Shown piece by piece: positions 1-50,910 of a DNA stretch of 50,910 nt. This DNA is from a virus (taxonomy: Duplodnaviria; Caudoviricetes). Under the pieces are notes generated by a model, which made no database searches, had not been told where the DNA came from, and saw nothing but the letters and a program-made list of their open reading frames with translations. Made by a program: the position numbers and the translations under genes. Numbering within the stretch: the stretch's first letter is position 1; the number at the start of each line of letters is the position of its first letter. Where the stretch lies: positions 1-50,910 of the IMG/VR virus record IMGVR_UViG_3300034175_000007, one strand, 5' to 3'.

Positions 1-482
1 TCGTAGTACTCAGGTGATTTCTTAGCCGCCTGTCTATCCATGAGAGAGGGCTTTTTGCATGAGACCTCCATGGACTCCCTTAGCCAGCCGTTAGCATTGA
101 TCTGGTCCATTCTAGCCACAATCTTGGATTGAATACTAGAGGCAGCTCTTAGCGGAACCAGATTAGACTCACCCCAGTCGAGGATGGTCTTCATATCGGC
201 GGCTAGCAGCGTATCGATACGAACGCGAAGACGAATAGCATCAATGGTTGGATCGATGGCCTTGACCTCATCGATCAGCTCGTCAGTCTTAGTCTTTGGC
301 CGAGTCGGCTTAAGAGGCTGAACGTAGACTTCATTTTGAATGTTCAACGTTCTCACACGAGGAGCGGGAGTCGCTACGACAGGTGGAGTCGGATCATTCT
401 GAATACTGAGGACGCGAGCCCGTGGAACTGGTTGCTCCACGGGCTGCGGCTCTTGGTCCGGAATGTTTAGCTTACGAACCAT
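1..482 (-). CDS. 5' part of a CDS running off the window; Pro-rich N-terminus followed by a helical region, possibly a TelA-like member of the ter cluster
   Basis: ATG at 482 just downstream of terD; reading frame open to the window edge (MVRKLNIPDQEPQPVEQP...ILDWGESNL). Confidence 0.55.
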   Translation of the reverse strand, partial: MVRKLNIPDQEPQPVEQPVPRARVLSIQNDPTPPVVATPAPRVRTLNIQNEVYVQPLKPTRPKTKTDELIDEVKAIDPTIDAIRLRVRIDTLLAADMKTILDWGESNLVPLRAASSIQSKIVARMDQINANGWLRESMEVSCKKPSLMDRQAAKKSPEYY

Positions 483-491
483 GAGACTTCC

Positions 492-1121
492 TTAGCCCTT
501 GACGCTCGCGCCGGGCATGAACTGCTTGATGATAGTACCCAGATCAGTCTTGAAGCCGGCGCCGAGTGCTTCGAACTCCCAGTTGCCCGAAGGCTTCTTG
601 GTGAGCGACCCAAACTGAACAGCGTAGTTATCGCCGCCGTCTTCCTTCAGGTTGTACTTGACGATCTCCCGAGTGGGCTCGCCGGCCGCATCCATCTCGC
701 AGATGCGGATGAAGGCGTCCTGGACCTTCTTGAAGTTGTGACCCTTCTGAGCGGCTTCATGGATCGTCACGATGAAGGACAGCTCGACGATCTGCGAATC
801 GATCTTCGACAGATCCATCTGGATCCATTCATCGTCCTTCGTGGGAAGACCGGTCGGGCTGAGACCGTCGACACCATCGCGATTGTCTGGCGAATGGATG
901 AGACCCTTGCAAGGCGACTCGAGGTTGTTGTACCAGATGAAGTACGGAGGCGAGAGGAGTTCAGGATCGCCAGCCGCGTTGATACGGCAGGGGAACAGCG
1001 AAACGTCGAGATCATAGGCCTCCGGACTCGTCCAGCCCATGCCGACATAGAATCGGCTAACGTTGGGAGCAGCCTTGGTCAGATCAAACGTCTGACCCTT
1101 CGAAAGATCGAAATCAGCCAT
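492..1121 (-). CDS. terD: TerD-family tellurite/stress-response protein
   Basis: Motifs VGMGW, YDLDVSLF, YNNL, SPDNRDG, DDE, FIVTIHEA, WEFEALG; GAGGA RBS supports the MADF start at 1121 rather than 1184. Confidence 0.9.
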   Translation of the reverse strand: MADFDLSKGQTFDLTKAAPNVSRFYVGMGWTSPEAYDLDVSLFPCRINAAGDPELLSPPYFIWYNNLESPCKGLIHSPDNRDGVDGLSPTGLPTKDDEWIQMDLSKIDSQIVELSFIVTIHEAAQKGHNFKKVQDAFIRICEMDAAGEPTREIVKYNLKEDGGDNYAVQFGSLTKKPSGNWEFEALGAGFKTDLGTIIKQFMPGASVKG

Positions 1122-1257
1122 GTATGTATTCCTCGTGTGTGAAGCAGGCGTAGGAAGGAAGCGCCTGCTGAATAGACGAAACATTCGGATTTAGTTCCCT
1201 TTACCTTCCTTCCATGACTTTTATATCATGATAGGAAAGAAATGTCAATGGCGGTGA

Positions 1258-1866
1258 TTAGTTAAAGTAAGCGAGCAGCTCAGGGATGCCATGGTAGAAC
1301 ATCTTAGCTGCAATGATCAGGATGAACGCAAGACCGACCCATGCGATCCATGCCCAACGCTGGATCATATTCGAGACGAACTTGGCAGCAAAGGCCATGA
1401 TGGCGACCGACAGAACAAGACCGAAGACGAGTGCTTCCCAATGATCGCGGGCCGTGCCAGCGACAGCAAGGACGTTATCGATGCTCATAGAGAGATCAGC
1501 GACAGTGATAGCGATCATAGCCGATGCAAAGGTGCGTGGAGCCTTGGTTTCGGTAGAGTCGTTCAGATCACCGTCATCCTTGAGGTCCTTGTACATGTTG
1601 TACGCGACCCAGATAAGAGCGGCTGCACCGATGACCTGGATGCCAGGGATCATGAGCAGATAGACGGCGCCGAGCGAGAGGATGATTCGTGCAACAACAG
1701 CAATGATCATACCATACATGATGGCCTTATTGCGCTGCGCTTCTGGCAAACTGGCTGCCATAGCGCCGATGACTACCGCGTTATCACCAGACAACACGAT
1801 GTCGATAAGAATGACGCCGGCAAAGGCCAGCAACCCAGTGAGTAGCATTTCAGATATCCATTTCAA
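1258..1866 (-). CDS. terC: TerC/YjbE-family integral membrane protein
   Basis: IDIVLSGDNAVVI and ADLSMSIDNVLAVAG signatures; multiple TM helices. Confidence 0.92.
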   Translation of the reverse strand: MKWISEMLLTGLLAFAGVILIDIVLSGDNAVVIGAMAASLPEAQRNKAIMYGMIIAVVARIILSLGAVYLLMIPGIQVIGAAALIWVAYNMYKDLKDDGDLNDSTETKAPRTFASAMIAITVADLSMSIDNVLAVAGTARDHWEALVFGLVLSVAIMAFAAKFVSNMIQRWAWIAWVGLAFILIIAAKMFYHGIPELLAYFN

Positions 1867-1869
1867 AAA

Positions 1870-1893
1870 GGTGGGCGGACCGAAGCCCGCCCG
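1870..1893 (-). terminator. Probable intrinsic terminator/attenuator hairpin between the vWA gene and terC
   Basis: GGGCGG(GCTTCGGT)CCGCCC followed by TTTTT on the minus strand. Confidence 0.55.
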
Positions 1894-1899
1894 AGGTGT

Positions 1900-2667
1900 T
1901 TAGGCCGAAACCTTGGCCGGGAATCGCTTGATGAAAGCGAGCAGCTTGGGCGTGATCAGATCTGCATAGAGATCCGCATCCTTGGCGCCGAACTTGGCGG
2001 TGATGAAGCCGACGTTGTCGAACTCCTTATCCAGCTGCTTCAGCGTGTTGAACGCCGTCGACTGATTGGAGAAGCCGATGAACGCGAAGAAGATCGGATG
2101 AGCCGATGCACTACGCAGAGCAGCCTGGATGAGGCCGATCCGCTCGCTGTTGGGATCACCATCAGTCAGGACGAGAACCAGCGTCGGTTCCTTGGCGCCG
2201 CTAGCCGACTGCATCGGCACACGCTCCTGATACTCCTCGGTCTTCGAGCCGAAGCCCATGAAGCCCTTGACAGTACGAGTCTTGGTCACCGTCTCGTATG
2301 CGATTGCATCCGAACCATACCGGTTGTTCACGATATAGTTAATGAACGGTGAGTAGGACGTGCCGCCGCGTACATTAATGCGACGGTTGCGGACGAACGT
2401 CTTATAATCGTCCACGGTCCAGGTGCCGACGTAATCGACCTGATCGTCGAACTTGACGATATCGATCTCGTTGTTGTCATCGAACTTGATTGCGACACCA
2501 CCGAACTGATCAAGGATGGTCTGCATCGAACCATCAGCGATCTCATCGTCCATCGAACCCGAGATATCGAGTGCAGCCCAGACCGCCATGACAGGCGCAT
2601 CAGTTACACCCTTCTTGGCGAGCTCGAACGTGAACGTCTCTGCCTTTTTGGCAAGATCGAAGTCCAT
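1900..2667 (-). CDS. vWA domain protein (TerF-associated vWA type)
   Basis: MIDAS motif LDISGSM, GGTSY, VLTDGDP; ter-cluster context. Confidence 0.85.
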   Translation of the reverse strand: MDFDLAKKAETFTFELAKKGVTDAPVMAVWAALDISGSMDDEIADGSMQTILDQFGGVAIKFDDNNEIDIVKFDDQVDYVGTWTVDDYKTFVRNRRINVRGGTSYSPFINYIVNNRYGSDAIAYETVTKTRTVKGFMGFGSKTEEYQERVPMQSASGAKEPTLVLVLTDGDPNSERIGLIQAALRSASAHPIFFAFIGFSNQSTAFNTLKQLDKEFDNVGFITAKFGAKDADLYADLITPKLLAFIKRFPAKVSA

Positions 2668-2681
2668 AATCTTCCTTCCTT

Positions 2682-3722
2682 TTACTTAACGAGCGTAGCG
2701 GCGAGATCACGGCTCAGTTGCTCAAGCTGAGGCGCTTCCGAGCGGAGACGGAGTTTCATTTCAGTCATGATACGCTCCCTCTCAGCAAGCGAGGTGACGA
2801 TCGCGTTCTGATTATTCTGAAGCGTCGCCAATTCGATATTGGACGTAGTCAACGAGGTGGTGACTGCCGTCGTGGCTGCGCCAAGTGACGCCGCGTTCTT
2901 GTTGATCGCATCGTTGGTCATCGACTTCATAGCCGAACCAAACTCTGCGCCCTTCTTCTGTTCCATATTGATAATGAACAGAGCGAAGGTCGACTGGAGA
3001 GCAGGGATCATCGTGCTCTTCATGTCGTTCATGTCGATAGCCAGAAGCGCCGAGTTGGTCTTCATCTGATCGACCTGAGCTGCCTGCTGCTCGAACAGGA
3101 GGCGGAGACGGCTGAGATCATCAGCACGTTTACGACCCATAGCCGATGCCATCTTCCAGTCAGCGACCTTGGATGCTTCCATCGGGTTGGTCATGTCGAC
3201 GACTGGAATGTTAGCGTCCATCCAGTCTGCGCGTGCATAGATATCAGCGATCTCGATCTCGAGTGCATCGTAATCAGCCTTGAGCTGGATCTTGATGTTC
3301 TCGAGGTCTTGGATGCGACCCCGGAAGAGCGCCGTCTTCGTGTCGAGCTGGGTGATGAGCTGCTTGACGGAAGCATCGACCGTATTGAAGCGGTCCTTGA
3401 TGTTAACCGCCTTACCGAACAGCTTACCGAAGAAGCCCTTCGACTCCATATTCGTGGGGTCGTACCCCTTAGCCATCGACACGGTCTCCAGAAGGAGGGC
3501 TCCCATCTCGTCCATGTCCTTCGACTTCACCATGGCGGTGATCTTCGAAGTGGCAGCCGGGATCGAGGCCGTTGCCTTACCGCCGAAGTCGATGACCTCG
3601 GAAACAGTGATCGGCTTCATGGCAACGCCACTCGATCGAGTAACCGGAACGACCTGCCGAGCTGACTCGATAGGAATAACGTTCGGTGTACTGACTGTGC
3701 CGCCGAATAGTGGTTTAACCAT
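2682..3722 (-). CDS. telA: TelA / toxic anion resistance protein
   Basis: Coiled-coil with KGFFGKLFGK segment typical of TelA; ter-cluster context. Confidence 0.8.
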   Translation of the reverse strand: MVKPLFGGTVSTPNVIPIESARQVVPVTRSSGVAMKPITVSEVIDFGGKATASIPAATSKITAMVKSKDMDEMGALLLETVSMAKGYDPTNMESKGFFGKLFGKAVNIKDRFNTVDASVKQLITQLDTKTALFRGRIQDLENIKIQLKADYDALEIEIADIYARADWMDANIPVVDMTNPMEASKVADWKMASAMGRKRADDLSRLRLLFEQQAAQVDQMKTNSALLAIDMNDMKSTMIPALQSTFALFIINMEQKKGAEFGSAMKSMTNDAINKNAASLGAATTAVTTSLTTSNIELATLQNNQNAIVTSLAERERIMTEMKLRLRSEAPQLEQLSRDLAATLVK

Positions 3723-3844
3723 ATTGTGATACCCTCCTTCATAACTAGGTCATATTATAATAATGTCAAGAAAATGTCAAGGCATAATAAAAGGCCGCCG
3801 GAATCACTCCCAGCGGCCTCAGGTATCTTCGATCGTATAGTAGA

Positions 3845-4078
3845 TTACGGAATCGGGTAGTGAACTCCGCCCGGTCCAGTTGGACGAGGGTCAGGCTCAT
3901 GCGTCGAAGGAACCGTAGGAAGAGTTGGCGGAAGAATAACATCCGTCTCATCCACAGGTGGCGTAACTACTGGAGGGGTAACTACTTCTACTTCATGCTT
4001 ATTCAGAAGATGCATGTAGACGAAATAGGCAGCGACTGCAGCTGCAATCAGAAATAGAATGAACATGATGTTCTCCAA
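3845..4078 (-). CDS. Small membrane protein with Pro-rich tail
   Basis: N-terminal TM helix, VVTPP repeats; followed by a terminator-like hairpin at ~3790-3820. Confidence 0.55.
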   Translation of the reverse strand: MENIMFILFLIAAAVAAYFVYMHLLNKHEVEVVTPPVVTPPVDETDVILPPTLPTVPSTHEPDPRPTGPGGVHYPIP

Positions 4079-4080
4079 GA

Positions 4081-4155
4081 TGGAGCTCCTAACCGGAATC
4101 GAACCGATTTAGCCGGAGTACAAAACCGGCGCATCACCATTTATGCTTTAGGAGC
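4081..4155 (-). tRNA. tRNA-Thr(TGT)
   Basis: Cloverleaf, loop TT-TGT-AC, TTCGATT T-loop, encoded CCA. Confidence 0.9.
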
Positions 4156-4171
4156 GTATTAAGTATGGTAT

Positions 4172-4534
4172 TTATATCGGCTTTTGTGTGAGCGGATCTA
4201 TGTTATATTGTGCCCAGTGATCTTTGTACGATTCGACCTCGGCATCTAACTGCTGTGGCTGAGAGTTTAGGCGTTGGTCTATGGCGGTAAGAATTAGACC
4301 GCTCATATCATCGGCATGTCCGATGCCATACTCCTCGCGGAAATGTATAGCTAACGGACTATCGTGTTCCCATAGACCCCAGTAGTTACGCATCATAGTG
4401 CCGAAGCCATGATGAGTACTGATGGCACCTTCTGATCGAAGATACTTGACCTCCGAACCAGTAAGGCTAGAGCAGATGTGATCTACTGCCTCTTCAAGAG
4501 TCTTAGGTGTGAATGCTTCGAAATTAACCGGCAT
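4172..4534 (-). CDS. Hypothetical protein (DUF6794-like)
   Basis: PKTLEEAV...HHGFGTMMRNYWGLW...HADDMSGLIL pattern; MPVNF start overlaps the upstream gene end. Confidence 0.6.
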   Translation of the reverse strand: MPVNFEAFTPKTLEEAVDHICSSLTGSEVKYLRSEGAISTHHGFGTMMRNYWGLWEHDSPLAIHFREEYGIGHADDMSGLILTAIDQRLNSQPQQLDAEVESYKDHWAQYNIDPLTQKPI

Positions 4535-5138
4535 TGTGAACATACTTTCCGTAGTCTGGAGTTCCGTATTCCTGCTGACGAGCAGCGATGCGAGCACGAA
4601 GCTCACTGAACTCGATTGGACGATAGTCGATCTGTTCTACCGACACGTTGTAGTAGAGCGGATCTAGTTCTTTAATAAGACCGCTACTATAGATGTCGTT
4701 CTTATCGATGTTGAATCGATACATGTTATTAGCGTGGGTATGACCATGGACGTTAGTCTTCCAGCGCTGAGTGATCGACTCAGGATGCAGAGGAACGTGG
4801 GTGAGTGTTACGTCCTCTAGTACTCGAATGGCGTAGACCTCCTTGAAGTACTTGATGTACTCTCGGACTCCAAGGAGATCATGATTGCCGAGGATCAGAC
4901 GTTTTGATCCTTTGAGTCGAAGCATAGTTGTGATATGCTTCTTGCTCATAACTACGTCGCCAAGGTGGTAGACTTTATCGCCATCCTTGACTACTTCATT
5001 CCAGCGCTTAACCATCTCTTCATCCATCTCCTGCGCATTGGCGAAGGGACGAAGAGGAGTACCATCGTCACGTTTAAACTTCGTGCAGGTATTCTCGTGA
5101 CCAAAGTGCGTGTCAGAGATGAAGAAGGTGTTAGGCAT
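4524..5138 (-). CDS. Calcineurin-like metallophosphoesterase
   Basis: SDTHFGH, HLGD, GNHD, THVP, HGHTH motifs. Confidence 0.92.
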   Translation of the reverse strand: MPNTFFISDTHFGHENTCTKFKRDDGTPLRPFANAQEMDEEMVKRWNEVVKDGDKVYHLGDVVMSKKHITTMLRLKGSKRLILGNHDLLGVREYIKYFKEVYAIRVLEDVTLTHVPLHPESITQRWKTNVHGHTHANNMYRFNIDKNDIYSSGLIKELDPLYYNVSVEQIDYRPIEFSELRARIAARQQEYGTPDYGKYVHNAG

Positions 5139-5150
5139 TATTGTCTCTCA

Positions 5151-5855
5151 TTATCTATTGAAGCGGAGCAGATTGTAGCTCTTAAGAACTCCGCGCTTAT
5201 GTTCGGCAACTGGGTAGACTCCAATTGAAGTCAGCTGATTACCGATATCTGGTTCGCGGAACACGACATGAGGAGCGTTCCACGTCTCTAGTAGCTTTTG
5301 TACGTCGCGTAGAGCTTCCAGATCAGGCACACCACATACAGTGAAGTGTAGATCCTTAATCGCTTCAGGCGGAAGCTTATTGCCTAGTTCCAGAGCTACG
5401 TGAGCAGTCTGGACAAGCTGATACTCGTTGAAGATATCCTGACGAGTAAAGAAGTACGAGTAGTGACGAGCTATAGCACCGGTCTTACGTACCGCGTCGT
5501 AGATGGTGTTGTACTCTTCGATCTCTTCTGGCGTGAGGAGTTCATTCGAAGGTACACCAAGCATCAGAGCAGGAGACTTCTCCCACTTATAGGTGGTACG
5601 ATTATAACGCTCAATGAACGAAGAAGCATTGTTAACGCTCTTGTCCATCGCATTAAATGCAGGATGACCGTTAGCCAGCTTTACCTGACGAGTCACCGGC
5701 GTAAACGACCTACGAAGGATGCGCTTCGCGATAGTGATCTTGTCTGGCGCGTTAGTGGCTAGAGCGCGAAGGATGCCATATTGAATGACATTAACAGCAG
5801 TGATAGACTTGCTGTCTGCGAGCGACTTCCAAAGAGTCTTGATATTCTGTAGCAT
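5151..5855 (-). CDS. Protein with C-terminal peptidyl-tRNA hydrolase 2-like domain
   Basis: C-terminal QLVQTAHVALE...FREPDIGNQLTSIGVYP resembles phage Pth2-like proteins; own TTGACA promoter upstream. Confidence 0.7.
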   Translation of the reverse strand: MLQNIKTLWKSLADSKSITAVNVIQYGILRALATNAPDKITIAKRILRRSFTPVTRQVKLANGHPAFNAMDKSVNNASSFIERYNRTTYKWEKSPALMLGVPSNELLTPEEIEEYNTIYDAVRKTGAIARHYSYFFTRQDIFNEYQLVQTAHVALELGNKLPPEAIKDLHFTVCGVPDLEALRDVQKLLETWNAPHVVFREPDIGNQLTSIGVYPVAEHKRGVLKSYNLLRFNR

Positions 5856-5911
5856 ATATTATTCCTAGATCTTAATTCAAAAGTGAGTAAATGTCAATAA
5901 TAAAGTTTGGA

Positions 5912-5944
5912 TCAGGGAGGACCAGTGGAGTTCTACCGAAGCAT
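5912..5944 (-). other. Mini-ORF M-L-R-(TAG)-N-S-T-G-P-P-stop, translationally coupled to the upstream ORF (TAATG overlap)
   Basis: ATG CTT CGG TAG AAC TCC ACT GGT CCT CCC TGA read directly. Confidence 0.45.
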
Positions 5945-6201
5945 TACTGCTCTCCTCTGGTTATAGTTGCTACACCTTCAGCGATCGCGACAAGACAGTG
6001 CTTGAACTTGATGGCGCCTTTGGTATGCGAATTGTCAGGAGTCTCTTTAGTAGAGAAGCCGATCTTAGAATCTACGTGATCGACGTAGAAAGTCTGACCC
6101 TTAGCTTTGAGGACCCACATCGGGATCGAAGGATCAGATAGGTGTGCTTTGTTGAAGTGGAATACCGCTTCCTTGCAGACCTAGTTCGTAGTATCAGTCA
6201 T
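5944..6201 (-). CDS. Conserved-looking small phage protein with an in-frame TAG at codon 7 (readthrough candidate or pseudogene)
   Basis: AAGGA RBS then MTDTTN*VCKEAVFHFNKAHLSDPSIPMWVLKAKGQTFYVDHVDSKIGFSTKETPDNSHTKGAIKFK...; not in the ORF track. Confidence 0.7.
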
Positions 6202-6219
6202 GTTGTAGTCCTTCATAGT

Positions 6220-6378
6220 TTAGAAGAGCGCTAGTGCGCCTTTATATAGCGTAGCATCATTAGCTACGCCTTTGTAGACCGCGGAGCGAGACAAAGCCCC
6301 GCGGTAAACTCTTACAGTCGGTGGTACATAGCGATATGTACCTAGGGCGAGAGTGCCTAGTGGTTCTGCGCCGAGCAT
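6220..6378 (-). CDS. 52-aa hypothetical protein
   Basis: MLGAEPLGTLALGTYRYVPPTVRVYRG...YKG...YKGALALF; follows the structural gene directly. Confidence 0.5.
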   Translation of the reverse strand: MLGAEPLGTLALGTYRYVPPTVRVYRGALSRSAVYKGVANDATLYKGALALF

Positions 6379-6381
6379 CTA

Positions 6382-7467
6382 TTATCCGATAACTGTCGCA
6401 CGATATGCGTTAGCCGCTGGTGCGGTAGCAAAGGTGATAGTAACCGTGTTGATCGTCGCAGTATTAACATCGGCGATAACTACGTTACCAGCAGTGTCCT
6501 TTAGCTGAACGATCACATCAGTCGTACCAAGACTATGAGTTACCGTGATAGTAGTCGCAGTACCGTCGCCGATATTGGTTGAGTACTTACGAGCTACAAC
6601 GCCAGTATCGATAGCTACGCCTGATGCAGTAACCGAGATACCAGTGAACGCTTGGACAGATACAACCGAACCAGCAGCAGTAAGACCATTGCTGAACGTG
6701 TAGTTAGCTGAACCACCGAACTGGTTGATCGAGATGGCGGTAGAACCAAGGGTGATTAGACCCGTGTTCTCAACGCGCCACTGAGTCTTAAGATTCGCTG
6801 TACCTTCTTCGACGTACCAGAATGCGCCTGGGTTAATCTCACCATTAGCATCAGCATCAGTAGCCCTTGGCCATGCGCCTGCTGCGACAGTGTAGACACC
6901 GTTCTGCGATCCGGTCGACTGGTTCTTAACAAGAACACGATCACCGATATTAGCAGCAACACCATCGATAGTCTGAGTACCAGACAGTGTGATATTAGCC
7001 GTGGTAGCAAGACGAACTGAAGCCTTAGCATCGATACCAGCAGCTGCGTTAGCAACTAGTGACTGGGTCCATAGCATCGTTGCAGCATCCTGTGGATTGA
7101 CAGGATCGGCAAGGTTGATAGCACGTAGGTTGTTAAACGATACGTTAACAGTCGGAGCTGAGAACTGATCAAGACGGTATGACTGTACAGTCGTAGCAAG
7201 ATCAGAGATAGTCGATGCGAGCTGAGTGCCAGTGAAGTTTGCACGAGCTAGGTAGTAAGCGCCGTTCTGACCTGTTAGAAGATCGGAATCAGTAGCCTTT
7301 AGACCGAAGCCAGTCGAATTCTTAACGTAGAATCGATCAGCTGCTGTATCGAAATACATCTGACCGAGCGATGGAGAGCTTGGAGCCGAAGACAGAGGAT
7401 GCATGACAGCATTCTGAATCTGGTTCTTCTGAAAGTCATAACTGACTAGTACTTTAATTGATGCCAT
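6382..7467 (-). CDS. Virion structural protein (tail fibre/baseplate-associated)
   Basis: Thr/Ala/Gly-rich; KASVRLATTANITLSGTQTIDGV...GDRVLVKNQ...QNGVY motif common in phage tail proteins. Confidence 0.75.
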   Translation of the reverse strand: MASIKVLVSYDFQKNQIQNAVMHPLSSAPSSPSLGQMYFDTAADRFYVKNSTGFGLKATDSDLLTGQNGAYYLARANFTGTQLASTISDLATTVQSYRLDQFSAPTVNVSFNNLRAINLADPVNPQDAATMLWTQSLVANAAAGIDAKASVRLATTANITLSGTQTIDGVAANIGDRVLVKNQSTGSQNGVYTVAAGAWPRATDADANGEINPGAFWYVEEGTANLKTQWRVENTGLITLGSTAISINQFGGSANYTFSNGLTAAGSVVSVQAFTGISVTASGVAIDTGVVARKYSTNIGDGTATTITVTHSLGTTDVIVQLKDTAGNVVIADVNTATINTVTITFATAPAANAYRATVIG

Positions 7468-7470
7468 GTG

Positions 7471-7926
7471 TTATCCCCTCAGGACTGCGCTACCGCTGAA
7501 GGGTACGCCAAAGTCTATTTCTACTGTATTTATATCGAGGTATTTTACAGCAGCTACGACGACAGATCCATCTAGATCTAGGATGTCGACGTGGGGGATA
7601 GTACCGAGGTTATGTGGGATCAACCAGATCGCGTTAGCGTTAGTCACTTGATAGGTAAAGTAACGTAGACCCTGACCATCAGATCCAGCCGGACCCGGTT
7701 CGCCTTCAGGTCCTTGTGGACCAGGAGGTCCCGGTGCACCAGCGATAGCAGCGATAGTGCTGATCGCATACTGATCTTCAGCCGTCATGTTTTCGATAGT
7801 CAGTTCGACATCACCTGCATTAGGCTGCGATACTACTAGACTATAGACGTCACTGTCACCAACCACTTGGAGCTGATAGCTGTGTGGTAGTTCATTAAAG
7901 CCGATGACATTGTTACTTAGAGACAT
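7471..7926 (-). CDS. Virion protein with short collagen-like GXY repeat
   Basis: GAPGPPGPQGPEGEPGPAGSDGQG and C-terminal WLIPHNLG domain. Confidence 0.7.
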   Translation of the reverse strand: MSLSNNVIGFNELPHSYQLQVVGDSDVYSLVVSQPNAGDVELTIENMTAEDQYAISTIAAIAGAPGPPGPQGPEGEPGPAGSDGQGLRYFTYQVTNANAIWLIPHNLGTIPHVDILDLDGSVVVAAVKYLDINTVEIDFGVPFSGSAVLRG

Positions 7927-8225
7927 TAGATAACAGCCCTAGTAACTTTGACGTTGACCTTATAACGTAGAATGACGTTGGTTGGCGAAGTCAGTTTGAT
8001 ATGCATGACGTTGAAGCCAGGACTTAGATTCGATGTATCTGAGAGGGACATCGTAATAGCATCACCCTCAGTAGAAACTGTAAAGTCATGCTCAGAGTCA
8101 GTGTTCGCGGGCGATAGTAGCTTATAAGCTACGCTCCAGCCACCAAGCGAAACATCTTCCTGGTTCTTCTTCATCTTAAGAACGATGATCAGAGGATCAC
8201 CGATATTCACTGTTACGTTAGCCAT
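7926..8225 (-). CDS. Small beta-rich structural protein (BppU-N-like)
   Basis: Beta-strand pattern; GAGGAG RBS; TATAAGTA late-type promoter upstream. Confidence 0.5.
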   Translation of the reverse strand: MANVTVNIGDPLIIVLKMKKNQEDVSLGGWSVAYKLLSPANTDSEHDFTVSTEGDAITMSLSDTSNLSPGFNVMHIKLTSPTNVILRYKVNVKVTRAVI

Positions 8226-8279
8226 ACAATTACTCCTCTCTTTCGACTACTTATAGTCTACTGAAGAGGAGTATGCATG

Positions 8280-8355
8280 TGGTGTGCACTGTGGGGCTCG
8301 AACCCACGACCCGGAGATTTAGAGTCTCCTGCTCTACCATCTGAGCTAAGCACAC
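8280..8355 (-). tRNA. Amber suppressor tRNA (anticodon CTA)
   Basis: GTGTGCT-TA-GCTCAGATGGTAGAGC-A-GGAGA CT CTA AA TCTCC-GGGTC-GTGGG TTCGAGC CCCAC-AGTGCAC ACCA. Confidence 0.9.
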
Positions 8356-8362
8356 ATATTAG

Positions 8363-8524
8363 TTATAAGCCGTCAGCCTTGTAAGCATCTGGACAGACAT
8401 CGCAGTCTTTACCATCTACTGTGCCATATCCTCCATTGCATGTATTATTACCGCACTTATAGCAGATAATAACAGCACGCTCACAGAGTTCGCACCATTC
8501 TTTAGTGAAGACTTGTTCGGTCAA
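8363..8524 (-). CDS. 53-aa Cys-rich (Zn-binding) protein
   Basis: TTG start overlapping the upstream stop; CELC, CYKC, CDVC motifs. Confidence 0.55.
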   Translation of the reverse strand: MTEQVFTKEWCELCERAVIICYKCGNNTCNGGYGTVDGKDCDVCPDAYKADGL

Positions 8525-8769
8525 ATGCTGTTGGCTTTGATATACGCAGCAACAGTCGAAGGTGTAGTTGCATCACCAGTTACGATTGGACAACAGTCTG
8601 AACCGTATTCGCACTGGTCGATGATAACCTTCTTTTCGAGAGAAGAATTGAGAACATGAACTGCTTTGTTAGTAGCGAGATTACGAATCTCAGTGGCCAT
8701 GCTACCACGATACCAAGAATACTCTTGGCCGTCAACTACAATAGAGCGGGAGCCCTTACGCTTAGTCAT
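8521..8769 (-). CDS. Hypothetical protein
   Basis: MTKRKGSRSIVVDGQEYSWY with AAGGA RBS; the longer track ORF overlaps a tRNA. Confidence 0.6.
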   Translation of the reverse strand: MTKRKGSRSIVVDGQEYSWYRGSMATEIRNLATNKAVHVLNSSLEKKVIIDQCEYGSDCCPIVTGDATTPSTVAAYIKANSI

Positions 8770-8788
8770 AACGAATCCTTTTAAAGAA

Positions 8789-8865
8789 TGGTCGGGAATG
8801 TAGGATTTGAACCTACGGCCCCCTGCTCCCAAAGCAGGTGCGCTACCAGGCTGCGCCAATCCCCG
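8789..8865 (-). tRNA. tRNA-Pro(TGG)
   Basis: Canonical cloverleaf with CCA. Confidence 0.92.
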
Positions 8866-8882
8866 ATTGTATTCTACCACGA

Positions 8883-8960
8883 TGGTCTAGGTGGAGGGAC
8901 TTGAACCCCCATGATGTCCTGGCTCCAGACCAGACGACTTACCAATTAGTCCACACCTAG
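8883..8960 (-). tRNA. tRNA-Pro(TGG), atypical (C33, A37)
   Basis: C1:G72, A73; anticodon loop TC-TGG-AG. Confidence 0.75.
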
Positions 8961-8978
8961 ATGTATTCGTATTTATAA

Positions 8979-9070
8979 CAGGTTCTCGTTTTGCTCCAAT
9001 AGCAAAAGCCAGTTTATGGCGGCTTTTATGGGAATCGAACCCATGATTTGAGTTTGCTGAATAGAACCTA
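8979..9070 (-). ncRNA. CAGCAA-stem RNA 1 with permuted tRNA-like (YrlA-like) domain
   Basis: AGGTTCT-ATTCAGCAAA...ATGGG TTCGATT CCCAT-AAAAGCC GCCATAAACT GGCTTTT...AGAACCTG. Confidence 0.75.
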
Positions 9071-9080
9071 TTTGTTTTAA

Positions 9081-9173
9081 CAGGATGCAACTTAGCCGGA
9101 TTCGAACCGGACACACAGGGTCTAAACCTATTGCTCTACCATTGAGCTACTAATGTTTGCTGTAAGCATCCTA
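9081..9173 (-). ncRNA. CAGCAA-stem RNA 2 enclosing a near-complete tRNA cloverleaf (TAG anticodon-like loop, no CCA)
   Basis: AGGATGC-TTACAGCAAA...GCTCAATGGTAGAGC-ATAGG TTTAGAC CCTGT-CCGG TTCGAAT CCGG...GCATCCTG. Confidence 0.8.
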
Positions 9174-9249
9174 GATGTAAAGACTGTCGGGAGCTACCCT
9201 GCCTTACACTTTACTTATATACCTTTGTTGACTAAATGTCAACATTTAT

Positions 9250-9726
9250 TTACACTTTAAGATCAAAAACTGAAGTATCGATCTTGTAGATACGATCTAG
9301 CTGGAGAGTCGTACCACGGAACATCGGAACATTCTCAGAGTCATACAACGCCATGAAAGCTTTAGACTTAGCGCTATATTCCTCTTGTGCTTTGGAATAC
9401 TCTGGCGAGTTATAACTTACGTAGTCATGACCCTGCCGAGGATACGGTACACGTTTTGTATACAGATTCCAGAAGTTCTCTTCGACTAGACCAGTCTCTT
9501 TGTTACGATACTGAGTACCGTTGTACTGAGTACGACAGCTTACGTGGCCGTTCTTAGTACCGAGATAGACACCAGGAGCGATCTTAGTCCTGCCAGTGCA
9601 GGTAGTTACGATGATAATGTCGTCATTCGGCTTGATAGTCTGGCCGATAGAATTCTTGTAGTCTTCGACGACTAGGACGGGCTTAGGCCCACGAACCCTA
9701 TTGCGTCTACGGCTATACCAACTCAT
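9250..9726 (-). CDS. Hypothetical protein
   Basis: ORF with AAGG RBS between CAGCAA RNAs. Confidence 0.6.
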   Translation of the reverse strand: MSWYSRRRNRVRGPKPVLVVEDYKNSIGQTIKPNDDIIIVTTCTGRTKIAPGVYLGTKNGHVSCRTQYNGTQYRNKETGLVEENFWNLYTKRVPYPRQGHDYVSYNSPEYSKAQEEYSAKSKAFMALYDSENVPMFRGTTLQLDRIYKIDTSVFDLKV

Positions 9727-9745
9727 AATGTACCTTTGATTATAC

Positions 9746-9875
9746 CAGGCTCAACTTTTTTGCTTTACGCGTGCTAACCGCTGCACTACCCCCACATAGT
9801 TTGGAGTGGGGGCTGGGATTCGAACCCAGGTTTCGTCCTTGAAATGGAATGCTATGAGTTGCTGTAATGAGCCTA
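9746..9875 (-). ncRNA. CAGCAA-stem RNA 3 with circularly permuted tRNA domain (T arm, closed acceptor stem, D arm)
   Basis: AGGCTCA-TTACAGCAACTC...CTGGG TTCGAAT CCCAG-CCCCCA CTCCAAACTATG TGGGGG-TA-GTGC AGCGGTTA GCAC...TGAGCCTG. Confidence 0.82.
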
Positions 9876-9878
9876 TTG

Positions 9879-10130
9879 TTACGTAGGAAGAACCGGGTTG
9901 CACCAATGACACGTACAATATTCGTCAATGGATTCTACACCGGGTAGATCGTATTTGCAGTACTTCTTAGGCGGAGCATCGAGCAGTTGTGTCAACAGTA
10001 TTAGTGTCGTATCGAACTGTTGGCTCCAGCCCTTCAAAATCTCGGAGGCGAACCATGGCTTATTCTGAGCCGTGTATGCATCAGCTAGAAGCTGACGAGC
10101 CTGTTGGCTGATACTAGCTTTAGCTTTCAT
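9879..10130 (-). CDS. Hypothetical protein, C-terminal Cys motif
   Basis: AGGA RBS; CTCHWC. Confidence 0.55.
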   Translation of the reverse strand: MKAKASISQQARQLLADAYTAQNKPWFASEILKGWSQQFDTTLILLTQLLDAPPKKYCKYDLPGVESIDEYCTCHWCNPVLPT

Positions 10131-10140
10131 CGTTCATCCT

Positions 10141-10171
10141 AAAAAGAGGGAGGATCCGTTAAGACCCTCCC
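10141..10171 (-). terminator. Intrinsic terminator after the DUF2828 gene
   Basis: GGGAGG...CCTCCC then CTTTTT. Confidence 0.6.
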
Positions 10172-10211
10172 AGTGTTTCCCGACGAGAGGAAGGAGAAGA
10201 ACGTCGGGGTA

Positions 10212-11624
10212 TTAGCGGAAGTCGTACTTGTCTGCCATGATCGTCTTCAACATCACGCCCTCAGGAGTCATGTTCTTCAGATCTGCCGACAGGACAGACT
10301 TCATGATCGCTGGCGAGAAGCCCGAGATCAGAGCAGTGCCGGTCGTATCGTACTTAACTGGCGAGTTACCAGAAGCATTGATGTTCCAGAAGATAACCGC
10401 TGGTGGGGTGTACCCAGCACGGATATAATCGTTACGGATCATCTCGATAGCCGTAGCCGAAGGACTACGAATAGCAGCGTTGAACTGCATATCCGACATG
10501 ATGAGTAGTGCGCCTGGCATCTCGCTCTGTGGCACGCCGTTAGACACTGCCATCGTGAGGATCTTCTTAAGCGCTAGCTCAAGATTCGTGCTCATGTCCC
10601 AGTTAGAACGAGCCATGGTGTTGTAGCGCTCAGAGAGGCTACCACGAACCGTGACGAACTCTGTGCTGGTCGAGAACGTGAGGAACACATCCTTGAACTT
10701 GCCAGTGTTCTTGCCCGAACAATAGAGACCAAGTGAGATGGCGACATCGAGACAGGTGATGGCACTAGAACCGCCTGCCGAGCAGGTCATCGAACCCGAG
10801 ACGTCTACCAGAGGCAGAACATTCGCGTCACCGATGAAGTTAGGTAGTGCGTTCCACTGAGCATCGACTAGCTGCGTATCCCTAGAGCTGCGCAGGTTCT
10901 TGATGATGTCGTAAGGATATACTGCCGCAGCATTTACCTTTACGGTCTTATCACCCTTGACCAGCTTCTCCTTGAAGGTCGTGAAAGCAATAGGCGCCTG
11001 CTTAGCAAAGGCCTTAGTGTAACGCGACATAGCGAGAGATGGGACGTGGCTGAAGTTGATGCGCTCAAATTCACGTGCACACATCTGAGTCTCAACGACA
11101 TTCGTCAGAGAAACCAGAGTCTTACGATAGAACTTTGGCGACCAACCGAGGAACTTACGAAGCTCCACAGCAGTTGCACCCTTACGTGGCATCCACTTTG
11201 CAGCCAGGCCGTTCTTAGACTCTAGCGCATTACGAATGATGCTGAACGCGAGGAACTTAACCTCTGGGTTCGTGAAGATGAGAAGGTCGTCGAAACGGCC
11301 GAGCTCAGGAACACGATTCAGAAGATTCGTCTCGAGCAGATAGCGAGGGTTTGACTTCTCAAGCTGGAGCAGGATGTCACGGAAGAGCTTACGCTCACCG
11401 GCACCACCACGGATATCACGACCCCAGAGGGCGATACGGATGGCGTATTCAGGATTCTCTGCTAGAGCCTGAGCGAATAGATTGGTAATGTCCTTACCAC
11501 GAGAAGCGCCGAGCTGACCGAATAGATCGGTGTTAGCGCGATTGGTAGACGTATATGCTGCCATACCATTGGTCGTGGTGGTACGAACAGGAGTGCCGCG
11601 TACGGCTGATGCGAAAGTCGTCAT
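10212..11624 (-). CDS. DUF2828-family Ro60/TROVE-like helical-repeat plus vWA protein
   Basis: TTTTNGM, DLF, RDIRGGAGER, PELGRFDDL, LAAKWMPR, C-terminal MIDAS DVSGSM, SDMQF, FWN, LISGFSP. Confidence 0.85.
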   Translation of the reverse strand: MTTFASAVRGTPVRTTTTNGMAAYTSTNRANTDLFGQLGASRGKDITNLFAQALAENPEYAIRIALWGRDIRGGAGERKLFRDILLQLEKSNPRYLLETNLLNRVPELGRFDDLLIFTNPEVKFLAFSIIRNALESKNGLAAKWMPRKGATAVELRKFLGWSPKFYRKTLVSLTNVVETQMCAREFERINFSHVPSLAMSRYTKAFAKQAPIAFTTFKEKLVKGDKTVKVNAAAVYPYDIIKNLRSSRDTQLVDAQWNALPNFIGDANVLPLVDVSGSMTCSAGGSSAITCLDVAISLGLYCSGKNTGKFKDVFLTFSTSTEFVTVRGSLSERYNTMARSNWDMSTNLELALKKILTMAVSNGVPQSEMPGALLIMSDMQFNAAIRSPSATAIEMIRNDYIRAGYTPPAVIFWNINASGNSPVKYDTTGTALISGFSPAIMKSVLSADLKNMTPEGVMLKTIMADKYDFR

Positions 11625-11643
11625 GTCATAATCTCCTCAATGA

Positions 11644-11710
11644 CGGGTTAGTTTTTGTCCGCTAGGATCAATTAACAGTTGGTTAGCGTGTGAGTTGCTG
11701 AACCTAACCC
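11644..11710 (-). ncRNA. CAGCAA-stem RNA 4, ending ~20 nt upstream of the DUF2828 start
   Basis: GGGTTAG-GTTCAGCAACTC...CGCTA...TAGCGGACAAAAA-CTAACCCG. Confidence 0.72.
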
Positions 11711-11722
11711 AAATAATGTTAC

Positions 11723-11780
11723 CGGGCTCACTTTTGTTTTCTATGCAAAAGAAAGTTTGTGAGTTGCTGAACGGAGCCCT
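11723..11780 (-). ncRNA. CAGCAA-stem RNA 5 (minimal)
   Basis: GGGCTCC-GTTCAGCAACTC...TGAGCCCG. Confidence 0.7.
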
Positions 11781-11798
11781 GAGTCAATATAAAGTAGT

Positions 11799-12026
11799 CG
11801 GGATGCGCGGCTTGCTTACTGCCTGCTGAACTAGATCTCATTCGAGGATCGGCCCTATCTAATGTTTCGGCATTAGAACCTACACAAGCAATTCGTAGCG
11901 AAACTTGTACGCTTCCGGACAAGCCGGCTTATCAAATAGAATTAGCCGAAGCTAATCTATAACGTTTGAAGATCCGTGAGGATCGTCTGCGTATCCGAAG
12001 ATACTATGGTTTGCTGAAGTCATCCC
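11799..12026 (-). ncRNA. CAGCAA-stem RNA 6 (long, ~228 nt, multi-hairpin)
   Basis: GGGATGA-CTTCAGCAAAC...GCATCCCG enclosing GTATC-TTCG-GATAC, ATTAGC-TTCG-GCTAAT and CTAATG-CCGAAA-CATTAG hairpins. Confidence 0.7.
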
Positions 12027-12035
12027 ATTGATGAA

Positions 12036-12110
12036 TGGAGCGGGTAGAGGGAATCGAACCCTCGTATCCTGGGTGGAAGCCAGACGCTTTAGCCGCTAAG
12101 CTATACCCGC
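12036..12110 (-). tRNA. tRNA-Gly(TCC)
   Basis: Cloverleaf, CT-TCC-AC loop, CCA. Confidence 0.92.
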
Positions 12111-12120
12111 TTGATGTATT

Positions 12121-12150
12121 CTATATATACCTGCTGGCTTCAAATGTCAA
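12121..12150 (-). promoter_or_regulatory. Sigma70-type promoter driving tRNA-Gly, CAGCAA RNAs 4-6 and DUF2828
   Basis: TTGACA-17 nt-TATATA. Confidence 0.65.
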
Positions 12151-12178
12151 GGACTTTTTTCATGGTCCTTAATTTTGT

Positions 12179-12685
12179 TTAGTAGCCGCAGTCGTACTCT
12201 GCAGTATAGACTTCGTCCTTGGTCAGATAGACCGTAGTACCGTAGTCGCCGTCAAACATCTGTTCGAGGACATCATAGTTTTGCTGCAGGAAACCGTTAA
12301 ACTTAGCACATACGCTGCTAAGAGGATCATCACCAGCATTATCGCGCCAGCTCGAGTACTCGACGGTACCATACAACTCGTCGTCTTCGTATTCTTCTGC
12401 ACCTAGCAGTTCTTCAGGATCGAAACCCTTACGTACGAAGATAGCTTCACCAACAGTGAACTCGCAGGGTTCACCGTCGTTAAACGATGGCGTGTACTGG
12501 TTCCAGGTGATCATCTGCAGACCAGTCTCCTCGAAGAAGACAGAAGTCAGCTTACGAAACTCACCCTGCATCTTGAGGTTGAACTCTTTGACGAGAGCAG
12601 TCAGCTCTTCGCGCTTCTCAGTCAGAATAGCTTCGAGTTTATCAAAATTAGTTGGCAACAATTGTAGTCTTTCCTTTTTCTGCAT
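12179..12685 (-). CDS. Conserved phage hypothetical protein
   Basis: WNQYTPSFNDGEPCEF motif; true start is probably the TTG near 12664. Confidence 0.65.
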   Translation of the reverse strand: MQKKERLQLLPTNFDKLEAILTEKREELTALVKEFNLKMQGEFRKLTSVFFEETGLQMITWNQYTPSFNDGEPCEFTVGEAIFVRKGFDPEELLGAEEYEDDELYGTVEYSSWRDNAGDDPLSSVCAKFNGFLQQNYDVLEQMFDGDYGTTVYLTKDEVYTAEYDCGY

Positions 12686-13028
12686 CTGACTTATGAGCCA
12701 TACGATGCTTTAATGTTCCACTCATCCAACCTTCGATAGGCATGTTAGTCAGCCATCGCTCTACAGTTGGAATGAAGCCGAGGTCCTCGATGATATGCTC
12801 TTCAGCGACATCGCGTGGACTATATTCCTTACCATCAGCATTAATGCGATAGATGCCGAACATCTGCTCTACTAGGTAACAGCCAAAGGCAGAATGTAGG
12901 ATGGCACGATGACGAATGTCTGGCATGGTCATCTTGGATTGGTCGATGAAGTTGTGGATGTCCAGATAGTCGTCTGGTACTCCACCAAAGCGCTTTGCGC
13001 TTACCTTAGCGTGAATACGTGGCTTCAT
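12648..13028 (-). CDS. DUF6915-like protein
   Basis: HAKVSAKRFGG..DY..IH.FID.SK...RHRAILHS...AEEHIIEDLG. Confidence 0.7.
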   Translation of the reverse strand: MKPRIHAKVSAKRFGGVPDDYLDIHNFIDQSKMTMPDIRHRAILHSAFGCYLVEQMFGIYRINADGKEYSPRDVAEEHIIEDLGFIPTVERWLTNMPIEGWMSGTLKHRMAHKSDAEKGKTTIVAN

Positions 13029-13029
13029 T

Positions 13030-13332
13030 CTATGACCTCCACTTCATAACTCTAACTTGTCTCTTATCGTTCTCATCAAAATAGATAAGATGGACTCGAT
13101 CAGCATATTGACATGGCAACATACTTTTACGTACATCACTAAGAGTTGCTGTGGCTGGATCAGCTTCAGCTCTTAGATCATGCGGATGGAGTTCAAGGTC
13201 AACACGTAGACCAGACTCTAGAGTATCTTTAAACGTATTAGCGACTAACTCGGAATAAGCTAGATGAGTCATACCACGGCCCGTAAGACCAAGAGAGTTG
13301 AGTGTAGCTGCGATAAACACCTGAGGTCTCAT
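13030..13332 (-). CDS. Hypothetical protein (TAG stop)
   Basis: Tightly packed with ATGA overlap. Confidence 0.55.
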   Translation of the reverse strand: MRPQVFIAATLNSLGLTGRGMTHLAYSELVANTFKDTLESGLRVDLELHPHDLRAEADPATATLSDVRKSMLPCQYADRVHLIYFDENDKRQVRVMKWRS

Positions 13333-13631
13333 TTGTTATCGTTCTCATGCCATTGGAAGTACTTCTGCATCTTCGCCATGGTTTGAACATCCATCTGAGC
13401 GATCTCTTCATCAGTCATATTAAGAGTAATGAAGACTGCCATAGCAGCAGATAGATCCGACAGTTCTTCTACGAACTTAGCTCGTAGATCGCCAGACCAG
13501 TGATTGGTATCGCCACGACTACCCATAAGCTTACCGCAAACCTGCAGCACTTCGCCACATTCTTCGATAAGCTTACTGGTGCCTGGCCATTCTTTATCAG
13601 CTAGTGCAAACATTAACGTTGTTCCCACCAT
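13329..13631 (-). CDS. MazG-like nucleotide pyrophosphohydrolase
   Basis: LIEECGEVLQ...EELSDL (ExxE...ExxD) motif. Confidence 0.65.
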   Translation of the reverse strand: MVGTTLMFALADKEWPGTSKLIEECGEVLQVCGKLMGSRGDTNHWSGDLRAKFVEELSDLSAAMAVFITLNMTDEEIAQMDVQTMAKMQKYFQWHENDNK

Positions 13632-13788
13632 GATTCGTGACTAGGGTCTTTGCGCATCTCTATGACGCGTTGAGCATGGAAGACCTTATATCGAAGCTCG
13701 GTCTTGTCGAAGAGTCGTCCAACAATAAGATCAATAATCTCGACTAGCACGTCTGGATCAGTTTCTTCGATCACTTCGTATGCAGTCT

Positions 13789-14139
13789 TCATGTCTTATC
13801 CCGCATAAACGGAACAGCATGACCAGCTTCGATCATAGCATCGTTGACATTCGTACCATCCAGCAGGAATATCTCAGCCACCCATCGGCCGAAGCTGTCA
13901 GACACCATTGTCTGCGGTTTATGACTACGAATAAGTACGATTGCACCTACCGGGATCATGCTAGTGAGATAGGCAGTTGCTTCTGAAGCTCCAGGGCGAC
14001 CACGTTCCGGTGTATTGATACCATAGAGACGAAAGCGGTCGTTGCGATTGATACGAAAACCAAGATCACAGATTGCATCGACGGTATCACCATCAACGAT
14101 ACGAGTGATGGTTGCTCGATACTGATAAAACGGGTTCAT
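13789..14139 (-). CDS. Thermonuclease (SNase-like) family protein
   Basis: RIVDGDTVD...RLYGINTPE...DSFGRW...N.AMIEAGHA. Confidence 0.88.
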   Translation of the reverse strand: MNPFYQYRATITRIVDGDTVDAICDLGFRINRNDRFRLYGINTPERGRPGASEATAYLTSMIPVGAIVLIRSHKPQTMVSDSFGRWVAEIFLLDGTNVNDAMIEAGHAVPFMRDKT

Positions 14140-14140
14140 C

Positions 14141-14827
14141 TTAGCAAGAGCAGCTAAAGAAGTTGCCGCGCTCCTTAGGAACGATACCAGTTACGACTAT
14201 GAAGTGATCCCAGAACGCATCCTCAGTGCATACGCCTTCGAGCAATCCACCTTTCGACAGATAAGACCAGCCGCTCGTAGCGTGCTCTTTAGCAGTTTGC
14301 ATCAGCTCGTCGTAATCGACGGTGCCATAGTAGTCGCCGTAGTAACCATCGTCACGACCAGCACCATTCTCATCATTAAGACGATGGACGTATTCCTCGA
14401 TCCAAGCCTTTGACTCAGCCTTACGATCCTCAAGAGGATCGATAGTCACAGTGGTCGTAACTACAGCAGTGCTCGCCTCAGCAGCGATATGCTGATTAAA
14501 GTCATGAAGCAGATCATCAAAGTCCGGATGAGTCCAGACGTGACGCAGCGAAGAGATCTTACGAGGATATACGACCAACCAGAACTTGTTACCTGGACGG
14601 ACCATACCCTGGATGAAAGGATCTACGATACCCTGACCTTCGTTAGGCGGGCAGTTGTAGTACTTATTGTCGTCACCACGCTGGATATGCGCACCTGGAT
14701 TCAGATACGAGCCAGCAATAACAGGTTCGACTGCCAGATGGATAGCATCACGTGCTTCATCGCTTGACAGAATATAGCCAAGGGTTTCCAGTGCATCAGT
14801 GTGCACCGAACGCTTATCTGCGCTCAT
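14141..14827 (-). CDS. Conserved phage hypothetical protein
   Basis: RDAIHLAV, GIVDPF, SLRHVWTHP, C-terminal FFSCSC. Confidence 0.65.
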   Translation of the reverse strand: MSADKRSVHTDALETLGYILSSDEARDAIHLAVEPVIAGSYLNPGAHIQRGDDNKYYNCPPNEGQGIVDPFIQGMVRPGNKFWLVVYPRKISSLRHVWTHPDFDDLLHDFNQHIAAEASTAVVTTTVTIDPLEDRKAESKAWIEEYVHRLNDENGAGRDDGYYGDYYGTVDYDELMQTAKEHATSGWSYLSKGGLLEGVCTEDAFWDHFIVVTGIVPKERGNFFSCSC

Positions 14828-14851
14828 TATAAAGTCTCTCGATGTAAAGGG

Positions 14852-14951
14852 TGGCCGGTGGCAGGATTCAAACCTGCATCACGCCCTCACTCAAACCCCA
14901 ACGATTCGTGAATGTGAGAACGTCGCTTTAGCTCAGTTAAGCTACACCAGC
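14852..14951 (-). ncRNA. tRNA-like RNA with an expanded anticodon arm
   Basis: Acceptor GCTGGTG/CACCGGC, D arm, T arm GCAGG TTTGAAT CCTGC; anticodon arm replaced by a 10-bp stem (ACGTTCTCAC/GTGAGGGCGT) with a 23-nt interior. Confidence 0.7.
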
Positions 14952-14985
14952 ATAAGAGCTATTATATACTGGTCGAGTCAGAATG

Positions 14986-15231
14986 TCAATCAGTATTTTT
15001 GGAATTCTTTTTCTTCTTATCAGGTAGAGGGACGGTGAGGAACTCGTTCTTCGATTCCATCAAGGTATAGAAGCCGTCTTCCGTGAAGACCTCTGGGTGC
15101 ATCGTGTGATACAGCTCGAGAGTGAGAGGCTCATCGTTCTCGTGCGAGTAAGAGATCACATGGACCAGCTCACCGAGACCTGCCTCTTTCGGAGCGAGGT
15201 AACGTACATAGTATAGTTTTGGCTTAGCCAT
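14986..15231 (-). CDS. Hypothetical protein
   Basis: Operon-packed ORF. Confidence 0.55.
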   Translation of the reverse strand: MAKPKLYYVRYLAPKEAGLGELVHVISYSHENDEPLTLELYHTMHPEVFTEDGFYTLMESKNEFLTVPLPDKKKKNSKNTD

Positions 15232-15796
15232 TCGCTTTGATTCCAGTGTAGATAGATTCGAGCAGATCAGGATACTTGTCGTATGCGTTCAGTGCCTTCA
15301 ACCATTCCTCGAAGTAGAACGTAAGCTCTACAGATCGAGCATGATTGTCTTTGTGATAGATGGTAAAGTCCTTACGATTCTGGACCTTATCGGCTACGAG
15401 CATCTGGTTTACCTGGAACAGCGGACTCAGCTTGATCGGCTTTTTGAGCTTAGGCACCTGCCAGCTCTCGTCGTTGTTGCCGTCCCATCCCATGATCACG
15501 ATATCAGACAGGCTACGATTAGCTACGTTCCGATACTCCATGATCAGAGTCACGACCCATGGATGAATACCAAACAGCTCTCGCCGATTGTACATCAGAT
15601 CGTTATCGTTCTGGAACATCGGGTGATAGCAGAATGCTGCTTTAGTGAGGCAGTCGGCGTTGATAGCATCCAGGACGTAGCAGCCCTCGATGATGTGGTT
15701 GATCAGTGGTGCGCCAGATCTTTCAGCAGTCTTGGTACCATACCAATCGGTGACTGCTAGTAGCGCGTTGCGAGCGATCTTAGATTCTAGAGTCAC
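15224..15796 (-). CDS. Hypothetical protein, HD-domain-like
   Basis: RSGAPLINHIIEG...AAFCYHP...ADKVQNRKDF. Confidence 0.55.
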   Translation of the reverse strand: MTLESKIARNALLAVTDWYGTKTAERSGAPLINHIIEGCYVLDAINADCLTKAAFCYHPMFQNDNDLMYNRRELFGIHPWVVTLIMEYRNVANRSLSDIVIMGWDGNNDESWQVPKLKKPIKLSPLFQVNQMLVADKVQNRKDFTIYHKDNHARSVELTFYFEEWLKALNAYDKYPDLLESIYTGIKANG

Positions 15797-15996
15797 AGAC
15801 GATGCCTTTCAGGTTTGCTGAAGATATCATCACCGATCTTATAGGCAAGACCGAGTACTATCAACACGATCTCGATAACGGCAGCCCAGACGTAGTGCGC
15901 TGCTAGATATAGAGCGCCCCACAGCGCGCACAGTGCTGAAAGAAACACTGCAACAACCATGAGCCCTACGAACAGTCTCTTCAAGTGTTCAATCAT
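15793..15996 (-). CDS. Small two-TM membrane protein
   Basis: MIEHLKRLFVGLMVV... with two hydrophobic helices. Confidence 0.55.
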   Translation of the reverse strand: MIEHLKRLFVGLMVVAVFLSALCALWGALYLAAHYVWAAVIEIVLIVLGLAYKIGDDIFSKPERHRL

Positions 15997-15997
15997 C

Positions 15998-16243
15998 TTA
16001 CATCCATGTTGAATAGCGCATACAGAAGCGGTTGTAGACATCGAAGAGCTCTTGGTCTTCAAGACTGTCTAGATCGTAGAGGTTCACCCGATTGCTGTTC
16101 TCAGCCTTCAGGTTCTGGCGCCGTCCACGCTTAGTGTCTTCCTCGCTGAGCGTATAGAAGATATGCCGGTAACGTGAGCAGGTATTAACAGTGTTCGGAA
16201 CCTCCGAGTAGATCCGATCTATCATCATCTGACGGAGCGTCAT
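15998..16243 (-). CDS. Hypothetical protein
   Basis: MTLRQMMIDRI start with AAGG RBS inside the track ORF. Confidence 0.5.
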   Translation of the reverse strand: MTLRQMMIDRIYSEVPNTVNTCSRYRHIFYTLSEEDTKRGRRQNLKAENSNRVNLYDLDSLEDQELFDVYNRFCMRYSTWM

Positions 16244-16522
16244 CAGGTACCTTTTCGAAGTGAGTGAATGGTCCACCATAGTAACAGCGCAGCAATCCCT
16301 CCTCTTCAAAGGACTTCACATCAAGATGACATGCAAAGCAGGTGTTGCACTTGGTTGGCACCCAGACGCGCTCGTCATCAAGCTCATCATAGCCACTTTT
16401 CCCAGTCGATGTCATTATCATGTCGGTACTTCCAGGCTATGAACTTAATCTTAAGCTCACTGTATATACTGCTTGAATATGATATTAGCATTATACACAG
16501 CTTCTGGAAAATTGTCAACACG

Positions 16523-16939
16523 TTATTTCCTCTTCGGTAAATGTGATGTGGACACCTTCGCTGATATCCAACCGTTGTAGTAATCGTCAGTGAGTAGCAC
16601 ACCGCGAACAAACTGCTCGTAAGCTTCATAGTACGAGCACTCACCCAATGTGGTACACATATAGAGTATAGTACGTGAGAACTTCGCAGGTCCTAGGACA
16701 TCGATGTCAGCCTGCAGTTCTTTACTCGAACCATAGTACTCCTTCCAATCAGAAGGTACCTTCTCACGCTTCTTTTTCTTCTTGACAGTTCGCGTCTTCG
16801 TAAAGAAGAAACGCTTCTTACCGATGTACTTGCGTCCGGTCTCTAGGTTTTCAATCAGATACACAAAACCCACGAGACCAATGCTATCTGCATCAGTAAC
16901 GTGGGTTCCGTTATAAGTCCAAGGGTTGTCGTAATCCAT
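16523..16939 (-). CDS. GIY-YIG family nuclease
   Basis: GFVYLIENLETGRKYIGKK...SDWKEYYGSS...YYN. Confidence 0.85.
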   Translation of the reverse strand: MDYDNPWTYNGTHVTDADSIGLVGFVYLIENLETGRKYIGKKRFFFTKTRTVKKKKKREKVPSDWKEYYGSSKELQADIDVLGPAKFSRTILYMCTTLGECSYYEAYEQFVRGVLLTDDYYNGWISAKVSTSHLPKRK

Positions 16940-16947
16940 ACGACTAT

Positions 16948-17415
16948 TTATGCTGGACGCCAGCTCTCCTTCAAACCCTCAACATGGACGGCTGTATACG
17001 TGATCGTCATACTCGGATAGACAGTCGGCAGCTCTCCCTCATAGTCATACACAACTGTGATGTGAGGAATGTAATCAGGATAATCAGACGTAGCTCCGAG
17101 CTTCTGCATATCTGCGTACAGATCTTGCAGTTGTTCAGACTCTACGTGAGCGACCAGGAACTTGTTCTGCTCGTCTCCGAGCAGCTTCCATCCGACGATC
17201 TTACCTGAGAAGTACTTACCAAACTGATAGTCTTCTACTGCAGGGACAGGTGTCTTGCTGTAGACGAGCGTGGTGTGTAGATCTTTTGTTGGCACAACAT
17301 TAGAGAGGGTGAGGTTATCGCCCACCCACTCTGTTAGTTTCTTCGCGTCAGCATCACATGGTATAAGACTGACGTAAGTTCCGTGCTCATGCTTACAGAA
17401 CTGTTTGAAGGTCAT
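16948..17415 (-). CDS. acb1: 2H phosphoesterase, Acb1 / T4 gp57B-like (anti-CBASS nuclease candidate)
   Basis: Two HxT motifs (LHTTLVYS, YIPHITVVY) and N-terminal GTYV. Confidence 0.78.
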   Translation of the reverse strand: MTFKQFCKHEHGTYVSLIPCDADAKKLTEWVGDNLTLSNVVPTKDLHTTLVYSKTPVPAVEDYQFGKYFSGKIVGWKLLGDEQNKFLVAHVESEQLQDLYADMQKLGATSDYPDYIPHITVVYDYEGELPTVYPSMTITYTAVHVEGLKESWRPA

Positions 17416-17751
17416 GGCGTCGGAGTTGGCTCCTCTACTGGCAGCACTTCTGGTTCACCGAAGGTGACTACAACACCATCAGTAGCCTGCTCGAGGTTAT
17501 TGACGAAGCGCTGTAGTGCGTCAGTCATTCGACACACGACCTCATCAGAGATGCTTAGAGTAAGTAAGCCTAGTTTGATATCCATTAGTCGATCTTTCCA
17601 AGTAGATAGTTTTCGAAGAGTTGAGCTGTGATAACGATACGCTTAGCATGATCGTTATCAGAAGACTCATGAAACACGAGTCCAGCTTTAGCTTGAGCCT
17701 CGAATAGTGCAATTGCCGAGCCGAGCCCGAGGTCACGTGCGAGTTCTAGCG

Positions 17752-18813
17752 TCATAATACAAAGTCCTTAAAGGTATTTTCAGTGATGTCGTTCTCTACA
17801 CCACCAATAACATATTGAGTCTGTTGGGTTTCTTGAGGTGCAACTTGAACTTCTGCACCACCAATCCATTTCATAGTCCAAGGCAATGGATTATCCTTCA
17901 CGCGTGGACTATACTTAACTCCGATGGAAGTCGCTCGCTTATATGCAATGAAGTCCACGTAGTTCTCAAGAAGCTGTACGTTGAGACCAAGCATCGATCC
18001 ATGCTGGAACAGATACCGCGCCCATGCCTTCTCTTGATCAGCTACTTCCTTGAACAGAAGAGCTGTTTCTTCAGCACATTCAAGTGCGATCTTAGCGAAG
18101 TCAGGATCCTCTTTCGGAAGAGCCTTGATCAACTGCTGTGTGAATGCTAGGTGGAGGTTCTCATCGCGAGCGATCAGCTTAATGATCTTCGCGTTGCCTT
18201 CCATCTTCTTCAGCTCGGCGAATGCCCATGAGCACGCGAAGCTTACATAGAATCGGATACCCTCAAGAGCATTAACAGCATGGAGACACATCCATAGTGC
18301 CTTCTTGTGTTCATACTCGTCATAGGAAGAACTAAGTGAAGTGTCTTGTCTGATCCAGTTCCACGTAATCAGCGTATCATAATGCTTGTCGATGTCCTTA
18401 CCACAAGCAATGATCTCATCGATGCTATCCATCTTGTCGAATACTTCCGACGCACTTGGATAGAGGTTCTCGATGATATGCTGATACGACTCTGCGTGGA
18501 TGTTCTCCTCGAAGAACTCCCAGCACTTAACGAAGTTGCGCATCTCAGGCAGTGAGATGATAGGACCGAAAGCTTCACTAGGAGCCGAACCCTGCTTAGA
18601 ATCGAGCAGGATCTGACGGATCAGGTTAGAGGTAAAGATATGCTGTTGGTGAGGATCGAGACCTTTGAAGTCTTTCGAGTCACGAGACAGCTCTACTTCG
18701 TCAGGGCTCCAGAAGAAGCCCTTTTGTTGCTTAGTAAGCTTACGCATCCAAGGGTACTTAACCCTATCGAAGCGTGAGATACTTACTGGAGTGTCAAAGA
18801 ATACGTTAGTCAT
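17752..18813 (-). CDS. nrdB: Ribonucleotide reductase class Ia beta subunit
   Basis: FFWSPDEV, ENIHAESY, LEGIRFYVSFA, RDENLH, VAPQE. Confidence 0.97.
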   Translation of the reverse strand: MTNVFFDTPVSISRFDRVKYPWMRKLTKQQKGFFWSPDEVELSRDSKDFKGLDPHQQHIFTSNLIRQILLDSKQGSAPSEAFGPIISLPEMRNFVKCWEFFEENIHAESYQHIIENLYPSASEVFDKMDSIDEIIACGKDIDKHYDTLITWNWIRQDTSLSSSYDEYEHKKALWMCLHAVNALEGIRFYVSFACSWAFAELKKMEGNAKIIKLIARDENLHLAFTQQLIKALPKEDPDFAKIALECAEETALLFKEVADQEKAWARYLFQHGSMLGLNVQLLENYVDFIAYKRATSIGVKYSPRVKDNPLPWTMKWIGGAEVQVAPQETQQTQYVIGGVENDITENTFKDFVL

Positions 18814-19022
18814 TACTCGCTTAGAAACGTCTGTGCAGTTAGTTGGTTAAGCGAGACGGTCATATGAACACCAGCCTCAGTGAGGACGATAGCCTTATGG
18901 CCTTGTACTTCGACGACCTTACCAACAAGACCTACCTGGTCCCAGTTGTCAGTATCGATAGCCACGTTGGTACCTGGCGTAATTTCATTCAACATTTCGT
19001 TTATCCTCTTTAGATTTTGCAT
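18813..19022 (-). CDS. Small hypothetical protein between nrdA and nrdB
   Basis: Overlaps both neighbours; SH3-like strand pattern. Confidence 0.5.
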   Translation of the reverse strand: MQNLKRINEMLNEITPGTNVAIDTDNWDQVGLVGKVVEVQGHKAIVLTEAGVHMTVSLNQLTAQTFLSE

Positions 19023-21307
19023 GAGTCGCAGTCCTCGTCATCTTCGATTGGAAGGAGAGGTGCATTGCCCTCGGTCTCTTCCTGTTCACCTGCACTATCA
19101 TTAGTGTTGAAGTAGTAAGCAGTCTTACCGCCCCACTTGTAATGAAGCAGCATATCAGTCAGCAGTTCAGACATCGGAATCTTATTGTCCGGGTAGAACT
19201 CTGGATTGTAGGATGTGTTAACCGAGATGCACTGGTCGATGTACTTCTGTAGTACAGCCATGATCTTGAGATAACCTTTAGGCGACTTATGATCCCATAG
19301 TAGATCGTATTTATTCTTGTACTTGCGTACCTCTGGAACTACCTGCTTGAGGTGTCCATCCTTCGATCCCTTCACAGAGACGAGAGCGCGAGGAGGTTCG
19401 ACACCATTAGTCGAATTGGATACCTGTGCTGAAGTCTCTGACGGCATGAGAGCCATAAGAGTCGAGTTGTAGATGCCGGCCTTCTTCAGCCTCTCAATGA
19501 GCTTCTCCCATGGCATCTTCCATGCCTTAGGCCCTGTCAGATCATCGACAGCCTTTGCGTAGGTATGGATTGGTAGGATACCTTGTCCATACTTAGTCTC
19601 GTGACTCTTAGGACACGCTCCACGCTCTTCTGCGAGTTCAACTGATGCTTCGATCAGGTAGTACGACCAAGCCTCAGCATAGTCATCGATAAAGCGTAGC
19701 TGTTCTTGGGTAACGTCTTGGTAGGTGATACCATTCTTCGCTAGGAAGTATGCGAAGTTGATGATGCCGACACCAAGAGGACGACGAGCCATAGTCGACA
19801 TGTAAGCGGCTACGACTGGGTAGTCCTGGAAGTCTAACAGCTCGTTCAGTGCTCGAACTAGTAGACGTGCTCCACGCTTGAAGTCTTCTAGACGACGGAT
19901 CTTACCCCAGTTCTGAGCAGCGAGGGTGCATAGCGCGATCTCACCATCAGGGTCTTCTAGCGACTTAAGTTCTTTAGTTGGAAGACCGATCTCAGCACAG
20001 AGATTCGACTGCTTGACAGGCGCGTACTCTGGAAGGAATGGGCCCTGGATGTTGACGTTGTCTACATTCATGATGTAGATTCGGCCAGTGTCCTTACGCT
20101 CTTGCATGAACGAAGTAAAGAGATCGCGAGCCTTTACCGTCTTCTTCTTGATGTTCGGGTTGAGCTCAGCTTCTTCGTAGATACGCTTGAACTCATCCTG
20201 GTCAGCGAAGAATGCATCGTACAGTCCTGGTACGTTAGCTGGACTAAAGAGGGTGATGTCACCATCCTTAATCAGTCGCTCGTACATCAGCTTGTTAAAC
20301 TGGACGCCGTAGTCTACGTGACGTACACGATTATCTTCGGTGCCCTTATTGTTCTTCAGTACTAGGAGGTCTTCGATCTCACAGTGCCAGAAGGGATGGT
20401 AGATCGTACCGGATCCTCCACGTACTCCTCCCTGGGAGCAAGATTTAAGAGCAGCAACAAGTAGTTTATAGAAAGCAATATTGCCAGTATGAATAGCATC
20501 TCCATTCCGAATCGTTGCATCCAATCCGCGGAGGCGACCCATATTAAGACCGATACCTGCGCGGTTTGCAACGTACTTAACAGTAGCGCCAGTAGCTGCG
20601 ATGATCGAGTCAAGAGAGTCTCCTACTTCAATGAGTACACACGAAGAGAACTGACGCTTTGGAGTACGTACACCTGCCATGATAGGAGTTGGCAAGCTCA
20701 CATCGAACTCGCTAACAGCATCATATAGATCTACGACCCACTTGAGTCGAGTCTCTTTCGGATACTTATGGAAGAGACTAGCCGCAATCAGCATGAATGC
20801 GATCTGAGGAGTCTCGAAGAACTGCTTTGTAGACCTATTGCGGACTAGATACTTACCACGTAGCTGTTCCATGCCTGCGAAAGCAATAGTAAAATCACGA
20901 TCGTGATCGATCCACTTATCAAAATGGTCGAACTCTTCTTCAGTGTACCATTCGAGAAGCTGACTATCGTAAAAGCCAGCATGAACGACAGAGCGAACGT
21001 GATCATACAGTCGAGGAGGATTGATATCATTGTAGATCTCCTTACGCAGTCCATAGTTGACTAGACGACCAGCTACGTACTGATAGTTCGGAGTATCTTC
21101 ACTGATCAAATCATGAGCAGCCTTAATCAGCGCCTCATGGATATCACTCGTCTTAATGCCAGGGAAGAACTGCATCTGAGTCTTAAGCTCGATCTCAGAT
21201 ACCGAGACACCGGCGATATCTTCACACGCCCAGGTAACTACGCGGTTGAGCTTTGAAATATCGAGAGGGTCTTTCGACCCGTCTCGCTTTGTGACGTATA
21301 TCGCCAT
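19010..21307 (-). CDS. nrdA: Ribonucleotide reductase class Ia alpha subunit
   Basis: ATP cone VTKRDG, PTPIMAG, SSCVLI, SNLCAE, C-terminal CDSC. Confidence 0.98.
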   Translation of the reverse strand: MAIYVTKRDGSKDPLDISKLNRVVTWACEDIAGVSVSEIELKTQMQFFPGIKTSDIHEALIKAAHDLISEDTPNYQYVAGRLVNYGLRKEIYNDINPPRLYDHVRSVVHAGFYDSQLLEWYTEEEFDHFDKWIDHDRDFTIAFAGMEQLRGKYLVRNRSTKQFFETPQIAFMLIAASLFHKYPKETRLKWVVDLYDAVSEFDVSLPTPIMAGVRTPKRQFSSCVLIEVGDSLDSIIAATGATVKYVANRAGIGLNMGRLRGLDATIRNGDAIHTGNIAFYKLLVAALKSCSQGGVRGGSGTIYHPFWHCEIEDLLVLKNNKGTEDNRVRHVDYGVQFNKLMYERLIKDGDITLFSPANVPGLYDAFFADQDEFKRIYEEAELNPNIKKKTVKARDLFTSFMQERKDTGRIYIMNVDNVNIQGPFLPEYAPVKQSNLCAEIGLPTKELKSLEDPDGEIALCTLAAQNWGKIRRLEDFKRGARLLVRALNELLDFQDYPVVAAYMSTMARRPLGVGIINFAYFLAKNGITYQDVTQEQLRFIDDYAEAWSYYLIEASVELAEERGACPKSHETKYGQGILPIHTYAKAVDDLTGPKAWKMPWEKLIERLKKAGIYNSTLMALMPSETSAQVSNSTNGVEPPRALVSVKGSKDGHLKQVVPEVRKYKNKYDLLWDHKSPKGYLKIMAVLQKYIDQCISVNTSYNPEFYPDNKIPMSELLTDMLLHYKWGGKTAYYFNTNDSAGEQEETEGNAPLLPIEDDEDCDSCKI

Positions 21308-21315
21308 CTTTGTCC

Positions 21316-22230
21316 TTATCTATCGTAAATTGTGTTGTTGTCGATCATTTTGCGGAACTGTCTCCAACCATAGTAATTGCCATGTTCACCACCATGCATC
21401 CATTCGATCTCACCATTGGTACCACGACGACGATAGATATCATCTGGAGTAGCGATATGCTCGGCTGGCGAAGCATGAACTGGACGGCTTACCATCAGTA
21501 GATCATAGCGCTTGAGCTCCTTCTCGATAGAACCATCGCCATCGAATGGCTTGATAGTAAGACGAGCACAACGAGCTACGCTGATCTTCTTAAGGACGTC
21601 CATGATCATGATGCCACCATCTTCGAGGGACATGCCATCAAGATCAGCACCGTTCTCTTCTAGATATTTGGCTGCTGCGACTGCATCTAGTGCATAGTCG
21701 ATGTATGGAAGGTGCCATGCGGTACGTGGAGTGCGCATGGGAGTAGATGCATCCATCGAAGCCTTGATAGCTTCTGCAAGTTGGATGATCTCTGGCTGAG
21801 CGCCACCATCGAGACGTAGCTCGAAGAAGTTAGCCCAGTCGGTAGAGGTAACGAGTACGTCGATGTAGCCGAACCACTCGAGCATACGGTTGATCCACTG
21901 CTTGTGAACACCGAGCTCAGCAAGATAACCTGCGCTCCTCTGGCACTGCTCAGCAGCGTACATCCAGATGCGCTCGGCCTCGCCCCTATCTTCGTCAGAC
22001 ATCTCTTGAGAAGCAACCATTCCTGGCTGGTTCATCATGAAGTGCGGAACGTATGGAGTCTCTTTAACTAGAGTGGCGAAAGGAACTGCTCGTGAGCTCC
22101 TACCATTACGACTAAAGACTCGATGAGTCATGAAGTCGGCGTGTACCATCCTCGGATAGCGCAACTGAAGAGTAGTAAGTCTTACTCCACTGTCAGAGAT
22201 ACTATCACAGATCACACGAGATGTCAACAT
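21316..22230 (-). CDS. thyX: FAD-dependent thymidylate synthase
   Basis: THRVFSRNGRSSRA, HKQWINR, NFFELR...AQPEI, HASPAEH; MLTSR start has an AAGGA RBS. Confidence 0.88.
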   Translation of the reverse strand: MLTSRVICDSISDSGVRLTTLQLRYPRMVHADFMTHRVFSRNGRSSRAVPFATLVKETPYVPHFMMNQPGMVASQEMSDEDRGEAERIWMYAAEQCQRSAGYLAELGVHKQWINRMLEWFGYIDVLVTSTDWANFFELRLDGGAQPEIIQLAEAIKASMDASTPMRTPRTAWHLPYIDYALDAVAAAKYLEENGADLDGMSLEDGGIMIMDVLKKISVARCARLTIKPFDGDGSIEKELKRYDLLMVSRPVHASPAEHIATPDDIYRRRGTNGEIEWMHGGEHGNYYGWRQFRKMIDNNTIYDR

Positions 22231-22241
22231 ATTATTGTCCT

Positions 22242-22445
22242 TCACGCCTTGGCGACTTCCCAAGACCTACAAATTCTGAATGGGTTGAGGTAGCCAGTTT
22301 CTGCTACCATCTTATCGTTTCGAATGACAATCCAATCATTCGAGTTACTTACTATCGTTCCATATTCTTTGCCGGTAACTGCGTCATCAAAAGCACAATG
22401 TGTGTTCCATTCTACAGCGTCACCTACGTTCATAACTTCTTCCAC
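22242..22445 (-). CDS. Hypothetical protein
   Basis: Packed ORF between primase and thyX. Confidence 0.5.
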   Translation of the reverse strand: MEEVMNVGDAVEWNTHCAFDDAVTGKEYGTIVSNSNDWIVIRNDKMVAETGYLNPFRICRSWEVAKA

Positions 22446-23446
22446 TTGTTGAGTGCGAGAGTAGCCGATAGTCCGCTAAATGTATTCCTATCTATAGTCT
22501 CGCGAACATTGTCGGCAGTCATACCACCATCCTTGATCATATCGTTCACATCCTTATGAGCCAGACCCTCTGGCCAGATGCAAACCTTCATACCATGATG
22601 GATGGCCTTTTCGATCTTCTTGATAGTGTCCTTAGAACGAGGCTCATTATCGAAGCAGATCACGGTGTTGTCTAGGTTGAGGAACCGCAGCGTGGACAGT
22701 TCAGTACCTCCGGCAGTTGCAACCGCATTTGGGATGAACATCGCGTCGATGGGTCCTTCGAGGACGTACCCCTTATGTGATTTGTCATAGTTATCGAGAC
22801 CCCAGATCTTTGGCACGCTCTCGTCAAGGACGATGGTAATGTATCGAAGATCTCCTTCAAAGTAGCGCCCTTGCAGCGCGTGCATGCGTCCATCCTTGTT
22901 GACAAACGGGATGACAAGTGCTGGACCGTCAAAGTGTAGATGTTTTTGTTCAAACTTTCCAGGCATGAAGGTGTTGACCCAGGACATGAACTTGGGTGCG
23001 TGAAATAGTTTGTGATGACAATTAGTCGGGATTCTTCGACTATCGATATACTCTCTACAGTAGTGGTCATGCTTTAACTGACTTACCTTCTTAAGGTTGT
23101 TCAAGGCTGTAGTAGTAACGTACTTGGGCTTACTCGGATCTAAGACTGGATCCTTCTTCTGCTCAGGACTCTTACCCTCCATCACCTTCTCGATGATGAA
23201 GTCATTGTAGACGAACTCATCCACTTGTTTGATGAACTTAGGTATGCCCATCGTACCACAGCCATTGTGACACGTATAGAGGAACTTGCCCTCCTTGACA
23301 TAGACGAAGCCTCTGGCCTTACGCGAATCCTTGGCTGAATCGCCGCAGATGGGACATGAGAAGTTGTAAAGGCTGCCAGATTTACGCTTGAAGTTCCTAA
23401 GACGTGTGCTCAGGATACCGATGTACTTAGACTCTAACCAACTCAT
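22430..23446 (-). CDS. DNA primase (T4 gp61-like)
   Basis: CPICGDS..CHNGC zinc ribbon; Toprim EGPIDAMF and FDNEPR. Confidence 0.95.
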   Translation of the reverse strand: MSWLESKYIGILSTRLRNFKRKSGSLYNFSCPICGDSAKDSRKARGFVYVKEGKFLYTCHNGCGTMGIPKFIKQVDEFVYNDFIIEKVMEGKSPEQKKDPVLDPSKPKYVTTTALNNLKKVSQLKHDHYCREYIDSRRIPTNCHHKLFHAPKFMSWVNTFMPGKFEQKHLHFDGPALVIPFVNKDGRMHALQGRYFEGDLRYITIVLDESVPKIWGLDNYDKSHKGYVLEGPIDAMFIPNAVATAGGTELSTLRFLNLDNTVICFDNEPRSKDTIKKIEKAIHHGMKVCIWPEGLAHKDVNDMIKDGGMTADNVRETIDRNTFSGLSATLALNKWKKL

Positions 23447-23569
23447 TAAACACACACTCGCATGCGCCCAGAGGACGCTACTGAATTACAACGCTATAGG
23501 ATTAGCTTACTATGTTGAAGAAGCTATAAGCCTTATACATTAGTCTATGAAAAATGTCAAGGCTTTTGT

Positions 23570-24145
23570 TTAGCTACCGAGTGTGATGTGTAGAAGTCCA
23601 GATAGCTGCGATGCAACGGCACCAACGACTGCAGCTCCTCCGGTGACGATCCACACTAGCTTTTGAATTGCGCCAATGCGCTCATCCAGTGCTTCGATCT
23701 TCTTGGTAAGATGGACTTCTTTGTTAGTGATCTGAAGTTCTAGGTCGTCCTTCAGTACGATATTCGACGAGGTAAAGTCAAGACGGAGATTGTTCATTCC
23801 GTTACTGACGATCTTGATCTCATCAAGAATCTCCTTCTGCGACTTACCGATCTCGGCACGCAGATCAGTCTCAACTTTGCTAGCCTTATCGAGGGCGCGC
23901 GTAGCATGCGCCTGTGCTTCTTGGCGATGCTTTTCGATGATGTCAGGCAATGTTCTATACGCCTTCTCTGCAGTGTCGATACGCTGTTCATGAACTGCAA
24001 GAAGCTTAGAGACGTTAAGAGAGATGTCCGTGAGCTTATCAAGATTGTTATCGAAGATGTCTACCTTCACCTTAAGTGAAGAAATGTCCCTCTGGTTATC
24101 AATTGCAAGAGTACGTACTAGCTCGATCTTTTCTTCCACGACCAT
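23570..24145 (-). CDS. Coiled-coil protein with C-terminal TM segment
   Basis: LLAVHEQRI heptads; WIVTGGAAVVG. Confidence 0.6.
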   Translation of the reverse strand: MVVEEKIELVRTLAIDNQRDISSLKVKVDIFDNNLDKLTDISLNVSKLLAVHEQRIDTAEKAYRTLPDIIEKHRQEAQAHATRALDKASKVETDLRAEIGKSQKEILDEIKIVSNGMNNLRLDFTSSNIVLKDDLELQITNKEVHLTKKIEALDERIGAIQKLVWIVTGGAAVVGAVASQLSGLLHITLGS

Positions 24146-24303
24146 TACTTCCTTCTGACTACTTTAGCATTAGCCATGATGACGGAGAGTTTCTTTCGGC
24201 CTTTTGGAACACCTGGCTCGCGCTCAGGATAACTACCGGTACCAGCGCCTTGGATGGCACCCGATCCGATGTTATTAGTTGCTATTGCGTCTTCTTTTAA
24301 CAT
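24145..24303 (-). CDS. 52-aa small protein, likely head-associated
   Basis: MLKEDAIATNNIGSGAIQG...; overlaps both neighbours; below the ORF-track size cut-off. Confidence 0.55.
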   Translation of the reverse strand: MLKEDAIATNNIGSGAIQGAGTGSYPEREPGVPKGRKKLSVIMANAKVVRRK

Positions 24304-24692
24304 CAGAGAGTCCTTAAAGCGGAAATGACCCCTTCGTCCATGGGGATCAGGTCTGTCATGATCACATTTTGCTCTCTAATTCCATACACGAACTCAGGCA
24401 ATATGCTTAACAAGACCAAAAACGGTTTAATGTATTCGAGGCGGTCCATCTTGAGGAATAACATCCTACAAAGAGGCCCAGCACCGAACACATTGTTCAG
24501 TATGATTAGATGGTTGAGGATCAGACGTTCTTTAAGTTCACCAGTCTCTGTGTAACGAGTCACCAGCTTCTTGATGTACTTAAATCGGTTTATGTCTTCA
24601 TTGAACTCATCAATCGAGCAGCACGATGGGTTATCGTAGTGCTTCATAGCAAACATAATGAAATTAGCGTCTGTTAATCTATCAATCATCAA
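24303..24692 (-). CDS. Conserved T4-like hypothetical protein
   Basis: NFIMFAMKHYDNP.C...EF.ED..RFKYIK...LKERLILNHLI..NVFG. Confidence 0.8.
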   Translation of the reverse strand: MMIDRLTDANFIMFAMKHYDNPSCCSIDEFNEDINRFKYIKKLVTRYTETGELKERLILNHLIILNNVFGAGPLCRMLFLKMDRLEYIKPFLVLLSILPEFVYGIREQNVIMTDLIPMDEGVISALRTL

Positions 24693-24725
24693 ATCAAATC
24701 GGGGAGCCGAAGCTCCCCTTGTCTA

Positions 24726-25220
24726 TTAGAATGCTAGACTTGAACCGTTAGCCGTCATGGAACCCATGGCTACTAGCGTTTCAGTAAAGATTCGATTGGC
24801 ACGACCACCAAGAGCGATCGTGAAGGTCAGGCCGGTACCGGTTGCGGTAGTTACGGTGCCAACAGCAGTTGCAGTATTCGTGAAGCCTGCGCCTGGGTTA
24901 GTAACCGTGATGGACTGAACTACACCCGATCCGTTGGTCTGGATAGTTGCCGTAGCATTAACCGTTCCGCCAGTGATGTTGATCGTGTTGGTGTTAGCAT
25001 ATAGAGTACCTGCTGCAGTAATGGTGATCATCTTGACCGGACCAGTACCACGAACTACTCGATTCCAGCCCGCATGAGCTGGGTTACCGCTGGCTACTTC
25101 GCCAACGTCTAGGCCAACAACACCTGTACCGAATACCTGAACGCCAGTGTTTGGGCTTACGTCGGTTGCACGGTACTTAGGAGCGCTGCTAGCTTGATCA
25201 ATCTTACCCCATAGGGACAT
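24726..25220 (-). CDS. Virion structural protein
   Basis: MSLWG...HAGW...R..ETLVAM; Thr/Gly-rich; late-type promoter upstream and hairpin downstream. Confidence 0.7.
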   Translation of the reverse strand: MSLWGKIDQASSAPKYRATDVSPNTGVQVFGTGVVGLDVGEVASGNPAHAGWNRVVRGTGPVKMITITAAGTLYANTNTINITGGTVNATATIQTNGSGVVQSITVTNPGAGFTNTATAVGTVTTATGTGLTFTIALGGRANRIFTETLVAMGSMTANGSSLAF

Positions 25221-25257
25221 TAGTCTTCTCCTTATTCGTTTCTATTTATTCGAACTA

Positions 25258-26145
25258 TTACTTAGCGTCTGGAGCGATCTTGCCGTCCAGTGTGCGTGGC
25301 TTCTTAGGACGACCGCGAGCTTCTGATACGATGTCCTTAAGTGAACGAGCTGAAGTCTCTTCCTTTGCAAGCTTCGCAACAGCCTTACGAAGACCCTTCT
25401 TATGAGACACTTCACGGTGTGCGTGCATGTTAGCAGCATTATGGTGAGCATTGTACTCAGTGCTAGACATCTTCGAGTCTGGGTGATCATTAGCAGTTGC
25501 TACTGCATTGTGATGATCGCTTGCTGCAGCATGCTTCTTAATCTTAGAAGGAGCCTTGATAGCATAAGAAGCTAGAGTGTTCTTGCTGATCTCATCGATC
25601 TGAGTCTCTTCGGTTGCGTGAACCTTGACCTTCCTGAAACCTTCGCCTGGCTTTGAAAGCTTATGATTAGCGGTTACTTCGCTATCAGTACGCTTGCTCT
25701 GCTTGTGGTTGTCAGCCTTCGACCAGCCAGCATCGCCGTGACCGTTCTTCTTAAGACGAGCCTTCTGATCTGCACCAGACTTAGCGACGTAGCTCTTAAG
25801 AGTGTTCTTCGAAAGCTCATCAAGCTGCTCGAACTCTTCGACGGTAAGTGTCTCTACCATCTCTGCTAGCTGCTCGTCGGTGTACTCAACTGACTCCTTG
25901 TGGGTGTTCTCCATGTGCTTCAGGTGAGCACGTGCAGTAGCGTGTGCGTCCTCATGGTCTTCAGTGTGATAGTCAGCCTTTGCGTGATGCTTACCACCGG
26001 TGTGGAACTTAACGCGGTGCTCACCCCACTCAGTATCTTTGTGAACAGTAGCGGAATGCTTACCATCCTCGCTGTGATAGGTTGCGACCTTCTTGAGGCC
26101 TTCAGTAAGAGCACGACGCTCGCGGATCTGCTTTAGTAGTGACAT
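25258..26145 (-). CDS. His/Lys-rich putative internal head protein with (L/I)DE(L/I)S repeats
   Basis: LDELSKNTLKSY and IDEISKNTLASY repeats; GGAG RBS before MSLLK. Confidence 0.6.
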   Translation of the reverse strand: MSLLKQIRERRALTEGLKKVATYHSEDGKHSATVHKDTEWGEHRVKFHTGGKHHAKADYHTEDHEDAHATARAHLKHMENTHKESVEYTDEQLAEMVETLTVEEFEQLDELSKNTLKSYVAKSGADQKARLKKNGHGDAGWSKADNHKQSKRTDSEVTANHKLSKPGEGFRKVKVHATEETQIDEISKNTLASYAIKAPSKIKKHAAASDHHNAVATANDHPDSKMSSTEYNAHHNAANMHAHREVSHKKGLRKAVAKLAKEETSARSLKDIVSEARGRPKKPRTLDGKIAPDAK

Positions 26146-26158
26146 TGTTATGTTCTCC

Positions 26159-27730
26159 TTAGTCCTCAAGGCCGTGCTTGCGGAAGTGGTCTTCGATGTG
26201 TGGCTTCATTGCATGCCAATCGGCATACTTTACGTGCTTAGCATTGTTGCTGTACACGTGATCGGTTGCGTCTTGTACGTAATTGTAGTGCTTCGCTGCC
26301 TTCATCATGTCGCCATGCATGGAGTCAGCACGAGCATGAGAAGCGAAGTGCTTACCAGCCTTCTCTACTGCAGCATCGTCTTCCTTCTTGCCTTCGTCGA
26401 GACTCTCGATGTGCTCACGGAGCCTCATCTTAGCCTTATCGACGCCAGCTGTGCGCTTAGCTACACGACCGAAGTGCTTCTCAGCAGTTGCCGAGTGATG
26501 TGCTGCACTAGCGTCGTCACCCTTGACCTTAGCCACGAAAGCCGAATGGTCATGGTTAGTTACGACGTCTTGATGCTTTGCTGCATCGCCACGAGCCTTA
26601 CGTGCGTATGCCTTTAGCTTACCACGAGATAGCTCATCGACCTGCTCGACTTCTTCTTTGTTAAGCTTTTTATGAGCGCGATGTAGACCTTCGCTTGACT
26701 TTTTAATGAAACGATCTACGCGACCCTTAGCTTTTGGTGTAAGAGTATGATCGTTTTCACGACTAAACTGCTTCATGTGAAGGTTAGTTCCAGTGCGCTT
26801 AGAGATATACGACTTTAGAGTATCCTTAGATACTTCATCGATCTGAGTCTCTTCACCTAGCTTCTCGACAGCCTTCTTCACTCCAGCATGACGCTTGAAG
26901 TAAGTCTTACGATCACCGCTAGCGAATGCATCGCGCTTCTGGTCTTGTGCCTTATCAGCGTACTTAACCAGCTTCGACCTAGATAGCTCAGAGATCAGAT
27001 TGAGTACCTTCTCGACAATGGAGGTAGACTCAGCGAAGATCTTCTTCATGTGAACTGCTTTCTTCGTGTCAGCAGTCTTGATGCCAGCCTTACGAACTGC
27101 GATCTTATGATCTAGCTTATTAGTAGAAGCACCGTGATCGGTAGATAGAGTACGAGCCTTTGTCAGCGAGTTAACCGTACGACGGCTCTTCTCGGTGTAC
27201 TTAGCCATCTTACCGTAGCTGAGTTCGTCGATCTGCTCTTCTTCTTCTTCGTCGATCTTCTTGAGCTGGTTCTCTTTACGGTTGTGAAGAGTGCGACCTG
27301 CTGACTGGAAAGTTCCTGTCTTGGGATCAATGTTTCCCGTTGCAAGCTCTTCTTCGTCGTTAACACCTTCTCCAATTGAGTGGCCGCCAGCAGGTGGGGT
27401 CGGCTCAGCCTTAACTTCAACTGGATCAGAAACGACGTCAGGCACATCAATAGCTTCAGCAGAAACTACGAGCGGCTTAGCTTCGATCTTGCCGTGCATC
27501 AGCGCGTTATCGAGGACCTGCATCGCCATGTCCCACTCTTTGTTGCCGACTGCGACAGTCTTCTCGTCCTTACGAGTAGCGGTTGAGATACCATTGTCAT
27601 GAAGTACTTGAAGAGCAACTTCGACGCGATATGGTTCAGGAATCTTTAGTGCGGGAGCGTGCTGTTCATTAAGTTCGCCACCTCCCATCATGTCCCTGAT
27701 GATCATCTCAGGACTACGATACTTCTTCAT
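26159..27730 (-). CDS. Basic repeat-containing putative internal head protein
   Basis: Four xxE(L/V)S...Y..K repeats separated by Lys/His-rich spacers. Confidence 0.6.
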   Translation of the reverse strand: MKKYRSPEMIIRDMMGGGELNEQHAPALKIPEPYRVEVALQVLHDNGISTATRKDEKTVAVGNKEWDMAMQVLDNALMHGKIEAKPLVVSAEAIDVPDVVSDPVEVKAEPTPPAGGHSIGEGVNDEEELATGNIDPKTGTFQSAGRTLHNRKENQLKKIDEEEEEQIDELSYGKMAKYTEKSRRTVNSLTKARTLSTDHGASTNKLDHKIAVRKAGIKTADTKKAVHMKKIFAESTSIVEKVLNLISELSRSKLVKYADKAQDQKRDAFASGDRKTYFKRHAGVKKAVEKLGEETQIDEVSKDTLKSYISKRTGTNLHMKQFSRENDHTLTPKAKGRVDRFIKKSSEGLHRAHKKLNKEEVEQVDELSRGKLKAYARKARGDAAKHQDVVTNHDHSAFVAKVKGDDASAAHHSATAEKHFGRVAKRTAGVDKAKMRLREHIESLDEGKKEDDAAVEKAGKHFASHARADSMHGDMMKAAKHYNYVQDATDHVYSNNAKHVKYADWHAMKPHIEDHFRKHGLED

Positions 27731-27761
27731 TATTCTCTCCTAAGCGGATTTTGTTTATTTA

Positions 27762-28364
27762 TTAGTTGATGAACTTATAAGTCTGATTGCGAGAATTAGC
27801 ATCCAGTGGAGTGTCGCTTACAATGAAGCGGTCCTTGATGACAATTCCCTCAGCCTTATACGCAAGGTATACACTATGGCGATTACCGCCCATCTGAACA
27901 CCGCCATTATAACGAAGACCATCGAAGCCAAGACGAATCAGCTTCTCTCTTGCTGCTTTCGTGTTCACCATGCCGTTAGACATACCACGAAACACTTGAT
28001 CACCATTGAGATTCATCTGACCCGACTTGAGTTTCGATATAACCTCTAGGCGATCATCACCAGCACGAAATAGCTTAGCTCCACGAGCAAAGGTATCAAA
28101 GTCGTTGCCGATCATATCAAGCAGAATCTTGCCGGTGTAGATAGTATCGACATCAAACATGCGCTTGATATCCAACTCTACCTCGTAGATATACTTCTCG
28201 CCACCGAGGCGACGAGCCATGCTGGAAGCGTAACTCTTAGCAATGTCGAGGGTATCAGTAAAGTATGCGACTCCGCCACCATAGAGATCGTTAGCAATAC
28301 GAGCCTTGCTCTGCTCGAACTTGCCGAAGCGACCATTAGTTCCATGGAAAGCTTTGTACTTCAT
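27762..28364 (-). CDS. ADP-ribosyltransferase-like protein (ART-PolyVal type)
   Basis: FHGT...F...G.YFT....A.SYA...YEV.L...GFDG. Confidence 0.65.
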   Translation of the reverse strand: MKYKAFHGTNGRFGKFEQSKARIANDLYGGGVAYFTDTLDIAKSYASSMARRLGGEKYIYEVELDIKRMFDVDTIYTGKILLDMIGNDFDTFARGAKLFRAGDDRLEVISKLKSGQMNLNGDQVFRGMSNGMVNTKAAREKLIRLGFDGLRYNGGVQMGGNRHSVYLAYKAEGIVIKDRFIVSDTPLDANSRNQTYKFIN

Positions 28365-29029
28365 TACTTCTTCTTCCTTCGACTAATCTTTGCAGTGGTC
28401 TTAAGAACTTCGAGGACTCGTGAAGCGTGCTCGTGCTTCTTTGCACGGTGTAGATCCATACGACGAAGTTCTGGATCACGCTCTTTGCCGGCTAGCTGAC
28501 GACTCACTTCATGGTGAGCGTTGTGAAGAGCCTGCCTAGCTTTGATGTAGTGCTTACCTTCGATGATGTGACCCGATGCGTCTAGATGACGGCCGTTGTG
28601 GTCAGTACGTGAAACGACCCTACCATTTTCGACCTTATGCACATCGTGCTTCATGGTGTTAGCGTGATAATACGCCTTCTCTTTCTGGTGATGCTTACGA
28701 ATCACAGACTGAGTATCGCGCTTAACAACGTGGTATAGAACCTTATCACTAATTCTCTTACCCTCTTTAAGGTCTTCAGAAGAATTGTCAAGGGCTTCTT
28801 TTAGGTCCTTGTCCATTTTCGATGCAAGACCACCGGCAATGAACGAATCTACACGATTGAAGGCATACTGTTGTGGAGTCTTATTCGTATCTTCACTCCA
28901 CGCAACAATGCCCCGGTCGAAGACCTCCTGGAGGACCTCGGCCGAGACACTATGCTTTTCAGCTCTTTCGTTGATCGCAGCTTTAGCTGCTTCAGATGCT
29001 ACGAACTGACTAAACTTTTGAATTGACAT
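28364..29029 (-). CDS. Hypothetical, probably virion-associated protein
   Basis: LQEVFDRGIVAW...TPQQYAFNRVDSF domain; LxE motifs. Confidence 0.55.
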   Translation of the reverse strand: MSIQKFSQFVASEAAKAAINERAEKHSVSAEVLQEVFDRGIVAWSEDTNKTPQQYAFNRVDSFIAGGLASKMDKDLKEALDNSSEDLKEGKRISDKVLYHVVKRDTQSVIRKHHQKEKAYYHANTMKHDVHKVENGRVVSRTDHNGRHLDASGHIIEGKHYIKARQALHNAHHEVSRQLAGKERDPELRRMDLHRAKKHEHASRVLEVLKTTAKISRRKKK

Positions 29030-29553
29030 CCCTCTCGTACTCTCGCCATAATGTCCGAAGACATCGACCTGAGCTTGGGAGGCAGGCCACGTTCAAAGGT
29101 GTCATAATCATTAAGCTTAGCCGCCTCACGCATCTTGGAGGCAGACATACCTGAAACTGTAGACGAGTCATCGCGGATACCCGCATTATGAACTCGGAGT
29201 CTATGAAAGCGATATTCGAATTGATTGTACTTTTCGATACGCTTTGCAAGATCATCATACCGATCTCCGCCAATGACAACATCCAGCTCGTTGAAGCCGA
29301 GTTTGTCGACGAATTTCAGCATAGCGAAGAAGTCAAACATCGGCATTGGAGACACGAATGTCGTCACGCCTTCGAAGGCCTTCTTCATCAGCTTCAGCTT
29401 ATAATCGAAGTCAAGTGGATTAGACTTCGCATCATGGGATTGTGAGAGATAGATCCGCTGCTCGACGGCAGGGAGACTTTGCATCTTCTTGACGACCAGT
29501 TCATGACCGATCGTAGGCGGATTAGCACGCATGAAAGTGACTGCAAGTCGCAT
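28999..29553 (-). CDS. Cytidylyltransferase-like (HIGH-class nucleotidyltransferase) protein
   Basis: RANPPTIGH, NPL, GGDR, MSASKMR; TATAAATA at ~29587-29594. Confidence 0.85.
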   Translation of the reverse strand: MRLAVTFMRANPPTIGHELVVKKMQSLPAVEQRIYLSQSHDAKSNPLDFDYKLKLMKKAFEGVTTFVSPMPMFDFFAMLKFVDKLGFNELDVVIGGDRYDDLAKRIEKYNQFEYRFHRLRVHNAGIRDDSSTVSGMSASKMREAAKLNDYDTFERGLPPKLRSMSSDIMARVREGCQFKSLVSS

Positions 29554-29605
29554 CTATCAGGTTTCCCTTGGGCTTTAACTGATCGCTTATTTATACGCGA
29601 TCGTA

Positions 29606-29887
29606 TTACAGAATGCCGAGTGCTTCGCGCTCTTCGACAGTCAACTTAGCGCGGCCAGACTCACGTAGTGCACGGCGGCGCTTCTCGTCTTGTTCGAGAT
29701 GGTCCTTGTACCAATCGTGCATCTCTTTATTCCAGAGAGACAGATCGTTTACGGTACAGCAGGTCTCAGCTATGAACGTCTTAATGGCTGTACATGCGAC
29801 CCGAGTGGCTAGATCGAGCCGTGCGCGCAGTTCATCAAAGTCTCGTTGGCAGGGTGTAGGGTCATCGTAGTAATCGTCACGACACAT
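29606..29887 (-). CDS. Hypothetical protein
   Basis: C-terminal KLTVEEREALG motif. Confidence 0.6.
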   Translation of the reverse strand: MCRDDYYDDPTPCQRDFDELRARLDLATRVACTAIKTFIAETCCTVNDLSLWNKEMHDWYKDHLEQDEKRRRALRESGRAKLTVEEREALGIL

Positions 29888-30972
29888 TATGCTTTTGCGA
29901 ACCTCTTATTCATGAAATTGAGACGGCTGAACTCGAGCCGATCGACGAGCTTGCAGGGTACACCATGATAGGTGACTACGAACCCTTCACCCTTCACTGG
30001 CTTTTCATTCACCTCGGTGTAGAACTCAGGATTGAGCGACATGATATAGATCAAGATCTTCTTGACGATGGTCAGTCTTTCGTGAATAGCAAACAGAATG
30101 CCAAACCCAGTGTCTGGCGTAACGTCCTTAGCCAACTCATCTTCGCCCCGGTTCTGCAAGAAGGTGCGATACATCTCGATGCACGGTACAGGCTCACCCA
30201 TCTTAACGCAGTAGTTGATGAACATGCGGAGCATCTCTTTGTGTTCTACGCATGCGTTATATGCACGACGTTCCTGGCCGGTCATGTGCATAATGTCGAG
30301 CCATTCCATATGCTCCGCCATGTTCATGAGCTGATCATCGGAAGGACGACGCAGCTTCATGAGGTTGATGGAGGGATCGACGAAGTATGCATCATTACCC
30401 ATCATACGAAAGCGGAACGTGTCGATAGCTTCGGCAGGCAGCGCTTCGAGCGTATCCATCGAAGTGCCGGCATACTTGGTGTGGATAACCATGCCGACTT
30501 CCGCGTGATGCATATCCTCGGCTTCGGGATTCATCGCATCGAAGTGGTAGGTGATAGTGTTCGGCGTGAAGCTGATGAGCTTGTCGTTCAGCTGAATGCT
30601 ATCTGAAGTCCAGAGCAGATCGGCCTGCCAGATGTGAGCGTAGTCTGGGAACTTATCGACGGCCTTGAACACGGCCTTCAGCTTAGCGGCTAGCTCTGGC
30701 TTGCTGCCATACAGACGATCGATGTCTTCATTGCTATATGCGATCTTCGGTGTACGATTAAAGACCGACTTGGTGCCGATGAAGTTGCGAGCGTTCTCGG
30801 GATTGCGGCCGAAGACGATGGAGGGTGCACCATCATACTTGACCGAGGCGACCAGGTTATTAACAGCCTCACCGGAGACCGTATCGACGATAGCATCTAG
30901 CGTATCGTATGCCTGGATAAAATGTCCTGCAAACAGCAGGTCTTCAACGTGATCGAGGTGAGTGATCTTCAA
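29887..30972 (-). CDS. Conserved T4-like protein (DUF6267-like, nucleotidyltransferase/ligase-like fold)
   Basis: THLDHVED, KYDGAPSIVFG, GTKSVFN, FTPNTITY, EGFV..KLVDRLEFS. Confidence 0.7.
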   Translation of the reverse strand: MKITHLDHVEDLLFAGHFIQAYDTLDAIVDTVSGEAVNNLVASVKYDGAPSIVFGRNPENARNFIGTKSVFNRTPKIAYSNEDIDRLYGSKPELAAKLKAVFKAVDKFPDYAHIWQADLLWTSDSIQLNDKLISFTPNTITYHFDAMNPEAEDMHHAEVGMVIHTKYAGTSMDTLEALPAEAIDTFRFRMMGNDAYFVDPSINLMKLRRPSDDQLMNMAEHMEWLDIMHMTGQERRAYNACVEHKEMLRMFINYCVKMGEPVPCIEMYRTFLQNRGEDELAKDVTPDTGFGILFAIHERLTIVKKILIYIMSLNPEFYTEVNEKPVKGEGFVVTYHGVPCKLVDRLEFSRLNFMNKRFAKA

Positions 30973-31093
30973 CGGAAGCCTCCGAAAGTCTCATTAATGC
31001 GCTTGTCAAAGTAGAAGTTAACCAACCGGACGAAATATCTCATCTAGGTCCTCCCTATGAGCCTCTTATAACAAGGTTATTCCTTATTGTAAA

Positions 31094-31807
31094 CTACAAA
31101 AATGGATTTATCTTAGAAGAGTTTGGTAGTACCGAGTAGTTACTGGGCTCAAGGGACTTCATCTTTACTTCCGCTTGTATCTCATAGAACTGACTTCTGT
31201 TTGATACACGAACGCGGAACTTACCGGTGCCCTTAAGCTCTGGTATGTCCGCTGATAGACCTAATGGATTTGTATTGCTTAGCAGATAGAAGTCGTCTCC
31301 TGTCTGCATATAGTAGACTGGTTCAGCCTTACCTTTGTTGTAATGGCTTGCTACTAACTGAGTGATGTCGTAGTTCTGATAGTCGAGTATGTAAGATGCG
31401 TTCTTCTTACAGTATGATCGCATCAGCTCCTTCGGAATAGCATTATCGACTCCCATCTGAGACTTATTCGTTGGTATGTAGACTGACTCGTAGGCCAATC
31501 CGCAATAGTCTGAGATGGAGTAAACAAAATCCCGCGCAGTTTCACTCTTATTTAACTCACTTACAATGTGACCCGCAACAGGAGTTGTGTACCTTGTTTT
31601 CCATGTATTTTCGTGGTAGTAAACCCTTGAATTAACAAGGTTATCTTGATGGCCCATCTTCACTTCTAGCCACGCGTCAGTGTTCTTGTAGTTGACAAGC
31701 ACGTCCGAGTAGCTCGTTCCGACATGCGGTCGGACAGCTGAGACATTTAGTAGAGAGTTGAGATGATCAGCCACGATTCGTTCGTGCTTATCAGATGCTT
31801 TAGACAT
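31094..31807 (-). CDS. PD-(D/E)XK-like endonuclease
   Basis: HE...YSDVLV...WLEVK; start at MSKASD (the track ORF extends into an upstream ncRNA and terminator). Confidence 0.55.
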   Translation of the reverse strand: MSKASDKHERIVADHLNSLLNVSAVRPHVGTSYSDVLVNYKNTDAWLEVKMGHQDNLVNSRVYYHENTWKTRYTTPVAGHIVSELNKSETARDFVYSISDYCGLAYESVYIPTNKSQMGVDNAIPKELMRSYCKKNASYILDYQNYDITQLVASHYNKGKAEPVYYMQTGDDFYLLSNTNPLGLSADIPELKGTGKFRVRVSNRSQFYEIQAEVKMKSLEPSNYSVLPNSSKINPFL

Positions 31808-31819
31808 GTTCTTAATACG

Positions 31820-31848
31820 AAAAAAGGGAGACCCTTTCGAGTCTCCCA
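31820..31848 (-). terminator. Intrinsic terminator
   Basis: GGGAGAC-TCGAAAGG-GTCTCCC-TTTTTT. Confidence 0.8.
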
Positions 31849-31854
31849 AAAAAA

Positions 31855-31996
31855 TCAGTGCGGACGAGAGGAACCACCACCTACCCCAGAACAGGGCCGA
31901 CCTCGTCACTTCCTTGTGCTTTATCAATAGCGCTTGCCACTTGGACTGCAGATCCAAACGCACTGCAGGGCTCTCTAGCTTTGCTAGTAGCCTGAT
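31855..31996 (-). ncRNA. Orphan structured RNA between a TATAAATA late promoter and a terminator
   Basis: TATAAATA at 32001-32008; CAGTGCG/CGCACTG closing stem; GACGAG/CTCGTC stem. Confidence 0.55.
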
Positions 31997-32003
31997 GCTC
32001 TAT

Positions 32004-32198
32004 TTATACCGAGAAGACAGCTTTCTGAAGAAAAAAGTCAGGAGTAAATCCATCGAATCCACCACCGGTATTCAGATGCTTCTGCAACTTGCGAGCTGCA
32101 TCTTCCTTTGCACGATGAGCGATGTCCTTGGTCTCACCTTCGTTGACTTCAGTAATGTTGTAACCATCGGCGATATCTTTACGTACGCGGTAACCCAT
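32004..32198 (-). CDS. Conserved T4-like small protein
   Basis: LNTGGGFDGFTPDFF motif. Confidence 0.7.
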   Translation of the reverse strand: MGYRVRKDIADGYNITEVNEGETKDIAHRAKEDAARKLQKHLNTGGGFDGFTPDFFLQKAVFSV

Positions 32199-32413
32199 TA
32201 TTCAACACCTTCGTTCTGGAGGATAGCAACTGCTTCTTTTAGATCTTCGATCTGGAGATGTAGCTCATAGACTTCGTTATCGAGATCAGCAATATCATCG
32301 ACAACATCCATATAGTCGTTCCAACTGACTTTACGCTCGCATTCGCATTCATCGTCAGACCAGATGAATAACATTACGACTAGAAAAGTAAACCAAACAA
32401 ACGCTAAAGTCAT
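32198..32413 (-). CDS. Small membrane-anchored coiled-coil protein
   Basis: N-terminal TM plus heptads. Confidence 0.55.
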   Translation of the reverse strand: MTLAFVWFTFLVVMLFIWSDDECECERKVSWNDYMDVVDDIADLDNEVYELHLQIEDLKEAVAILQNEGVE

Positions 32414-32602
32414 ATCAATCCTTAGATATGGTCGGCTAGAATAATAGCACTACCGATGATCACGCCGACGATGGTGACCACATTGAGCATCATAGCGATA
32501 ATCACCAGTTGTCGTCCAGATACTTGTCGAAGCTGTAAGCTACGATAGCGAAAGCGGCAATGGTGCCTAACGTTAGAGCGGCAATAGGAATAAGAACGAT
32601 CA

Positions 32603-32911
32603 TCACCAGAATCCCATGTCGTAAGTGGATGGTTGAGTTGGAGGAGTAGGAGACGAAGGAGTATAAGACGACTCTTTCTTCTCCACAGGTGGAACGTAGA
32701 ATGAAGGTTCAGCCTGAACCATAGGCTTCGGCTTACGTGTTTCATCCTTCGACTCAGGAACGTAAGTCGTTATGCTACTAGTCCACGTAGGAGGTGGAGC
32801 ATAGTCACGCCAATCATAGCGTTGTCGCACTGGAGCTTGAAGAACTGCCAGTACGCAGATCACGGTAGTACATAAACAAACAACGCCGAATATAACAATC
32901 ATCTCAATCAT
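32603..32911 (-). CDS. Small membrane protein, Pro-rich
   Basis: N-terminal hydrophobic helix. Confidence 0.5.
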   Translation of the reverse strand: MIEMIVIFGVVCLCTTVICVLAVLQAPVRQRYDWRDYAPPPTWTSSITTYVPESKDETRKPKPMVQAEPSFYVPPVEKKESSYTPSSPTPPTQPSTYDMGFW

Positions 32912-32983
32912 TATCTATAAACACATCCAAAAAGTTGAAGGACCACATGAGTAGCACGCCGATGAATATCATGAACGCTTCTA

Positions 32984-34396
32984 TCACTTGAACCCCACGA
33001 ACTTGTTATGATCAAATCCCTTAGAACCTAAGCTCTGCAGACGCTCTTCTTCAAGTCGCCTACCACTTGCAGTTCTATCCATTACAGGACCACCGAGGAT
33101 ATCTTCCTGGGCATCCTGCTCTACATCGAAGAGTCTCATCTTAGCCTTGTGAACACCGATGACAAACCTCTTACACTTGTTCTTATCAGCGTACCTGTTC
33201 TTCAACTGCTTGAAGAGGTACTGACCGAGTTCGGCAAGCTCTTCGGTCTCCATAACACCGATCATAAGATCAGCGGTAGCTGGTAGACCAAACGATTCTG
33301 AAGTATCATCAACATCAAGATCCGATGATGAGTAACCCGTCCTAGTAGTCTGAGTAGCCGAAACGATTGGAACATCGAATTCAACTGCAAGACCACGAAG
33401 CTCTTCAGCGATGCTCTTAACGTAGGTGTAAGAGTTGACATTACCTGACAGCTTGATACGTGAAGACGCACAGATGTTCAGGTAATCGATGTAGATGATC
33501 TTTGGACGGAAGTTCTTCTTAATGCGTAGTTCATTAAGAAGATGTCTGAAGTTACCAGCATGCGCAGAGGCAGTTGGGAACTCCTTAACGATGAGCCGGC
33601 CAGTTACCTTCTTACGAAGCTTAGCAACCTTCTTATCCCAGGCTTCAGGCGAGACATTAGCCATCTCATCGAGTTCGATGTCAAGTAGATTACCATCGAC
33701 ACGCTGAGAGATCATCTCTTCAGCCATTTCCATGGTGATGTACAGAACATCGAGACCGTCAGCTAGATTGTTAGCTGCCCAGTCACACATGATAAGAGAC
33801 TTACCGACGTTGGTACCGGCAAGAATGATATTCAACGTCTTGTTTGGTAGTCCACCCTTAGTGATGTGGTTCATCAATTCAAGGTTGAACGGAATACGTG
33901 ACGTAGTACGACGATAGAACTCGAAGCGGTCTTCGAAGCCCTCCATGTAGTCATGGCCGATGTTGGTATCAAAACCAACAGACAGAGCTTCAGTCATGAT
34001 GCCCGGAAGAGCACCTGGACCTTCAGCGTTGTTAGGATCGTCAAGGATCTCGATTGAACGCCTTACGGCATTATAGATCGCCTTGTCTTTACAGAACTGC
34101 TCTGTATTCTCCAGCAACCAATCGATCGAGTCTACATTGTTAGGCTCGAAGTTGGCAATGACCTCCTGCGCAGCAGGAAAGGACGACTCATCGAGATCCT
34201 TCCTGCTGGTAAGATCGACTAGGAGGGATCGAGCTGAAGGTAGGGTGTTGTACTGATTGAAGTACGTATCAACAAGTTCGAATACTACCTTCTCGGAACG
34301 ATCATGGAAGTATTCAGACTTGAGAAACGGAATAGTCTTTCTGGTGTACTCTTCATTGTGCACCAGGTTGTTTAGAATTACTTGCTCTATATTCAT
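32984..34396 (-). CDS. Replicative DNA helicase (T4 gp41-like, DnaB family)
   Basis: AGTNVGKS Walker A, IYIDYL, SATQTTR, SESFGLPATAD, KNRY. Confidence 0.96.
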   Translation of the reverse strand: MNIEQVILNNLVHNEEYTRKTIPFLKSEYFHDRSEKVVFELVDTYFNQYNTLPSARSLLVDLTSRKDLDESSFPAAQEVIANFEPNNVDSIDWLLENTEQFCKDKAIYNAVRRSIEILDDPNNAEGPGALPGIMTEALSVGFDTNIGHDYMEGFEDRFEFYRRTTSRIPFNLELMNHITKGGLPNKTLNIILAGTNVGKSLIMCDWAANNLADGLDVLYITMEMAEEMISQRVDGNLLDIELDEMANVSPEAWDKKVAKLRKKVTGRLIVKEFPTASAHAGNFRHLLNELRIKKNFRPKIIYIDYLNICASSRIKLSGNVNSYTYVKSIAEELRGLAVEFDVPIVSATQTTRTGYSSSDLDVDDTSESFGLPATADLMIGVMETEELAELGQYLFKQLKNRYADKNKCKRFVIGVHKAKMRLFDVEQDAQEDILGGPVMDRTASGRRLEEERLQSLGSKGFDHNKFVGFK

Positions 34397-34450
34397 TGAA
34401 AACCTTAATACCCTCCTAGTCTAACACAAAACTATGAAAATGTCAAGGCA

Positions 34451-35599
34451 TTAGTCTTCAGCGAAGAGACTAGCTGCTCCTGCGACGAAGTCCTCTTCAT
34501 CTTCAGTGTCGTTAAACGTGTCTACTGGAATGACAGCATCTTCATTAGCAAGCAGTACGCCAACTGGGAGGATGTACTTATCTTCGATGAACTTGCCGAA
34601 GTCGGTAGTCCTCAGGATAGTCGACCAGATCTCTGAGTTCGTATTGATCTCAGCTTCACGGTACATCTTGCCTTCGAGTTCACCGGTGTCACGGTTACAG
34701 ATCTGGTACCAACCGTTCTTCGGCTTACCAACGTACTGACCTTCGAGTGCGAGGTCGAGGAAGCCAGACCACTTATTGATACCACCAGCGTACAGGATGC
34801 TGATCGGGATCTTCGCCTTCTCCTTAACGTAACGAGACTTCTCGACATTAAGAATGAAGTGGTAACCATCAATCGTCTTATCGGTCTTCTCTTGCTGGCG
34901 GCCGATGATGAAGATATTGTCAGCAGAGTAGTAGATGCCCGTACCACCAGATACGACAGCCTTCGAGTACATCTCTTGAGTCTGGTACGTGTGGTTAACT
35001 ACGATCATCGGAATGTTCTTGATCGTAAGGTGAGGGGTGACCATGCGGAACAGCGACTTAAGCTGCTTTGCACGAGTCATATCTGCCACCGACTTACCAG
35101 CCATAGCATCCTCAACTTCCTTCTTGGAAGCAAGGTTACCAACCGAGTCGATCATGATCAGAACATTGTCAGTACGCCCAAGTGCATCAAGCTGCTGCAT
35201 GATGTCGAACTTAAGCTCTTCGATGTTAGTGATCGGGCAGTGGACTACTCGTTCAGGATCAACACCAAGCGACGTGAAGTAGCTGGCGGGTGAACCGAAC
35301 TCTGAGTCATAGAAGAGGATGATACCATCTTCGTACTTTTCAAGGAATGCGCCGGCCGCCAAGAGGGTGAAGCCGGTCTTAAAGTGCTTTGACGGACCTG
35401 CAAAGATCGTCAAGCCTGCAGTGATACCACCATCGACCTTACCGCTGAATGCGACGTTGATCATGGGGACTCGAGTCTGAATAACGTCCTTGTTATTATA
35501 GATCTTAGACTCGGTAAGTAGTGCCGTGCCGTCTAGTGAAGTGTTCTTAATGAGACGCGACTTCAGTGACGCCTTAGGCGCGGATTCTAGTTTTGCCAT
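34451..35599 (-). CDS. uvsX: RecA-like recombinase UvsX
   Basis: AGPSKHFKT, YDSEFG, IDSVGNLASKKE, SGGTG. Confidence 0.96.
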   Translation of the reverse strand: MAKLESAPKASLKSRLIKNTSLDGTALLTESKIYNNKDVIQTRVPMINVAFSGKVDGGITAGLTIFAGPSKHFKTGFTLLAAGAFLEKYEDGIILFYDSEFGSPASYFTSLGVDPERVVHCPITNIEELKFDIMQQLDALGRTDNVLIMIDSVGNLASKKEVEDAMAGKSVADMTRAKQLKSLFRMVTPHLTIKNIPMIVVNHTYQTQEMYSKAVVSGGTGIYYSADNIFIIGRQQEKTDKTIDGYHFILNVEKSRYVKEKAKIPISILYAGGINKWSGFLDLALEGQYVGKPKNGWYQICNRDTGELEGKMYREAEINTNSEIWSTILRTTDFGKFIEDKYILPVGVLLANEDAVIPVDTFNDTEDEEDFVAGAASLFAED

Positions 35600-35657
35600 T
35601 GATTTACCTTATGCGGAGTATTGTAGTTTAACATAGTTTTGCAGAAATGTCAACTAC

Positions 35658-35924
35658 TTATAGCAACGCGTCGATGGCACGAGTGAGGATGTCTTCTGCA
35701 TCTTGGTAGGTCCACTCGTTACCACCGCCGATGACGCCAGCATCAGCCAGTCCTTGGCCGAGGTCATTGAACCAACCCGAGTTACCGAGTGGACGCTTAC
35801 CAGAGAAGCCCTCACCCTCGATGATCAGAGTGCAGAGCAGCTTCTTCAGATACTCACGGATAGTTACGTTAGCATTCAGATCAGCAGAATCGAAGTGAAT
35901 GTTTAGAATGTCGGTTGGTGTCAT
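35658..35924 (-). CDS. Hypothetical protein
   Basis: TIREYLK.LL..L..EGEGFSGKRPLGNSGW. Confidence 0.65.
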   Translation of the reverse strand: MTPTDILNIHFDSADLNANVTIREYLKKLLCTLIIEGEGFSGKRPLGNSGWFNDLGQGLADAGVIGGGNEWTYQDAEDILTRAIDALL

Positions 35925-36118
35925 TAGATCAGCTCATAAGTGGTGTTGCGAGTACGGGCGATAGACTTCATCTCGTCGATCCATACGATATTAGACGTAC
36001 GGACGGTAGATCCATCCTCAAACCTGTTGGTGTTGTCATTGTAGATCTGGCCTACTAGGAGCCGTACAGCTCCCAGCTCGAGGATACGCCAGTTACGAAG
36101 TTGTGCTTTTTGTTCCAT
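35924..36118 (-). CDS. Small hypothetical protein
   Basis: GQIYND..RF.DG..VRTS...TRNTTYEL motif. Confidence 0.6.
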   Translation of the reverse strand: MEQKAQLRNWRILELGAVRLLVGQIYNDNTNRFEDGSTVRTSNIVWIDEMKSIARTRNTTYELI

Positions 36119-36119
36119 G

Positions 36120-38633
36120 TTAAAACCAATCTGAAAGTGTTGCTTTTTTCTCAGTTGACCAACCGATCAAGCTGATGATATCGTTAATAGGCTCGAGGTA
36201 TGCCTTAGTGAACTGTCTCTCATAGTCGATGAATGAAGTAAGACCGAACTCGGGTGGCAACTCATTAATGACTGCGATGACATCCTCTCGGCTAGGATTA
36301 GGACGCTTAAGGAAGCCGTACTTCACCTTGTCACCATCGTAGATCTTCTCACGATCAGAGGTGAGCTTATGATCATCGATCAGCTTATTGTACATGAGAG
36401 ATGCACGAACATGTTGAGGAGTGGCTGACTTGTAGATACGAGCAGCGTCCTTATACTTGTTCATGTTCTTGACACCACGAGGGAATGCCACAACCTCGAA
36501 AGGCTGCTTACGGAACTCAGTTTTGAACTCCTGGATGTATTCCTGAAGCGCCTGTTCACCACCATGCATCATGATCTCGAAGGTCTTCTTCATAGCAGTC
36601 CGGACGATAGCTGGTGTAGAAGACTTAACGGCCGCAATGCCCATGATCTTCAGATACGGATCAGTGTAGATGGTGCCTTCGTCATCCACCAGACTCAGAA
36701 TGTAGAGCTTCTTAGCAACCCACATACCCTTGTCAGCAATAGACTCACGCTTCATCTTAAGCGCTGGCATAGCTGCACCGAGATACTCGTACAGCGACTC
36801 ACAAGACTTACGAATCACATCGTTGATCTTCTCCTTGCAGACCTTATCAACGAATTCAGCCACCTTAATACGATCTGCATCCTCATCAAAGATACGAGAT
36901 ACGAGAGCATCAAGGGTGACATAGAGCGAATCTGTATCCGAAGCTACGACGTAGTCCACATTGTCTGACTTGAGGATCTTATTCAGATACGCATTCACAT
37001 CACGAGCCACCCACTGAATAGCTAGCTGACCTGTATGCGTAATAGCTTCAGCGTGGTTAAGATCAAACCAACGGAACCACTGGTTACCGAGGGCTCCATA
37101 AGCGCTGTTTAGCTGAATCTTTCGTGCCATCTGGAGGTTGTTGTACTTAGCAACTAACTTCTCAGCATCCTCAATCTCTTCAGGTGTCTTAGCAGCTTTG
37201 AGTTGCTTCTTCGCATCCTTCATCAGATTCTTGAAGAGAACACGGTCATCGTACTTGGTCTTCATAAGCTTCGATAGGAAGCTCTGGAAGTCCTTTCGGT
37301 ACATGGTTAGATTTGCCCCTACAGCAATGTCCTTCCGGTCATGTGGTAGGTCTATAAGGCTAAGCTTACCAGCAAGGGCTGAATCCACGGACCAGCCAAT
37401 ACTAGACCATTTACCCATATACGTGTCTGGGCCAATGTTCAGAAGCATGATTAAGTGAGGGTACAGTGAGTCGAAATCGAAGGACGTTACCCACTTATAC
37501 ATGCCCGGGATGACCTCTTTCACATAGCCACCGTCAAGTGGACGGTCCATGTGCTTGACATCCTTAGGCGGTACGACGATACCCTGATCCATGAGGTAGT
37601 TGTGGATCATGACATCCCACTGACGAACTACTGCCAGCGTATCATTGTAGTTCACCTTAGCATCATACGCCAGGTAGAAGACCTGCTCGATGAAGCCCAT
37701 CTTCTGCTCTAGTCTATCGACAAGAACAACGTCATGGATGTTGTATTCGATGAACTTCTGATGGTCCTTCTCATACAACTCAAAGAGATCGCTATACTCA
37801 GTATAGTCGACCTTCTTCTCTTTCAGCTCGGTATGAGCGATAGTATTGAGCTTCCAGTCCTCCGAGTTCTTATAGCTGAACTTCTTATAGAGGTGCATGT
37901 AATCGAGGATGGCGATACCAACCGGGACGAAAGACTGATTCTCACGACCACGGATCTGGATAGTCTTCTCTTCGAGCATACCCCAAGGAGACAGGCGCTC
38001 AGCTACCTCATCACCGAGGAGCATCTTGATACGATTAACGATGTATGGAATGTCGAAGAACTCGATGTGCCATCCACTGATGACATCAAGATCGAAGTCC
38101 TCCCAGACACGAAGGAAGGCGTATAGGAGCTGCGCTTCGTTGTCACACTTGTTATAGACCGTGTTCTCGTCTAATGGTTTGAAGTCCTTATAGCCGAACA
38201 CGACGTTCTTACCATTCTTACGAAGGGTGATGGCCGTGATAACTGCTGTAGGATTAGTTGGATCGATACCGCCGACCTGCTTATCGGTCTCAATATCGAT
38301 GTAGCCTACGTTAATGACCTTAGGGTCGAAGTCGATGACTTGATCGTAGGAATTGTAGATGTACAGGGCTTCCCAGTCGGTTGAGCCATATACGTTAAAG
38401 TTCTCGATGCCCTCGTACTCTTTGACAAAGTTACGAGCCTCTGACATAGAGTCAAAGCGCATCTGGTTAAGGTACGTTCCTTGGAGAGATTTGTATTTGG
38501 TAACCTCTCCAGGCTTCGCGGGAATGAACAGATATGGATGGTAAGGAACCTTCGTAGTGGTACGCTTACCATCCTTGAAACCGCGAACTAGCAATTGATT
38601 ACGGTGACGGTACACAGACGTGTAGAACTTCAT
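36120..38633 (-). CDS. Family B DNA polymerase (T4 gp43-like), uninterrupted
   Basis: Exo DIET; pol SFDFDSLYP, KIQLNSAYG, SDTDS. Confidence 0.98.
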   Translation of the reverse strand: MKFYTSVYRHRNQLLVRGFKDGKRTTTKVPYHPYLFIPAKPGEVTKYKSLQGTYLNQMRFDSMSEARNFVKEYEGIENFNVYGSTDWEALYIYNSYDQVIDFDPKVINVGYIDIETDKQVGGIDPTNPTAVITAITLRKNGKNVVFGYKDFKPLDENTVYNKCDNEAQLLYAFLRVWEDFDLDVISGWHIEFFDIPYIVNRIKMLLGDEVAERLSPWGMLEEKTIQIRGRENQSFVPVGIAILDYMHLYKKFSYKNSEDWKLNTIAHTELKEKKVDYTEYSDLFELYEKDHQKFIEYNIHDVVLVDRLEQKMGFIEQVFYLAYDAKVNYNDTLAVVRQWDVMIHNYLMDQGIVVPPKDVKHMDRPLDGGYVKEVIPGMYKWVTSFDFDSLYPHLIMLLNIGPDTYMGKWSSIGWSVDSALAGKLSLIDLPHDRKDIAVGANLTMYRKDFQSFLSKLMKTKYDDRVLFKNLMKDAKKQLKAAKTPEEIEDAEKLVAKYNNLQMARKIQLNSAYGALGNQWFRWFDLNHAEAITHTGQLAIQWVARDVNAYLNKILKSDNVDYVVASDTDSLYVTLDALVSRIFDEDADRIKVAEFVDKVCKEKINDVIRKSCESLYEYLGAAMPALKMKRESIADKGMWVAKKLYILSLVDDEGTIYTDPYLKIMGIAAVKSSTPAIVRTAMKKTFEIMMHGGEQALQEYIQEFKTEFRKQPFEVVAFPRGVKNMNKYKDAARIYKSATPQHVRASLMYNKLIDDHKLTSDREKIYDGDKVKYGFLKRPNPSREDVIAVINELPPEFGLTSFIDYERQFTKAYLEPINDIISLIGWSTEKKATLSDWF

Positions 38634-38662
38634 TGTTACTCCATCAATTTAAGGATCCCTGC

Positions 38663-38691
38663 ATTATAACTTAGTTATGCAGAAATGTCAA
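38663..38691 (-). promoter_or_regulatory. Consensus sigma70 promoter for the DNA polymerase; one of a recurring TTGACATTT class
   Basis: TTGACA-TTTCTGCATAACTAAGT-TATAAT; similar elements near 1245, 3775, 5895, 9240, 12148, 14987, 16515, 23557, 34443, 35650 and 48886. Confidence 0.8.
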
Positions 38692-38695
38692 TACA

Positions 38696-39301
38696 TTATA
38701 GTAGTTTAAGAGCACGTGCGTATAGAAGCTTCCTGTCATCTAGACCATTGGTTCCGCCATTGATCTTCTTAGTAACTGTCACGATGTCACCAACATCAGC
38801 GTGAGCATTCAGACCACGTGAGTCCCAATACCAACCGGCCGACATGACTGCACCTAGTGAAGTCTCTAGCCAAGCGATCGTTGTTTCGATCGATCCATGA
38901 CCCATCGCGTACTGAAGCTTCGAGTAGTTCTCTTTGCCAGTGATCTGAATAGCACCACGACCACGGAACTTCCAACCGTCGCCTGACTTCTCAGGACCGT
39001 TACCCATACGATTAGCATAGACACGATTAGCGATACGCTCTGGCTGACGATGATACGCAGTAGCGATTGAAGCATCGAAGTACTTCGGGAAGACACGACG
39101 AAGACCGTCTGCGCCGTAGTTCAGATTCTCACGAACAGCAGTCAGATTAGCAGACTCATGACCGACCTGAGCTAGGAACATCGCTTGTCGCGACTTAGTA
39201 CTGATATTGTACTTCTCGAATGTAGCGTTGAGTGGGTCCACATAGTTACCCACAATCTTGTTAGCTGGGAACATCTTCCTTAGCTGATCTAGCTTGATCA
39301 T
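38696..39301 (-). CDS. Glycoside hydrolase family 19 endolysin
   Basis: AMFLAQVGHES, ENLNY, FRGRGAIQITGKENY, INGGTNGLDDR; AGGAG RBS before MIKLD. Confidence 0.92.
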   Translation of the reverse strand: MIKLDQLRKMFPANKIVGNYVDPLNATFEKYNISTKSRQAMFLAQVGHESANLTAVRENLNYGADGLRRVFPKYFDASIATAYHRQPERIANRVYANRMGNGPEKSGDGWKFRGRGAIQITGKENYSKLQYAMGHGSIETTIAWLETSLGAVMSAGWYWDSRGLNAHADVGDIVTVTKKINGGTNGLDDRKLLYARALKLL

Positions 39302-39352
39302 AATCGTCTCCTGTTGTAGCGTATATTTAGTACGTAACAACAAGGATATATC

Positions 39353-39709
39353 ATGCCGTTTTTATCATCGATATGGTTTAAGCTCGGAGCAGCTGCAGTA
39401 GCTATTGCGCTAATCTTCGCGGCTTATACCAGTCACGTTAACGGAATCAAGAATCAGCAGAAGATGGAGGATACAAACAAAGAGCTTATCCAAGCCATGG
39501 CTGATATCAAGATCCTACAACAGAAGACCGAAGCTCTCGATCAAGCTCAGTCTGCGATGCTGATAGAACTGAATAAGAAGAACGCTGCTGTCGTAACTAG
39601 GCAGGAGACGATCAGGACCTATCTACAATCTGATGACGCGAAGAAGTCAGATCGACCATCTTCAGACGTGATCAAAGAGACAGTGAGAAGGCTATCAAAT
39701 GCGCAGTAA
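39353..39709 (+). CDS. Inner-membrane spanin (Rz-like)
   Basis: N-terminal TM plus coiled coil; overlaps a lipoprotein gene; adjacent to the endolysin. Confidence 0.75.
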   Translation: MPFLSSIWFKLGAAAVAIALIFAAYTSHVNGIKNQQKMEDTNKELIQAMADIKILQQKTEALDQAQSAMLIELNKKNAAVVTRQETIRTYLQSDDAKKSDRPSSDVIKETVRRLSNAQ

Positions 39710-39977
39710 GTTCCTATTCCTATCAGCGCTTCTGATGTTAGCTGGATGTAACGGCCGAGCCTATCAGCCGATCAAGACCGAGTATAAGGTCGTCAAGCCT
39801 GATGAGTCGATGTACGTATGTAACGTATCTCAGCTACCCGATCCATCAACACTAACAGACGTACAGGTAGCAGCTCTTATCAACGATCTTTATGCGAATG
39901 CTAGCATCTGTAAGAACAATATGGAAGCGATCCATAAGTACCTCGACACTGCCGAGAAGATCTTCCAGTCCAAGTAA
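39699..39977 (+). CDS. Outer-membrane lipoprotein spanin (Rz1-like)
   Basis: Lipobox LAGC; two downstream Cys residues. Confidence 0.8.
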   Translation: MRSKFLFLSALLMLAGCNGRAYQPIKTEYKVVKPDESMYVCNVSQLPDPSTLTDVQVAALINDLYANASICKNNMEAIHKYLDTAEKIFQSK

Positions 39978-39982
39978 CACAA

Positions 39983-40014
39983 ATGGCGCTGAATCAATTA
40001 AGACTCAGCGCCAT
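39983..40014. terminator. Hairpin between convergent spanin and tRNA/ncRNA transcripts
   Basis: ATGGCGCTGA...TCAGCGCCAT inverted repeat. Confidence 0.7.
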
Positions 40015-40020
40015 AGTTGT

Positions 40021-40280
40021 ATTAGTAGTGTGCTGTTACGCCAAATGCTCTAAGGGTCTGACCGAATCATTGGGACGTACTCAGGTGCCAACCCATCTCG
40101 TTCCCTTAGTATCCGCCCACGAGGAATACATAATTCAGTAGCTGATAGCTCTATGGACTTTGCCTTTGCCGACTCCCTAGCGAGTACTGCTTCGCCCTCT
40201 GTTGGCACGTTTCTTGGGCTAGCCTCGTCGCTTCGCAACTCTTTAAATGATGGCTGCCTCTAAGCCAACATCCTGCTAAT
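40021..40280 (-). ncRNA. 23S rRNA H43-H44 (L11-binding GTPase centre) mimic RNA with a ~196-nt insertion
   Basis: CAGGATGTTGGCTTAGAGGCAGCCATCATTTAAAGAGT...insert...GCGTAACAGCACACT, closed by ATTAG/CTAAT. Confidence 0.8.
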
Positions 40281-40286
40281 CTAATA

Positions 40287-40362
40287 TGGTATCCGTGGAG
40301 AGACTCGAACCCTCACTGTACACGTTTTGAGTGTGCTGCCTCTACCGTTGGGCCACACGGAC
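40287..40362 (-). tRNA. tRNA-Leu(CAA), short variable arm
   Basis: CT-CAA-AA loop, CCA. Confidence 0.85.
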
Positions 40363-40560
40363 ATAGTCGTTTGGAACTGTCTTAATGGAGATTAGAACGT
40401 ATGCTGTTGCGAACTTGTCGATCTGATCCTCGATGACTTCTTCAGTAGTACCAAGCGGCCAACTGAAAAATGAAGTGATGAGATGCTGAGGACGATCGTG
40501 TACATGTCCGATTAGTTCAAGCTTATAGATCAACATTATGTACGCTCCATGCAGAATGAA

Positions 40561-40636
40561 TGGTACCTACGACGAGACTCGAACTCGCACTGAATACAAC
40601 CTCAGTGTATTGCCTCTGCCGTTGGGCTACGTAGGC
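40561..40636 (-). tRNA. tRNA-Leu(GAG), short variable arm
   Basis: CT-GAG-GT loop, CCA. Confidence 0.85.
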
Positions 40637-40762
40637 ACGGTATTATCTCGGACACCCTCATAACCTCTTACTCTTGGGTGACGTGTCTTGTTTTCGCATA
40701 TGCAGGCATCGAAGGCTAATCCACCCCGCAACGGACACCGGCCGCTAAGCCGCGAGAATTCA

Positions 40763-40836
40763 TGGTGCTTCCACCGGGAATCGAACCCAGATCGAATCCG
40801 TACCAAGGATTCATTCTACCATTGAAATATGGAAGC
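40763..40836 (-). tRNA. tRNA-Thr(GGT)
   Basis: TT-GGT-AC loop, CCA. Confidence 0.9.
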
Positions 40837-40842
40837 ATTAGA

Positions 40843-40918
40843 TGGTGCTGGTAAGAGGAATCGAACCCCTGGCCTGCTGAGTACGAAACAGCCGCTCTAC
40901 CATTTGAGCTATACCAGC
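40843..40918 (-). tRNA. tRNA-Thr(CGT)
   Basis: TT-CGT-AC loop, CCA. Confidence 0.9.
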
Positions 40919-40919
40919 G

Positions 40920-41144
40920 TTAACTTAAATCTACTTCGATGATCACCGGCTTGAACTTTGGATTAAGATTCGGTGACCTAGTTAGCAGCTGATCAGTGAG
41001 GTATGCCTCGATCATTTCAGCGCTCTTATGTTCAGCATCACGACATGCCCGACTTACGGCTTGCGCATCAGACATGATAGTCCAGGCTTTGGCAGAAGCC
41101 TCAACTAAGTCTGCATGCTGATCTAGTAGTTCATCGAGAGTCAT
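40920..41144 (-). CDS. Hypothetical protein
   Basis: AAGGA RBS; ATGA overlap with the HNH gene. Confidence 0.55.
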   Translation of the reverse strand: MTLDELLDQHADLVEASAKAWTIMSDAQAVSRACRDAEHKSAEMIEAYLTDQLLTRSPNLNPKFKPVIIEVDLS

Positions 41145-41521
41145 AATGTATCCTTAATCTTACGTTTACCGCCAGCAATTTTCATCATGGCTAGATACTC
41201 TGCTTCACCGTACTTTTCAACAGTACGTTGGTGTAGAGACTTATAAGTTCCATTAGCAACTTGATCCTGGTGGTTCTCTTTAGGCGTGCCCCAGTAGTGA
41301 TGCCTAGGATTAGAACATCTACCATTGTTACACGCATGACATAATTGAATGCCATGACCAGCAGGAACGCTTGTTCCTAAGAACAGAGATAACCGACCTC
41401 TGTTTATATGATGAAGACTACCTTCGTTTTCACACAATCCGTTTATGCATGGATCAGTTAAAACCAAATGCTTTTGTCTATCGCATTTAGGTAACAGTAT
41501 GTATTCTCTAATGTTTATCAT
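41141..41521 (-). CDS. HNH homing-endonuclease-like protein inside the tRNA array
   Basis: LCHACNNGRCSNPRHHYWGTPKENH; AT-richer than its surroundings. Confidence 0.75.
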   Translation of the reverse strand: MINIREYILLPKCDRQKHLVLTDPCINGLCENEGSLHHINRGRLSLFLGTSVPAGHGIQLCHACNNGRCSNPRHHYWGTPKENHQDQVANGTYKSLHQRTVEKYGEAEYLAMMKIAGGKRKIKDTL

Positions 41522-41597
41522 GGTGGTTGCTACAGGGATTGAACCTGTGACCTTTACAATGTCAATGTAACGCTACTACCAGCTGAGCTAAGCAACC
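41521..41597 (-). tRNA. tRNA-Val(GAC)
   Basis: TT-GAC-AT loop, CCA. Confidence 0.9.
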
Positions 41598-41606
41598 ACT
41601 ACTTTA

Positions 41607-42035
41607 TTAGTCGGGAAGCAGACTCTTCGCGATAGCGTTAAGAGCCGAACCGATCTTGTTGTATACCATGCTGAAGAACTCGTAAGCGACATCAGCGAAC
41701 ATCGTATAGATCAGATTGAAAGGCCAGAAGATGGCCCACATCATAAGGTTGCCCTTATTGTCAGTAACATTCGGACGGTACGTAGTACCCGAACCAAAGA
41801 GACCAACCGTAAGCTTATCACGGAGACTCTGACGAACTTCTTCGTAAGTACGCTTGGTACCCCAACGATTCTGTTCTGCCGTAACATCAGCTTCAGTGAT
41901 AGCCGCAACTCGACTGCGAAGCTTGAGGATCAGGTAAGTCCACTTAGCTACCGCATAAACGATACCACCAGCCAGATAGATCAGCATGATGGGAATGTAG
42001 AAGTCGACAACAAAGTCAACCAATGTATTGATCAT
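41607..42035 (-). CDS. Membrane protein
   Basis: Two hydrophobic segments, WAIFWPF. Confidence 0.6.
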   Translation of the reverse strand: MINTLVDFVVDFYIPIMLIYLAGGIVYAVAKWTYLILKLRSRVAAITEADVTAEQNRWGTKRTYEEVRQSLRDKLTVGLFGSGTTYRPNVTDNKGNLMMWAIFWPFNLIYTMFADVAYEFFSMVYNKIGSALNAIAKSLLPD

Positions 42036-42060
42036 TATATAACCTCTGTTAAGGAATTCA

Positions 42061-42126
42061 CAGGCATGGTTTTGTCCGCTAAGACATCCATTGTTTAAGC
42101 GTTTTTGAGTTGCTGTAACATGCCTA
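42061..42126 (-). ncRNA. CAGCAA-stem RNA 7 (remote copy inside the tRNA array, similar to RNA 4)
   Basis: AGGCATG-TTACAGCAACTC...CGCT...TAGCGGACAAAAC-CATGCCTG. Confidence 0.72.
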
Positions 42127-42132
42127 AAGTAG

Positions 42133-42212
42133 TGGTCCCCCGTGTGGAGCTCGAATCCACATTATCCAAATTGAAAGCTTGGTGTCCTAGTCCTATTTTA
42201 GACGAACGGGAG
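42133..42212 (-). tRNA. tRNA-Glu(TTC)
   Basis: CT-TTC-AA loop, CCA. Confidence 0.85.
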
Positions 42213-42332
42213 ATATCTTCTTGAGTCTGTTTTCAGACGCTGTAATAACCGCTTGGGCTATAGCTATCTGACGTTGAGAGACTACAATTGCAGCATATAA
42301 CTGCGACTCAACGTTATTCATGATCTTTGGGA

Positions 42333-42602
42333 TCATATTCCTGTATACTTCTTTGGATCGTAGCCGATCTGGTCTAGGAGAAGATGCATACCTACTCGTG
42401 TAAGTGGGCCTGGCCTCTCGACTATAGAGATCTTGAGGACCTTTTCGAAGTCATCAATAAGCTCGGTCATCAATACTTTATCGACTTCGTAGAAGCCTTG
42501 GTTAAAGCGTAACAGCTTGACGCTATTTGCTTCACCAGGATCACCCGAAGGAACACAGTATCGCATCCACTGGACGATCTGATCGATAGAAGGATGTTCC
42601 AT
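42333..42602 (-). CDS. Hypothetical protein
   Basis: ORF filling a tRNA spacer. Confidence 0.5.
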   Translation of the reverse strand: MEHPSIDQIVQWMRYCVPSGDPGEANSVKLLRFNQGFYEVDKVLMTELIDDFEKVLKISIVERPGPLTRVGMHLLLDQIGYDPKKYTGI

Positions 42603-42619
42603 TTCGATCTTTCATGATG

Positions 42620-42704
42620 TGGTACCCTGCAAGGGACTCGAACCCTCACGTCTTTCGACACTAGGACCTAAACCTAGCGTGTCTGCCAATTCCACCAACA
42701 GGGC
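42620..42704 (-). tRNA. tRNA-Leu(TAG), long variable arm
   Basis: TT-TAG-GT loop, CCA. Confidence 0.92.
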
Positions 42705-42714
42705 ATGAACTATA

Positions 42715-42791
42715 TGGTGACTCCACCGGGATTTGAACCCGGGTTCTCAGCTTGAGAGGCTGGCGTCCTAGACCTACTAGACGATGGAGCC
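42715..42791 (-). tRNA. tRNA-Glu(CTC)
   Basis: CT-CTC-AA loop, CCA. Confidence 0.9.
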
Positions 42792-42792
42792 A

Positions 42793-42877
42793 TGGTGGGT
42801 TGTATAGGGTTCGAACCTATCATGCCCGAAGGCGGCAGGGTTACAGCCTGCTGTCTCTCCACTGAGACGTACAACCC
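42793..42877 (-). tRNA. tRNA-Tyr(GTA)
   Basis: CT-GTA-AC loop, long variable arm, CCA. Confidence 0.88.
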
Positions 42878-42885
42878 ATTAAAAA

Positions 42886-42963
42886 TGGTGGATCAACTGG
42901 GACTTGAACCCAGAACCTGCCGCTTAAGAGGCGGATGCTCTAACCAATTGTAGCTATTGATCC
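42886..42963 (-). tRNA. tRNA-Lys(CTT)
   Basis: CT-CTT-AA loop, CCA. Confidence 0.88.
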
Positions 42964-42997
42964 ATTATGTAGTAGTATATATACGACTCGTACTATT

Positions 42998-43243
42998 TTA
43001 CGAGTGTAATTTTTGCCATGCAGAACCGAGTGTCGCAAGGCCTTCGCCGGACAGCATTACGTTCCACATGATGCGAGACATCTCTTTAGGACTTTCCGCT
43101 TTCTGGATATCTAACAGAAGATGCTGCTTCTTCGAAGCTTTGGTCTTCGTATTCTTGATCAAATCGATACAGACTTCGTTAGCCTGTAGATGATCCATAG
43201 CTTCGATAGACCGGAGCACTTCCGGGTCGAATAACTCTTTCAT
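42998..43243 (-). CDS. Hypothetical protein
   Basis: ORF with upstream promoter-like element. Confidence 0.55.
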   Translation of the reverse strand: MKELFDPEVLRSIEAMDHLQANEVCIDLIKNTKTKASKKQHLLLDIQKAESPKEMSRIMWNVMLSGEGLATLGSAWQKLHS

Positions 43244-43334
43244 GATGTAGAAGTTCCCTCAGCTTTATGTAGCTGGTAGGTCCCTTATATACTAATGTCT
43301 TAGTAATGTAAAGGACTTTTTTCACTTTTGTTTA

Positions 43335-43408
43335 TGGTGTGGCTACAGGGAATCGAACCCTGGTAAGAAGGACCACAACCGACTGCTCTACCACTGAGCT
43401 ATAGCCAC
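43335..43408 (-). tRNA. tRNA-His(GTG) with A73 discriminator; weak anticodon stem
   Basis: GTGGCTA/TAGCCAC-A-CCA; TT-GTG-GT loop. Confidence 0.8.
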
Positions 43409-43526
43409 CACAAACTCTTAAACCCTGCAGCGCCTTCGGACTTTTACCGCTATTTTGAATACCACCGGTCCTGCTCCGAGTGGCCTAGTTTTATCTCTAC
43501 CATATACGATCGATACTTAGTAGAGT

Positions 43527-43703
43527 TTATGGAAATGTCGATCCAGAACCTGTGTGGTCTGGTACTTCCTTATTCTTTCGTCCCGACTGCCATCTTTTGT
43601 AGCGATTGATAGAATCGCAGGTCGTATTGATCAGCCAGAGGCTTGTTAGAATGAACCAAATGATCGGTCCGCCGACTGATACAATCAAGTTGACGACTTG
43701 CAT
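43527..43703 (-). CDS. 58-aa membrane protein
   Basis: MQVVNLIVSVGGPIIWFILTSLWLI...; GAGG RBS. Confidence 0.5.
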   Translation of the reverse strand: MQVVNLIVSVGGPIIWFILTSLWLINTTCDSINRYKRWQSGRKNKEVPDHTGSGSTFP

Positions 43704-43716
43704 AAGACCTCGTAGA

Positions 43717-43792
43717 TGGCGTCCATGACTGGATTCGAACCAGCAACCAATCGCTTAGGAGGCGAACGCTCATCCAGTTGAGCTTCATGGAC
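43717..43792 (-). tRNA. tRNA-Arg(CCT)
   Basis: CT-CCT-AA loop, CCA. Confidence 0.9.
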
Positions 43793-43796
43793 GTAT

Positions 43797-43870
43797 TGGA
43801 TCTTCCTCTTGGATTCGAACCAAGGTTGGCGGGGTCAAAGGCCGCTGTCCTGCCGTTAGACGAAGGAAGA
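43797..43870 (-). tRNA. tRNA-Gln(TTG)
   Basis: CT-TTG-AC loop, CCA. Confidence 0.88.
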
Positions 43871-43878
43871 ATGAACTG

Positions 43879-44214
43879 TTAATCTACAGCAGCGATCAGA
43901 TGCTGTAGGCTCTCTTTCTTAGAGAGGCGGATGGTCTTATCACCATGGAACTTGTAGCCCCAGAAGTCGCCAGCATTATCACCTTCGACTGAGCCGAAGA
44001 CTACGACACCGTGTGAGTTTGCAGACTCTAGAAGAACCTGTACTTCATCATCCCAGAGGAAGTCCATGTGCTCCATAGCATCATAGTCGAACTCGATCTT
44101 ACCATCGCAGATATCGATATTGTGACCCTCAGGTTCTACGAGATCGATGAGCTTATCTTGCACATCTTCCGGAACAACGAGGGTATTAAGAATAACGCCG
44201 ATTGACCATGCCAT
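43879..44214 (-). CDS. Acidic hypothetical protein
   Basis: ORF with AGGA RBS. Confidence 0.6.
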   Translation of the reverse strand: MAWSIGVILNTLVVPEDVQDKLIDLVEPEGHNIDICDGKIEFDYDAMEHMDFLWDDEVQVLLESANSHGVVVFGSVEGDNAGDFWGYKFHGDKTIRLSKKESLQHLIAAVD

Positions 44215-44233
44215 AATGTATCATCCTGAAAGT

Positions 44234-44309
44234 TGGTACTCCCAGAGGGATTCGAACCCCCGACCCGGCTCTTATGAGGAGCTGGCACTGACCGCTGTGC
44301 TATGAGAGT
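44234..44309 (-). tRNA. tRNA-Met/Ile2(CAT)
   Basis: CT-CAT-AA loop, CCA. Confidence 0.85.
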
Positions 44310-44315
44310 ATCGAT

Positions 44316-44391
44316 TGGTACCCGCTGTGGGACTTGAACCCACAAATTTAGAATTTTAAGTTCCTTGCCTCTGCCATTCGGCTAAGCGGGC
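44316..44391 (-). tRNA. tRNA-Leu(TAA), short variable arm
   Basis: CT-TAA-AA loop, CCA. Confidence 0.85.
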
Positions 44392-44392
44392 A

Positions 44393-44608
44393 TTATCCTG
44401 AGTGAGGAAAGTTATCAACAAAGTCCCATGGTTCCCAAAGAGGAACAGCATGTTGGAGCATAGAGTTAGGAACATAGACTCCCACCCAAGCGATCTGATT
44501 ATGAAGAGGTCCTTCAAGACCTAGCTCATGCTTTGCCTTATCCATATCATGGAACACGCCGATAGCACTATAGTCTTTAGTGAAGAAGATGTAGATGCGA
44601 TCAGTCAT
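44393..44608 (-). CDS. Hypothetical protein
   Basis: MTDRIYIFF start overlapping the upstream stop. Confidence 0.5.
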   Translation of the reverse strand: MTDRIYIFFTKDYSAIGVFHDMDKAKHELGLEGPLHNQIAWVGVYVPNSMLQHAVPLWEPWDFVDNFPHSG

Positions 44609-44834
44609 CGTCTTCAAGGTATCCCATGTCGACCAGATACTGGCTAACATCTTCGATAGTCTCGATATGAAGACCGTGGACAGTGCCATCTACAGTAAAG
44701 GAACCACCACCTTCTCCACGAGCACCTTCGAGATCATGCTCTTCAAGCAGATCGATGGCTTCCTGCGAATCGTAGAAACTAACACCAAGACTGCCGTCAC
44801 CGTTGTCAGTGGCAGTGTAGTAGATCGTCTGCAT
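44601..44834 (-). CDS. Acidic hypothetical protein
   Basis: DNGDGS motif; AGGA RBS. Confidence 0.55.
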   Translation of the reverse strand: MQTIYYTATDNGDGSLGVSFYDSQEAIDLLEEHDLEGARGEGGGSFTVDGTVHGLHIETIEDVSQYLVDMGYLEDDD

Positions 44835-44848
44835 GATATATCCTAGAA

Positions 44849-44938
44849 TGGAGGATGGCCAGGGTATCGAACCCTATACGCTATTGCGCATCATCTGTTT
44901 AGCAAACAGTGGCCGGAACCGTTCCTGCTTGACCATCC
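44849..44938 (-). tRNA. tRNA-Ser(GCT)
   Basis: TT-GCT-AA loop, long variable arm, CCA. Confidence 0.85.
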
Positions 44939-44943
44939 ATTGT

Positions 44944-45022
44944 TGGTTGCGGAGTGGAGTGCTCGAATCTCCCAGATTGCCAGCTTATGAGGCTGGTGAC
45001 TAACCTTCTTGTCCTACCCGCG
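44944..45022 (-). tRNA. Initiator-type tRNA-fMet(CAT), atypical T arm
   Basis: C1xA72 mismatch, CT-CAT-AA loop, CCA. Confidence 0.78.
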
Positions 45023-45093
45023 TCTCGTGGAACGGCGAAGAGCCTAACGCCCTACCCTTACTGTAAAGTGGTTTAGTTACAGCCGTTCTATCT

Positions 45094-45170
45094 TGGTACA
45101 CCACGCGGGATTTGAACCCGCAACCTACAGGGTAAGAACCTGTTGCTCTGCGCTATTGAGCTAATGGTGT
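45094..45170 (-). tRNA. tRNA-Lys(CTT), second divergent copy
   Basis: TT-CTT-AC loop, CCA. Confidence 0.82.
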
Positions 45171-45176
45171 ATATTA

Positions 45177-45252
45177 TGGAGGATCACCAGGGTCTCGAAC
45201 CCTGCACCTTGAGATTAAAAGCCTCTTGCTCTACCTACTGAGCTAGTGATCC
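45177..45252 (-). tRNA. tRNA-Lys(TTT)
   Basis: CT-TTT-AA loop, CCA. Confidence 0.9.
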
Positions 45253-45315
45253 ATTGTAATGGTTTTGAATGGCGGTGGTTTTCACTTTAACCGGCTATAC
45301 GGTCATTCAAACTTG

Positions 45316-45387
45316 TGGTACCGGCAAAGGGTATCGAACCCTAAAGAAGCAGCCTTATGAGAGCCGCCCGTCCACCGTGAAGCCGGC
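45316..45387 (-). tRNA. tRNA(CAT) with truncated D arm
   Basis: CT-CAT-AA loop; T arm and CCA present; D region reduced. Confidence 0.65.
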
Positions 45388-45403
45388 ACGAACTGTATTA
45401 TAA

Positions 45404-45497
45404 TGGCGGAAGACTAGGGGATCGAACCCTAAAGGCGCTCATCACGCTCGCTTGTTTTCAAGACAAGTCCCGTCGCCGGCCGTCGGGTTGGCCTTCC
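45404..45497 (-). tRNA. tRNA-Ser(TGA)
   Basis: CT-TGA-AA loop, long variable arm, G73, CCA. Confidence 0.88.
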
Positions 45498-45502
45498 GTA
45501 TA

Positions 45503-45576
45503 TGGATCTCCCTGATGGATTCGAACCACCGTTCACAGAGTCAGAGACTGTTGTCCTACCACTAGACGAAGGGAGA
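45503..45576 (-). tRNA. tRNA-Gln(CTG)
   Basis: CT-CTG-AC loop, CCA. Confidence 0.88.
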
Positions 45577-45582
45577 ATGGTA

Positions 45583-45894
45583 TTATTCGCCAGGGATCTC
45601 GAAATGAGGTCCTGTTGAATGCCAGGTGCGAACCACTCGGGTTTCATCAACTGGATAAACTTCGTAGATTAGAGCATCGCTATAGTACCAATCAGTGTGA
45701 TAGGAACCAGAACGACTCTCGTTGATCATGATATGCGTACCGTTATACTCTACGATACTGTACTTGTGTTGGTACTTATGATCCTGTTCCCAATCACCTT
45801 CTTCGATGATGTTATAGCTTACGCCATCTACCTCGAAGTCTATGTCATTGCCATTCTCTTTATAGATGGCGATGAAATCTTCTACGTTGCTCAT
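45583..45894 (-). CDS. Hypothetical protein
   Basis: GDWEQDHKYQ...SRSGSYHTDWYY conserved-looking motif. Confidence 0.65.
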   Translation of the reverse strand: MSNVEDFIAIYKENGNDIDFEVDGVSYNIIEEGDWEQDHKYQHKYSIVEYNGTHIMINESRSGSYHTDWYYSDALIYEVYPVDETRVVRTWHSTGPHFEIPGE

Positions 45895-46271
45895 TACTTA
45901 CGCTTCGTAGTCGAGAACGAGCTGGACGAACTGCTGAAGCTGCTGCTACGTGGAGCGCTATAGCTAGGACGTGGAGTCGGAGTCGAGTAGGTTACGCGAG
46001 GAGGAGCACTAGTCGTATACGAAGGCCGTGGTGCGCTGTAGACGCGAGCCGGTGCAGTATAGACTGGACGTGCAACTGGACGAGGTGCAACATAGACAGT
46101 CCGTGGTGCCGAGTAGTGATGCACGACCTGAGGAGGACTGACGTGATGTACTACGACCGGAGCTGGATTGTAGTAAGGCTGTTGAACAACCTGTTGTTGA
46201 GGATAACCAGTAGGATCTTGGCCGCATGCCGACAGAGTAACCAGGGCGGCGATAGCAATCAACTTATTCAT
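45894..46271 (-). CDS. Pro/Tyr/Ser-rich lipoprotein
   Basis: MNKLIAIAALVTLSAC lipobox followed by low-complexity repeats. Confidence 0.65.
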   Translation of the reverse strand: MNKLIAIAALVTLSACGQDPTGYPQQQVVQQPYYNPAPVVVHHVSPPQVVHHYSAPRTVYVAPRPVARPVYTAPARVYSAPRPSYTTSAPPRVTYSTPTPRPSYSAPRSSSFSSSSSSFSTTKRK

Positions 46272-46334
46272 AATGTAGTACCTCATAGTGAAACAACGGA
46301 CACCACTTATAGCAGAGGTGATGTCCTTGTTGGA

Positions 46335-46409
46335 TGGACCTTACGAAGGGATTCGAACTCTTAACCGGTCGCTAATCAGGCAACTGCTCTACCATTGAGC
46401 TACGTAAGG
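46335..46409 (-). tRNA. tRNA-Ile(GAT) with U37
   Basis: CT-GAT-TA loop, CCA. Confidence 0.8.
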
Positions 46410-46413
46410 ATAT

Positions 46414-46490
46414 TGGCTCTCCTTACAGGACTCGAACCTGTAACAACTACGTTAACAGCGTAGCGCCCATACCAGAAGGGCCTAAGGAGA
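46414..46490 (-). tRNA. tRNA-Asn(GTT)
   Basis: CT-GTT-AA loop, G73, CCA. Confidence 0.88.
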
Positions 46491-46495
46491 ATGAA

Positions 46496-46570
46496 TGGTA
46501 CCTCGTAACGGGATTGAACCGCTGACCTTATCCGTGTAAAGGATCTGCTCTACCGCTGAGCTAACGAGGC
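46496..46570 (-). tRNA. tRNA-Val(TAC)
   Basis: TT-TAC-AC loop, CCA. Confidence 0.9.
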
Positions 46571-46577
46571 ATGGTAT

Positions 46578-46640
46578 TGGCATTGGGGTGGGATTCGATA
46601 CCCACATTGAATTAACGTTCTTGGCTTAGAAGACCCAATA
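46578..46640 (-). ncRNA. tRNA-like RNA lacking an anticodon arm
   Basis: TATTGGG/CCCAATG-CCA acceptor; GTGGG TATCGAAT CCCAC T-like arm. Confidence 0.5.
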
Positions 46641-46642
46641 GA

Positions 46643-46722
46643 TGGAGCGCCAGACAGGGGTCGAACCTGCATTTTCATCCATTAGCTTTCTCTCGGTTCG
46701 TAGCCGAGGGGCTTACTGACGC
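46643..46722 (-). tRNA. Rearranged tRNA-Arg(ACG) lacking a contiguous D arm
   Basis: GCGTCAG-TAAGCCC-CTCGG CT ACG AA CCGAG-AGAAAGCTAATGGATGAAAAT-GCAGG TTCGACC CCTGT-CTGGCGC TCCA. Confidence 0.7.
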
Positions 46723-46809
46723 ATAACTTGGAGGGCGTTGTTAAACCGGTCACCCACACCCGGTACGTTAGGTTCAGCAAAGAACCTAACAATATGTTAA
46801 TCTATTCAA

Positions 46810-46840
46810 TTGTCAAACAGCGTATCTTCTTGCGAAGAAA
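46810..46840 (-). promoter_or_regulatory. boxB-boxA-like (rrn-type antitermination) element in the tRNA operon
   Basis: TTCTT-CGC-AAGAA hairpin followed by GCTGTTTGACAA. Confidence 0.45.
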
Positions 46841-46843
46841 GTA

Positions 46844-46918
46844 TGGTGCTTCGAGGCGGAATTGAACCACCGACACGTAGATTTTCAGCCCACTGCTCTA
46901 CCCCTGAGCTACCGAAGC
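46844..46918 (-). tRNA. tRNA-Phe(GAA)
   Basis: CT-GAA-AA loop, CCA. Confidence 0.9.
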
Positions 46919-46927
46919 ATTTATTCA

Positions 46928-47377
46928 TTATCCACCCTGACGGACCAGATGGTCTGCAGCGTGCATAGCAGCGAATGCATGAGGCTTGATCTTGGCTGTG
47001 ATACCGAGATTGCCCATAACATAACCTAGTGCCTCTTTCATAGCGACATTAGACTTATGCTTGACGTTCGGGTTGATATCGAGATGGACTTCGTAGTACC
47101 GATCGCCGATGGCATCCTTAACTTCAAATGCAGCATTAACTGCGAACATCGTTTCATTAAGCATACGTTGCTTAATGTTACCCCAATCCTGCATTACTAC
47201 AGAGTCGTGGAATAGTTTACAACCTTTGTTACTGTCCATATGGACGATAATAACAGTGCTGTACTTGGCGTAGAATAGACCGTTCTTCTTAAACCTCTGC
47301 GAATCGCATCCGATATAGACGGATGAAGTCAGCGTAGACTGTTTAATGAACTCCCGAGCTTCCTCGATATAAGTCAT
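46928..47377 (-). CDS. RNase H-like YkuK family protein
   Basis: VYIGCDSQ...RMLNE...EVHLDIN...KIKP.AFAA.HAAD. Confidence 0.85.
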   Translation of the reverse strand: MTYIEEAREFIKQSTLTSSVYIGCDSQRFKKNGLFYAKYSTVIIVHMDSNKGCKLFHDSVVMQDWGNIKQRMLNETMFAVNAAFEVKDAIGDRYYEVHLDINPNVKHKSNVAMKEALGYVMGNLGITAKIKPHAFAAMHAADHLVRQGG

Positions 47378-47393
47378 GTTCTATTCCATTATA

Positions 47394-47471
47394 TGGCGAA
47401 GGTGCAGGGATTTGAACCCCGGATCACGGTTTTGGAGACCGTTGCTTTAGTCCAGACTAAGCTACACCAAC
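47394..47471 (-). tRNA. tRNA-Trp(CCA), imperfect acceptor stem
   Basis: CT-CCA-AA loop, G73, CCA. Confidence 0.82.
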
Positions 47472-47477
47472 AAATCA

Positions 47478-47553
47478 TGGTGGAGTATATCGGGGTCGAA
47501 CCGATCACCTCCTGCTTGCAAGGCAGGCGCTCTCCCAGATGAGCTAATACCCC
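47478..47553 (-). tRNA. tRNA-Ala(TGC)
   Basis: G3:U70, CT-TGC-AA loop, CCA. Confidence 0.93.
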
Positions 47554-47554
47554 A

Positions 47555-47630
47555 TGGCGACCTATAAGGGAATCTAACCCTCCAACATCCGCTAGACAGG
47601 CGGTGCTCGTCAACAGCTGAGTCATAGGCC
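47555..47630 (-). tRNA. tRNA-Asp(GTC), atypical (U37, TTAGATT T-loop)
   Basis: CT-GTC-TA loop, G73, CCA. Confidence 0.72.
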
Positions 47631-47636
47631 ATTATT

Positions 47637-47711
47637 TGGAGCGGCTAGAGGGGATCAAACCCTCGACATTCTCGTTGGCAACGAGATGCTCTATCGCTGA
47701 GCTATAGCCGC
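47637..47711 (-). tRNA. tRNA-Gly(GCC)
   Basis: TT-GCC-AA loop, U73, CCA. Confidence 0.9.
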
Positions 47712-47720
47712 ATTAAATAG

Positions 47721-47798
47721 TGGAGGGCCGAACAGGATTCGAACCTGTGCATGGTAGGGTTGCAACCTACTGCCTTAAACCAACTTGGCTACCGGCCC
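47721..47798 (-). tRNA. tRNA-Cys(GCA)
   Basis: TT-GCA-AC loop, U73, CCA. Confidence 0.9.
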
Positions 47799-47823
47799 AA
47801 TGTGATTCTATATATACCTAACT

Positions 47824-48354
47824 TCAAGTTTTGTCAATGACTTTTTTCAAAGAATTGAAAATAACTTCCATCCCAGTTTCGTCTCCTGTAGTTTCGATGT
47901 ATGGGACATCGTACTTCTTCAGAAGATCTTCGATAACCTTATGCTTCTCGTTAGATTCGTGAAGAGTTTGGTTTCGACCCTTGGGATTATAGGGTTTGGT
48001 ACGTGTAAGCAAGAAGTTAATGTTGTTGTACTGATTGAAAGCCCAATACACGGTGTCACGAAAACATTCCGGGTAGTGCTCCGAGTACGCTAGTCCTAAA
48101 AGGATCGGAGAGTCTGCGATTATGACATCACAGTCTTGTTGCAATCGGTGAATGCGATGGTGTTGCTTACCAAAGACGTAGATCTGATCCTCCAGCGTAT
48201 GGAATCTTCGAGACCACGTTAGATCTTTAGCGAACTCACCTGCAAGTTCAGCATTAACTCCTGCGTTCTTGAACTTGAAGAATAAGCCGGCCGCCATGGT
48301 TGATTTACCAACACCGGGGCCGGCGAATAAGTTAAAAACGTAGGGTTTCTTCAT
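47824..48354 (-). CDS. P-loop kinase/ATPase (NadR/AAA_28-like)
   Basis: NLFAGPGVGKST, EFAKDLTW, IIADSPILL, GRNQT. Confidence 0.85.
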   Translation of the reverse strand: MKKPYVFNLFAGPGVGKSTMAAGLFFKFKNAGVNAELAGEFAKDLTWSRRFHTLEDQIYVFGKQHHRIHRLQQDCDVIIADSPILLGLAYSEHYPECFRDTVYWAFNQYNNINFLLTRTKPYNPKGRNQTLHESNEKHKVIEDLLKKYDVPYIETTGDETGMEVIFNSLKKVIDKT

Positions 48355-48366
48355 TTTAACTCGATA

Positions 48367-48810
48367 TTACTGAGTACCCTCGGCGTACAGATTAATCGTC
48401 CATGCACCAAGATATGTGCCGCCTATCGTGTAAGCGGTAACACTGAACGTGATAGACCTTGGTAGGAATACCGAGTTCCTTGGCACAGCCTGAATCGATG
48501 CAGTCCACTGAGTAGAAGCTGTTCCACTGAATGGACTAGCGTTGTTAGGCGAGGTATTCCAGATGACGTCCGCAGAAGAACCCATCGTGAAAGATGCTCT
48601 CGTCGATCCATAAGCATCGTATGTGCCAGGTGGATGAGTTAACGTAGGAAGATTAGACTTACCACGAAGACTGCTGTATGCGATCGTACCGCTAGGAATG
48701 CCAGCTAGACTTCTAACACCAGCATCGTTTAAAGAGAGCGTAGCCGTAGTGCTACGTCCCAATTCGGTGTTGATGTTAGAAGCACCAATAGTACCTGATG
48801 GTGTAGTCAT
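48367..48810 (-). CDS. Small virion structural protein (tail-fibre-tip-like N-terminus)
   Basis: PSGTI..SNINTELGRS....SLND..VRSLAG..SG.I....LRGKS; TATAAGTA upstream. Confidence 0.65.
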   Translation of the reverse strand: MTTPSGTIGASNINTELGRSTTATLSLNDAGVRSLAGIPSGTIAYSSLRGKSNLPTLTHPPGTYDAYGSTRASFTMGSSADVIWNTSPNNASPFSGTASTQWTASIQAVPRNSVFLPRSITFSVTAYTIGGTYLGAWTINLYAEGTQ

Positions 48811-48897
48811 TAGAAGTCCTTGACTTTATGACTACTTATACCATCCCTCTTGATGTGCCGATTATAACACTAGCTGGTACTAATGTCAAGGACTATT

Positions 48898-49089
48898 TTA
48901 CCACATGTAATTTTGATCATCATCCTTATCGAAAAAGATGGTGTAGATCAGCGCCGCTGCTGCCCAAACAAAGCCTATACCGCATGCAATCGCTAACGCA
49001 ATTAAGGCTACTTCTGGAAAGAGGATCGCTAATACAGCAATAGTCGCAACCACAACTGCGGTCACGTAGAACTTAGGGTCTTTCATCAT
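48898..49089 (-). CDS. Small two-TM membrane protein
   Basis: Hydrophobic ORF with ATGA overlap. Confidence 0.55.
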   Translation of the reverse strand: MMKDPKFYVTAVVVATIAVLAILFPEVALIALAIACGIGFVWAAAALIYTIFFDKDDDQNYMW

Positions 49090-49286
49090 GAATAATTCGA
49101 TGTACCTTTGGCCCCGTAGGACTGCTTTAGATCATCCATCGTCCCTACGACGTAGTTAGACTTACTCATAGGGATGATAGGCGGCTGGAACTTAGGTGAA
49201 CCACACTCGAGGCATGTCCTGTAACCTAGAGCCGCACGCCTGGGATTATACTCGTCACCACACTTAACGCAGAATGGAACCAACAT
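49086..49286 (-). CDS. Small Zn-finger protein
   Basis: CVKCG...RRAALGYRTCLECG; start at MLVPF. Confidence 0.65.
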   Translation of the reverse strand: MLVPFCVKCGDEYNPRRAALGYRTCLECGSPKFQPPIIPMSKSNYVVGTMDDLKQSYGAKGTSNYS

Positions 49287-49563
49287 ATAAGCTACTATAC
49301 TCCTGAAGCTTAAGCCTCTTATACACTTTACGTGCAGTAATGTCAATAGTAGATATGGTGCCAGCCTCATAAAGATAATCTAGGATTGTCTCTACGTCGC
49401 CGATCTCGTCTTGCAGCAGTTCCAGATTGGACTTACCACTCGAATCGTACGGATTGTAAGACTCAAGACCGAACCTGCGGATCTTGCTGATGATGTGAGC
49501 AACCTCGAGACACTCTTCAGCTAGAAGATCAAGTGCCTCGGACAGTTGGTGGTCGGTAATCAG
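49264..49563 (-). CDS. MazG-like pyrophosphohydrolase with a non-canonical (CTG/ATT) start
   Basis: LITDHQLSEALDLLAEECLEVAHIISKIRRFG...NLELLQDEIGDV; absent from the ORF track. Confidence 0.7.
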   Translation of the reverse strand: MITDHQLSEALDLLAEECLEVAHIISKIRRFGLESYNPYDSSGKSNLELLQDEIGDVETILDYLYEAGTISTIDITARKVYKRLKLQEYSSLYVGSILR

Positions 49564-49961
49564 AGGTCGACTTCCTTATAGATTCTGCCGAGATGGTAGA
49601 ACGACTGCTCCTCGCCATCCTCGTTCTCGATGATGTAGCCCCGAGCTTCGAGTTCGTGATGGAGCTTACCATAAGCCGCATCAGCTTCACGAGCTGCCTT
49701 AGCGAGCTCTGCGTCAGTCATTTCCTTAATCGTCGTATCCTCTTTGTAGGTAACAAACCGTGACGTATGGTACTGAGACTTGCTGGAGCCAACATCATAC
49801 ATACTGCAGCCGGTCTTTTTAAAGACGCTGACGGTAGTACCATCAGCACGCTCGGCATATACTACTCTTCCGTCTTGAGTAGCTGGACGGAAGGAGACGA
49901 TATCCTTTCCGTTGTTATCTACTAGCGGCCGATCCCAATCGAAATTACCTTCGATGCTCAA
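49560..49961 (-). CDS. Hypothetical protein, paralogue family member 1
   Basis: FDW..PL..NGK.I..F...TDAELA...RGY...RIYKE.L. Confidence 0.65.
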   Translation of the reverse strand: MSIEGNFDWDRPLVDNNGKDIVSFRPATQDGRVVYAERADGTTVSVFKKTGCSMYDVGSSKSQYHTSRFVTYKEDTTIKEMTDAELAKAAREADAAYGKLHHELEARGYIIENEDGEEQSFYHLGRIYKEVDL

Positions 49962-50347
49962 AGTACGGTCTCCTTATAGATCCGGCTGACCACGAAGACA
50001 TCATCTACGACATCGCCGTCTTCGTCTTCCATAGTATAGCCACGCTTAGTCAGCTCGTCGAATGCTGCCTTGAAGGCGATATCAGCATCACGAAGCTGTT
50101 GGGCCAGTTCAGCATCCGTCTTAGGAGCTACAACGGCAGCCGGCTTCATCAGATACTCCTTCTTCTGATGATGGACGCTGGTCTTGACGTAGGTGTCACC
50201 AGTATCAGTGAAGAAGGTGGACGAAGAACCGTCCTTGAAATGAACCCGCATGTACTTGTCGACATAAACGGTGTTCTCTGGCTTGAAGTAATCGACTTCC
50301 TTACCAGTGTTAGTAACGAGGGGTAGAACCCATTCAAACTTACTCAA
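49958..50347 (-). CDS. Hypothetical protein, paralogue family member 2
   Basis: (TTG)SKFEWVLPL..TGK.V..F...TDAELA...RGY...RIYKETVL. Confidence 0.6.
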   Translation of the reverse strand: MSKFEWVLPLVTNTGKEVDYFKPENTVYVDKYMRVHFKDGSSSTFFTDTGDTYVKTSVHHQKKEYLMKPAAVVAPKTDAELAQQLRDADIAFKAAFDELTKRGYTMEDEDGDVVDDVFVVSRIYKETVL

Positions 50348-50745
50348 AGTCGAATTTCCTTGATGATAGATACAGTGCACAGCTCTTCGAGCACGTTGCC
50401 GTTCCTGGGATCTACGACACTATAGCCGCGCTCGGTCAGGATATCGTAGAAGCCCTTAGCGATGTTGATAGTCTCACGATACTTAGCTGCTACTTCAGGA
50501 TCAGTAGGGACGTATTCGACTACCTTAGGCTCTGGCTTAGTCGATACCACCCAATGGTCTACATCCGGATCGCCGTGCGCCGACTTAGCTGAATCAGCAT
50601 ACTGATGACCGCTATCAGTCCACAGCGTAGTCTGGGTACCGTCTAGGAACCTTACTGAAGTCGTATCACCGTCATGACGAAACGACTCTACCTTCTTGCC
50701 CTTGTGATCTTCAAGCGGCAACTTCCATTCAAAACTCATATTCAC
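50344..50745 (-). CDS. Hypothetical protein, paralogue family member 3
   Basis: FEWKLPL..KGK.V.SF...TDPEVA...RGY...IIKEIRL. Confidence 0.6.
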   Translation of the reverse strand: MNMSFEWKLPLEDHKGKKVESFRHDGDTTSVRFLDGTQTTLWTDSGHQYADSAKSAHGDPDVDHWVVSTKPEPKVVEYVPTDPEVAAKYRETINIAKGFYDILTERGYSVVDPRNGNVLEELCTVSIIKEIRL

Positions 50746-50910
50746 TCCGGCTCAATTAACGTAATTACGATCTGCTGTGGGTCAACATCACAGTATTGGT
50801 CATCTAGCATTCGCTTGTAGTGGTATGCCGTATTGGCATTATCGAATGTCTCATAGACTAGATACACGTTCTTGAATACGTCTTTTACTTCAACGATATA
50901 ATCCACTAGT

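Follow-up and report, generated by a model that had tools for sequence, protein, structure and literature searches.

We describe a phage module in which early in-frame stop codons, here called gates, stand near the starts of two gene families and in leader mini-ORFs, and in which a tRNA encoded by the phage has the matching anticodon. The gates are very probably real and selected, and their dependence on the tRNA is indicated by a joint switch of codon and anticodon between related modules. The module was found in the window, that is, the whole stretch of 50,910 nt analysed here, which is part of a T4-like phage genome (gp43, UvsX, DnaB, NrdAB; 33 tRNAs). It comprises a tRNA with anticodon CUA, a small gene interrupted by TAG (gene X), a TAG-containing leader and a gene for a protein with a Pth2 fold (Table 1).

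Table 1. Features of the module in the window
Feature	Position	Strand	Remarks
Pth2-fold gene	5151-5855	-	234 aa; no internal TAG; 56 nt behind the leader
Predicted hairpin	5863-5918	-	Pro-stop end of the leader (5918-5910) with the region around the next gene's ribosome-binding site (5871-5863); -8.5 kcal/mol, p=0.05
Sigma-70-like site in the spacer	5869-5897	-	TTGACA-17-TAAGAT; 5 sites found vs 5.4 expected in shuffles
Leader mini-ORF	5912-5944	-	M-L-R-amber-N-S-T-G-P-P-TGA; TAG at 5933-5935; start overlaps the stop of gene X (TAATG)
Gene X	5944-6201	-	85 codons; TAG is codon 7 (6181-6183)
Amber-suppressor-type tRNA, anticodon CUA	8280-8355	-	ARAGORN, 76 nt; short variable loop

The module in a genome of standard code

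The first-pass annotation of the window had proposed a well-formed CUA tRNA, an 85-codon ORF with TAG at codon 7 and its next ATG 21 codons further on, and a second TAG-containing mini-ORF overlapping the first. All were found as placed, the tRNA being called independently by ARAGORN. Gene X begins with ATG at 6201 (an alternative in-frame ATG lies at 6216), has 78 codons after the TAG and ends with TAA at 5944-5946. It is the sole minus-strand ORF of the window that combines a ribosome-binding site (RBS), an ATG and an early TAG with a recognisable protein. Four genes without in-frame TAG lie between the tRNA and gene X (6220-8225, minus strand), and three of them are virion-like (head decoration, collagen repeat).

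In a crude gene call of the minus strand (n=77 ORFs), we counted 55 TAA, 17 TGA and 5 TAG stops. The core genes in the window are intact, its own major structural region lying mostly outside the record. These counts agree with the earlier view that recoding is not genome-wide. With its own CUA suppressor-type tRNA the window has one feature of code 15, but the hallmark of that code, a multitude of in-frame TAGs within long structural or core genes, was not found: in the gene X loci only 10/335 long ORFs are joinable across a TAG. The annotation of the cultured Rhizobium phage RHph_I1_18 shows uninterrupted baseplate and tail genes, and TAG makes up 3/69 stops. We conclude that the phage genomes carrying the module are not recoded and use the standard code.

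The sequencing run with the best coverage of the window was labelled biocrust, and none of the runs matched was an RNA dataset carrying the window sequence. The TAG of gene X was covered by a single run, which is possibly the source of the window DNA and hence not independent; the leader TAG was covered by a second run and did not differ there. A sequencing error is instead ruled out by the conservation of the TAG described below.

The tRNA has a G1-C72 pair, A73 and a CU-CUA-AA loop, and its CCA end is encoded. We rejected the pyrrolysine label given by ARAGORN since, measured against the architecture of tRNA-Pyl, it is a common class I tRNA of 76 nt with A73. No pyl genes (pylS/pylBCD) were detected among 47 window ORFs scanned in Pfam. 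The 124 distinct CUA tRNAs from gene X loci had G1 in 117 cases, A73 in 105 and GCG/CGC-A in 66; the D stem and anticodon stem were variable. According to the accessible part of a recent preprint (bioRxiv 10.1101/2025.10.30.685624), 28 of 29 phage CUA tRNAs tested in E. coli extracts gave a residue of Gln mass, which, as its authors caution, is nearly isobaric with Lys. The residue inserted at the gates would most likely be Gln and possibly Lys. Database proteins with Gln at the gate position were discarded as evidence, because DNA encoding such N-termini always has TAG and these entries are probably code-15 gene calls.

Conservation of the early stop

We scanned homologous DNA with a pattern blind to the gate codon. 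TAG was present in 34/34 gene X matches of the viral scan. The metagenome scan gave 119 matches, namely 107 true homologues, all with TAG (107/107), and 12 unrelated genes. Together, the scans found TAG in 141/141 true homologues and a sense codon in 0/141, counts that are biased to gates at codon 3 and to one related freshwater group and do not represent independent events. One locus with TGA at the pattern position (L236) was set aside, as it is not homologous to gene X. The first-pass annotation had read the sequence after the TAG as a conserved phage protein, and had named a sequencing error or a recent pseudogene as possible refutations; homologues were found, and neither refutation is compatible with a TAG kept across them.

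The 288 loci surveyed contained 194 distinct X cores. A clean early TAG was seen in 161 of these, an early TAG with a later Met in 3 and an internal TAG in 2. Among the 28 cores without a TAG of their own, 22 had an early stop in an adjacent Pth2-like gene, and four more were accounted for by an extended N-terminus, a leader or the insertion of a nuclease gene. In total, 192/194 distinct X genes come with a gate, be it their own, that of the neighbouring Pth2-like gene or that of a leader; the other two were a locus with tRNA, X and Pth2-like gene in which no gate was seen (L150) and a 2.2-kb contig (L170). The position of the TAG in gene X varied from codon 2 to codon 7, at 6-20 codons ahead of the conserved core, which indicates that the stop itself and not a residue position is conserved. 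The base after it was A in 147/161 cases. Between the TAG and an invariant H-F-N motif, no Met occurred in the 161 clean cases, and no ATG, GTG or TTG occurred in the window.

Among 700 early-stop candidates in the X loci, the only real families were X itself (159 loci) and the Pth2-like genes (33 loci). RHph_I1_18 was the only close cultured match; its gene X is unannotated, interrupted by TAG and ends just ahead of a CUA tRNA. At one locus (L174, 5286-6228) X is split, its gated N-terminal part continuing into a homing-endonuclease-like ORF, behind which lies a second copy of X.

The proteins encoded by the module

The X protein was modelled as beta-rich with pLDDT 92.9. It had no family match in Pfam, PHROGs or NCBIfam, no match in the ESM Atlas with a score of 0.9 or above, and only WW-domain fragments among PDB sequences. 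Comparison of the model with the PDB gave no match by Foldseek and a best Z of 3.7 by VIA, with scattered OB-like rows; the model matched only uncharacterised viral proteins. Its fold resembles part of DUF2061 proteins and part of the phiRSL1 APS kinase (BFVD rows 1, 4 and 7). Fusion forms of X also occur, in which the added part is a Pth2-like domain, a basic helical domain or a C-terminal extension. Natural Pth2-like/X fusions are P0162 and P0188, and P0157 and P0172 have the Pth2-like C-terminal part. These fusions tie X to the Pth2-like protein, a putative binding partner. We considered whether the extension at the C-terminus of the long X forms might represent a degenerate half of Pth2 and rejected this (hhalign probability 11%).

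The 234-aa product of the gene behind the leader, which the first-pass annotation had called Pth2-like, consists of a helical N-terminal domain and a C-terminal domain of Pth2 fold (residues ~128-230; model pLDDT 95). Foldseek matched this domain to archaeal and human Pth2 with E values of 5e-5 to 4e-4, and VIA aligned 103 residues with 1wn2 (Z 13.2, rmsd 2.1). The protein itself had no Pfam, PHROG or NCBIfam match. A single-sequence search with it among the loci gave no match, whereas an alignment-based search found homologues. Its Pth2-like relatives narrowly pass the Pfam PTH2 threshold and score far under the NCBIfam Pth2 cut-offs. In canonical Pth2 the Lys of the K-x-A-A-Q motif has a catalytic role; this Lys (before Q-x-x-H) is absent from the subfamily, in which E-P-D also replaces D-A-G. 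Because of these scores and the missing Lys, hydrolase activity of the Pth2-fold protein is not certain. Many Pth2-like genes that stand alone lack both the TAG and the leader.

Co-occurrence of gates and suppressor tRNAs

Of the 103 distinct X genes whose loci reach 9 kb, 86 had a CUA tRNA in the same locus. A search of the whole records for the other 17, mostly fragments, added 5 ARAGORN-confirmed CUA tRNAs and 7 unconfirmed pattern matches and left 5 with none. The co-occurrence of TAG and CUA tRNA, proposed at the outset as a check, was thus seen for 91/103 well-covered X genes in a sample made up mostly of related freshwater phages, whose counts are not independent events. We also surveyed the reverse direction, in which 120 pattern matches yielded 56 CUA tRNAs, 35 of them with at least 8 kb of flank. 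Over half of these loci (20/35, one opposite-strand leader match having been dropped) contained a gate, and 15/35 had none within 6 kb.

In XacN1 and RAS14, M-K-amber opens an HD-like/Pth2-like gene, whose HD assignment we presume from its motif. In Phosso, codon 4 of Pth2 is TAG and two CUA tRNAs are present. Atu_ph07, on the other hand, has TGA as codon 7 of the orthologous gene, a UCA tRNA, which also appears in the available part of the published genome paper (PMC6102473), and no CUA match. It is this joint switch of codon and anticodon that points to dependence of the gate on the tRNA. Thirteen cultured phages were compared for a Pth2 gate and a CUA tRNA. The Pth2 genes of phiM12, phiCbK, Xoo-sp13 and SCTP-2 are ungated, with no CUA match. 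Neither gate nor CUA match was found in Aeromonas 65, Kikimora, Munch and Lak-A1 with a tRNA pattern that can miss tRNAs. Pseudomonas phage Astolliot (L448) has a CUA tRNA, and no X or gated Pth2-like gene was found in it; an X homologue was likewise not found in XacN1, RAS14, Myrna and Catera.

A4, Catera and Myrna were ambiguous for gating. The Pth2-like genes of the cluster C mycobacteriophages Catera (L429, ~1471-1480) and Myrna (L430, ~780-790) begin with ATG/GTG-TAG-GTG, and in both the RBS spacing favours the second start. In Myrna, a CUA tRNA annotated as Ser lies directly downstream.

The leader mini-ORF and its predicted hairpin

The second mini-ORF is kept in the closest viral relative (L004), where it reads M-R-amber-N-S-T-G-P-P-stop; the changes there are synonymous and the TAATG overlap is retained. 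Among distinct mini-ORFs with a Pro-Pro-stop end, the internal stop was TAG in 25 (about 4 of which look spurious), TAA in 2 and TGA in 1. The Pro-Pro codons are mixed among leaders, and R-x-P-P, seen in some relatives only, is absent from the window leader (T-G-P-P). Each of the four closest full-length homologues of the Pth2-fold gene follows such a leader at a distance of 65-76 nt and lies within 1 kb of a CUA tRNA, and three of them have no X nearby. At least three further small-protein families stand behind amber leaders as well (L117 6509-6922, L337, L384, L001 8950-9333), and one of them resembles the helical domain that Phosso and Atu_ph07 carry as a fusion to X.

The end of the leader is predicted to pair with the RBS region of the gene that follows. 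We examined 28 leaders with a clear next gene and obtained such pairing at p<=0.05 against shuffles for 22, the other 6 giving no significant pairing; the leader's own RBS ranked first or second as partner in 17/28. In L483 the leader ends with TGA and the opposite arm of the hairpin has the matching change. The window hairpin is weak, with a gain in predicted RBS accessibility only from 0.53 to 0.66. Accessibility improved in 16/28 leaders and reversed in none, in a comparison that lacks a shuffle control and is weaker than the pairing test. On these predictions, the mini-ORF is a putative attenuator leader for the Pth2-fold gene.

Attenuation of the Rho/rut type was considered and rejected, since the spacers are AU-rich with no consistent C-over-G bias; pairing with the RBS is the better fit. 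A search for intrinsic terminators in 5100-8600 gave none. The promoter-like site in the spacer, found about as often as in shuffles, may be due to chance or be an independent promoter, in which case it could bypass the leader.

A model of the module and its alternatives

The proposal of the first-pass annotation, that expression of these ORFs depends on the phage tRNA, gains support from comparison, with the TAG conserved, the CUA tRNA co-occurring and the genome of standard code. On balance we favour a model in which the CUA tRNA competes with release factor 1 at the UAG gates, X and the Pth2-fold protein being made only when readthrough wins, so that the module would sense failing termination and turn on rescue proteins. 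Present and conserved in the sequences are the UAG gates, the tRNA and the standard code. A host synthetase would charge the tRNA, with Gln or perhaps Lys. Readthrough at codon 7 would then give full-length X, and otherwise a 6-residue peptide would be released. A ribosome past the leader TAG is predicted to pause at Pro-Pro-stop, melt the hairpin and free the RBS of the Pth2-fold gene, whose product, with X as a putative partner, would free peptides from stalled or dropped-off peptidyl-tRNA. The ratio of suppressor to release factor would climb as the phage tRNA builds up or as release factor becomes scarce. A sensor of this competition is the simplest reading because the only conserved targets found are the module's own genes. 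We suggest, much more tentatively, that the suppressor tRNA is chiefly the sensing arm of a self-contained circuit that measures release-factor activity in the infected cell. Faltering termination at UAG (UGA in Atu_ph07), for example through host defence, would turn on X and the Pth2-fold enzyme as a substitute means of peptide release. If true, most orphan suppressor tRNAs of phages with the standard code would be accounted for.

Rather unlikely, but worth considering, is a timing or positive-feedback switch, in which the two gated proteins either boost suppression, through tRNA recycling or activation or through an RF1 block, or are harmful early, and the gates stay shut until the tRNA has accumulated. 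More tRNA would indeed open the gates, as fits a late or self-amplifying switch, and the short peptidyl-tRNAs arising at early UAG codons would need a Pth to free the suppressor. Suppressor-timed late expression has, in the accessible part of the work, been proposed for recoded phages (Borges et al., bioRxiv 10.1101/2021.08.26.457843). However, no gated structural or lysis gene was seen in the loci examined, and the 267 UGA stops beside the UCA tRNA of Atu_ph07, as given in the available text (PMC6102473), argue against runaway suppression.

The tRNA could instead be a weapon against UAG-ending genes of the host or of rival phages, with the gated genes as antidote, which we consider improbable. 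The gates have the polarity that an antidote requires, and TAG stops are few in the window and in RHph_I1_18, as counted above, and in XacN1, with 18 amber stops according to the accessible part of its description (PMC5852040). Low TAG use is, however, usual for phages of such kind, and Atu_ph07 uses UGA heavily and yet carries the UGA version of the module. Least probable by a wide margin is that the TAGs are neutral passengers or early recoding, or that X is made by re-initiation without readthrough. Suppressor acquisition has been proposed to come before recoding (Borges et al., accessible part), and a few long ORFs in X loci are joinable across a TAG. Drift, though, would have left sense codons in some homologues, and none was found; the stops are also limited to two families and to leaders. 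Re-initiation is opposed by the missing start codons between the TAG and H-F-N. We regard these neutral readings as already refuted for the most part, and the sensor as the preferred one.

Relation to known systems

In the autoregulation of RF2 (prfB), an early in-frame UGA senses release-factor competition. The module likewise has an early in-frame stop that would gauge this competition and control translation factors; the bypass in prfB is a frameshift, unlike the suppressor tRNA proposed here, and the products here are the Pth2-fold protein and X. Stalling at C-terminal prolines was reportedly described by Hayes et al. in 2002. In our model such stalling rests on the RAPP (PMC10951233) and TnaC (PMC11890864) work, to the extent that these papers were accessible. 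SecM, the ApdA/ApdP RAPP peptides and TnaC likewise have a short upstream ORF ending in prolines, on which a stalled ribosome bares the next RBS. According to the accessible text, these arrest peptides respond to a metabolite or a pulling force, whereas the input here would come from a co-encoded tRNA that reads through an internal UAG. In contrast to RAPP motifs, Pro-Pro abuts the stop in our leaders and Arg at -4 occurs in some only.

Recoded phages (code 15 or 4) likewise encode their own suppressor tRNA, and their in-frame stops have been proposed to be regulatory (Borges et al.). As far as the accessible part goes, their stops are spread across late structural and lysis genes, whereas here the code is standard, with 1-3 gates per module, close to gene starts and within the leaders of genes related to translation. 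Pth2-fold proteins of large phages have been proposed to act in ribosome rescue (Iyer et al., PMC7824862); the accessible text of that paper contains neither 'suppressor' nor 'stop codon', and the subfamily described here has an F-x-E-P-D motif. The module resembles both recoding-based control and arrest-peptide attenuation and is a member of neither as defined. No description of it was found in the literature covered, from which subscription journals were largely absent.

In the available parts of the respective genome papers, no target was found by the authors for the suppressor tRNA of XacN1 (PMC5852040) and no specific target was named for that of Atu_ph07 (PMC6102473). The module offers candidate targets, namely the M-K-amber gene of XacN1 and the TGA-gated Pth2 of Atu_ph07. 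Annotated starts of gated Pth2-like genes often miss the N-terminus, and annotation routinely misses or truncates gated genes. If the model is true, the module would be a natural gene switch with stop-codon readthrough as its input, and the cultured carriers RHph_I1_18 and Phosso make it testable.

Other features of the window

A gene cluster with TerD, TerC, vWA-TerF-like and TelA lies at 492-3722 and a gene of the anti-CBASS Acb1 family at 16948-17415, both on the minus strand. A DUF2828/DUF7788 gene is found near the CUA tRNA (10212-11624, minus strand), and look-alikes occur within ~1.5 kb of amber leaders at L337 and L386. Three Leu tRNAs of the minus strand, with anticodons CAA (40287-40362), GAG (40561-40636) and TAA (44316-44391), are without the long variable arm and start with G1-U72; one normal long-arm tRNA-Leu is present alongside. 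The CAA tRNA was read by ARAGORN as Phe-AAA.

Follow-up and report, generated by a model that had tools for sequence, protein, structure and literature searches.

A phage RNA family that copies the GTPase-associated centre of 23S rRNA around a structured insert

A free-standing RNA encoded at the 3' end of a phage tRNA cluster copies H43-H44 of the 23S rRNA GTPase-associated centre in two halves, held apart by an insert, and belongs to a family that recurs in cultured phages. It lies in the window, by which we mean the whole 50,910-nt stretch of IMG/VR record IMGVR_UViG_3300034175_000007. This contig comes from a T4-like phage that has not been cultured and whose gp43 shows at most 44% identity to cyanophage polymerases. 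We conclude that the RNA is real, with a function that is putative.

Positions in the RNA are given in E. coli 23S numbering, in which we take H43-H44 to span 1051-1108. On the minus strand, the two blocks recognized in an earlier sequence-only reading lie where it had placed them (40275-40240 and 40041-40027), and the mismatches it had counted, one in 36 and two in 15, are the same in number against an actual 23S record, that of Salmonella LT2 (L013), which served as our 23S reference; this gives three mismatches in 51 nt for both blocks. The match was confirmed by blastn, with block 1 alone retrieving 23S records at an E of about 3e-7 in 2.3 Gb. When the whole 23S was compared with the window by nhmmer, this was the only stretch with rRNA similarity, as that reading had supposed. 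No rRNA gene surrounds the RNA, its helix 42 is replaced, and a cmsearch-type check against Rfam gave no match to an LSU model, so that it does not belong to a 23S rRNA. Rfam gave no match for the RNA at the gathering score or at E values up to 10, yielding only tRNAs and chance matches. This copy is paired in H43 at 1057-1081, 1058-1080 and 1062-1076 to 1065-1073, and in H44 and the closing helix at 1087-1102, 1090-1101 to 1092-1099, 1054-1105 and 1055-1104. The A1067 and A1095 equivalents are kept, at 40261 and 40037, and 1090-1101 pairs as U-A, all as first read. The minimum free energy (MFE) fold of the whole RNA was not exceptional against shuffles (z = 0.21); the structural evidence is comparative and not a matter of folding stability. 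The RNA shares with the rRNA centre its sequence, helices, tertiary covariation and fold core positions. It differs in being free-standing, in carrying a 196-nt domain at 1090/1091, in having helix 42 and Kt-42 replaced, in the U1090-A1101 pair, which is not the A-U or U.U of rRNA, and in having more variable exposed loops. The G1055-C1104/A1085 triple, described in part of PMC1919483 as belonging to the GTPase-centre junction, is kept. In rRNA the domain folds autonomously and forms the thiostrepton site, and uL11 needs its tertiary fold (sections of PMC6239185).

The RNA comprises 260 bases of the minus strand (40280-40021) at the 3' end of a cluster of 27 tRNA genes identified by ARAGORN. 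The CCA of the last tRNA (40287..40362, minus strand) ends 6 nt ahead of the closing stem of the RNA. ARAGORN reads this tRNA as Phe(AAA), but the Leu identity first assigned to it is plausible, because its D-arm is like that of the neighbouring Leu(GAG) gene and its anticodon loop can be read as CAA. The closing stem stands in place of rRNA helix 42 and was present as described, with one internal C.A mismatch; its 5' strand (40276..40280) pairs with 40025-40021 in the 3' strand (40021..40026). The 5' half of the centre, C1053-U1090 (40238..40275), contains H43, the 1082-1086 loop and the start of H44, and its G1089 and U1090 equivalents (40239-40238) fall between block 1 and the insert. The insert, put by the sequence-only reading at about 196 nt, has exactly that length (40237-40042) and is located at the U1090/G1091 junction. 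The 3' half, G1091-U1105 (40027..40041), supplies the H44 loop. A terminator-like hairpin does close the tRNA operon, as had been claimed (39983..40014, minus strand, 13 pairs, z = -8.1), and faces convergent lysis genes of the spanin type, where the plus-strand ORF at 39699-39977 has an Rz1-like LysC match. Transcription of the RNA as part of the tRNA operon is likely, and 3' processing of the upstream tRNA would release its 5' end.

Both blocks, 220-320 nt apart, were found by blastn in 18 records from 14 cultured phages. Thirteen regions were fetched, comprising eleven split-motif phages (XaC1, Kaldavass, XacN1, ME3, GAP32, RSP15, BF, Milchi, 4_4572, CBB and fHe-Yen9-04), one real rRNA in a phage record (L008) and one reference 23S; pf16 is a further carrier of the split motif. 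Scanning IMG/VR twice from the 5' block yielded 72 and at least 120 loci. With the phage-type loci from GTDB and the window itself, 199 records have both blocks under a strict pattern; 12 loci without a 3' block under that pattern, several of which are cut short or have a variant 3' block, were left out of the counts. After removal of redundancy, the 198 records with a full-length 5' block leave 126 inserts of 26-357 nt, so that the bipartite motif first read in the window is borne out in phage genomes by these inserts and by the eleven cultured phages. A 3'-anchored IMG/VR set consisted of 119 matches of an 18-nt 3' motif among about 330 estimated. A 5' block was found upstream at no more than 12 mismatches in 34 for 108 of the 119 listed matches, whereas the downstream control always had at least 13 mismatches. 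Positions fixed by the search patterns, of which there are several, were not counted as evidence of covariation, and because family members are related the counts overstate the number of independent events.

A potential concern is that assembly has joined host rRNA to phage DNA, or that the RNA is a captured fragment in decay, and true rRNA contamination does exist in phage records (L008). The copies in cultured phages and the pairing of blocks in 108 of 119 matches exclude an assembly chimera for the family. The RNA is present in the eleven cultured phage genomes that were fetched, no flanking rRNA was found, its two halves covary, and its G1089-U1090/A1101 combination is unlike that of Pseudomonadota rRNA among the matches listed. 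We consider this explanation hardly credible; the window copy is a typical, intact family member.

Some individual loci depart from the common arrangement. In Pseudomonas phage Milchi (L009:860-1365) the RNA occurs twice in tandem with inserts of different classes, and the core of the first copy has diverged; Astolliot similarly gave two matches. In L138 the 3' block is missing, and AT-rich DNA with a reading frame resembling a transposase comes after the 5' block; this is likely a disrupted copy. By eye, an apparent tmRNA start lies downstream of the 3' block in L142. Kt-42-like flanks were found by pattern search in one of the 126 family members. The copy at L164:1450-1600, on a 527-kb contig, has a 47-nt insert and keeps such flanks, and so might bind uL10 as well.

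The two halves of the RNA vary together across the insert. Positions 1072 and 1092-1099, which form a base triple in crystal structures of the rRNA domain, are CCG in 89, UUA in 33, UUG in 3 and CUA in 1 of the 126 non-redundant members, and are fully concerted in 122 of these; the same combinations numbered 65, 26, 4 and 1 of 96 in the independent 3'-anchored set. Position pair 1082-1086, presumably a tertiary contact like 1060-1088, swaps between UA (94 of 126) and AU (29 of 126). Three pair types occur at 1058-1080, and 1063-1075 and 1064-1074 also covary, as determined in the 3'-anchored set. Within the closing stem, which is free in sequence, the pairs 1051-1108 to 1055-1104 are formed in 104-126 of the 126 members with many pair types. 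The inserts of L002 and L156 are 99% identical, and both core halves have switched in concert between these two loci, which are sister rows at 100/98 on a tree that is otherwise weakly supported and on which both core states are interspersed. This covariation of the triple and of other GTPase-centre pairs across the insert suggests that the halves were selected as one fold. The proposal of a stand-alone RNA copying the H43-H44 fold is thus well supported, both by the covariation and by the copies in cultured phages. Judged from the aligned sequences, the RNA very probably folds into the GTPase centre with the insert in place, the two halves forming the predicted tertiary structure and the insert remaining as a side domain.

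The pattern-unbiased 3'-anchored set was also used to compare conservation of the fold with that of the exposed loop. U1060 and U1066 are present in 96 of 96 members and G1071 and A1077 in 95 of 96, compared with 70 of 96 for A1067, 71 of 96 for G1068 and 82 of 96 for A1070 in the loop. The same loop is invariant in Pseudomonadota rRNA among the matches listed, beyond which there were 222 further matches. To judge from these counts, the phage family conserves its fold better than its exposed tips. Mimicry specific to thiostrepton binding or to A1067, implied by the sequence-only reading, is weakened, given that A1067 is G in 23 of the 96 members. Pseudomonadota rRNAs, again among the matches listed, have A/U1089-A1090 and U1101, whereas the phage family has G1089-U1090 and A1101. 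This difference, the variable loop tips and the kept fold together indicate that the family is old and evolving apart from host rRNA.

A covarying helix of 3-4 bp closes every insert, and each insert ends in a 4-nt linker, which is UUUG in 107, UUUA in 17 and CUUG in 2 of 126. They form several internally conserved classes with covarying helices. The window insert belongs to the class of XacN1, ME3, RSP15 and GAP32, in which helices P1 (40237-40235/40048-40046), P2 (40232-40229/40182-40179) and P3 (40178-40175/40056-40053) make up a three-way junction and covary within the class, with P2 represented by ten different complementary sequences among the 21 class members scored; the conserved UUUG linker is at 40045-40042. 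A likely kissing helix, 8 bp between two loops, joins 40208-40201 with 40092-40085 (shuffle p about 0.01); it has covarying equivalents in the GAP32-like group and is individually significant in only 3 of the 21 members scored. Enforcing the class helices places the structure about 6 kcal/mol above the MFE, a figure in which the kissing helix is not yet counted. The purine-rich linker of this class was rejected as a copy of helix 42, since helix 42 was not the best-scoring part of 23S for a profile built from 9 linkers, and pairing of the UUUR linker with 1083-1086 was rejected for want of covariation with the 1082-1086 swap.

Using a motif pattern checked on the Salmonella LT2 23S, we found a sarcin-ricin loop in 7 of 172 non-redundant inserts from all scans, compared with 0 of 200 shuffles. 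Five of these seven (L014, L022, L362, L378 and L394) have the loop atop a helix followed by UYAA. The same helix and UYAA context in the class of the window copy holds a hairpin with the class GGGCG motif (40129-40109 here), which by this context would be positionally homologous to the sarcin-ricin slot of the relatives. The window RNA has no sarcin-ricin loop within 2 mismatches. A CACCCC..GGTAAG hairpin motif lies by the closing helix in 31 of 172 inserts. A second insertion site, with a hairpin after A1077, is used in seven loci (L331, L356, L365, L374, L396, L420 and L426).

The idea that the insert serves as an effector domain, put forward in the sequence-only reading, is favoured by the conserved scaffold of this class and by the sarcin-ricin loop carried on the scaffold of some relatives, and is opposed by the capacity of the insert to shrink to 26 nt. 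In a fuller version of this idea the GTPase-centre copy would serve to recruit uL11 or to protect the RNA ends, and the activity would reside in an interchangeable insert that binds the ribosome or a protein of phage or host. The several conserved classes with covarying helices, including the CACCCC..GGTAAG class, the variable loop bases and the different inserts of the tandem copies in Milchi are consistent with such a division of labour, but some inserts are mere hairpins of 26-28 nt, the cyanobacterial class described below has no insert, and the independent addition of sarcin-ricin loops suggests mimicry of the factor centre. We regard this explanation as unlikely.

The position of the insert also raises the question of an intron, whose removal would leave a contiguous 58-nt GTPase-centre RNA. 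Group I introns presumably occur at LSU site 1090, and the insert resembles them in following U1090 and in having a G ahead of G1091 in this copy; its removal restores the normal rRNA junction, as in L008. The terminal G is however replaced by A in 17 of 126 family members, inserts of 26 nt cannot be ribozymes, and the class structure is another kind of three-way junction. No Rfam intron model was matched at E values up to 10, and thus no catalytic core (P3-P7, G site) was recognized. The second insertion site in seven loci and the lack of an insert-skipping joint in RNA contigs, which cannot show absence, also count against splicing, and we consider an intron very improbable.

A second architecture was found among cellular genomes. 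Of about 410 stretches matched in a GTDB scan, 120 were sorted: 79 are true rRNAs, 8 are loci of the phage type and 33 are copies that stand alone and lack an insert. The insert-free copies are chromosomal or plasmid-borne and come mostly from filamentous cyanobacteria (for example L206, L211, L218, L227, L234, L237, L279, L298 and L310). When about 110 nt on either side of the match was viewed, a sarcin-ricin loop was present 60-64 nt upstream in 32 of the 33, the remaining copy being cut short, and the flanks by eye resembled helix 42. The cyanobacterial RNA of ~210 nt thus unites an unbroken H43-H44 with flanks like helix 42 and a sarcin-ricin loop, and has no Rfam match. It is on only 2 plasmids, and was absent from an Anabaena 7120 record. 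The insert-free class and the sarcin-ricin phage inserts indicate that two architectures join the same two rRNA elements of the factor-binding centre. Twenty of the 33 insert-free loci contain tRNAs, often in long arrays. According to parts of PMC8421152 and PMC10272220, tRNA arrays of this kind are induced under translational stress in Anabaena; those parts contain no mention of such an RNA.

tRNAs lie within about 1.5 kb of the RNA in 59 of 94 non-redundant loci, with 246 of 246 on the strand of the RNA; a tRNA is within 120 nt in 35 of the 94, and another 35 have none within about 1.5 kb. No recurring partner gene was found among 150 of the 153 flanking ORFs, 23 of these 150 having Pfam matches and only TerC recurring (twice), and there were no r-protein genes among these 150 ORFs of relatives or the 59 ORFs of the window. 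The same-strand tRNA context is what would be expected if the RNA were a docking platform for tRNAs of the same operon, where it would bind their elbow or the EF-Tu ternary complex or stimulate a GTPase, and in excerpts of PMC4974054 the tRNA elbow touches the L11 stalk with the acceptor arm near the sarcin-ricin loop. The 35 loci with no tRNA nearby and the lack of a fixed A1067 make this role distinctly improbable.

Transcript data come from relatives of the window copy. In BF-like relatives, contigs of two metatranscriptomes continue from the 5' block into the insert. Among contigs of four runs aligned to relatives there was no joint that skips the insert, although contigs cannot show absence, and one contig, from a run of unrecorded library type, covers the RNA in full and ends at an adapter where the closing stem has its final base. 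These contigs are weak hints of an unspliced transcript, since DNA can be present in such libraries. The depth in run X2 (167 on the RNA compared with 2-12 on neighbouring contigs) was rejected as evidence of expression, because the run had been picked by this RNA, its library type was guessed, and depth cannot rank genes. Runs with small word shares are no evidence of habitat. The two PA5oct RNAs compared, ncRNA001 and ncRNA002 (portions of PMC7318152), were rejected as family members at 16 or more mismatches of 34.

We propose that the folded RNA binds host uL11, which we consider quite probable, and that it would then act off the ribosome as a decoy of the 50S factor-binding centre, drawing away host factors that sense or attack this site in infection. 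The decoy role is in our estimate an even proposition. The least certain part of the model is the target, for which the candidates are sensing of the RelA type, a translational GTPase, and a nuclease or modifier directed at rRNA. Passages of PMC4974054 report that RelA activation depends on the N-terminus of uL11, and that in ribosome structures the RelA-bound tRNA contacts the L11 stalk while its acceptor arm lies close to the sarcin-ricin loop. Weighing against the decoy role are the absence of a sarcin-ricin loop from this copy, the lack of a recurring partner gene, and the roughly 6 kcal/mol cost of the class structure. The Pseudomonadota rRNA rows listed were invariant at A1067, G1068 and A1070, and a strict decoy substrate would not predict variation at these positions; the variable tips therefore count against a strict substrate decoy, and in favour of the insert-centred role considered above or of a sponge for uL11. 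As a sponge the RNA would soak up free uL11, leaving ribosomes poor in uL11 and unable to switch on RelA, so that the host stays 'relaxed' in infection. Such a role fits with conserved positions that belong to the fold and not to the exposed tips and with the need for uL11 in RelA activation (PMC4974054, in part), but it requires exchange of uL11 or new ribosomes within one lytic cycle and leaves the sarcin-ricin loops and the complex inserts unexplained, and we find it quite unlikely. As a generalization of the decoy role, offered tentatively and with somewhat more doubt than belief, phages and cyanobacterial mobile tRNA arrays may build miniature protein-binding copies of the factor centre, with the uL11 stalk base linked in some to the sarcin-ricin loop and Kt-42, as a new class of RNA decoys against host sensors or rRNA-directed toxins.

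Ribosomal-protein mRNA leaders, such as the L10 leader, mimic rRNA sites and are cis-regulators upstream of r-protein genes. The phage RNA is like them a non-ribosomal RNA that copies an rRNA protein-binding site, but copies a whole domain where leaders copy the binding motif only, and has a terminator downstream, no r-protein gene and no Rfam leader match. GOLLD and ROOL are also ornate ncRNAs linked to tRNAs, but the phage RNA has no Rfam match to either. No large phage or bacterial ncRNA of the GOLLD/ROOL kind is known to copy an rRNA domain. Phage and L-array tRNA clusters are described in parts of PMC8421152 as counter-measures to translation-targeting stress or nucleases. The phage RNA shares their genomic setting, their strand and a strategy in which an RNA under attack is supplied or imitated, and differs in that it imitates rRNA and not tRNA. 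Neither Rfam nor the full-text literature searched, which included few subscription journals, yielded a description of a functional rRNA domain copied as a free-standing RNA. Six supplement files of PMC10690425 gave no match, and the family could be among the unnamed candidates of that study.

If uL11 is bound and factors are diverted, ribosome mimicry would join tRNAs and proteins among the means of phage counter-defence, and this would point to host defences acting at the factor-binding centre as an unrecognised layer. Natural RNAs that combine the GTPase centre with the sarcin-ricin loop offer a means to test how little of the ribosome EF-G, EF-Tu or RelA need. These ideas can already be tested on cultured phages that have harmless hosts, such as pf16 on Pseudomonas putida, and on cyanobacteria that can be cultured.

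Other features of the window were recorded, all on the minus strand. The genes at 40287-40362 and 40561-40636 are two Leu-type tRNAs with short variable arms, and 40640-40762 is a GC-rich non-coding spacer among the tRNAs, with a fold not above shuffles and no phage match. A tRNA with a CUA anticodon, amber-reading and labelled Pyl by ARAGORN, is located at 8280-8355. A Ter-type cluster (TerD, TerC, vWA and TelA), a DUF2828/DUF7788 protein encoded among the tRNAs, an Acb1 anti-CBASS gene and a weak ART-PolyVal match were noted at 495-3722, 10215-11624, 16951-17415 and 27765-28364. The tRNA-like element at 14853-14951, which ARAGORN missed and the Rfam tRNA model matched at 38 bits (z = -2.3), has a much lengthened anticodon arm.
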